A stretch of 32,000 bases of DNA from Microcystis aeruginosa NIES-843. GTDB taxonomy: Bacteria; Cyanobacteriota; Cyanobacteriia; Cyanobacteriales; Microcystaceae. Of the stretch, positions 1 to 32,000 are shown one piece after another; within the stretch, counting starts at the first letter, position 1; the number at the start of each line of letters is the position of its first letter. A program made the position numbers and the translations under genes. The notes under the pieces are model-generated. The model was given only the letters and a program-made list of their open reading frames with translations, did not search any database and was not told where the DNA came from. The DNA lies in contig NC_010296.1 of NCBI RefSeq assembly GCF_000010625.1, positions 5,730,001 to 5,762,000 on the forward strand, written 5' to 3'.

Positions 1-462
1 ACAATTCAGATTATTATTTTTCTGGTTTCAGCAGTTATGGTAGCTTTACTAACTTATTGGGTTAATTTCACCAAAATGGGCAAAGCTTTACAAGCGGTAG
101 CTGAAGATGTCACCACGGCCAGTTTGTTGGGAATCAATCCCGAAAAATTTATTGTGATTACCTTTTTTATCAGTGGTGCCTTGGCAGGTTTAGCAGGAAC
201 TTTAGTCGGTTCTAGTGTTAGTATTGCTGGACCCTATTTCGGCATTGCTTTCGGATTAAAAGGTTTAGGAGTGATCGTTTTAGGGGGATTGGGAAGTATC
301 CCCGGAGCGGTCATCGGTGGTTTATTATTGGGTATTGCAGAAGCTTTTGTTCCCGCAGAATATTCTGGTTATCGAGAGGCGATCGCTTTTGCTATTCTCT
401 TTATTATGTTGTTAGTTCGTCCCCAGGGTTTACTAGGCAGAAAGTTAATTCAAAAAGTCTAA
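1..462 (+). CDS. livH: Branched-chain amino acid ABC transporter permease (LivH/NatD-type), C-terminal part; 5' end lies outside the window
   Basis: Frame 1 is open from base 1 with no stop before the listed Met. The product is a glycine-rich hydrophobic multi-TM sequence ending LLVRPQGLLGRK, which is typical of LivH-family permease C-termini. Confidence 0.8.
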   Translation, partial: TIQIIIFLVSAVMVALLTYWVNFTKMGKALQAVAEDVTTASLLGINPEKFIVITFFISGALAGLAGTLVGSSVSIAGPYFGIAFGLKGLGVIVLGGLGSIPGAVIGGLLLGIAEAFVPAEYSGYREAIAFAILFIMLLVRPQGLLGRKLIQKV

Positions 463-468
463 GTCGGT

Positions 469-1467
469 TTAATTGTCCGCGAGAAAAACTGTTTTTCCCG
501 ACAAAGAAGATTGATAGGCAGCATAGGCTACTTCTAGGGCATAAAGACTGGCTTGGGGAGTAACATAAAGAGGAACCCGATCGAACAGATAATCTAGCAC
601 CATGGCGGTATCTTTGGCAAAAAGACCGCGACGGGTTTCCACTTCTAAAGCTTGGCTACCTTCACTATTAATTAACTGCCCTTTTTCGCCTTCAAAAATT
701 AAGCTGCCCCCCTCCCCATGAATAGTGAAAGTTCGCTCATTTTGCCAAAAAACTTCGCCTTTACCGTAGGTAACTTCGGCAATTAAGCCATTTTTAAATA
801 ATAACTGCGCCTCACACAAACAGGCCAGAAAATAATCGGATTCTGGAGCATTCCAATAACGACAATGACAGGATACGGACTCCACTTCCCCAAATAAATT
901 AGTAAAGCGATGGATACGAGAAAGGGCAGCGATCAAAGGAAAACCGAATAAATCCCGATGAAATGTCCAGCGCCGGAGTGCTGGTCTGCCAGGGACGATC
1001 GTGGTATAACGGGCTAGGTGGATATTGCCGAGGCTGGCTAAATACTGCTGTTGGGTTTGATGCAGTCCCCCCAAAAGTTCAATATGTTCGACGTGCAGTA
1101 ATTTGTTCTCGGTTTCGGCTAAGGTGATTAATTCTGCCGCCGCTGCTGGGTGAAAAGCCAGGGGATACTCGACGATAACGTGCTTACCGGATTTTAAGGC
1201 AGTACGGGCGATCGAGGCATGGGCTTGATTAACGTTGGCAATGACAATCAGATCGAGATCGGGATGGCTGGCCAGGCTTACTGCCGAATCTAGGGCAGAA
1301 ATTTGGTATTTTTGCGAGAAATTAGCGATCGATTCGGCACTATTACCGCTAACATACAAAAGCTGGGCGCGATCATCCGCTTGCAAGCTTTCAGCGCGAC
1401 GTTGAGCGGCGAACCCTGTCCCAACTATACCAATTTTCAGGGGATGATTAGAAGTCATCGGGGGCAT
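469..1467 (-). CDS. Gfo/Idh/MocA-family NAD(P)-dependent oxidoreductase, possibly biliverdin reductase (BvdR)-like
   Basis: 332-aa ORF with an N-terminal Rossmann motif (KIGIVGTGFAAQRRAE) and a conserved-looking HVEHIELLGG segment. My recollection is that cyanobacterial BvdR has this size and these motifs, but I cannot verify that without a search. Confidence 0.75.
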   Translation of the reverse strand: MPPMTSNHPLKIGIVGTGFAAQRRAESLQADDRAQLLYVSGNSAESIANFSQKYQISALDSAVSLASHPDLDLIVIANVNQAHASIARTALKSGKHVIVEYPLAFHPAAAAELITLAETENKLLHVEHIELLGGLHQTQQQYLASLGNIHLARYTTIVPGRPALRRWTFHRDLFGFPLIAALSRIHRFTNLFGEVESVSCHCRYWNAPESDYFLACLCEAQLLFKNGLIAEVTYGKGEVFWQNERTFTIHGEGGSLIFEGEKGQLINSEGSQALEVETRRGLFAKDTAMVLDYLFDRVPLYVTPQASLYALEVAYAAYQSSLSGKTVFLADN

Positions 1468-1491
1468 TCTGGCGACATTAATTATCGGGAA

Positions 1492-1590
1492 GTGGGGTGC
1501 GGGGTGTGGGGTGCGGGGAGATAGGGAGATAGGGGAATTTCAACTAATACCCCAAAACCCTAAAACCCCAACTCTCAACTCCTGAATACT
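1492..1590. repeat. STRR-like heptamer array: G-rich module (GTGGGGT/GCGGGGT/GATAGGG) followed by a C-rich/CTCCTGA-type module
   Basis: Direct reading: gtggggtgcggggtgtggggtgcggggagatagggagatagggg ... ccccaaaaccctaaaaccccaactctcaactcctgaa. The two-module architecture matches 4741-4860 and, in reverse orientation, 8318-8433. Confidence 0.85.
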
Positions 1591-1739
1591 TTCTACAGCA
1601 ATTCTGCCTTTCCTAGCTTTATCTTGGCAATTAACTGCTCTATTATCTCAAAAATAGCACTCTAAAAGATGTGGGAGGGTGAATTCATATTTTTAATGGA
1701 CAACGCCAATTTTTTGCTCCTGTTTAGGCCCCGGATCTT

Positions 1740-2015
1740 CTAAACTGCCGTCGGTTGTCGGGGAGCATGACGACGAGGGGAAACCACCACGGGAGTGGGC
1801 GACACCGTACAGGTTAATTCTAGAGACTGTTCTAAACTAACCACCCGATTGAGTTGTTGCCATTCAGTACTAAAAGGAGGCATCGCTAGAGCGCAGGCTT
1901 TCCAATGAGCTTCGACGGGAACATCTAGTTGTTGACAAGTGCCACCGCGCCGACCTTGGGTTTGATAGTATCGGCAGTATCGACAGGAAGAGGTAAGAAA
2001 GTTTGCGGCTTGCAT
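1740..2015 (-). CDS. Small hypothetical protein with four Cys near the N-terminus (CRYCRYY...C...C)
   Basis: 91-aa ORF in an otherwise empty interval. It overlaps an 84-aa ORF in another frame, and I cannot decide between the two from composition alone. Confidence 0.4.
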   Translation of the reverse strand: MQAANFLTSSCRYCRYYQTQGRRGGTCQQLDVPVEAHWKACALAMPPFSTEWQQLNRVVSLEQSLELTCTVSPTPVVVSPRRHAPRQPTAV

Positions 2016-2391
2016 GGGTTGGCTTTAAAAGGAAGATGATTATAGGGAACTCAAGGGATGACTCTCTTTTCGCTCTGTGTAATATTGTCCTACCCTGTGC
2101 CAAGGGTATTTTCCTGACTACCACAGCTAGAACTGATATGCCATATAGTTTTTAGTGATCCCCAAAAAAAATTTTATTTTTAGAATCTTTTAATAGTTAC
2201 TTTGCAAAAAGCAGCACTGTCTCAAAACTGAAGAGTTCAACTCAGTTGTGGCCGAGGTTATTGGGTCTAGTATCAGCAATAACAGAACGGGGATCAAGCC
2301 TTAGCTCGATAGAATTGATGAATACAGGTTCAATTAAGACAGAAAAGATCGGCCAATTGATTCCTGACTCAAAACCACTCTTTCCACAATA

Positions 2392-2952
2392 CTATAAAAA
2401 AATTGCATCTTTTACCCCGCCCGACTGGGCAAAACAAAAAGCACAACATTGCCAACGCTCAAGCTCTCCGGAGGGAGTGGGAGACTGACAACGAGGGCAA
2501 ATTGGCCAGGATCGGGTTCTATGACGTATTTTCTGGCTCCAAGTCTCTAAAATGTCCGGTTGCTGGGGATTTTCTGGCGGTTTTTCTGGGGTGACATAGC
2601 TAGGATGATCTCTGAGGGAATTAGGCGCGATCGCTTCTGGGGGAATTAACTGACTATCCTGCTGCCAACGGGCAGCAGAAAAGCGGATATCGCTCAAGGG
2701 AGTCTCTAACTGACTATTAAGCCGTTTTAATAAGCTATAGCGTTGTAAAGACAATTCCTGTGCTAAAGCGGCGCTACTGGTAGCCACCGATAAAACCCCG
2801 CAACTCAGGGAAAAAGGCCGGGTTTGCTCAAGCAGACGGGGATTAATAATTTTTGGCCACAATTGCAGCACTTGATCATAGTGGCGATATTCTTCCCAAC
2901 CCGCCTGTTGAGTAATAACCGCCAAAATTTTGTCAAGAGAATGTAAAGACAT
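2392..2952 (-). CDS. DUF721 (DciA-like) protein with a C-terminal CxxC...CxxC zinc ribbon
   Basis: 186-aa ORF. The N-terminal region (LxxVL..Q.GWEE....LW..IV....A..T.P..L..GVL.V...S.A.A.EL....) fits the DUF721 pattern. The C-terminus carries CPRCQ...CCAFC. Confidence 0.7.
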   Translation of the reverse strand: MSLHSLDKILAVITQQAGWEEYRHYDQVLQLWPKIINPRLLEQTRPFSLSCGVLSVATSSAALAQELSLQRYSLLKRLNSQLETPLSDIRFSAARWQQDSQLIPPEAIAPNSLRDHPSYVTPEKPPENPQQPDILETWSQKIRHRTRSWPICPRCQSPTPSGELERWQCCAFCFAQSGGVKDAIFL

Positions 2953-3053
2953 AGGGAAAATCTAGGGAATACTACGTTAGACTAGGACGAAAAAACCCCT
3001 AAGTAGCTGGTTATAATTAAATTAAAAATGGATTTTAGGTTCGATCCCCCCTG

Positions 3054-3109
3054 CCCCCCTTGATAAGGGGGGTGCCGATCCCCCCTTAGTCCCCCCTTGA
3101 TAAGGGGGG
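3054..3109. repeat. Two copies of a 19-nt GC-clamped palindrome, CCCCCCTTGATAAGGGGGG (3054-3072 and 3091-3109)
   Basis: Read directly. Each copy can form a 6-8 bp C6/G6 hairpin. The spacer contains a related gatcccccctta motif. Looks like a small MITE-like or REP-like intergenic element. Confidence 0.8.
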
Positions 3110-3169
3110 TTTCTGATAATTTTTAACGCCTACCTACTTAACTTTTCAGCATAACCCTATAATACCGTC

Positions 3170-4060
3170 ATGAAATCCGATCGACCCCCATCCTCCCAAG
3201 ATTTGCCCCTCTCGATCGTCCATCAACCCAGTTCAGCCATCGATCCCGCTCAGGAACCAGAATACCTAGAAGCTTCTGTCATTAACGTCTATCCCCAAGC
3301 TGAAGATGTCTTTTTTACCCCTTGGGGTATCCGGGCAATGGTGATCTTTTTAATTGCTAATAGTCTCCTCAGTCTCAATCAATGGTTAACCAATACTACC
3401 CCCACCCCGAGGAAAACTGAGAATTCCCCCCGCGAGCAGCGCCAAAATAACTCCCGCCACCTCGATCGATTGATAGCGATCGCTCGTCCAGTACAGAAAA
3501 CTCCTCAAACCAGTCCGATCGTTAATATTCCCGCTCCTCCGGTTAAAACTAGCCCGATAACTAACATTCCCGCCCCACCAGTGGTTCAGAGTCCCCCCAG
3601 AGCTAGAAATCTGACTAATGCCCTCTTACCCCCGAATCCGCCACCGTCCCCAATGCCGGCCCATCAATTACCCGTCAGTAAGATCAAGCAATCTTTACCC
3701 GTCGCCCCCCCGAACCCCAGCACCCCGCCCGTATCTTCCCTAGTTTCTGCACCACCGCCACCACCGCCCCAAGTTACCCCCGCCCCCTCGACCGCGATCA
3801 TTAACGAACGAATGTTGGAGGAATTGCGTCAAAGAGAAGAATCACCCGCTAATTTACCCTTTTTTCAACGGGAAAAAGCCCGTCGCTTGGCCAATCAAAA
3901 CCGACAGGAGGCGGTGGAGTTAATGAAACAGTTACCGCCAGAATTACAAGCATCCCCTTCTCCCAGTAGTCCGGCACCTTCAGAAACAGCCGATCCCTCC
4001 CAGTCCCCCGTCCCTAGTTCTATCATTATTGATAGGAGCGGCACTTCGGTAAACTATTAG
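3170..4060 (+). CDS. Proline-rich protein with one predicted TM segment (hypothetical)
   Basis: 296-aa ORF with a hydrophobic stretch (GIRAMVIFLIANSLLSL), the internal repeat SPIVNIPAPPVKT/SPITNIPAPPVVQ, and long PPPP runs. Its stop lies 22 nt before the pspA start on the same strand. Confidence 0.6.
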   Translation: MKSDRPPSSQDLPLSIVHQPSSAIDPAQEPEYLEASVINVYPQAEDVFFTPWGIRAMVIFLIANSLLSLNQWLTNTTPTPRKTENSPREQRQNNSRHLDRLIAIARPVQKTPQTSPIVNIPAPPVKTSPITNIPAPPVVQSPPRARNLTNALLPPNPPPSPMPAHQLPVSKIKQSLPVAPPNPSTPPVSSLVSAPPPPPPQVTPAPSTAIINERMLEELRQREESPANLPFFQREKARRLANQNRQEAVELMKQLPPELQASPSPSSPAPSETADPSQSPVPSSIIIDRSGTSVNY

Positions 4061-4082
4061 GGTTCCTATCGGGAGGACGGCA

Positions 4083-4739
4083 ATGGGTTTGTTTGATCGC
4101 ATGGGCCAAGCAATTCGCGCCCAAGTCAATAGTCTGATTCAGGAAAATCAAGATCCCGAAAAACTGCTGGAAAAGGCGATCTTGGCGATGGAAGGGGAAT
4201 TGATGCAAATGCGACAAGCCCTGGCGGCAGCCGTCGCTACCCAGAAACGTACCGAGCGCCAACGACAACAACAGGAAAAAGCGGCCCAAACTTGGCACGA
4301 ACGCGCCCAATTAGCCCTACATCACGGTAACGAGGAACTCGCCCGCCAAGCTCTCAGCCAATGGCAAACCTATCAAAGTCAGATCGCCCCCCTACAAACC
4401 TCCCTGCAACAACAGACGGCTATTATACAAAAGTTAAAGAAAGAACTCTTGACAATTGAACGCAAATATGCTGAGATGAAAGCACAAAAAAGCCTTTATG
4501 TGGCCAGATTGCGATCGGCGAGTGCCAGTCAAAAAGCCCAAGAAATTATGGGCAGTTTGAACAGCAGTCAGATGGGAACTATTTTCGAGAAATTAGAAGC
4601 AAAAGTCTTAGAAGCCGAATCCCAAGCCGATTTAATCCAGTATAAAGACCCCTTAGAGCGACAATTCCAAGATTTGGAGGGACAAAAACAAATTGAAGCG
4701 GAATTACTCAAGTTAAAACAAGAAAACTTGGATGGGTGA
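4083..4739 (+). CDS. pspA: PspA (phage shock protein A / IM30 family, short form without the Vipp1 C-terminal tail)
   Basis: 218 aa with the N-terminus MGLFDRMGQAIRAQVNSLI...DPEKLLE, diagnostic of PspA/Vipp1. It has coiled-coil composition and a GGGAGGA ribosome-binding site 5 nt upstream. Confidence 0.9.
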   Translation: MGLFDRMGQAIRAQVNSLIQENQDPEKLLEKAILAMEGELMQMRQALAAAVATQKRTERQRQQQEKAAQTWHERAQLALHHGNEELARQALSQWQTYQSQIAPLQTSLQQQTAIIQKLKKELLTIERKYAEMKAQKSLYVARLRSASASQKAQEIMGSLNSSQMGTIFEKLEAKVLEAESQADLIQYKDPLERQFQDLEGQKQIEAELLKLKQENLDG

Positions 4740-4740
4740 T

Positions 4741-4860
4741 GTGGGAAGTGGGGTGTAGGGTGTGGGGTGTGGGGTGTGGGGTGTGGGGTGTAGGGTGTGG
4801 GGTGTGGGGAGAAAAAAGCTGTCTCCTGACTCTTGACTCCTAACTCCTATCGCCTATCCT
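4741..4860. repeat. STRR-like heptamer array: about 10 x GTGGGGT (4741-4810), then about 5 x CTCCTGA-type heptamers (4824-4860)
   Basis: Read directly. It starts 2 nt after the pspA stop. The + strand (mRNA sense) carries at least 8 GGGG runs separated by TGT. Confidence 0.9.
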
Positions 4861-4960
4861 AGCTCTCGTGGTTTATATTAGAGAATAAGCCGTTAGGCAA
4901 GATAGGAAATTTTAAGAACAGTTAACTGATTTAGTACACACCGAGAGGAACAAGAGCGTC

Positions 4961-5734
4961 ATGGGTTTATTCGATCGCCTTAGCCGAGTTGTCCGAGCTA
5001 ACCTCAATGATATGGTGAGCAAGGCTGAAGATCCAGAAAAAATGCTGGAACAAGCTGTCAGTGATATGCAAGAGGATCTAGTACAGGTACGTCAAGCGGT
5101 CGCTAGAGCGATCGCCGAACAGCGACAAACGGAACAAAAATACAGCAAAGACCAGTCAGAAGCCAATAAATGGGAACAAAGAGCCAAATTAGCCCTTTCT
5201 AAAGGGGATGAAACTCTCGCCAGGGAAGCTCTTAAACGCAAGAAAGATTTCACGGAAACCGCCGCCATTCTCAAAAATCAACTGGATCAGCAAACGGTAC
5301 AGGTAGATAGTCTGAGAAAAAACTTGATTGCGCTCGAAAGTAAGATTTCTGAGGCAAAAACCAAGAAAAATATGTTAGTAGCTCGCTCCAGAGCCGCAAA
5401 AGCTAACGAAGAAATCCAAAAAACCCTCGGCAGTATCGATACCAGTAGTTCCATGTCCGCTTTTGAGCGCATGGAAGAAAAAGTTGTGCAGATAGAAGCC
5501 CGTAGTCAAGCGATCGGTGAATTGGGTGGCATCGACATGGAACGTCAATTCGCTGCACTAGAATCGGGTAGCGATGTGGAGGATGAATTAGCAATGCTGA
5601 AAGCACAAATGTCCGGGGGAGCATTACCGGGTACAGCTTCTAGTCAACCCACTTTACCCCAAGCAACCACCGTCAGGGATTCGGCAGTGGATGCGGAATT
5701 AGAGGAATTGCGATCGAAGTTGAAAGAACTGTAA
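4961..5734 (+). CDS. vipp1: Vipp1 / IM30 (vesicle-inducing protein in plastids 1)
   Basis: 257 aa with the N-terminus MGLFDRLSRVVRANLNDMVSKAEDPEKMLEQ. It has the extra C-terminal extension ending DSAVDAELEELRSKLKEL that distinguishes Vipp1 from PspA. Confidence 0.9.
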   Translation: MGLFDRLSRVVRANLNDMVSKAEDPEKMLEQAVSDMQEDLVQVRQAVARAIAEQRQTEQKYSKDQSEANKWEQRAKLALSKGDETLAREALKRKKDFTETAAILKNQLDQQTVQVDSLRKNLIALESKISEAKTKKNMLVARSRAAKANEEIQKTLGSIDTSSSMSAFERMEEKVVQIEARSQAIGELGGIDMERQFAALESGSDVEDELAMLKAQMSGGALPGTASSQPTLPQATTVRDSAVDAELEELRSKLKEL

Positions 5735-5749
5735 AACTTTGAGAGCGTC

Positions 5750-5783
5750 GAGACGTACCATCTACGGTACGTCTCTATTTATT
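5750..5783 (+). terminator. Hairpin terminator after vipp1
   Basis: Perfect 10-bp stem, GAGACGTACC (5750-5759) pairing with GGTACGTCTC (5766-5775), a 6-nt loop, then a T-rich tail (tatttatt). Confidence 0.6.
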
Positions 5784-5840
5784 AATTTTGTTGTTGAGAT
5801 AGGGAATATTAATTGCTAGTCATAATTAACCATCACTATT

Positions 5841-6812
5841 ATGCGGGATGATTTATCTAATTTACGTTCCTCAATTATCGAAGTAATTGCCTTACAAAAA
5901 AGAGCCGAACAACAGTACAACCAGGCACAAGCTGAGGTTTTAAAATGGCAAGAAAGAGTTAAACTCGCCCTAGATAAAGGTGATGAGTCTCTGGCACAAG
6001 AAGCTAATATAAAGAAAAAACATCACATTAATACCGCAAATATTATTAAAAATCAACTGGAAAAACTGAATATCCAAGTTGATAAACTGAAAGAAAAATT
6101 GCCAATTTTAGAAAGAAAGATTAACGAAAAAAGTATCGGCAGTATAGATACTAGCATTGACAAGGCGGTTTTTGAAGTCCCAGAGGGAAAAGTTAGACAA
6201 TTGCAAGATCCTAGTCAAATTTATGACGAATTGGACGGGATGGCAATCGAAAAGAAATTACCAAGATTAGACATGGCCGAAATAATCACTTTACAAAAAA
6301 GAGCAGAACAACAATATAATCAAGAACTAGCGGAAATTTTAAAATGGGACAGGAGAGCTAAATTAGCTAGATCTGAAGTAGATTATTCCCTTGTTAGAGA
6401 AGCTTTTAGACAAAAAGAGAATCATATTAATATCGCCAATATTATCAAAAGTCAGATCGAACAAATTAAAACTCAAGTCGATACTTTAGCAAAAAACTTA
6501 ACTATTTTTGAGAATGGGAACAATAGTATTTACCGTTCAGCTTTTGAGCGCATGGAAGCAAAATTTATGCAGTTAGAATCCAGTAGTCAAGCTGACGGTG
6601 AAATCGGTGGCATCGGCATGGAACATCAATTCACGCTAGAAGCGGGTAGCGATGTGGATGATGAATTAGCACTGCTAAAAGCACAAATGTCTGGGGGAGT
6701 ATTACCCAGTACAACTTCTAATCAAAGCAATTTACCCCCAGCAACTACCGTCAGCGATTCAGCAGTAGATGCAGAATTAGAGGAATTGCGATCGAAGTTA
6801 AAAGAACTGTAA
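5841..6812 (+). CDS. Aberrant Vipp1-like paralog: two tandem degenerate Vipp1 core repeats plus one Vipp1 C-terminal tail; no N-terminal amphipathic helix
   Basis: 323-aa ORF. Residues ~13-140 and ~146-265 both align to the Vipp1 core (LQKRAEQQYNQ..AE.LKW..R.KLA....). The last ~95 aa, and ~25 nt past the stop, are close to vipp1 at the nucleotide level. The ORF stays open through AT-rich DNA. I see no obvious Shine-Dalgarno sequence. Confidence 0.65.
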   Translation: MRDDLSNLRSSIIEVIALQKRAEQQYNQAQAEVLKWQERVKLALDKGDESLAQEANIKKKHHINTANIIKNQLEKLNIQVDKLKEKLPILERKINEKSIGSIDTSIDKAVFEVPEGKVRQLQDPSQIYDELDGMAIEKKLPRLDMAEIITLQKRAEQQYNQELAEILKWDRRAKLARSEVDYSLVREAFRQKENHINIANIIKSQIEQIKTQVDTLAKNLTIFENGNNSIYRSAFERMEAKFMQLESSSQADGEIGGIGMEHQFTLEAGSDVDDELALLKAQMSGGVLPSTTSNQSNLPPATTVSDSAVDAELEELRSKLKEL

Positions 6813-7167
6813 AACTTTGAGATTGTCGAGACGTATTACAGCCCTTCTCATCAATATGAAGTATAGCCTAATCTGGTATCTAAGACCGAAGACTGGCTAA
6901 TGTTAACCGTTTCGGGGTTCCCCAGAACAAAAACTTTGTACCTCATCATTATAAAAAAATTCCCAAATAATGCCGCTCAAAACCCTTTAATTCTGAAGAT
7001 AATCCTAAGATTCAGCCCGAAAAAGAGCCAGAAAGGTGAGGATAGCTAGGATGGAAGTGAAAAGCAATTTTGACTCGAAATTATCCCAAGGGATCGATCG
7101 CATTTAACGAAACCCTTACCCCAACAGCATAAGACAAGAGAAGGACTTATTAAGGAGAAACCCAGCC

Positions 7168-8316
7168 ATGAAAATCGGCGTAATCAAAGAAAGTGACCAA
7201 GGCGAGGCGCGGGTGGCGCTAGTGCCGGATACCGTCGCCCGTTTAGTCAAGGCGGGATTTGAGGTAATTGTCCAAAATGGGGCGGGAATTAGCGCTAACT
7301 TTGCCGATAGTGCCTATAGTGCCCTGGGAGCCGCCCTGAGCGAAAACAGCGAATATATCTATGAAACTGCTGATATTATTCTCAAAGTCGTCCCTCCTAG
7401 CGATAGCGAGATCGATCGCCTGAAAAATGGTGGTATCCTCATCGGCTTTCTCGATCCCCTGCGTCAGCCCCGGCGCATTGCCAAATTAGCCGAGCGCGGG
7501 ATCACCGCTTTGAGCATGGAATTAATTCCCCGCAGTAGTCGCGCCCAGAGTATGGATGCCCTCTCCTCTCAGGCTAACCTCGCCGGTTACAAAGCGGTAC
7601 TCCTCGCCGCCGTGCAGCTGCCGAAAATGTTCCCGATGATGACTACCGCCGCCGGTACGATCGCCCCCGCCAAAGTGCTGGTATTGGGGGCAGGAGTTGC
7701 TGGATTGCAAGCTTGCGCTACCGCCCGCCGTTTGGGGGCAGTGGTGGAGGCTTTTGATATTCGTCCCCAAGTCAAAGAAGAAGTGCAGAGTGTCGGGGCG
7801 AAATTTATTGAAATGCCCCTAGAAGAAGATACCGTCGCCGATAACGGTTACGCCAAAGAGGTTTCCCTTAGCACACAGGAGCGCATTTGTCAAGCCCTAA
7901 CGGAACCAATTAAGCGGGCTGATGTGGTGATCACCACAGCCCAAGTACCGGGGAAACAGGCCCCGCTGCTAGTCACCAAAGAGATGATCGCCACCATGAA
8001 AGCGGGGTCGGTAATCGTTGATTTAGCGGCGGAACAGGGCGGAAATTGCGCCTACACCCAACCGGGACGAGAAATCATCGTTAATGGGGTAAAAATCGTC
8101 GGAGCCGTTAATCTTCCTGCCACAGTGGCCACCAATGCCAGCCAGATGTACGCCAAAAACCTGCAAATGCTGCTACAACTTCTAGTCAGCAAAGAGGGCA
8201 GTTTAAACCTCGATTTTGCCGATGACATCATTGATAGTGCCTGTGTCACCCACGCCGGCGAAATCCGCAACCAACGCATTAAATCCGCCCTCAGTGAACA
8301 GTTATCCGCTTTTTAG
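7168..8316 (+). CDS. pntA: NAD(P) transhydrogenase subunit alpha part 1 (PntAA)
   Basis: 382 aa with an alanine-dehydrogenase/PNT fold, the NAD-binding GAGVAGLQA motif, an AAGGAGA ribosome-binding site, and pntAB and pntB immediately downstream. Confidence 0.92.
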   Translation: MKIGVIKESDQGEARVALVPDTVARLVKAGFEVIVQNGAGISANFADSAYSALGAALSENSEYIYETADIILKVVPPSDSEIDRLKNGGILIGFLDPLRQPRRIAKLAERGITALSMELIPRSSRAQSMDALSSQANLAGYKAVLLAAVQLPKMFPMMTTAAGTIAPAKVLVLGAGVAGLQACATARRLGAVVEAFDIRPQVKEEVQSVGAKFIEMPLEEDTVADNGYAKEVSLSTQERICQALTEPIKRADVVITTAQVPGKQAPLLVTKEMIATMKAGSVIVDLAAEQGGNCAYTQPGREIIVNGVKIVGAVNLPATVATNASQMYAKNLQMLLQLLVSKEGSLNLDFADDIIDSACVTHAGEIRNQRIKSALSEQLSAF

Positions 8317-8317
8317 C

Positions 8318-8433
8318 TATCAGGATTCAGGAGTCAGTATTCAGTATTCAGGAGGCAGTATTCTCCCCACACCCCACACCCCACACCCCACACCCCACAC
8401 CCCACTTCCCCAATCCCCAAACCCTATCCCCTA
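8318..8433. repeat. STRR-like heptamer array in reverse orientation: TCAGGAG/TCAGTAT heptamers, then about 6 x ACCCCAC
   Basis: Read directly. It is the reverse complement of the architecture at 4741-4860 and fills the pntAA-pntAB intercistronic spacer. Confidence 0.9.
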
Positions 8434-8445
8434 TTTCTTTAACCA

Positions 8446-8742
8446 ATGACTGCCCAACTTTTAACCGCTTTAGTGGTATTTGTCCTCGCTTCCTTTGTCG
8501 GTTTCGAGGTGATCAATAAAGTTCCTCCCACTCTCCATACACCCCTGATGTCGGGAGCGAATGCAATTTCAGGTATCGCCGTTGTTGGTGCGCTCCTCAT
8601 CGCCGGAGGCACGGATTGGCACGAATTAACCGTAATTTTAGGGTTAATTGCCGTTATTTTGGCGATGGTTAACGTGGTCGGTGGTTTTGTCGTTACCGAT
8701 CGAATGCTGCAAATGTTCAAGAAAAAAGAGGCTAAATCATGA
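8446..8742 (+). CDS. pntA: NAD(P) transhydrogenase subunit alpha part 2 (PntAB, membrane part)
   Basis: 98-aa hydrophobic protein lying between pntAA and pntB. Its stop overlaps the pntB start (ATGA overlap). Confidence 0.9.
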   Translation: MTAQLLTALVVFVLASFVGFEVINKVPPTLHTPLMSGANAISGIAVVGALLIAGGTDWHELTVILGLIAVILAMVNVVGGFVVTDRMLQMFKKKEAKS

Positions 8743-10148
8743 ATAATGCCCTTATCACAGGGATCGAGTTGTCCTATCTACTTGCCGCCATTTTATTTAT
8801 CATCGGTCTTAAACAATTATCTTCCCCCGCTACCGCCCGTCAAGGCAATTTTCTGGCTGCCATCGGGATGCTAATCGCCATTATTGCCACCTTAATCAAT
8901 CAAGAAATCCTCAGCTATGGTTTAATCGCCGTGGCGTTGGTGATTGGCTCAATTATCGGCTTGGTTTCGGCGCAAAAAGTCCCGATGACAGCTATGCCCC
9001 AAATGGTGGGGATTTTTAACGGTTTAGGCGGTGCTGCCAGTGCTTTAATTGCCATTGGCGAATACTGGCGTTTACTGCAAAGTGGTGAAAATATTGCCTT
9101 TGACTCGATACTGATCGCTATTTTGGGTATATTGATCGGCGGTGTCACTTTTACCGGTAGTGTCCTCGCTTTTGCCAAATTACAGGAATTAATCAGTGGC
9201 GCGCCCGTAACTTTTCCTTTCCAACAACCCTTTAACATTCTCTTGCTACTCACCTTTTTAGGGGGTAGTGTCTATCTCTTTTTTGATCCCACCTCGATCG
9301 ATGTTTTCCTGACCTTGGTGGCACTTTCCTTAATTTTCGGGGCTTTATTCGTGCTTCCCATCGGTGGCGGCGATATGCCCGTGGTTATCTCCCTCTTAAA
9401 CTCTTTTTCGGGACTTGCCGCCAGCGTAGTCGGTTTTATCCTGATGAATAGTATGCTGATCATCGCCGGTGCTTTGGTGGGTGCGTCGGGGATTATCCTG
9501 ACTCAGATCATGTGTAAAGCCATGAATCGATCGCTGGCTAGTGTACTATTTGGGGCATTTGGTACAGGTGCTAGTGCCGGAGGCGAAGCCAGCGCCACTT
9601 CTAGCCTTGATAAATCGGTTCATGCTATTGATTCAGAAGAAGGGGCAATGATGCTCGGTTATGCGCGTTCTGTGGTGATTGTACCCGGTTACGGCATGGC
9701 GGTGGCTCAAGCACAACACGCAGTGCGAGAATTGGCTGAACAGTTGGAAAAAAATGGCGTTGAGGTTAAATATGCTATTCACCCCGTGGCGGGAAGAATG
9801 CCCGGTCACATGAATGTATTACTGGCCGAAGCTAATGTTCCCTATCCGCAACTCTACGATATGGATGATATTAATCCTGAGTTTGAGCGCGTCGATGTGG
9901 CGTTAATTATTGGGGCGAATGATGTGGTTAATCCCGCTGCCCGTCACGATAAGGCTAGTCCGATTTATGGAATGCCAATTCTCGACGTGGATAAGGCACA
10001 GCACACGATCGTGATTAAGCGCAGTATGCGATCGGGTTTTGCCGGGGTAGAAAACGAATTATTCTACAATCCCAAAACCTTTATGCTCTTCGGTAGCGCT
10101 CAAGATGTGGTAGCACAATTAGTATCACAAGTCAAGGATTTGTCATAA
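8739..10148 (+). CDS. pntB: NAD(P) transhydrogenase subunit beta (PntB)
   Basis: 469 aa with a multi-TM N-terminal half. The C-terminal NADP(H) domain carries the VPGYGMAVAQAQH and IGANDVVNP motifs. Confidence 0.93.
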   Translation: MNNALITGIELSYLLAAILFIIGLKQLSSPATARQGNFLAAIGMLIAIIATLINQEILSYGLIAVALVIGSIIGLVSAQKVPMTAMPQMVGIFNGLGGAASALIAIGEYWRLLQSGENIAFDSILIAILGILIGGVTFTGSVLAFAKLQELISGAPVTFPFQQPFNILLLLTFLGGSVYLFFDPTSIDVFLTLVALSLIFGALFVLPIGGGDMPVVISLLNSFSGLAASVVGFILMNSMLIIAGALVGASGIILTQIMCKAMNRSLASVLFGAFGTGASAGGEASATSSLDKSVHAIDSEEGAMMLGYARSVVIVPGYGMAVAQAQHAVRELAEQLEKNGVEVKYAIHPVAGRMPGHMNVLLAEANVPYPQLYDMDDINPEFERVDVALIIGANDVVNPAARHDKASPIYGMPILDVDKAQHTIVIKRSMRSGFAGVENELFYNPKTFMLFGSAQDVVAQLVSQVKDLS

Positions 10149-10162
10149 TTCTTGACAAATAG

Positions 10163-10189
10163 GACGGGGTTTTCACCCCGTCTTTTTTT
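10163..10189 (+). terminator. Rho-independent terminator after pntB
   Basis: GACGGGGT (10163-10170), loop TTTC, ACCCCGTC (10175-10182), followed by T7. Confidence 0.8.
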
Positions 10190-10206
10190 ATCTGATTTTC
10201 CAGAGT

Positions 10207-10446
10207 TTAAAGATAATCCAGAACCAATTCCCCTTTGCTCACTTTTTCGGTAATTAAAGTTCTGACTAACTCTAATTCTTCTAGGGTCACTTTACCATCA
10301 GACCTCATAGCTAGGGCGATTCTTTCCCTTTCCCCTTGAGTGATCACGCCATCAACACTAGCCTGTTCGATAATAGCTCGCAACTTTTCTAGTTCCTGTT
10401 GTTCTTCTGCGGTTAATTCTGCTTGATTAGGACGAGATATTTCCAT
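10207..10446 (-). CDS. Small conserved hypothetical protein (79 aa from the ATG at 10446; the ORF track uses a GTG at 10473)
   Basis: An AAGGAGA motif sits 7 nt upstream of the ATG at 10444-10446. The product is an acidic helical protein: MEISRPNQAELTAEEQQELEKLR... Confidence 0.55.
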   Translation of the reverse strand: MEISRPNQAELTAEEQQELEKLRAIIEQASVDGVITQGERERIALAMRSDGKVTLEELELVRTLITEKVSKGELVLDYL

Positions 10447-10681
10447 AAAAATTTCTCCTTGAGTGATCAACACAAACTTGATAATTTTTTTCTAAGTAGT
10501 AGAACCCATGGCAGTTATCCCCAGTCAGCATCAGCAATCAGGGACAATGATTTTAGCAAGAGCTAGACCTTGATTCTTGACAGGGAGCCACTAAACCTGA
10601 ATAGATGATCGATGATAACTGATAGAGCTTACAGTATAGTGATTAATAGAAGCATTTTGCAAAGAATTATCGAGATAAAGA

Positions 10682-12154
10682 ATGGATATTCGATCGACTG
10701 ACACCTCGCTCCTTACTTGGACAGGAGATACTTTAGCCCTAGGTTTACCAGAAGGAGCCATCGAGATTGCAGGAGAATTGGCAGAATTAAACGATAAACT
10801 AGGGGGAAACCTAGGGGATCTCATCTCCGAGACGGAATTCGAAGGAAAATTAGGCAGCAGTGCGGCGACTCGTCTAGGTGGAGGTCCGATTCGCAAATTA
10901 ATCCTGGTGGGATTGGGAAAAACTGCCGATTTCGACCTGCAAACCCTGCGTCTAGCGGCCGCCGCCATCGCTCGTCTGGCCAAACAACAAAAAAGCCAAG
11001 CTCTGGCCATCAGTTTACCAGTAGTTGGCGATCAGTCCGCCACTGCCGGAGCAATCACGGAAGGGCTGCTGCTGGCCACTCATCAGGATACCCGCTTCAA
11101 GTCCACTAAGGAGGAAAAAGGAGCCAAATTAGAAACCGTCGAGTTATTGGGTTTAGGAGAGCAAGCATCGGCGATCGCCAAGTCCGAGCAAATCTGTTCC
11201 GGGGTGATTCTGGCCAGAGAATTAGTCAATGCTCCCGCTAACACCGTCACCCCCCTGACCATGGCAGAAACCGCCGAGCAAATTGCCGCCGAATACGGAT
11301 TAAGTCTCAACATTCTGGAACAGGAAGAATGCGAAAGCTTGGGCATGGGAGCCTTCCTAGGAGTGGCCAAAGCCTCGGATATTCCCCCAAAATTCCTTCA
11401 TTTAATCTATAAACCCCAAGGAACCCCGAAACGTAAACTAGCAATCGTCGGCAAAAGTTTAACCTTTGATTCCGGCGGTTTGAATATTAAAGGGGCCGGC
11501 AGTGGCATCGAAACCATGAAAATGGATATGGGGGGTGGTGCCGCCACCCTAGGCGCAGCCAAGGCGATCGCCCAATTACAGCCAGAAGTGGAAGTACACT
11601 TTATCTGTCCGGCTACAGAAAATATGATTAGTGGTCGCGCTATGCACCCTGGGGACATTTTAACCGCTTCTAATGGCAAAACTATTGAAGTCAATAACAC
11701 CGATGCCGAGGGACGATTAACCCTGGCCGATGGCTTGGTTTTTGCGGAAAAATTAGAGGTGGATGCGATCGTAGATCTAGCCACTTTAACCGGGGCCTGT
11801 GTCATCGCTTTGGGGGACGATATCGCCGGTTTATGGAGTAGCGATGAGAGTCTCGCAGCTCAAATCCAAGAGGCCGCTAAATTAGCCGGCGAAAAATTCT
11901 GGCCAATGCCCCTAGAAGAAAAATATTTCGAGGGGATGAAGTCTCAAATTGCCGATATGAAAAACACCGGCCCGCGCCCCGGCGGTTCCATTACAGCCGC
12001 TTTATTTTTGAAGCAATTCATTAATAATACTCCCTGGCTCCACCTAGATATCGCAGGACCGGTCTGGTCCGATAAAGAAAATGGCGTTAATAATTCCGGG
12101 GCCACCGGTTTTCCCGTCCGCACTCTAGTTAATTGGGTAATGGCCAATAATTAA
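10682..12154 (+). CDS. pepA: Leucyl aminopeptidase (M17 family)
   Basis: 490 aa with the M17 signature [12 protein letters not shown] and the metal-binding region [11 protein letters not shown]. Confidence 0.93.
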
Positions 12155-12255
12155 GTTATCGGTGATCGGTAAGCGGTATTAGGTGAGGAGTATTTTCACT
12201 GTTTACTGTTTACCGATCCCTGAAAAATCTGCCCCACCCCTCACCCCTATCTCAA

Positions 12256-12313
12256 GGTCGCGAGAGGACTCCCGTTAAACTGCGTAGCGGTTAACGGGAG
12301 ATGAATCGCGACC
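12256..12313. repeat. Nested palindrome, candidate IS200/IS605 subterminal end hairpin
   Basis: Outer stem GGTCGCGA (12256-12263) pairs with TCGCGACC (12306-12313). Inner stem CTCCCGTTAA (12269-12278) pairs with TTAACGGGAG (12291-12300). Confidence 0.6.
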
Positions 12314-12322
12314 AGAATGAAA

Positions 12323-12541
12323 CTAACGCAGTAGCCTTTCCACTTTTGGGGAGTTTTGGTTCTCGACGTATTTTTTTAGTTGTTCGACAGTAACGTCGCC
12401 ACAACTAGCCACGAAATAAGCTCCCACCCAAAAATAGGGTTTGTTGTCGAAATACTTTGCCGCCAAATCCGGAAATTCTTGTCTAATTAAGCGACTACTA
12501 ACTGTTTTAAGGTTAGCGATTAGTTTGGTCCATGATTGTAA
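12323..12541 (-). pseudogene. tnpA: IS200/IS605 Y1 transposase TnpA, C-terminal ~70 aa only (N-terminal half, which would carry the HUH motif, is missing)
   Basis: My own minus-strand translation gives LQSWTKLIANLKTVSSRLIRQEFPDLAAKYFDNKPYFWVGAYFVASCGDVTVEQLKKYVENQNSPKVERLLR*. It has no start codon and a stop immediately upstream. The pattern matches TnpA C-termini (..SR.LRQEFP......FW..GYF..S.G.V....I..YI.NQ). Confidence 0.75.
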
Positions 12542-12545
12542 TTAG

Positions 12546-12574
12546 TTGATATACTAGGCAGTAAGTGTTACAAT
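12546..12574 (+). promoter_or_regulatory. Near-consensus sigma70-type promoter upstream of tnpB
   Basis: TTGATA (12546-12551), 17-nt spacer, TACAAT (12569-12574). It lies 34 nt upstream of the tnpB GTG, at the junction where tnpA is truncated. Confidence 0.5.
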
Positions 12575-12607
12575 TTAACTATACATCACATCACGAAACT
12601 AACGACA

Positions 12608-13573
12608 GTGATAACGCTTACCTACCAGTACAAACTAAAGGTAAACAGACAACAGGAACGGGAGATAATCCACATTCTTGATGTTGCCAAAAGCGTTTAC
12701 AATTACGCACTCTCGGAACGGAAAGATTGGTTAAACTCTCGAAAGTGTCTTGCGGATCGCTGTTCGCTAGTTTCTGAGTACATAATTCCTGCGGATCAAC
12801 CCTATCCAAATTACTTCGTTCAAGCTAAAAATCTAACGGAAGCTAAAAAAGTTTACCCGATATTAAAGACGGTTAACGCTCAAGTCTTACAGCAAGTTTT
12901 AAAAACTGTAGATAAAGCGTTTGACCATATAAAATCGAAAGGCTTCGGCTTTCCTAGATTTAAGAAAAAGATGCGAAGTTTTGTTTTCCCCGCGCTCTCG
13001 AAAAATTTTCTAGGTGACGAATACTTAAATTTTCCACAATTGGGAAAAATTCGGATTAGGAAATCTAGGGAGTACCCGTCTGGGTTTGAGCCTAAACAAG
13101 CTCGAATTATCCAAAAAGCGTCGGGATTTTACGTTTTGGTTTCTTTCCAATCTCCGGAATTAGTTCCCGATATGACAGTAGGGAAGACCTGTTTAGGAAT
13201 TGACGCGGGAATTGAGAGTTTTGTCGCTACTTCACGGGGAGATTTAATCAAAGCCCCTCGATTTTTGTTGAAAGTACAGAGTAAGCTTAAATTGCTACAA
13301 AGACGCTTGAAACATCAAGTCAAAGGCTCGAACAATTGGTTGAAACTCCAAGATAAGATAGCAAGATTACACGAAAAAGTGTCTAATACTCGTAGAGATT
13401 GGCATTTTAAGTTAGCTCATTACCTTTGCGATCTCGCTGATAATATCTTCGTTGAGGATATTAACTTCGTTTCCTGGTCTAGAGGGATTGTTAGAAAACA
13501 ATCTCTAGATTCGGGTATCGGTAGTTTTATTAATGAGATACTACCGTTTGTTGTTTGGAAACGGGGGAAATAT
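12608..13573 (+). pseudogene. tnpB: TnpB (IS200/IS605 OrfB, RuvC-like RNA-guided nuclease family), N-terminal 322 codons, cut off by the ISL3 insertion
   Basis: The N-terminus MITLTYQYKLKVNRQQE is typical of TnpB. GIDAGIESF (RuvC-I Asp) and IFVEDINF (RuvC-II Glu) are present. The frame runs into the ISL3 inverted repeat at 13574 and stops 13 codons later. Confidence 0.85.
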
Positions 13574-14995
13574 GGCTCTTCGGGAATTGTTATGCAAATA
13601 ATTAACTTAAAATAAAATTCGATGAGAGCGCCTACGCTCAAAAGTAGCTGAAATCCATACAGGGAAGGACTTAAGGCACAAACAGGTTAATACCAAAAGA
13701 TAGACAATTGAGTTAAGATTTGATATAATAGCCAAAAACGAGATTATTTTACTTATGATACTTGACAAATTTTTGAACCTAAAAGGAACCTGTATTCAAG
13801 GCTATCTACACCTAGAAAATATCGGTATAGTTTGCCGAATCGAATCGAAAAATCAAAAAGCAACCTGTCCTCGTTGTGGGTTAGAGAGCGATAAACTCCA
13901 CCAAAATCATCGACATTTAGTCAAAGATTTACCAATCTCAGGTCAACCAGTATACCTACAAATTAATCGTCGTCAATTTAAGTGCGATAATTGTCAGAGA
14001 CCCTTTAGCGAAGAGTTAGATTTTGTCGCCAAGAAACGAACCTATACGAAAAGACTAGCCGCAAATATACTCGAACAATTAAAAGAAGGAGATATTTTAA
14101 ATGTTAGTCGAATAAATGACGTAACGGAAGAAGAGATTCAAAGAATGATAGAGGACATCGCCGAAGAAATTACAGAGCCAGACCTATCGGAATTAAAAAG
14201 ACTAGGAATTGATGAAATCGCTCTAGTCAAAGGACAAAAAAATTACTGTGCGGTTTTAGTAAATTTAGATACGGGAAAACTAATAGCTATTCTAGAGAAG
14301 CGAACACAAGAAGAGTTGAGAGAAACGCTTACGGGCTGGGGAAAAGAGGTGTTAGAGCAAATTGAAGAAGTGAGCATAGACCTTTGGTTGCCTTATAAAA
14401 ATTTGGTGAAAGAATTGATGCCATCGGCCGAAGTAGTCGCCGATAGATTCCATGTAATGAAACAAATTAATCAAGAGTTAGACGAACAGAGAAGAGCAGA
14501 AAAAAGAGCCGTAGAAGCGCAGAAAAATAAAAAACAGAAAGCGGAAAAAGAAGCGAAGCTAGAAGTTTTAAAGCGAAGTAAATATAGCCTGTTAAAAAAT
14601 GAAGAAGATTTAACGGAACCCCAAAAAATTAAACTAGAAGCTATCAAAGAAAAATTCCCAAATTTGAAAAAGATGCAGGAATTAAAGGAAGAATTTAGAA
14701 AGATTTATGAAACCTCAGAGAATCCGACAGAGGGAATGCTATCCATCTCGGAATGGTTGGCAAAATCCTCCAGTGTTTTTACCAAGAGTTGTCAAACAAT
14801 CCGAAACTGGTTTGGAGAAATAATTAGTTATTTCGAGCGAAGGACAACGAATGGGGTGGTCGAGGGAATCAACAATAAACTTAAACTAATAAAACGGAGA
14901 GGCTATGGCTTTAGAAACTTTCGGAATTTTTGGGTTAGAAGTATGTTATCTTGGCATCTTGTATGTTGATTTAGCATAAAGGGTAACGAAGAGCC
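13574..14995 (+). mobile_element. ISL3-family insertion sequence (1422 bp) with an intact transposase and an 8-bp target site duplication
   Basis: Terminal inverted repeats both start GGCTCTTCG (13574-; reverse complement of 14995-) and share TTATGC at positions 17-22. The flanking direct repeat GGAAATAT occurs at 13566-13573 and 14996-15003. Confidence 0.9.
13755..14969 (+). CDS. ISL3-family transposase
   Basis: 404 aa with an N-terminal zinc-binding CPRCG...CDNC region, the lysine-rich middle of a DDE_Tnp_ISL3-type protein, and the C-terminal motif NGVVEGINNKLKLIKRRGYGFRNF. Confidence 0.9.
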   Translation: MILDKFLNLKGTCIQGYLHLENIGIVCRIESKNQKATCPRCGLESDKLHQNHRHLVKDLPISGQPVYLQINRRQFKCDNCQRPFSEELDFVAKKRTYTKRLAANILEQLKEGDILNVSRINDVTEEEIQRMIEDIAEEITEPDLSELKRLGIDEIALVKGQKNYCAVLVNLDTGKLIAILEKRTQEELRETLTGWGKEVLEQIEEVSIDLWLPYKNLVKELMPSAEVVADRFHVMKQINQELDEQRRAEKRAVEAQKNKKQKAEKEAKLEVLKRSKYSLLKNEEDLTEPQKIKLEAIKEKFPNLKKMQELKEEFRKIYETSENPTEGMLSISEWLAKSSSVFTKSCQTIRNWFGEIISYFERRTTNGVVEGINNKLKLIKRRGYGFRNFRNFWVRSMLSWHLVC

Positions 14996-15003
14996 GGAAA
15001 TAT

Positions 15004-15252
15004 TATCTTAAGGTCGATAAAAACGGAACTTCACAGGATTGTCCTAATTGTGGCGCGTTCACTGGTAAAAAGTCGTTATCGGAAAGAGTTCACCGGTGTG
15101 ATTCTTGCGGTAACATCGAACCGAGAGATACGGCATCAGCAAAGGTAATCGAGAACCGAGGAAAAAACGCGGTCGGACTGACCGTGTTAGAAAACGCTCG
15201 CGGAGGCGATTTGACGGGGATCGACCGGGTTAAACTCGGTCGATCTAGTTAA
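15004..15252 (+). pseudogene. tnpB: TnpB C-terminal 82 codons (zinc finger plus RuvC-III), displaced by the ISL3 insertion
   Basis: My translation gives YLKVDKNGTSQDCPNCGAFTGKKSLSERVHRCDSCGNIEPRDTASAKVIENRG...*. It is in frame with 12608-13573 once 13574-15003 is removed. Confidence 0.85.
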
Positions 15253-15305
15253 AAGCCTAAGAACCGAGAATCCCCCGCTACACCGCGCTCCGCGGTTAGC
15301 GGGGG
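15222..15305 (+). ncRNA. Structured tnpB 3' end / right end, candidate omega-RNA (reRNA) scaffold portion
   Basis: One hairpin has a 9-bp stem, GATCGACCG pairing with CGGTCGATC (15222-15248). A second is compound: CCCCCGCTA-CA-CCGCG-CTC-CGCGG-T-TAGCGGGGG (15272-15305). This position, overlapping and following the tnpB stop, is where TnpB guide-RNA scaffolds are encoded. Confidence 0.4.
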
Positions 15306-15387
15306 AGAGTCAATCCCCGATAACTGATAACTGCTAGACTAATTGGGTTACGCTTGCAAGATTAATAAAACCAGTGTCGAGATTAGA

Positions 15388-16572
15388 ATGCAGGGACTTT
15401 TAAGAAAACTTTGGCGCGCGATCGAAAACTTTTTTACCCGACTTTTGGGGGGACAAGGAGGAAAGGGGAAAGTACAAGCGATCGAATCTGTTCCCCTAAC
15501 CGATACAGATTACGAGTTTCTCTATATGCAGTTACTCGATGGAGTGGCCCACGGTTGGCACGAAGGCAGAATTCTGAGATTTTTTGAGAAATTGGGCGAT
15601 CGAGGTCGGCAAAAAGATTGGGTACAATGGTTAGATCGCTTTGGCACCCGTCTGCAATCCTCCGCTTCCCTTAACCAACTTCTCGCCACCAGAATGATCC
15701 GTTTAGGAGAATTAGCCCGCGCTTTCCCGGGGATTGAACGTATTGGTGAAGCTTCCTACGAGATCGGTTATCAACTCTACACCAAAGAAACTGCCACTTT
15801 AATCTGGGAATACGCCGGCGAAGATGAGGCCCCGGGCAGTTATTCCCTGCCGCAACCCCCAGAAAATCTCTTATATTCGGGTGAAACTAGCGATTTTAAC
15901 GGTAATGACCCAGAAAATCCCCAATTAGAAACCCTGACCCTCGATGAATTATTTAACCGTCTGCAAAACGATCCTACCCTGGCGGGCCAAATGGCCGAAC
16001 AATTAGGCATCGAAAATAAGGACGCAGAAAGCATTATTGATAGTCTCATCGCTCAATTTTCCCCCCAGGAGGGTAAAAACCCTGAAACTGCCGAAGATTG
16101 GTTTAATCAGGGCTTAGAACAGGCAAATTTAGGCAATTGGTCAAATGCGATCGCTGATTGGGAACAGGCCTTGACGATCAATCCCCAATTAGCCTCGGCC
16201 TGGCATAATCGTGGTGGTGCCTTAGCCATGATCGGTAACTACGAGGAGGCGTTAAATAGTTATGATCGCGCCCTAGAAATCACCCCCAACGATCACCAAG
16301 TCATTAACGCTAGGGGCAGCGCCCTATACGGACTGCAACGTTGGCAAGAGGCTTTAGAATGTTGGCAACAGGTGCTAGAAGCAGACGATAATTTTTATCA
16401 AGCTTGGTACAATCGCGGCAGTACCCTAGAAAATTTAGGCGAAACCCAAGCAGCGATCGCCTGTTATCAAAAAGCTTTAGGGATTGCGCCAGATTTTGAG
16501 CTTGCCCAAACCCGTCTAGAGGCTTTACTAGGGCAAAAACCGCCCGAAGACGACGGTAATCCCCCCGCCTGA
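15388..16572 (+). CDS. TPR-repeat protein (conserved N-terminal domain plus about 4 C-terminal TPR units)
   Basis: The ORF track starts at a TTG (15343). The first ATG is at 15388 (MQGLLRKLW...). The C-terminal half shows the repeated W.N.G..L...G.Y.EA...Y..AL.I.P pattern. Confidence 0.8.
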   Translation: MQGLLRKLWRAIENFFTRLLGGQGGKGKVQAIESVPLTDTDYEFLYMQLLDGVAHGWHEGRILRFFEKLGDRGRQKDWVQWLDRFGTRLQSSASLNQLLATRMIRLGELARAFPGIERIGEASYEIGYQLYTKETATLIWEYAGEDEAPGSYSLPQPPENLLYSGETSDFNGNDPENPQLETLTLDELFNRLQNDPTLAGQMAEQLGIENKDAESIIDSLIAQFSPQEGKNPETAEDWFNQGLEQANLGNWSNAIADWEQALTINPQLASAWHNRGGALAMIGNYEEALNSYDRALEITPNDHQVINARGSALYGLQRWQEALECWQQVLEADDNFYQAWYNRGSTLENLGETQAAIACYQKALGIAPDFELAQTRLEALLGQKPPEDDGNPPA

Positions 16573-17311
16573 TTCAATCTGAACTTGAGCAGTGAACAGC
16601 CTACAATGAGGAGAGGAGTGCGAAACGTTTAGGCATGAAATAGGGCTGAAATGCCCGAAATAACCGCCTAGCAAGGTCTTCAGTCCCCCGACTGAATCTA
16701 AGAGGTCAACCCAGACCAACCTTATAACTGTTTATATGTCCCAACGTTTAGTATCACCCGATACCAAATCAGGCAAGGGGACTCAAGGTCAATACACTTT
16801 GTAACAATCAATCACAAATCGTTACAAAGCTGAGAGTAACGGCGATAGCCACCCCCAGATTCAGAAGTCACAACTCTGGGACTGAAGCGGGGAACGGAAG
16901 GCTCCTAGATGTAACCTAACATCCAAACCGAGACCACTGCCAACCATCCAAGATTAGGCGTGAGCCAAATGTCCGACTTGAACCATCGTAAACATTGAGT
17001 AGTGAAATAGGTTGACACACTACATTCAAAAGAATAAGGGGAATAGTGAGGGTCTTACCTTTCCCACTCACACAGACCTTTAAAGTACCCCGGTGGAGAG
17101 GACAAATCTAAAGATGGAATGCCCATATAAACGGAACGTTATAAACCCTTTTAGGCTCTGAGTATCGGTCGAAATACCCAGTAGCGATAAGTGTAAGCGC
17201 AAGCCTTCAAGGGTGTGAGATGTAACCAAAAGCCAACGCCTGACAGTAATAATCAGGATATGCTGACGGGTTACGGTTTGATTGTAAGGATAGAGTCTAG
17301 TAGGAGTCTAT

Positions 17312-19156
17312 ATGACGAAATCGAGAGAAGGTAAAGGATTCGGGAAACCGAAAACCACTAAGACTACGAATGTATGGAAAACTATCAATTGGGCAAAAGT
17401 CCAAAGATATGTTTTCAAGCTCCAAAAGAGGATATACCAAGCGGCTAAATCGGGACAGGATGCAAAGGTTAGAAGGTTGCAACGTCTATTGGTGAAATCA
17501 TACTATGCTCGTTTATTAGCAGTTCGCAAAGTAACCCAAGATAATCAAGGAAAGAAAACAGCAGGAGTCGATGGAATGATAGCAATATCCCCAGAACAAA
17601 GGCTAAATCTAACCGAAGAAATCAAAGGAACACTTAAAGCAAAACCGCTAAGAAGGGTATGGATTCCTAAACCCGGCAGGGATGAAAAACGCCCATTAGG
17701 AATACCAACCATCAAAGACAGAGCTAGACAAGCGTTGATTAAATCGGCACTTGAACCAGAATGGGAGTCAAAAATGGAAGGAACCAGCTATGGTTTCCGA
17801 CCCGGAAGGTCTGACCATGACGCTATATCAAGGATATACATCACCATTAATCAAAGTAGCTACTTTGTATTAGATGCTGATATTGCCAAGTGTTTTGACC
17901 GAATTAATCACGACTTTTTACTGTCCAAAATTCATTGTCCAAGTTCCCTGAAAAGAGACATAAAACAATGGCTCAAAGCAGGAGTTTTGGATAACGGTGT
18001 ATTTGAAGAAACAGAAACAGGGACACCACAAGGAGGGGTAATAAGTCCACTACTAGCCAACATCGCACTGGATGGAATGGCAAGATTAATTGAAACACTA
18101 TTTCCCAAAAAGGGAAATGGTAAAAATCAAGCTGTTTTAATAAGGTACGCCGATGATTTTGTGGTGATTTCACCATCACTCGAAATCATTGAACAGTGCA
18201 AAACTGCCATTTCTGAATGGTTAAAGCCTATTGGATTAGAACTTAAACCAGAAAAAACCAGAGTGTGTCACACACTCAAACCTATTGAATACAATGGGAA
18301 AATGGAAGAACCCGGTTTTGACTTTCTAGGATTCAATATCAGGCAATATCCAGTAGGAAAATACAAATCTGGGAAAGATGGGGCAAAACGATTAATTGGT
18401 CACAAAACCCACATCAAACCCAGCCAAAAAGCAGTTAAAACCCACACAGAAGCGATTAAAGGTGTAATCAAAAAACACAAAACAGCACCTCAATCAGCCC
18501 TGATTAGTCGACTAAACCCAATCATTAGAGGTTGGGCTAACTACTACTCAGGAGTAGTATCTATGGATACCTTCAATAAACTAGACAATACAACCTGGTT
18601 AATGTTAAGGGCATGGACAGTATCAAGATGCGGTAAAGCGAACTACGAAAAGCTGAGAAATTATTTTAGACCGGATACAGTTAAACTCAGCAATGGGAAA
18701 GAAAGACACGAATCTTGGTTATTCAAAACCAAAAACGGTCTCTATCTATGGAAACATAATTGGACACCAATCGTCAGACATACCCTAGTACGCCCCGACG
18801 CATCACCATTTGACGGAAATTGGACTTACTGGGCGACCAGACGAGGACAAGCAATCGACACACCGACAAGAGTAGCCAAACTACTCAAAAAGCAACAAGG
18901 CAAGTGTAGCCGATGTGGGCAGTATTTCACCCCATCGGATTTAATTGAAGTTGACCACATTCACCCTCTAAGCTTAGGCGGAAAGGATGAATACAAGAAC
19001 CTTCAATTACTACACCGCCACTGTCACGATGATAAATCGGCATCTGATGGAAGCCCAAAATCATCTACGCTAACACCATTAGAAGTTAGTATAGATAATA
19101 CAATGACAACCAAAAGAAGTCAAGCTGTATCCTTAACAAGGGAACAGTCAAACTAG
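17312..19156 (+). CDS. Group II intron reverse transcriptase/maturase with a C-terminal HNH endonuclease domain
   Basis: 614 aa. RT motifs include GVDG..., RRVWIPKPG..KRPLGIPT, PQGGVISPLLANI and YADDFVV. The maturase X motif is RGWANYY. The HNH region is CSRCG...VDHIHPLSLGG..YKNLQLLHRHCH. Confidence 0.93.
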   Translation: MTKSREGKGFGKPKTTKTTNVWKTINWAKVQRYVFKLQKRIYQAAKSGQDAKVRRLQRLLVKSYYARLLAVRKVTQDNQGKKTAGVDGMIAISPEQRLNLTEEIKGTLKAKPLRRVWIPKPGRDEKRPLGIPTIKDRARQALIKSALEPEWESKMEGTSYGFRPGRSDHDAISRIYITINQSSYFVLDADIAKCFDRINHDFLLSKIHCPSSLKRDIKQWLKAGVLDNGVFEETETGTPQGGVISPLLANIALDGMARLIETLFPKKGNGKNQAVLIRYADDFVVISPSLEIIEQCKTAISEWLKPIGLELKPEKTRVCHTLKPIEYNGKMEEPGFDFLGFNIRQYPVGKYKSGKDGAKRLIGHKTHIKPSQKAVKTHTEAIKGVIKKHKTAPQSALISRLNPIIRGWANYYSGVVSMDTFNKLDNTTWLMLRAWTVSRCGKANYEKLRNYFRPDTVKLSNGKERHESWLFKTKNGLYLWKHNWTPIVRHTLVRPDASPFDGNWTYWATRRGQAIDTPTRVAKLLKKQQGKCSRCGQYFTPSDLIEVDHIHPLSLGGKDEYKNLQLLHRHCHDDKSASDGSPKSSTLTPLEVSIDNTMTTKRSQAVSLTREQSN

Positions 19157-19190
19157 GAGCCGTGTGATGCGAAAGTATCACGCACGGTTC
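19157..19190 (+). ncRNA. Group II intron domain V
   Basis: GAGCCGTGTGATGCGAAAGTATCACGCACGGTTC is a 34-nt hairpin with a GAAA loop and a bulge. It matches the canonical domain V consensus (GAGCCGUAU...GAAA...ACGGUUC). Confidence 0.9.
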
Positions 19191-19265
19191 TGAATGGGAG
19201 GGGAGGTCGGTGACGACCTTCTCGACCCCTAATTAGAGACTAATTTTAATGAATCATGCCCAGCA

Positions 19266-21143
19266 ATGAGTATAAAAAGCAAACCTCCTTCACAATCTCG
19301 CCTGATCGGTAATGTTTTATTAGCCGTAGGCGGCTTATTTCTGATTGTTAACCTTCTTTTCCCGCAATTATTTGGCCCTAGCGTCCCCAAAGTTCCCTAT
19401 AGTCTTTTTATCGACCAAGTGGAAGATGGCAACGTCGCTAGGGTATCCGTGGGACAGAATGAGATTCGTTATCAGCTTAAAAACGACCAAGAGGGCAACT
19501 ACGGACGAATTTTCAGCACTACACCGATTTTTGACCTAGAATTGCCCAAACGTCTAGAAGCTAAGGGCGTAGAATTCGCCGCTGCGCCACCGCCAAAAAA
19601 TGGCTGGATTGGCAGTGTCCTTAGTTGGGTGATTCCTCCCCTGATTTTTGTTGGTATTTGGCAATTTTTCCTCGCTCGCAGCGGTGGCGGTGGTCCGGCC
19701 GGGGCTTTATCGATTACCAAAAGTCGCGCTAAAGTCTATGTGGAAGGAGACACCACCAAAACCACTTTTAAAGATGTGGCCGGTGTGGAAGAAGCGAAAA
19801 CCGAATTAGCCGAAATCGTCGAATTTCTCAAATATCCCCAACGTTACATTCAAATCGGGGCGCGGATTCCCAAGGGTGTCCTCTTAGTCGGTCCGCCGGG
19901 GACAGGGAAAACCCTGCTGGCAAAAGCAGTAGCGGGAGAAGCGGGAGTTTCTTTTTTTAGTATCTCGGGTTCGGAATTCGTGGAACTCTTTGTCGGTGCG
20001 GGTGCGGCCCGAGTGCGAGATCTGTTTGAACAGGCCAAGAAAAAAGCCCCCTGTATTATTTTTATCGATGAATTAGACGCGATCGGTAAATCTCGCGCTA
20101 ACGGTAATTTTATGGGGGGTAACGATGAACGGGAACAGACTTTAAACCAATTATTGACGGAAATGGACGGTTTTAACGCTGGTGATGCGACGGTGATCGT
20201 GCTGGCCGCTACTAATCGCCCCGAAACTCTTGATACCGCCCTTTTACGCCCCGGCCGTTTTGATCGTCAAGTGTTAGTTGATCGCCCCGATCTGGCTGGA
20301 CGCTTAAAAATCCTCGAAATCTACGCAGGTAAGGTAAAATTAGGATCGGGTGTGGATTTAAAACAGATTGCTACCCGTACCCCCGGTTTTGCTGGTGCTG
20401 ACTTAGCTAATCTAGTCAATGAGGCGGCTTTATTGGCAGCGCGTAATCAACGCAGCACCGTCGCCCAAGAGGACTTTAATGAGGCAATCGAGCGGGTAGT
20501 GGCCGGTTTAGAGAAGAAAAGCCGGGTTCTCTCGGAAAAAGAGAAGAAAATCGTCGCTTATCACGAAGTTGGTCACGCTCTCGTCGGTGCAGTTATGCCG
20601 GGGGGTGGTAAAGTTGCTAAGATTTCGATCGTGCCTCGCGGCATGGCAGCCCTCGGTTATACCCTGCAAATGCCCACGGAAGACCGTTTCCTGATGGATG
20701 ATACGGAATTACGCGACCAAATTGCTACTCTTTTAGGTGGTCGGGCCGCCGAAGAAATTGTCTTTGGTAGTATTACTACTGGGGCCGCTAATGACCTGCA
20801 GCGGGCGACGGACTTGGCCGAACGCATGGTGACGACCTATGGTATGAGTAAGACCCTGGGGCCCCTAGCCTACGAAAAAGGTCAACAGAATAGTTTTCTG
20901 GGAGATGGCATGATGAATCCTCGGCGCTTGGTGAGCGATGATACGGCCAAAGCGATCGATAATGAAGTGAAAGAGATTGTCGAAAATGGTCATCAGCAGG
21001 CCCTGGATATCCTTGCTCAAAATCGCGATTTGCTCGAAGAAATTGCCCAAGAAATCCTCAGTAAAGAGGTGATTGAAGGGGAACAGTTGCAGGCTCTGCT
21101 CGATCGCGTTAAACCCCTCGATCGAGAACCTGTTACTGTTTAG
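19266..21143 (+). CDS. ftsH: ATP-dependent zinc metalloprotease FtsH (FtsH4-type N-terminus)
   Basis: 625 aa with Walker A GPPGTGKT, the second region of homology, and the zinc motif HEVGHA. As I recall it, the N-terminal region ([10 protein letters not shown]...[20 protein letters not shown]) resembles the Synechocystis FtsH4 class. Confidence 0.93.
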
Positions 21144-21164
21144 ATTGATTTGATTTTTACCTTA

Positions 21165-21194
21165 CCCCATCTTTGTTCAAGATGGGGTTTTTTA
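21165..21194. terminator. Bidirectional hairpin terminator between convergent ftsH and the LysR gene
   Basis: CCCCATCT (21165-21172) pairs with AGATGGGG (21180-21187), followed by T6. It overlaps the LysR gene stop codon region. Confidence 0.7.
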
Positions 21195-22112
21195 TCCAGA
21201 AATTTTGACTTTTAAGAGGGATTGGGGCTGAATATTGAGGAGATAATCAAGAAAAGTCTTGGCGATTACCGATAGTTTTTTATCCTTGGGATAAACCACA
21301 TACCAATGGCGTTGGATGGGAAAATCTTCCACGTCAAGGATGGTAAATTCCCCATTGGGATGATCTAAATTTAAGACGTGCTGAGACAGAACCGAAATTC
21401 CTAAACCACCGGCGACCGCTTGTTTAATGGCTTCATTATTGCCGATTTCCAAACGCAAAGATACAGTGATGCCATGGTCGAGAAAAATTTGCTGCACTGC
21501 CCGTCTAATTCCCGATCCCATTTCCCGCATGATAAAAGGTTCCCCTTGCAGCCGTTTAATCGGAATTTTTTTCTGTCCCGCTAGGGGGTGATCTTTGCGG
21601 GCAATAACGACAAGGGGATTTTCCAGAAACGGTCGAATCTCCAGGTTTAGATCTTCGGGGGGTTCGCTTAAAATATATAGGTCATCAACATTATTGATTA
21701 TCCTTGCTTCTAGCTCTTGGTGATTGGTCAATTCTAGGGACACATCTACCCCTTGGTACTGTTGACAAAAAGGACCTAGGATCTGAGGGATTAAATATTG
21801 GGCTGTGGATACCGCCGCTAAACGCAGTTTACCCTGTTTAATGCCCTTGATAGCAGCGATCGCCATCTCAAAGTTATCAATATCCTTGAGGACTGCCTGA
21901 CAGGTTACTAATAAACCGCGTCCTGCCTCGGTTAAATACAAACGTTTGCCTATCTGTTCAAATAGGGGCAGACCCACTGCTTTAGTCAGTTGTTTCATCT
22001 GGGTGGAAACCGTGGGTTGGGTGATCGATAGTTCTTCGGCAGCCCTGGTGAAACTGCCATGACGAGCCGTCGCTTCAAAGACGATCAGTTGATGTAAAGT
22101 GGCTTGAATCAA
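21192..22112 (-). CDS. ccmR: LysR-family transcriptional regulator, CcmR/CmpR-like, divergent from the bicarbonate-uptake operon
   Basis: 306 aa with an N-terminal HTH (LHQLIVFEATARHGSFTRAAEELSITQPTVSTQMKQL). Its position divergent from bicA/sbtA/sbtB/nhaS3 matches the Microcystis Ci-uptake operon layout reported in the literature. Confidence 0.8.
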   Translation of the reverse strand: MIQATLHQLIVFEATARHGSFTRAAEELSITQPTVSTQMKQLTKAVGLPLFEQIGKRLYLTEAGRGLLVTCQAVLKDIDNFEMAIAAIKGIKQGKLRLAAVSTAQYLIPQILGPFCQQYQGVDVSLELTNHQELEARIINNVDDLYILSEPPEDLNLEIRPFLENPLVVIARKDHPLAGQKKIPIKRLQGEPFIMREMGSGIRRAVQQIFLDHGITVSLRLEIGNNEAIKQAVAGGLGISVLSQHVLNLDHPNGEFTILDVEDFPIQRHWYVVYPKDKKLSVIAKTFLDYLLNIQPQSLLKVKISG

Positions 22113-22414
22113 GAGAAGCCTCTAGAGCGCTACACTTCTGTTACTGCCTTGAGGAGCTTTGCTAAACAGAAGCAGGAATGGAGGGGAACGGGAGAAAACT
22201 TCCCACACTGCTTATATCATAGGTTTAAATCAATACTTTTGTAAAGATATATCGATTTAAACTCAATTTACAAAAATTTGCTTGTCAAGATATCCGTTCT
22301 AGTATAGATTTATAACAATCGATCTTTAAAAACCATAAAGTTTTGTCTATCAAGGCTGGTCTGTCAACCGCCGGCTTTGTTGTGGCAAAAAATCCTTTGC
22401 TCAGTTGGATTCTC
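22113..22414. promoter_or_regulatory. Divergent control region between the LysR regulator and the Ci-uptake operon
   Basis: AT-rich. It contains the inverted repeat TTTTGTAAA (22238-22246) / TTTACAAAA (22268-22276), two TTTAAA(T/C)(T)CAAT boxes, and a candidate promoter TTGTCA (22282-22287), 17-nt spacer, TAGATT (22305-22310). Confidence 0.45.
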
Positions 22415-22636
22415 ATGCAAATAACCCATCGTATTCATTTTGACAATTTGCGGGGCGATATATTCGGTGGTCTAACAGCTGCCATCGTTTCTCTCCCTCT
22501 AGCTCTCGCTTTCGGGGTAGCTTCTGGGGCTGGTGCGATCGGGGCCAGTTTAACCGCCAAAAATCCCGACTTAGGCTTACCCGCGGACTTGACGTTGTCC
22601 AAAGTTCTGCCCGCAACAGGTTTGCTTAAGGGGTAA
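22415..22636 (+). pseudogene. bicA: bicA (SulP-family bicarbonate transporter) remnant: only about the first 45 codons are BicA-like
   Basis: MQITHRIHFDNLRGDIFGGLTAAIVSLPLALAFGVASGAGA matches the BicA/SulP N-terminus. The frame then diverges and stops at 73 aa, whereas SulP transporters exceed 500 aa. Confidence 0.75.
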
Positions 22637-22730
22637 AGGGCCTTACTCTTACTCTCTTTCAGCTTTTGAAGGTTGATTTAGTTCGTTTATATTCAATACT
22701 CCTCATCAGGGGAGGCTTAAGGAGGTATTC

Positions 22731-23852
22731 GTGGATTTTTTCTCATTGTTTGTCATGGACTTTATCCAGCAGTTGCAGTCGCCAACACTGGCCTTTTTGA
22801 TTGGTGGGATGATCATTGCTGCTCTCGGGAGTGAATTGGTCATTCCAGAGTCGATTTGTACGATCATCGTCTTCATGCTGCTGACCAAAATCGGTCTGAC
22901 CGGCGGGATTGCCATCCGCAATTCCAACCTGACGGAAATGGTATTACCAATGATCTTTGCCGTCATAGTAGGGATTATTGTGGTCTTCGTCGCGCGCTAT
23001 ACCTTAGCCAATCTGCCCAAGGTGAAAGTGGTCGATGCGATCGCAACTGGGGGGTTATTTGGAGCCGTGAGTGGCTCGACTATGGCAGCCGGTCTGACGG
23101 TACTCGAAGAACAAAAGATCCCCTACGAGGCCTGGGCCGGCGCACTCTATCCCTTTATGGATATCCCGGCGCTGGTAACGGCGATCGTGGTGGCTAACAT
23201 TTATCTTAACAAGAAGAAGCAGAAAGAAGCGGCCTACGACCAAGAGTCTTTTAGCAAGCAGCCGGTGGCGGCTGGGAATTATTCCGATCAGCAGGATTAT
23301 CCCAGCAGTCGGCAGGAGTATCTCAGCCAGCAGCAGCCGGCGGATAATCGGGTCAAGATCTGGCCGATCATTGAGGAAAGCCTGCGCGGACCGGCCCTAT
23401 CGGCCATGTTATTAGGTTTGGCTTTGGGCATATTCACCCAGCCGGAAAGTGTCTATAAAAGCTTCTACGATCCCCTCTTTCGCGGCTTGCTTTCGGTCTT
23501 GATGCTAGTCATGGGGATGGAGGCTTGGTCACGGGTGGGTGAACTGCGTAAGGTAGCCCAGTGGTATGTCGTCTATAGCGTCATAGCACCGTTTGTACAT
23601 GGGCTAATCGCCTTCGGTCTCGGCATGATTGCCCACTACGCCACCGGTTTCAGTTGGGGCGGTGTGGTCATGCTGGCCGTCATCGCTTCCTCTAGTTCCG
23701 ACATCTCTGGGCCGCCCACGTTGCGGGCCGGTATCCCCTCGGCTAATCCCTCCGCCTATATAGGTGCGTCCACGGCCATCGGTACGCCCGTAGCGATCGG
23801 CTTGTGCATACCCTTCTTCGTTGGTCTCGCCCAGGCCCTCAGCGGCGGCTAG
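22731..23852 (+). CDS. sbtA: Sodium-dependent bicarbonate transporter SbtA
   Basis: 373 aa from a GTG start with a GGAGG ribosome-binding site. MDFFSLFVMDFIQQLQSPTLAFLIGGMIIAALGSELVIPE...FMLLTKIGLTGG matches the SbtA N-terminus. The protein has two multi-TM halves separated by a hydrophilic loop. Confidence 0.92.
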   Translation: MDFFSLFVMDFIQQLQSPTLAFLIGGMIIAALGSELVIPESICTIIVFMLLTKIGLTGGIAIRNSNLTEMVLPMIFAVIVGIIVVFVARYTLANLPKVKVVDAIATGGLFGAVSGSTMAAGLTVLEEQKIPYEAWAGALYPFMDIPALVTAIVVANIYLNKKKQKEAAYDQESFSKQPVAAGNYSDQQDYPSSRQEYLSQQQPADNRVKIWPIIEESLRGPALSAMLLGLALGIFTQPESVYKSFYDPLFRGLLSVLMLVMGMEAWSRVGELRKVAQWYVVYSVIAPFVHGLIAFGLGMIAHYATGFSWGGVVMLAVIASSSSDISGPPTLRAGIPSANPSAYIGASTAIGTPVAIGLCIPFFVGLAQALSGG

Positions 23853-23900
23853 GATTGTGGTCGGTGGGCGCTCCCTTGACGGGGCTTACCAAGCAAATAA

Positions 23901-24266
<366 letters not shown>

Positions 24267-24290
24267 CCGGACCATGACTCCGGCACTCTA

Positions 24291-24338
24291 GGGCCACCGC
24301 ATCCCCAGCTTGACTGTCCTTGAGCGGTGGCCCTTTTT
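24291..24338 (+). terminator. Long-loop hairpin plus T5 between sbtB and nhaS3 (possible partial terminator or processing site)
   Basis: GGGCCACCGC (24291-24300) pairs with GCGGTGGCCC (24324-24333), with a 23-nt loop, then TTTTT. Confidence 0.45.
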
Positions 24339-24394
24339 CCTATCCCCCAGTTTTATGACCACCTAACACCTTTAACCCTCATCCCCTTAAACTC

Positions 24395-25810
24395 ATGATT
24401 TTGTCCCATATTCTGCCTCCTTCGATCGGGGAGATAGCGGCTCCCATGACTCCGCTCCCCTTGCTCGCCACCGTTGTGGCCGAGGATTCACCGATTATTC
24501 TCTCCGGGGTATTGCTGACGCTGGTGGTGATTTATCTGGCCAGCAAGCTCGGCGCGGAGGCCGCCAGACGATTGGATTTTCCGCCCGTACTGGGAGAACT
24601 GGTCGCCGGTGTGATCGTCGGCGTTTCGGCACTGCATCTGCTCATCTTTCCCGAAGGGGGACTATCGGCCTCCGACTCGCTGATTATGACGGTACTGCAA
24701 GGTTTGAATCAATTGGCCCCGGCTGCCGTAGAGCGGATCTTTGAGTCCCAAAGTGAAGTGATTTCGGTTCTAGCTGAAATCGGTGTGATTATTCTGCTGT
24801 TTGAAATTGGCCTGGAATCGGATCTGCGACAACTCAAGGAAGTGGGAATTCAAGCCACGGTGGTGGCCTGTGTGGGGGTGGCGGCACCTTTTGCGGCAGG
24901 TACGGCCGGGTTAATGCTCGTCTTTCATGTGGCGGCTATCCCGGCGATTTTTGCGGGGGCAGCCTTGACGGCAACCAGTATCGGTATTACCTCGAAGGTG
25001 TTGTCAGAGTTAGGTCAACTCAAATCCAAAGAAGGGCAAATTATTGTCGGCGCGGCGGTGATCGATGATGTCCTCGGTATTATTGTTCTGGCTGTGGTCG
25101 CTAGTTTAGCCAAAACCGGTGAGATTGATGTGACCAATGTTATTTATCTGATTGTCAGCGCTACGGCCTTTTTGATCGGATCAATTTTGTTGGGAGGTAT
25201 TTTTAACAAAAGTTTTGTGGCGATCGTGGAGCGGCTGAAAACGCGGGGAAATATTGTTATTCCCGCATTTGTCTTCGCTTTCTTTATGGCATTTTTGGGT
25301 AACGCTATTCATCTTGAAGCAATTTTAGGGGCTTTTGCTGCGGGTTTGGTGCTTGATGAAACTGATACCCGCAACGAGTTGGATGAGTTAATTAAACCGA
25401 TCGCCGATTTGCTTGTGCCGATTTTCTTTGTGACGGTGGGAGCGCGTGCCGACCTCGGTGTTTTAAACCCAACGGTACCGGAGAATCGGGCCGGACTTTT
25501 GATCGCTGTCTTTTTGATGGTTGTGGCGATTATCGGTAAACTGGTGACGGGCTGGGCAGTTTTTGGCCTATCTGGAATCAATCGTCTCGCCATCGGTGTG
25601 GGTATGATTCCCCGGGGTGAGGTGGGTCTAGTTTTTGCCGGGATTGGTTCGGCCAGCGGAATTTTGGATAAGCCTTTGGAGGTGTCGATTATTATTATGG
25701 TGATCCTGACCACTTTCCTCGCTCCTCCCTTCCTCAGAGTCGCTTTTGGTAAGACGGAAGCTGTTCCCGAAACCCTGGAAGGCAAGGAGCCAGCTAATCC
25801 TATTACTTAA
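24395..25810 (+). CDS. nhaS3: Na+/H+ antiporter (CPA2 family, NhaS3-type)
   Basis: 471 aa with about 12 TM segments, the Na_H_Exchanger pattern (LGELVAGVIVG..., EIGLESD) and the C-terminal motif IPRGEVGLVFA. Its position after sbtB matches the described operon. Confidence 0.85.
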   Translation: MILSHILPPSIGEIAAPMTPLPLLATVVAEDSPIILSGVLLTLVVIYLASKLGAEAARRLDFPPVLGELVAGVIVGVSALHLLIFPEGGLSASDSLIMTVLQGLNQLAPAAVERIFESQSEVISVLAEIGVIILLFEIGLESDLRQLKEVGIQATVVACVGVAAPFAAGTAGLMLVFHVAAIPAIFAGAALTATSIGITSKVLSELGQLKSKEGQIIVGAAVIDDVLGIIVLAVVASLAKTGEIDVTNVIYLIVSATAFLIGSILLGGIFNKSFVAIVERLKTRGNIVIPAFVFAFFMAFLGNAIHLEAILGAFAAGLVLDETDTRNELDELIKPIADLLVPIFFVTVGARADLGVLNPTVPENRAGLLIAVFLMVVAIIGKLVTGWAVFGLSGINRLAIGVGMIPRGEVGLVFAGIGSASGILDKPLEVSIIIMVILTTFLAPPFLRVAFGKTEAVPETLEGKEPANPIT

Positions 25811-25841
25811 TTTTGCGGGTAAAATCTGATTTTTTAGACGA

Positions 25842-25866
25842 GGCTGAAAATACTTCAGCCTTTTTT
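25842..25866 (+). terminator. Rho-independent terminator after nhaS3
   Basis: GGCTGAA (25842-25848) pairs with TTCAGCC (25854-25860), followed by T6. Confidence 0.75.
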
Positions 25867-25886
25867 GTCGACGATAGTTCCGGGAT

Positions 25887-26264
25887 TTATCGGTTAGAAA
25901 GAGCGCAGTTTCCCCGCGACCAACCCCATTCTTCCACTCCCACGGAAATTTGCGAACCGGGACGGACATCTCCTTTCGATAAGTCTATCAGGGTCACACT
26001 GACTGCGGCGAATAAACTGCCACGATAAATCGGTTGTCCTTTGTTGTTAGTATTTTTAAAGCTAAGGCTAGAAACTTGGGGAGGTTGACCGGAACGCGTC
26101 CAGCGAATGCGTTCAAAACGTCCATTGAGAAATTCTGCCGAATAGGACCAACCGTTATTCATGCGGCCTTGACAAAAAAGCTGTTGTGTGGCCACAGTAG
26201 CAGGAATATTGACAGATAAACTCAGAAGGCTGAATGCAGCGAGAGCGATCGGCAAAAATTTCAT
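25887..26264 (-). CDS. Secreted hypothetical protein (signal peptide MKFLPIALAAFSLLSLSVNIPATVA)
   Basis: The ORF track extends to 26297. The Met at 26264 gives a canonical signal peptide, so I prefer it as the start. Confidence 0.55.
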   Translation of the reverse strand: MKFLPIALAAFSLLSLSVNIPATVATQQLFCQGRMNNGWSYSAEFLNGRFERIRWTRSGQPPQVSSLSFKNTNNKGQPIYRGSLFAAVSVTLIDLSKGDVRPGSQISVGVEEWGWSRGNCALSNR

Positions 26265-26306
26265 AAAAGTTGGCACTATAGGGTCAAATAATCCCATTAT
26301 AAGTTC

Positions 26307-27230
26307 TTAGCTCGCAAATTTAACTATCGCGGCTGCGGTAAGTTCCGGTTTTTCGAGGTGGGGAACATGACCACAGCGAGGAATCCAGACCAGTTGATTA
26401 TTAGGTAAAGCCTGCTGAAATTTCTTCGCGTCTTTTGTGCCTAAAATTTGATCGTTTTCTCCCCAAATAATCAGAGTTTCTCGGTCTATTTGGCTTAATT
26501 GCGGCAAAAATGACCCATAACCGCCACTTTTGGTAAAGGAGATTAAAGCCTCACTCCAGTGGGGACAATTCAGGTGCAGACTAGCACAGGTGCAAGCATC
26601 AACACTAGCCAAAGTTGGATCGAAATAGGCAGTACGACTGATATTTTGACGCACGCGGGGATTGGCTAAAAAATTAGTTGCCCACTTATCGAGGGGCGAA
26701 AACATCAATTTACCCAAAACTGGGGGATTAGCTAGTCCTGCGCTGTCAATGAGGACTAATTTCGCCACTATTTCCGGGTAGGAGAGGGCAAAATCGAGGG
26801 CCACTGCACCCCCCATGGAAGCACCGACTAAAATTATCGGTTCGGCGATCGCAGTTCTCCAGAAATGGTAAAGATGGCTTTTAATAGTTTTCGGAGATAC
26901 TTCTAAATCTGGGTATCGCTCAGTAAAACCGAAGCCGAGTAGATCTATCGCCCAAGTTTCCCTATTTTGGGCGAGTAAAGGTAGTAAACGCCGAAATTCC
27001 AGCAGGGAACTATCAAAACCGTGCAGGAGGACAAAAGGCGGTTGACCTTGCCCTTGTTGACTATAGGTGGTTAGAATCGATCGAGGATAGATGGGGCTAT
27101 CGATGGCAATTTGTTGGATATTTTCGAGGAGAGCAAGGGAGGTATCTTCACTCAATCCCTCCCTAACAGTGGGTAAAAAGTTAGGATAATTCACGGATAA
27201 GGGCGAAAGTTTTCTAGATTTTCCGAGCAT
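26307..27230 (-). CDS. Alpha/beta-fold hydrolase
   Basis: 307 aa with an HG oxyanion motif (VLLHGFDSS), a nucleophile elbow (GASMGG) and a C-terminal CGHVPHLE histidine motif. Confidence 0.85.
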   Translation of the reverse strand: MLGKSRKLSPLSVNYPNFLPTVREGLSEDTSLALLENIQQIAIDSPIYPRSILTTYSQQGQGQPPFVLLHGFDSSLLEFRRLLPLLAQNRETWAIDLLGFGFTERYPDLEVSPKTIKSHLYHFWRTAIAEPIILVGASMGGAVALDFALSYPEIVAKLVLIDSAGLANPPVLGKLMFSPLDKWATNFLANPRVRQNISRTAYFDPTLASVDACTCASLHLNCPHWSEALISFTKSGGYGSFLPQLSQIDRETLIIWGENDQILGTKDAKKFQQALPNNQLVWIPRCGHVPHLEKPELTAAAIVKFAS

Positions 27231-27381
27231 CGGTGCTGATTTTAAGCTGTTGACTATCTAAATTACTCGTTAGGACTGTCTATGAGCAGGAGAGCGAGGA
27301 GAGAGAGTTTGAGCATTTGTACTAAAATACTCAATAGACAGTTTAAATGCAGTACAGCTTAACTGATAGCTAAAGGTTATG

Positions 27382-28089
27382 TTAATAGCTAATTTCGAGG
27401 GTGACAGCAGCGCGCAGGGTTTGTTCCCCTCCGATAACCGGGCTACTGGCAGCATCGGCACTCCGAAAAACCGCTTCTGAGCGGGCGATTGGCACGGGAT
27501 TACTGGTATTACCCACTTGGATAGAAACCGTTTCTTTTGGCACTAAACCAAGGGCCTGTAACACGATTGTGGCTTGTTCTCTAGCTTGTTCTGTGGCTTT
27601 GATGAGAGCGCTTCTCTGGCCAGCTGCGATCGCTGATTCCCCAGCAGTAAAACTTACCCCATCGATGCGTGTTGCCCCGACTTTTACCGCTTCATCGATT
27701 AAAACCCCCGCTTGGGCTATATCAACCTGAAAACTAATCAAATTAGCCCCGATATAACCGATTAAACGTCTTTGATTGTTGCTGAAGTCGTAATTGGGCT
27801 GTAAACTAATGCCGGTGGTTTCCAATTTTTCCACTTGACGGGAACGGAGAAATTTAACCACCGCATCGCTACGAGTGGCGGTTTCCCTCTGTACTTTACC
27901 CGCTTCTTTGCCTTGAACTTCTACCCCTAAGCGCACTATTGCTTGAGAAGTGGCGATATTTTCTATTCCTTCTCCCGTCACGGTAATTGTCCTCAATTCT
28001 CTTGCGTCTGCGTAACTAGGCATAACTAATCCAGTGTTGATGAGGATAAGGGACAGCAAAAAGGCCCAGCAAAATTTTTTGTAATTCAT
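27382..28089 (-). CDS. SIMPL/DUF541-domain periplasmic protein
   Basis: 235 aa with a signal peptide, then ITVTGEG... and the repeated beta-rich pattern typical of BP26/SIMPL proteins. Confidence 0.75.
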   Translation of the reverse strand: MNYKKFCWAFLLSLILINTGLVMPSYADARELRTITVTGEGIENIATSQAIVRLGVEVQGKEAGKVQRETATRSDAVVKFLRSRQVEKLETTGISLQPNYDFSNNQRRLIGYIGANLISFQVDIAQAGVLIDEAVKVGATRIDGVSFTAGESAIAAGQRSALIKATEQAREQATIVLQALGLVPKETVSIQVGNTSNPVPIARSEAVFRSADAASSPVIGGEQTLRAAVTLEISY

Positions 28090-28291
28090 GAAAAATCCGT
28101 AGCAATCGATACTATATTTCGATTCTAGCCTTTATTTTGGGCAATTGATCGCAAGATTATCTCTTTTCTGTCACTTTCGCAATATTGGTGACTAAGCTCT
28201 GGGAACTTGAGAAGGGGCCTTTAAGCAATGAGTGTGAAGAACCACAGAGACACAAAGAACACAAAGACCGATCGCTATTATATAAGTTAAA

Positions 28292-29709
28292 GGTTCTTCC
28301 GAACTTACCATGTAAAATCAACTAGCAAAATGCCAATTTAATAAACATCTAAGACTAAAGTTTTTAAAGTTTCTAAATCCATAGCCTCTCCTTTTAATCA
28401 CCTTAAGTTTATTATTAATTCCTTCAACTGTTCCCTGGGTTGTTCGGTTATCAAAATAGGCAGTTATTTCGTCAATCCACCGCCTCATTGTCTGGCAGCT
28501 TTTAGGAAAGTAAGCCATCGCCTTTTTGAGCCAATCACTCAAGGCAAATAATCCCTCATTCCCCTCCGTATTTTTCTCAAATACTTCTCTAAATTCCTCT
28601 TTTAATTTGTGCATTTCCCCAAGTTTTGGAGACACTTTATATACTTCTTCCAATTTTTTCCTTTCTTTCTCTACTAAGTCTCCTTTATTCTTTAATAAGG
28701 CATATTTGCTCTTGGCTATTCCTGCTAAGATATTTTCTTTATTTTTCTTATTTTTTATCTTAGCTGCCTCTCTTTTTACCTCCTTTCTTGCTTCATCTAG
28801 CTCGTTATTTACTTGTTTCATTACCTGGAATCTATCCCCTACTATTTGAGCTTAAGGCATTAGTTTTTCTGCGACATTTTTATACCCTATCCACAGGTCT
28901 ATACTTACTTCCTCTATTTGGCTCAAAACCTCTTCTTCCCAGTGTTTTAGATATTCTGTTAATGCTTCTTCTGTTCTTTTTTCCCCTAAGCCTATAATTT
29001 TTCCTGTGTCTATATTTACTAACACAGCATAGTAATTTCCTTTTCCCTTTATCATGGCTATTTCATCTATTCCTAGTTTTTTTAGCCCTTGAGGTTTTGC
29101 GGTTATTAACTCTTCTCCTAAGTCTTTGAGCATCGTCTCTATTTCTTGTTCGCTTACTCCATTTCTTTCTGCCGTATTTTTGAGATCACTATTCAGGACT
29201 TCGGCCACTATTTTTTTTCTAAATCTGTCTGTGTAGGTTCTTTTCTTCGGCAAATAATTTAGTTCTTCTGTGAATTTTTTCCCACATTTCTCGCATCTCA
29301 TCTGACGACGATTGATTCTCAGATATAATGCCTGTTCTCCAAAGGGTAAATCTCGGATTGTTAATTCATTGTTTTGATGAACTTTTTCCGTTTTACTTCC
29401 ACAATGAATGCACTGGCTTTCTCTTGACATATTTTCTAAATGTAAAACAATTCCTATATCGGTAATAATTTGATAATTGGTAACGACAACTCCTTCTAGG
29501 TGAAGTAGCTCGGTCATTAACTTTAATTGTGGATTTGATGGCATAAGTATAGCTTGTGTCTAAAATTGCTGGTCTTGGCTGTCTATATTTTAACCAATAA
29601 ATTGCTGTATTGCAAGCATAGTCAGCTTTTAAAGATAAATTATTGTTTTATTGATCAGCAATAATTGTCTGTTTTTTCTTTAATTTTACATGACAAGTTC
29701 GGAAGAGCC
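28292..29709 (-). mobile_element. Second ISL3-family insertion sequence (1418 bp), a different family member, with its transposase inactivated by an in-frame stop
   Basis: The ~30-bp inverted repeats are GGTTCTTCCGAACTTACCATGTAAAATCAA (28292-) and the reverse complement of 29709-, GGCTCTTCCGAACTTGTCATGTAAAATTAA. The flanking 8-mers AAGTTAAA and AATTTAAA match at 7 of 8 positions. Confidence 0.88.
28318..29544 (-). pseudogene. ISL3 transposase interrupted by a single in-frame TAA (28852-28854)
   Basis: The 230-aa and 167-aa ORFs are in the same frame. Translating through the stop gives ...KLMP*AQIVGDRFQVMKQVNN..., which is colinear with ...ELMPSAEVVADRFHVMKQINQ... in the intact copy at 13755-14969. 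Confidence 0.85.
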
Positions 29710-29849
29710 AATTTAAACTTGTTACACAAAGAATAAGAGATCCGATTGGTTCGCACACTGGTGCTGTTGATTAAAAAGATAAATTCTCAAAACTTGCTAT
29801 GATCTAACAAGATTGTTAATGCACTTTCTCGGATTAATTATCCCCTGCA

Positions 29850-30797
29850 ATGACTCGCCAAATTCACGACCAATTTGCCAAGGAATATTTAGAAGAACTC
29901 TTAGCGTCTCTAGGGACGATTAAAAAGAGCAAGAAAGTCAAGAGTGAAGTCCAAGAAATCGATGTCTGGTTTGAACCAGCCAGTTCAGCATCAAGGACTG
30001 AATTACCCTTGGGGTTACTCGGTAAAATGGCGGCGACTTGCTGCTTATTTGAACCTTTCCGTAACCCACCCTCCGAGGTAGAGATTCGCAGTTGCATCTC
30101 AAAGTTATATGCGGTTCATGGCGAGGTCTTGAGGAAGGCGAAACGGACAAACAAAACTCTAACCGAAGCTGAACTACCAGTTCTCTGGATTTTAACGCCT
30201 ACTTTTTCGGGGAGAATGATTGAAGAAGTCGTGGGAATCCCCCCTTCATTCCTACCAGAAGAGGGGATGAAAGAGGAGTGGGGAAAAGGAGTTTATTTTT
30301 CCCCTAGCCTGTTCAAAACAGGAATCGTCGCCATCCATCAATTACCAGTCAATGAGGAGACTTTATGGTTGAGGGTGCTAGGGAAAGGAGGGACACAGAA
30401 ACGAGCAGTAGAAGAATTAGTGCAATTGCCTGAAGGTAATCCTTTCCAAGAGAATTTACTGGAAATTCTGGCCAACTGGCGCAAGAGTTTGGAATTAAGA
30501 GATAATTTAAGTGCCGAAGAACAGGAGGACATTATGAACCTATCACCAGCTTATTTACAACAACGAGAAGAGTGGAAACAAGAAGGGATACAAGAAGGGA
30601 TACAACGAGGCAGTTTAGAAGAACGGTATTCCCTCATAACCAGTCTTCTGGAAGGACGGTTTGGCCCCCTAGATGCAGAATTATCTGGTCTGGTGGGACA
30701 GATTGCCCAACTTCCCATCTCGGAACGCACCGGGTTACTTCTTTCTCTGGCCAATTTATCTCGCTCAGAACTGTTAGAAAGATTCAGGGAAAATTAA
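29850..30797 (+). CDS. Rpn/YhgA-like putative recombination-promoting nuclease with a C-terminal DUF4351-like domain (copy 1)
   Basis: 315 aa with the N-terminal HDQFAKEYLEELL motif and an E.DVWFEP segment reminiscent of PD-(D/E)XK Rpn-family proteins. The C-terminal QEGIQEGIQRG...LLEGRFGPLDAEL...LS.SELLERF fits the DUF4351 pattern. The family assignment comes from memory of motifs only. Confidence 0.55.
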   Translation: MTRQIHDQFAKEYLEELLASLGTIKKSKKVKSEVQEIDVWFEPASSASRTELPLGLLGKMAATCCLFEPFRNPPSEVEIRSCISKLYAVHGEVLRKAKRTNKTLTEAELPVLWILTPTFSGRMIEEVVGIPPSFLPEEGMKEEWGKGVYFSPSLFKTGIVAIHQLPVNEETLWLRVLGKGGTQKRAVEELVQLPEGNPFQENLLEILANWRKSLELRDNLSAEEQEDIMNLSPAYLQQREEWKQEGIQEGIQRGSLEERYSLITSLLEGRFGPLDAELSGLVGQIAQLPISERTGLLLSLANLSRSELLERFREN

Positions 30798-30913
30798 ACT
30801 TTCAATCCCAATCTCAAAAACAGACAATTAAAATTCCCTTCGATAAATTCTCAAAACTTGCTATGATCTAACAAGATTGTTAATGCACTTTCTCGGATTA
30901 ATTATCCCCTGCA

Positions 30914-31873
30914 ATGACTCGCCAAATTCACGACCAATTTGCCAAGGAATATTTAGAAGAACTCTTAGCGTCTCTAGGGACGATTAAAAAGAGCAAGAAA
31001 GTCAAGAGTGAAGTCCAAGAAATCGATGTCTGGTTTGAACCAGCCAGTTCAGCATCAAGGACTGAATTACCCTTGGGGTTACTCGGTAAAATGGCGGCGA
31101 CTTGCTGCTTATTTGAACCTTTCCGTAACCCACCCTCCGAGGTAGAGATTCGCAGTTGCATCTCAAAGTTATATGCGGTTCATGGCGAGGTCTTGAGGAA
31201 GGCGAAACGGACAAACAAAACTCTAACCGAAGCTGAACTACCAGTTCTCTGGATTTTAACGCCTACTTTTTCGGGGAGAATGATTGAAGAAGTCGTGGGA
31301 ATCCCCCCTTCATTCCTACCAGAAGAGGGGATGAAAGAGGAGTGGGGAAAAGGAGTTTATTTTTCCCCTAGCCTGTTCAAAACAGGAATCGTCGCCATCC
31401 ATCAATTACCAGTCAATGAGGAGACTTTATGGTTGAGGGTGCTAGGGAAAGGAGGGACACAGAAACGAGCAGTAGAAGAATTAGTGCAATTGCCTGAAGG
31501 TAATCCTTTCCAAGAGAATTTACTGGAAATTCTGGCCAACTGGCGCAAGAGTTTGGAATTAAGAGATAATTTAAGTGCCGAAGAACAGGAGGACATTATG
31601 AACCTATCACCAGCTTATTTACAACAACGAGAAGAGTGGAAACAAGAAGGGATACAAGAAGGGATACAAGAAGGGATACAACGAGGCAGTTTAGAAGGAC
31701 AACTATCGCTGATAACCAGTCTTCTGGAAGGACGGTTTGGCCCCCTAGATGCAGAATTATCTGGTCTGGTGGAACAGATTGCCCAACTTCCTATCTCGGA
31801 ACGCACCGGGTTACTTCTTTCTCTGGCTAATTTATCTCGCTCAGAACTGTTAGAAAGATTCAGGGAAAATTAA
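30914..31873 (+). CDS. Rpn/YhgA-like putative recombination-promoting nuclease with a C-terminal DUF4351-like domain (copy 2)
   Basis: 319 aa. The first ~245 aa are identical to copy 1. It has one extra QEGI unit, and differs at EERY vs EGQL and at G vs E. Confidence 0.55.
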   Translation: MTRQIHDQFAKEYLEELLASLGTIKKSKKVKSEVQEIDVWFEPASSASRTELPLGLLGKMAATCCLFEPFRNPPSEVEIRSCISKLYAVHGEVLRKAKRTNKTLTEAELPVLWILTPTFSGRMIEEVVGIPPSFLPEEGMKEEWGKGVYFSPSLFKTGIVAIHQLPVNEETLWLRVLGKGGTQKRAVEELVQLPEGNPFQENLLEILANWRKSLELRDNLSAEEQEDIMNLSPAYLQQREEWKQEGIQEGIQEGIQRGSLEGQLSLITSLLEGRFGPLDAELSGLVEQIAQLPISERTGLLLSLANLSRSELLERFREN

Positions 31874-32000
31874 ACTTTCAGTCCCAATCTCAAAAACAGA
31901 CAATTAAAATTCCCGATGAACAATCATTTCCAAATCCTGAAGAACCTTAAATGTCCTGCTTATTTTGCTAGACTAAAGAAGTCCCAATTCTTGATTAGCC

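Follow-up and report, generated by a model that had tools for sequence, protein, structure and literature searches.

Judged by its sequence, MAE_61950 (protein BAG06017.1) of Microcystis aeruginosa NIES-843 is a vipp1-derived paralog that lacks helix α0, carries two hairpin units from which the α3 end and elbow are deleted, and ends in a Vipp1 tail. On balance, we favour the reading that this accessory gene was once under selection, that it is now relaxed and dispensable, and that its product is a candidate modulating subunit.

A third paralog at an ordinary pspA–vipp1 locus

The analysed window, a 32,000-nucleotide (nt) stretch of the NIES-843 genome, contains the four-gene, same-strand cluster described in the original prediction, with + strand open reading frames (ORFs) for a Pro-rich protein, PspA, Vipp1 and a 323-amino-acid (aa) PspA/IM30 protein. 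The first, MAE_61920 (3170–4060, +; 296 aa, 19% Pro, a single hydrophobic segment at about residues 51–69), gave no match in Pfam or NCBIfam and lies upstream of pspA with a gap of 22 nt; a Pro-rich ORF with one hydrophobic segment also stands immediately 5′ of pspA at 41 of 70 other cyanobacterial loci. Both pspA (MAE_61930; 4083–4739, +; 218 aa; PF04012 at 1.4e-41 over residues 2–214) and vipp1/IM30 (MAE_61940; 4961–5734, +; 257 aa; PF04012 at 6e-65; product an exact match to BAG06016) are full length, the former with the MGLFDR helix α0 and the latter with α0 and the C-terminal extension, and their products share 41% identity. Of these two membrane-repair genes, pspA was intact in 16 of 16 loci examined and vipp1 in 24 of 24; comparison of the Vipp1 hairpin gave 100% conservation with locus L161 and 94% with Pannus. 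The tandem pair pspA→vipp1 recurs at 74 of 135 non-Microcystis cyanobacterial loci, and a third copy beside it at 0 of 135. The Pro-rich/pspA/vipp1 order is an ordinary cyanobacterial arrangement, and the cluster departs from it only in the third paralog.

That paralog (5841–6812, +) proved to be a PspA/IM30 family member by PF04012 (3.9e-25; 89 bits in two stretches, the best of which spans only profile positions 35–131 of 220) and matches N. punctiforme Vipp1 in phmmer at 5.8e-36. Its hairpins are 40–48% identical to Vipp1 and 25–31% to PspA, which places its origin in vipp1 rather than pspA. Immediately 3′ of vipp1 is a terminator-like hairpin (5750–5775, +), a 10-bp stem followed by a T-rich run, whose left arm is repeated 3′ of the paralog, where the hairpin is degenerate. 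Nucleotide similarity to vipp1 runs beyond the paralog stop codon into a copied vipp1 3′ flank (AAACTTTGAGA..GTCGAGACGTA; 6813–6838, +), which speaks for duplication or conversion of the DNA and against constraint on the protein; this common flank and the position beside vipp1 suggest an origin by tandem copying.

Architecture of MAE_61950

The start of MAE_61950 is equivalent to Vipp1 Met36, so that helix α0 is missing, as had been claimed, together with the first 12 residues of α1. An in-frame TAA lies 6 codons 5′ of the ATG, and blastn-short detected no trace of vipp1 codons 1–35 upstream. The proposed pair of tandem degenerate Vipp1-core copies, offset by 133 aa, was recovered both by BLASTP and as an internal DNA repeat (5879–6084 versus 6278–6483; 71% identity, E = 8e-24) with an offset of 399 nt, or 133 codons. 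In BLASTP, residues 1–144 align with Vipp1 36–201 at 40% identity across a 22-aa gap at Vipp1 134–155, and residues 142–323 align with Vipp1 44–257 at 50% identity across a 32-aa gap at about Vipp1 131–164; the AKTKKNML...EELQ segment (α3 end/elbow) is absent from both units, again as predicted. The single Vipp1-type tail was confirmed; its final 18 residues are identical to those of Vipp1.

The unit 1 hairpin (codons 1–104; 5841–6152, +) corresponds to Vipp1 36–133, shares 48% identity with the Vipp1 hairpin and 54% with that of unit 2, and retains the conserved KGDE at its tip; AF2 places helices at residues 2–46 and 49–100 (pLDDT 70–89, and 84–95 in a one-unit allele). It is followed by a linker (codons 105–145; 6153–6275, +) that is a degenerate remnant of unit 1 α4 and α5N, with weak alignment to Vipp1 156–201 and pLDDT below 50 over residues 98–143. 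The unit 2 hairpin (codons 146–225; 6276–6515, +; predicted helices at 145–178 and 182–225) shows 40% identity to its Vipp1 counterpart and has a diverged tip, SEVDYSLV where the Vipp1 type is KGDETLA. The tail (codons 229–323 plus stop; 6525–6812, +) holds α4, α5 and the Vipp1-type C-terminal extension, but its F197/L200 (interface-3) register is broken (QFT-LE), and is broken or deleted among alleles. Foldseek superposed the predicted hairpins on those of Vipp1 and PspA with rmsd values of 1.2–1.4 Å, in keeping with the ESCRT-III-like hairpins anticipated.

The two predicted hairpins, the retained Vipp1-like hairpin tip, α5C and C-terminal extension, and co-induction with pspA (below) would suit a dedicated, conserved regulator, a doubled-hairpin, α0-less cap or partner needed by Microcystis Vipp1 rings, which is the original prediction in its strong form. 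However, the interface-3 residues are unconserved, the likeness of the tail to Vipp1 is attributable to conversion, and the paralog was not found in any other cyanobacteria sampled. This reading is also contradicted by the allele survey, and we regard it as highly improbable.

Inactivation and collapse in the Microcystis clade

Of 23 readable Microcystis-clade paralog alleles, 13 are disabled, and two loci have no paralog gene. The disabling changes are of six or more independent kinds, among them a lost start codon, nonsense, frameshift, insertion sequence (IS) insertions with confirmed IS elements, and large replacement. No lesions were seen at the surveyed loci in the control genes pspA, vipp1, pntA and the Pro-rich gene. 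Apparent stops flagged in dciA were rejected as lesions, as they reflect only variation in C-terminal length, at the fourth-last codon. The lesions indicate that the paralog is dispensable in crown Microcystis, and the expectation that related strains would be free of frameshifts and stops failed.

The commonest intact allele has one unit, in which the unit 1 hairpin is fused to unit 2 α4. The first 183 nt of such alleles differ at 0–8 positions from the two-unit window allele, and on this comparison the one-unit alleles are deletion derivatives of the two-unit form; conservation does not extend to the doubled-hairpin design. The paralog was not found in Pannus, and its family forms only two 50%-identity clusters among 1.84 billion representatives. 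MAE_61950 is, within the sequences sampled, a lineage-restricted PspA/IM30 family member of Microcystis and one close relative.

Past selection and present expression

The MAE_61950 frame has 0 internal stops in 323 codons, whereas the other five frames have 13–37 each. Relative to vipp1, the hairpins show saturated dS (at least 2) and dN of 0.42–0.49. Stop codons can be created by 162 single-base changes in the ORF, and the frame would stay free of them with a probability of 0.0045 for K = 0.1 and of 1e-7 for K = 0.3. The divergent L161/L162 lineage, with dS of 0.24–0.34 for vipp1 and pspA, also keeps the ORF intact, and nonsense mutations number 0 in alleles without a large structural lesion. 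Maximum-likelihood (ML) dN/dS is 0.39–0.59 for the paralog, compared with 0.15–0.26 for vipp1 and 0.15–0.22 for pspA; values approach 1 in residues 99–145 and in the tail since its conversion. By region, ω is 0.61 in the unit 1 hairpin, 0.77 (indistinguishable from neutral) in the linker, which is deleted in one-unit alleles, and lowest, at 0.23, in the unit 2 hairpin, yet this is the hairpin missing from the commonest intact allele. These comparisons show that long past selection maintained the paralog as an open gene for predicted helical hairpins, and that present constraint is relaxed. The claim that MAE_61950 is not a dead pseudogene holds for NIES-843, given the open frame despite saturated dS, dN/dS below 1, transcripts and predicted hairpins, but not as a statement about the clade, in which the gene is dispensable and often disabled.

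Alternatively, the paralog could be a decaying vipp1 duplicate with no current role in any strain, its NIES-843 frame left over from past function or gene conversion and its transcripts arising by terminator read-through. The disabled and missing alleles fit this account, as do ω values of about 0.8–1.3 in residues 99–145 and about 0.65 in the tail, and the removal of F197 by in-frame indels in otherwise intact alleles. GC content is 36% in MAE_61950 and 46.5% in vipp1, and the paralog GC3 of 0.20–0.34 (vipp1, 0.43) accords with weak or absent selection on translation. Neither a convincing promoter nor a Shine–Dalgarno sequence was found 5′ of the ATG, and with the strong terminator-like hairpin between vipp1 and the paralog, the transcript could be read-through. 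Against this account, hairpin ω is 0.09–0.30 between the window and L001, both intact crown alleles, and unit 2 is constrained overall; moreover, alleles free of large lesions show none of the roughly 16 nonsense mutations expected from their 280 or so substitution events, whereas already-broken remnants acquired three.

The expression data bear on both sides. In an RNA-seq study of strain LE-3, whose reads were mapped onto NIES-843 and whose allele may differ from that of NIES-843, transcripts were assigned to MAE_61950, as expected, at 12–16 FPKM in controls and 24–32 FPKM under nutrient stress. Its level in these LE-3 reads, about 4–5% of vipp1, is typical for read-through. Its nutrient-stress fold change (2.0–2.5) nevertheless tracks that of pspA (2.3–2.6; MAE_61920, 2.9–4.9) and not that of vipp1, which rose 1.57-fold in low P and is not listed as changed in the study's passages on low-N, HMWDOM or HMWDOM+P. 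A second data set gave a DESeq2 baseMean of 449 for MAE_61950 against 561 for pntA, a value to which cross-mapping from the vipp1 3′ end may contribute. Weighing these points, we consider a functionless relic rather unlikely.

Gene conversion of the tail

In contrast to the saturated hairpins, the MAE_61950 tail differs from vipp1 by a dS of 0.20 and a dN of 0.13, and paralog tails share 85–89% nt identity with vipp1 3′ ends. The low dS points to recent gene conversion from vipp1, the probable source of the Vipp1-type tail, which has evolved almost neutrally since its import.

Such exchange raises the idea that the paralog acts mainly at the DNA level, as a reservoir. Through gene conversion it would trade α4–α5/C-terminal sequence with vipp1, and this trade would supply the unusual variability seen in that part of Microcystis Vipp1. 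Besides the tail dS and the similarity past the stop codon, this idea draws on Vipp1 residues 150–215 being hypervariable and mosaic while residues 1–130 are nearly invariant, and on a vipp1-like 'PSDMER' stretch in the L003-type paralog. However, vipp1 and paralog are no closer in same-genome than in different-genome pairs (80.4 versus 80.4%, 83.6 versus 82.6% and 87.1 versus 86.5% identity), so any conversion still under way is too slow to detect; judged by Pannus, several of the 'paralog-like' vipp1 states are ancestral, and transfer in the paralog-to-vipp1 direction would be an assumption. We consider a reservoir role unlikely.

Proposed history and mode of action

For the favoured reading, a once-selected and now dispensable accessory paralog, the sequence comparisons indicate that a tandem vipp1 copy shed codons 1–35 (helix α0 and the α1 start) and also the conserved α3 end and elbow (about Vipp1 132–155), that the shortened hairpin unit doubled internally long ago, and that the 3′ third was later replaced via gene conversion from vipp1. 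Within crown Microcystis, many strains now have a gene collapsed to a single unit, and in others it was repeatedly inactivated.

The product would be soluble, with one or two hairpins; given the roles assigned to the Vipp1 parts lost and kept (PMC8281802, PMC11919738, PMC12636044), it would be without the α0 contacts that serve membrane insertion and the stacking of rungs (interface 2) and without the interface-3 register, while keeping a Vipp1-like unit 1 tip, α5C and the C-terminal extension. If active, it would most likely join Vipp1/PspA polymers by hairpin packing and by α5C-to-hairpin-tip contact (interface 1). There it may be a modulating subunit that does not propagate, and its effect on fitness would be small and would depend on the strain.

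Comparison with known systems

The closest counterpart is Vipp1/IM30 itself, the ESCRT-III superfamily member of cyanobacteria and plastids (6ZVR, 7O3W), on which the predicted α1–α2/3 hairpin of MAE_61950 superposes at 1.2 Å, and with which it shares α4, α5C and the Vipp1-specific C-terminal extension. Unlike Vipp1, MAE_61950 lacks α0, the α1 start, the AKTKKNML..EELQ α3 end and the elbow, has the hairpin unit twice and a broken F197/L200 register, has diverged widely from a Vipp1 hairpin that is itself 94–100% conserved, and is encoded by a dispensable, often inactivated gene. PspA (MAE_61930; E. coli 4WHE) has the same family membership and hairpin fold (rmsd 1.4 Å, 99 columns) and, in the LE-3 RNA-seq, is likewise stress-induced; it has α0 and a complete α1–α5 but no C-terminal extension. 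VIPP2 of Chlamydomonas is a stress-induced, lineage-specific VIPP1 duplicate thought to co-assemble with VIPP1. It resembles MAE_61950 in being such a duplicate, but is full length, retains the N-terminal helix and has an independent origin.

Laboratory truncations of Vipp1/IM30 offer a further parallel. An engineered α1–3 hairpin fragment binds acidic membranes by itself (PMC12636044), and loss of interface 3 (F197K/L200K) or deletion of the C-terminal domain alters the polymer form of Vipp1 (PMC11919738). MAE_61950 is a natural combination of such losses, although, unlike the truncations, it lacks the hairpin base, has two hairpins and is known from sequence and predicted structure. The literature yielded no experimental characterisation of the protein, in agreement with the original prediction, but it had already been catalogued: a 2024 PSP survey that lists PspA dyads, triads and repeated PspA_IM30 domains of cyanobacteria illustrates the triads and repeats with BAG06017.1/MAE_61950, in the context PspA->PspA->PspA(s) (PMC11237479). 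That entry is the same protein and covers its domain architecture and neighbourhood; the loss of α0 and of the α3 end, the conversion, the collapse to one unit and the frequent inactivation of MAE_61950 go beyond it.

The third gene in an ordinary cyanobacterial cluster

The third PspA/IM30 gene of the cluster, MAE_61950, is a lineage-restricted, relaxed and dispensable variant of vipp1, and in NIES-843 it is no pseudogene. All four same-strand open reading frames of the original prediction are present in the window: a Pro-rich protein (MAE_61920; 3170–4060, + strand; 296 aa, 19% proline, one hydrophobic segment), pspA (MAE_61930; 4083–4739, +; 218 aa; PF04012, 1.4e-41), vipp1 (MAE_61940; 4961–5734, +; 257 aa; PF04012, 6e-65; with the Vipp1-type C-terminal extension) and the paralog itself (MAE_61950; 5841–6812, +; 323 aa; PF04012, 3.9e-25). 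PspA and Vipp1 both start with MGLFDR and are 41% identical to each other. Exact-sequence look-up returned BAG06016 for Vipp1 and BAG06017 (WP_012268312, UniProt B0JKG3) for the paralog. On the 5′ side of the Pro-rich gene lies dciA (PF05258, 2.1e-14; 2392–2952, − strand), and 3′ of MAE_61950 lie the pnt genes MAE_61960–61980. All these MAE locus tags were taken from RNA-seq tables (PMC3720943 supplements).

The Pro-rich protein had no family match in Pfam or NCBIfam, and some longer relatives gave weak, sub-threshold SPOR matches at the C terminus. Of 70 pspA–vipp1 loci in other cyanobacteria, 41 have a Pro-rich reading frame with a single strongly hydrophobic segment immediately before pspA and on its strand, which makes the cluster without its third gene the ordinary cyanobacterial arrangement. 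Examples among these relatives' loci are L047:1507–2772, L018:1075–2481 and L007:2065–2952, and dciA is often divergent upstream. Pannus brasiliensis and one uncultured relative keep the order dciA(−)/Pro-rich/pspA/vipp1 and have no paralog. The pspA–vipp1 tandem pair occurs at 74 of 135 non-Microcystis cyanobacterial loci, and a third copy at none of the 135. Outside Microcystis, the only relatives with the same architecture came from one divergent relative in a JGI metagenome (L161, L162). When 1.84 billion cluster representatives were scanned exhaustively with HMMER, only two clusters of the paralog family were recovered, one two-unit and one one-unit; the remaining matches were ordinary Vipp1 or PspA proteins aligned from their residue 36 on. 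The third gene does not count among the conserved components of Vipp1 machinery.

Several short repeats accompany the cluster. The heptanucleotide TGTGGGG is repeated 10 times in the pspA–vipp1 spacer (4740–4809), its complement CCCCACA 8.4 times just past pntA (8365–8424), and a related 14-mer 1.9 times at 1492–1518. Between dciA and the Pro-rich gene (3042–3110), a 37-nt unit present 1.9 times contains the palindrome CCCCCCTTGATAAGGGGGG twice and scored as terminator-like.

Anatomy of MAE_61950

The paralog scored 89.2 bits against PF04012 (cut-off 33.9) in two stretches, the better covering profile positions 35–131 of 220, and scored far under the cut-offs of the NCBIfam PspA equivalog models. 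BLASTP aligned its residues 1–144 with Vipp1 36–201 (40% identity, with a 22-aa gap at Vipp1 134–155) and its residues 142–323 with Vipp1 44–257 (50% identity, with a 32-aa gap). At the DNA level, the internal repeat has an offset of 399 nt, or 133 codons, with copies that are 71% identical (E 8e-24); the hairpins of the two units share 54% protein identity. The ATG is homologous to Vipp1 Met36 and is preceded, at a distance of six codons, by an in-frame TAA; no significant remnant of vipp1 codons 1–35 was found upstream of the gene. The C-terminal 18 residues are identical to those of Vipp1. The original description of a protein that lacks the MGLFDR helix α0, repeats a degenerate Vipp1 core at an offset of 133 aa, misses the same segment in both copies and closes with a single Vipp1-type tail was thus accurate.

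In structural terms, the paralog is without α0, the first 12 residues of α1, the end of α3 and the elbow, and both hairpins are shortened at the base by aa 24–35 and about 134–142 (Vipp1 numbering). The deleted segment, AKTKKNML.AR..AAKANEELQ, is among the most conserved stretches of cyanobacterial Vipp1. Neither unit has the elbow; α4 and α5N are degenerate in unit 1, unit 2 has α4 and a well-conserved α5C, and the Vipp1-type C-terminal extension (~40 aa after α5) is present.

An old core and a young tail

Unit 1 is 48% and unit 2 40% identical to the Vipp1 hairpin, although the latter is fully (100%) conserved in L161 relative to the window and 94% conserved in Pannus. Synonymous divergence is saturated (dS at least 2; dN 0.32–0.49) between vipp1 and each unit and between unit 1 and unit 2, so both the copying of the gene from vipp1 and the doubling of its unit are old. 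The tail (the last 92 codons: α4, α5 and the C-terminal extension) differs from vipp1 by a dS of 0.20 and a dN of 0.13, and the similarity runs ~25 nt beyond the stop codon into a remnant of the vipp1 terminator. The low dS and the shared 3′ flank indicate that the tail was overwritten from vipp1 by gene conversion, comparatively recently. Ongoing concerted evolution of the two genes was also considered and rejected: vipp1 and paralog tails from the same genome are as similar as those from different genomes, so conversion is not detectably ongoing, and we retain the older event.

Some strains carry one-unit alleles of 183–198 aa, in which the unit 1 hairpin (to ...SIGSIDT) is fused to unit 2 α4 (IY[PR]SAFERMEAKF...). 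These differ from the two-unit window allele at 0–8 bases over the first 183 nt and are recent deletion derivatives. The two-unit form, common to the window, L161 and L162, is ancestral.

Relaxed selection on intact alleles

In NIES-843, the frame is open for 323 codons from an ATG, is identical to the deposited BAG06017.1 and contains no disabling lesion, whereas the other five frames of the same DNA contain 13–37 stops each. Given 162 single-base paths to a stop, the probability that the frame stayed open under neutrality is 0.0045 at K=0.1 and ~1e-7 at K=0.3. The frame is open in NIES-843, L001, L161 and L162, and the dS of pspA and vipp1 between L161/L162 and NIES-843 is 0.24–0.34. Among ~280 substitution events in paralog alleles without large lesions, none was nonsense, against ~16 expected.

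Whole-gene maximum-likelihood dN/dS among these four sequences is 0.39–0.59 for the paralog, against 0.15–0.26 for vipp1 and 0.15–0.22 for pspA. Counting segregating changes by region, with the codon alignment partitioned by hand for the one-unit alleles, gave ω of 0.61 for the unit 1 hairpin (p = 0.044 against neutrality), 0.77 for residues 105–145 (not significant), 0.23 for the unit 2 hairpin (p = 9e-4) and 0.51 for the tail (p = 4e-4); the same count gave 0.18 for pspA, 0.27 for vipp1 and 0.11 for pntA. The gene was clearly held by selection for most of its history, and its intact alleles still show relaxed purifying selection. GC3, at 0.20–0.34 in the paralog and 0.43 in vipp1, is a sign of weak constraint. 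The original view that this is not a dead pseudogene holds on the 323 open codons, the whole-gene ω and the transcripts detected (LE-3 reads on NIES-843; see below). The same prediction had named a dN/dS near 1 as counting against it; such values are found solely in the linker (residues 99–145) and in the tail since conversion, and the whole gene lies well below them.

Microcystis Vipp1 itself is nearly invariant over residues 1–130. Its α4–α5 region (5410–5605, codons ~150–215, and the corresponding part of L001–L006 and L081–L098) is hypervariable, with mosaic haplotypes, and this variability raises the pooled vipp1 dN/dS to about 0.27–0.36.

Repeated inactivation in other strains

The paralog is dispensable. 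A readable allele was present at 23 Microcystis-clade loci, and ten of these alleles are intact: four two-unit (the window, L001, L161 and L162) and six one-unit (L004, L085, L086, L087, L089 and L090). The other 13 carry disabling lesions. L002 and L083 have AGG in place of the ATG start; in L003, L088 and L092, an insertion cuts the product short at 140 aa; in L005 (L005:39–4000), codon 13 is interrupted by a 3.96-kb insertion sequence that encodes a DDE transposase and a DUF4277 protein; codons 62–302 are replaced by ~620 bp of unrelated DNA in L006, L096, L097, L098 and L135; L082 has a frameshift near codon 247; and L084 breaks off after about codon 213. At two further loci (L091 and L093), vipp1 is present and the paralog absent. 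Frameshifts and stops in orthologues, which the original prediction had reckoned against a meaningful gene, are therefore common. The control genes at the same loci were always intact: pspA (16), vipp1 (24), pntA (13) and the Pro-rich gene (14).

Apparent stops in dciA were considered as control-gene lesions and rejected, being merely a polymorphism four codons from the C terminus; the stop at the fourth-last codon gives DciA proteins of 182 or 186 aa among strains (window, L001, L003, L085, L093).

Nonsense mutations are confined to the replacement alleles, where three arose independently, at codons 8, 18 and 37, after the replacement. In the 61-codon remnants (L006:4776–4958, L096:2752–2934, L097:2873–3055 and L098:5099–5281), nonsense changes make up 3 of ~7 private changes, against about 6% expected by chance. 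This excess could be accidental, or selection may have favoured the silencing of a harmful fragment.

In other strains, insertions are frequent between vipp1 and pntA, which makes this interval a hot spot. Upstream of the paralog, an IS605 TnpB element lies at window position 5819–5823 (L098:3759–5076, also L097), an ISL3 element at 5786–5802 (L082:1410–2961) and a 276-bp element containing tandem ATGAATCAACCCTACT-like repeats at 5808/5809 (L003:4720–4995). The metagenome contig L082 also contains, behind its frameshifted paralog, an extra partial paralog start (L082:3951–4279; equivalent to window 5735–5976, codons 1–46), implying a further tandem duplication of the locus there.

Transcripts of the paralog

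Transcript evidence comes from two data sets of strain LE-3 and is indirect for NIES-843. In the first (PMC3720943), LE-3 reads of 100 nt were mapped onto NIES-843, each with no more than 2 mismatches allowed, and stress was imposed as low N, low P, HMWDOM or HMWDOM+P. MAE_61950 rose from 12–16 FPKM in controls to 24–32 under stress (2.0–2.5-fold) and pspA from 35–47 to 80–120 (2.3–2.6-fold); the strongest induction in the cluster was that of the Pro-rich gene MAE_61920, from 2–3 to 7–11 (2.9–4.9-fold). For vipp1, the change was from 311 to 489 (1.57-fold) in low P only, and the gene is not listed as changed in the passages on low N, HMWDOM and HMWDOM+P. The response of the paralog is thus nearer to that of pspA than to that of vipp1, and its transcripts amount to ~4–5% of the vipp1 level. 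In the second data set (PMC5311399), the DESeq2 baseMean was 449 for MAE_61950 and 561 for pntA, with a looser mapping that could admit vipp1 3′-end reads to the MAE_61950 count.

A sequence scan found no usable promoter or Shine–Dalgarno sequence before the paralog; the sole + strand promoter-like match overlaps its ATG and so could not serve it. Read-through from vipp1 is therefore a live alternative source of these transcripts. A terminator-like hairpin with a 10-bp stem (5750–5775) sits in the spacer that separates the two genes.

Predicted fold and possible role

In Nostoc punctiforme Vipp1, α0 spans aa 1–22, the hairpin aa 24–142 and the C-terminal extension aa 220–258 (PMC8281802). Helix α0 faces the lumen as its lining, attaches to membrane and makes the contact between rungs known as interface 2 (PMC8281802; PMC11919738); F197 and L200 of α5N form interface 3 with the hairpin tip (PMC11919738); and α5C with the hairpin tip forms interface 1, the domain-swap contact that builds the filament (PMC8281802). 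The isolated α1–3 hairpin of IM30 alone can bind acidic membranes (PMC12636044).

For the 323-aa paralog, AlphaFold2 predicted two hairpins of the ESCRT-III type sought in the original prediction, at residues 2–46/49–100 and 145–178/182–225 (pLDDT 70–89), with a disordered joiner at 98–143; the hairpin of a one-unit allele was predicted at pLDDT 84–95. Foldseek superposed the paralog hairpin on Vipp1 (6zvr; r.m.s.d. 1.2 Å over 100 columns) and on Escherichia coli PspA (4whe; 1.4 Å over 99). On these models, the product, if made, would consist entirely of helices and have one or two hairpins of ESCRT-III type. Its closest likenesses to Vipp1 are the unit 1 hairpin tip (KLALDKGDESLAQEA), α5C (SDVDDELALLKAQM) and the C-terminal extension. 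The F197/L200 register is shifted in the window allele (QFT-LE), and the segment is deleted in several other intact alleles. Net charge of the unit 1 hairpin is similar to that of the IM30 hairpin, and as a discriminator net charge was uninformative, failing to separate the paralog from Vipp1.

If the product has any activity, this would probably come from its entry into Vipp1 or PspA assemblies as a subunit unable to stack or anchor, which would then modulate or terminate the polymers. This is a weak form of the cap or modulator role originally suggested, a reading to which we assign low probability. The allele survey shows that any effect of the paralog is not essential and that doubling is not required. 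A bolder version, which we regard as improbable, is that MAE_61950-type proteins are natural α0-less ‘poison’ or capping subunits that use the hairpin and α5C to enter Vipp1 (or PspA) assemblies and limit or tune polymer growth in stress; that the way in which thylakoids and membranes of a given bloom-forming Microcystis strain respond to stress depends on whether the strain has such a protein, with one hairpin or two, or has lost it; and that the nonsense excess in already-truncated alleles reflects selection to silence harmful fragments.

Relation to the known PspA and Vipp1 proteins

The original prediction knew of no such protein having been characterised. Literature searches on Microcystis Vipp1 or phage shock protein, the accession and the locus tag found no paper characterising the MAE_61950 product, but a comparative-genomics survey of the PSP system cites the locus by accession (PMC11237479). 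Its supplement lists BAG06017.1, MAE_61950, from Microcystis aeruginosa NIES843 as PspA->PspA->PspA(s)->, an example of repeated PspA domains in one polypeptide, so the triad and the repeated-domain architecture are already on record. The present analysis adds the anatomy (loss of α0, the α1 start, the α3 end and the elbow), the age difference between the old core and the young tail acquired by conversion, the one-unit allele derived by deletion, how often and in what ways the gene is inactivated, estimates of selection and evidence of expression.

As it stands, MAE_61950 is mainly a well-documented lineage-specific paralog caught between retention and loss, in which a core that diverged long ago and a tail converted recently go together with a collapse in copy number and recurrent inactivation. 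If the protein is active, it might modulate membrane repair in a bloom former of ecological importance, and it would be a ready-made tool for the roles of α0, the hairpin base and interface 3 in bacterial ESCRT-III assembly. It leaves knowledge of PspA and Vipp1 unchanged and is of modest specialist interest as a natural truncation which, were it active, would be a Vipp1 derivative with the polymer contacts kept and the membrane anchor gone.
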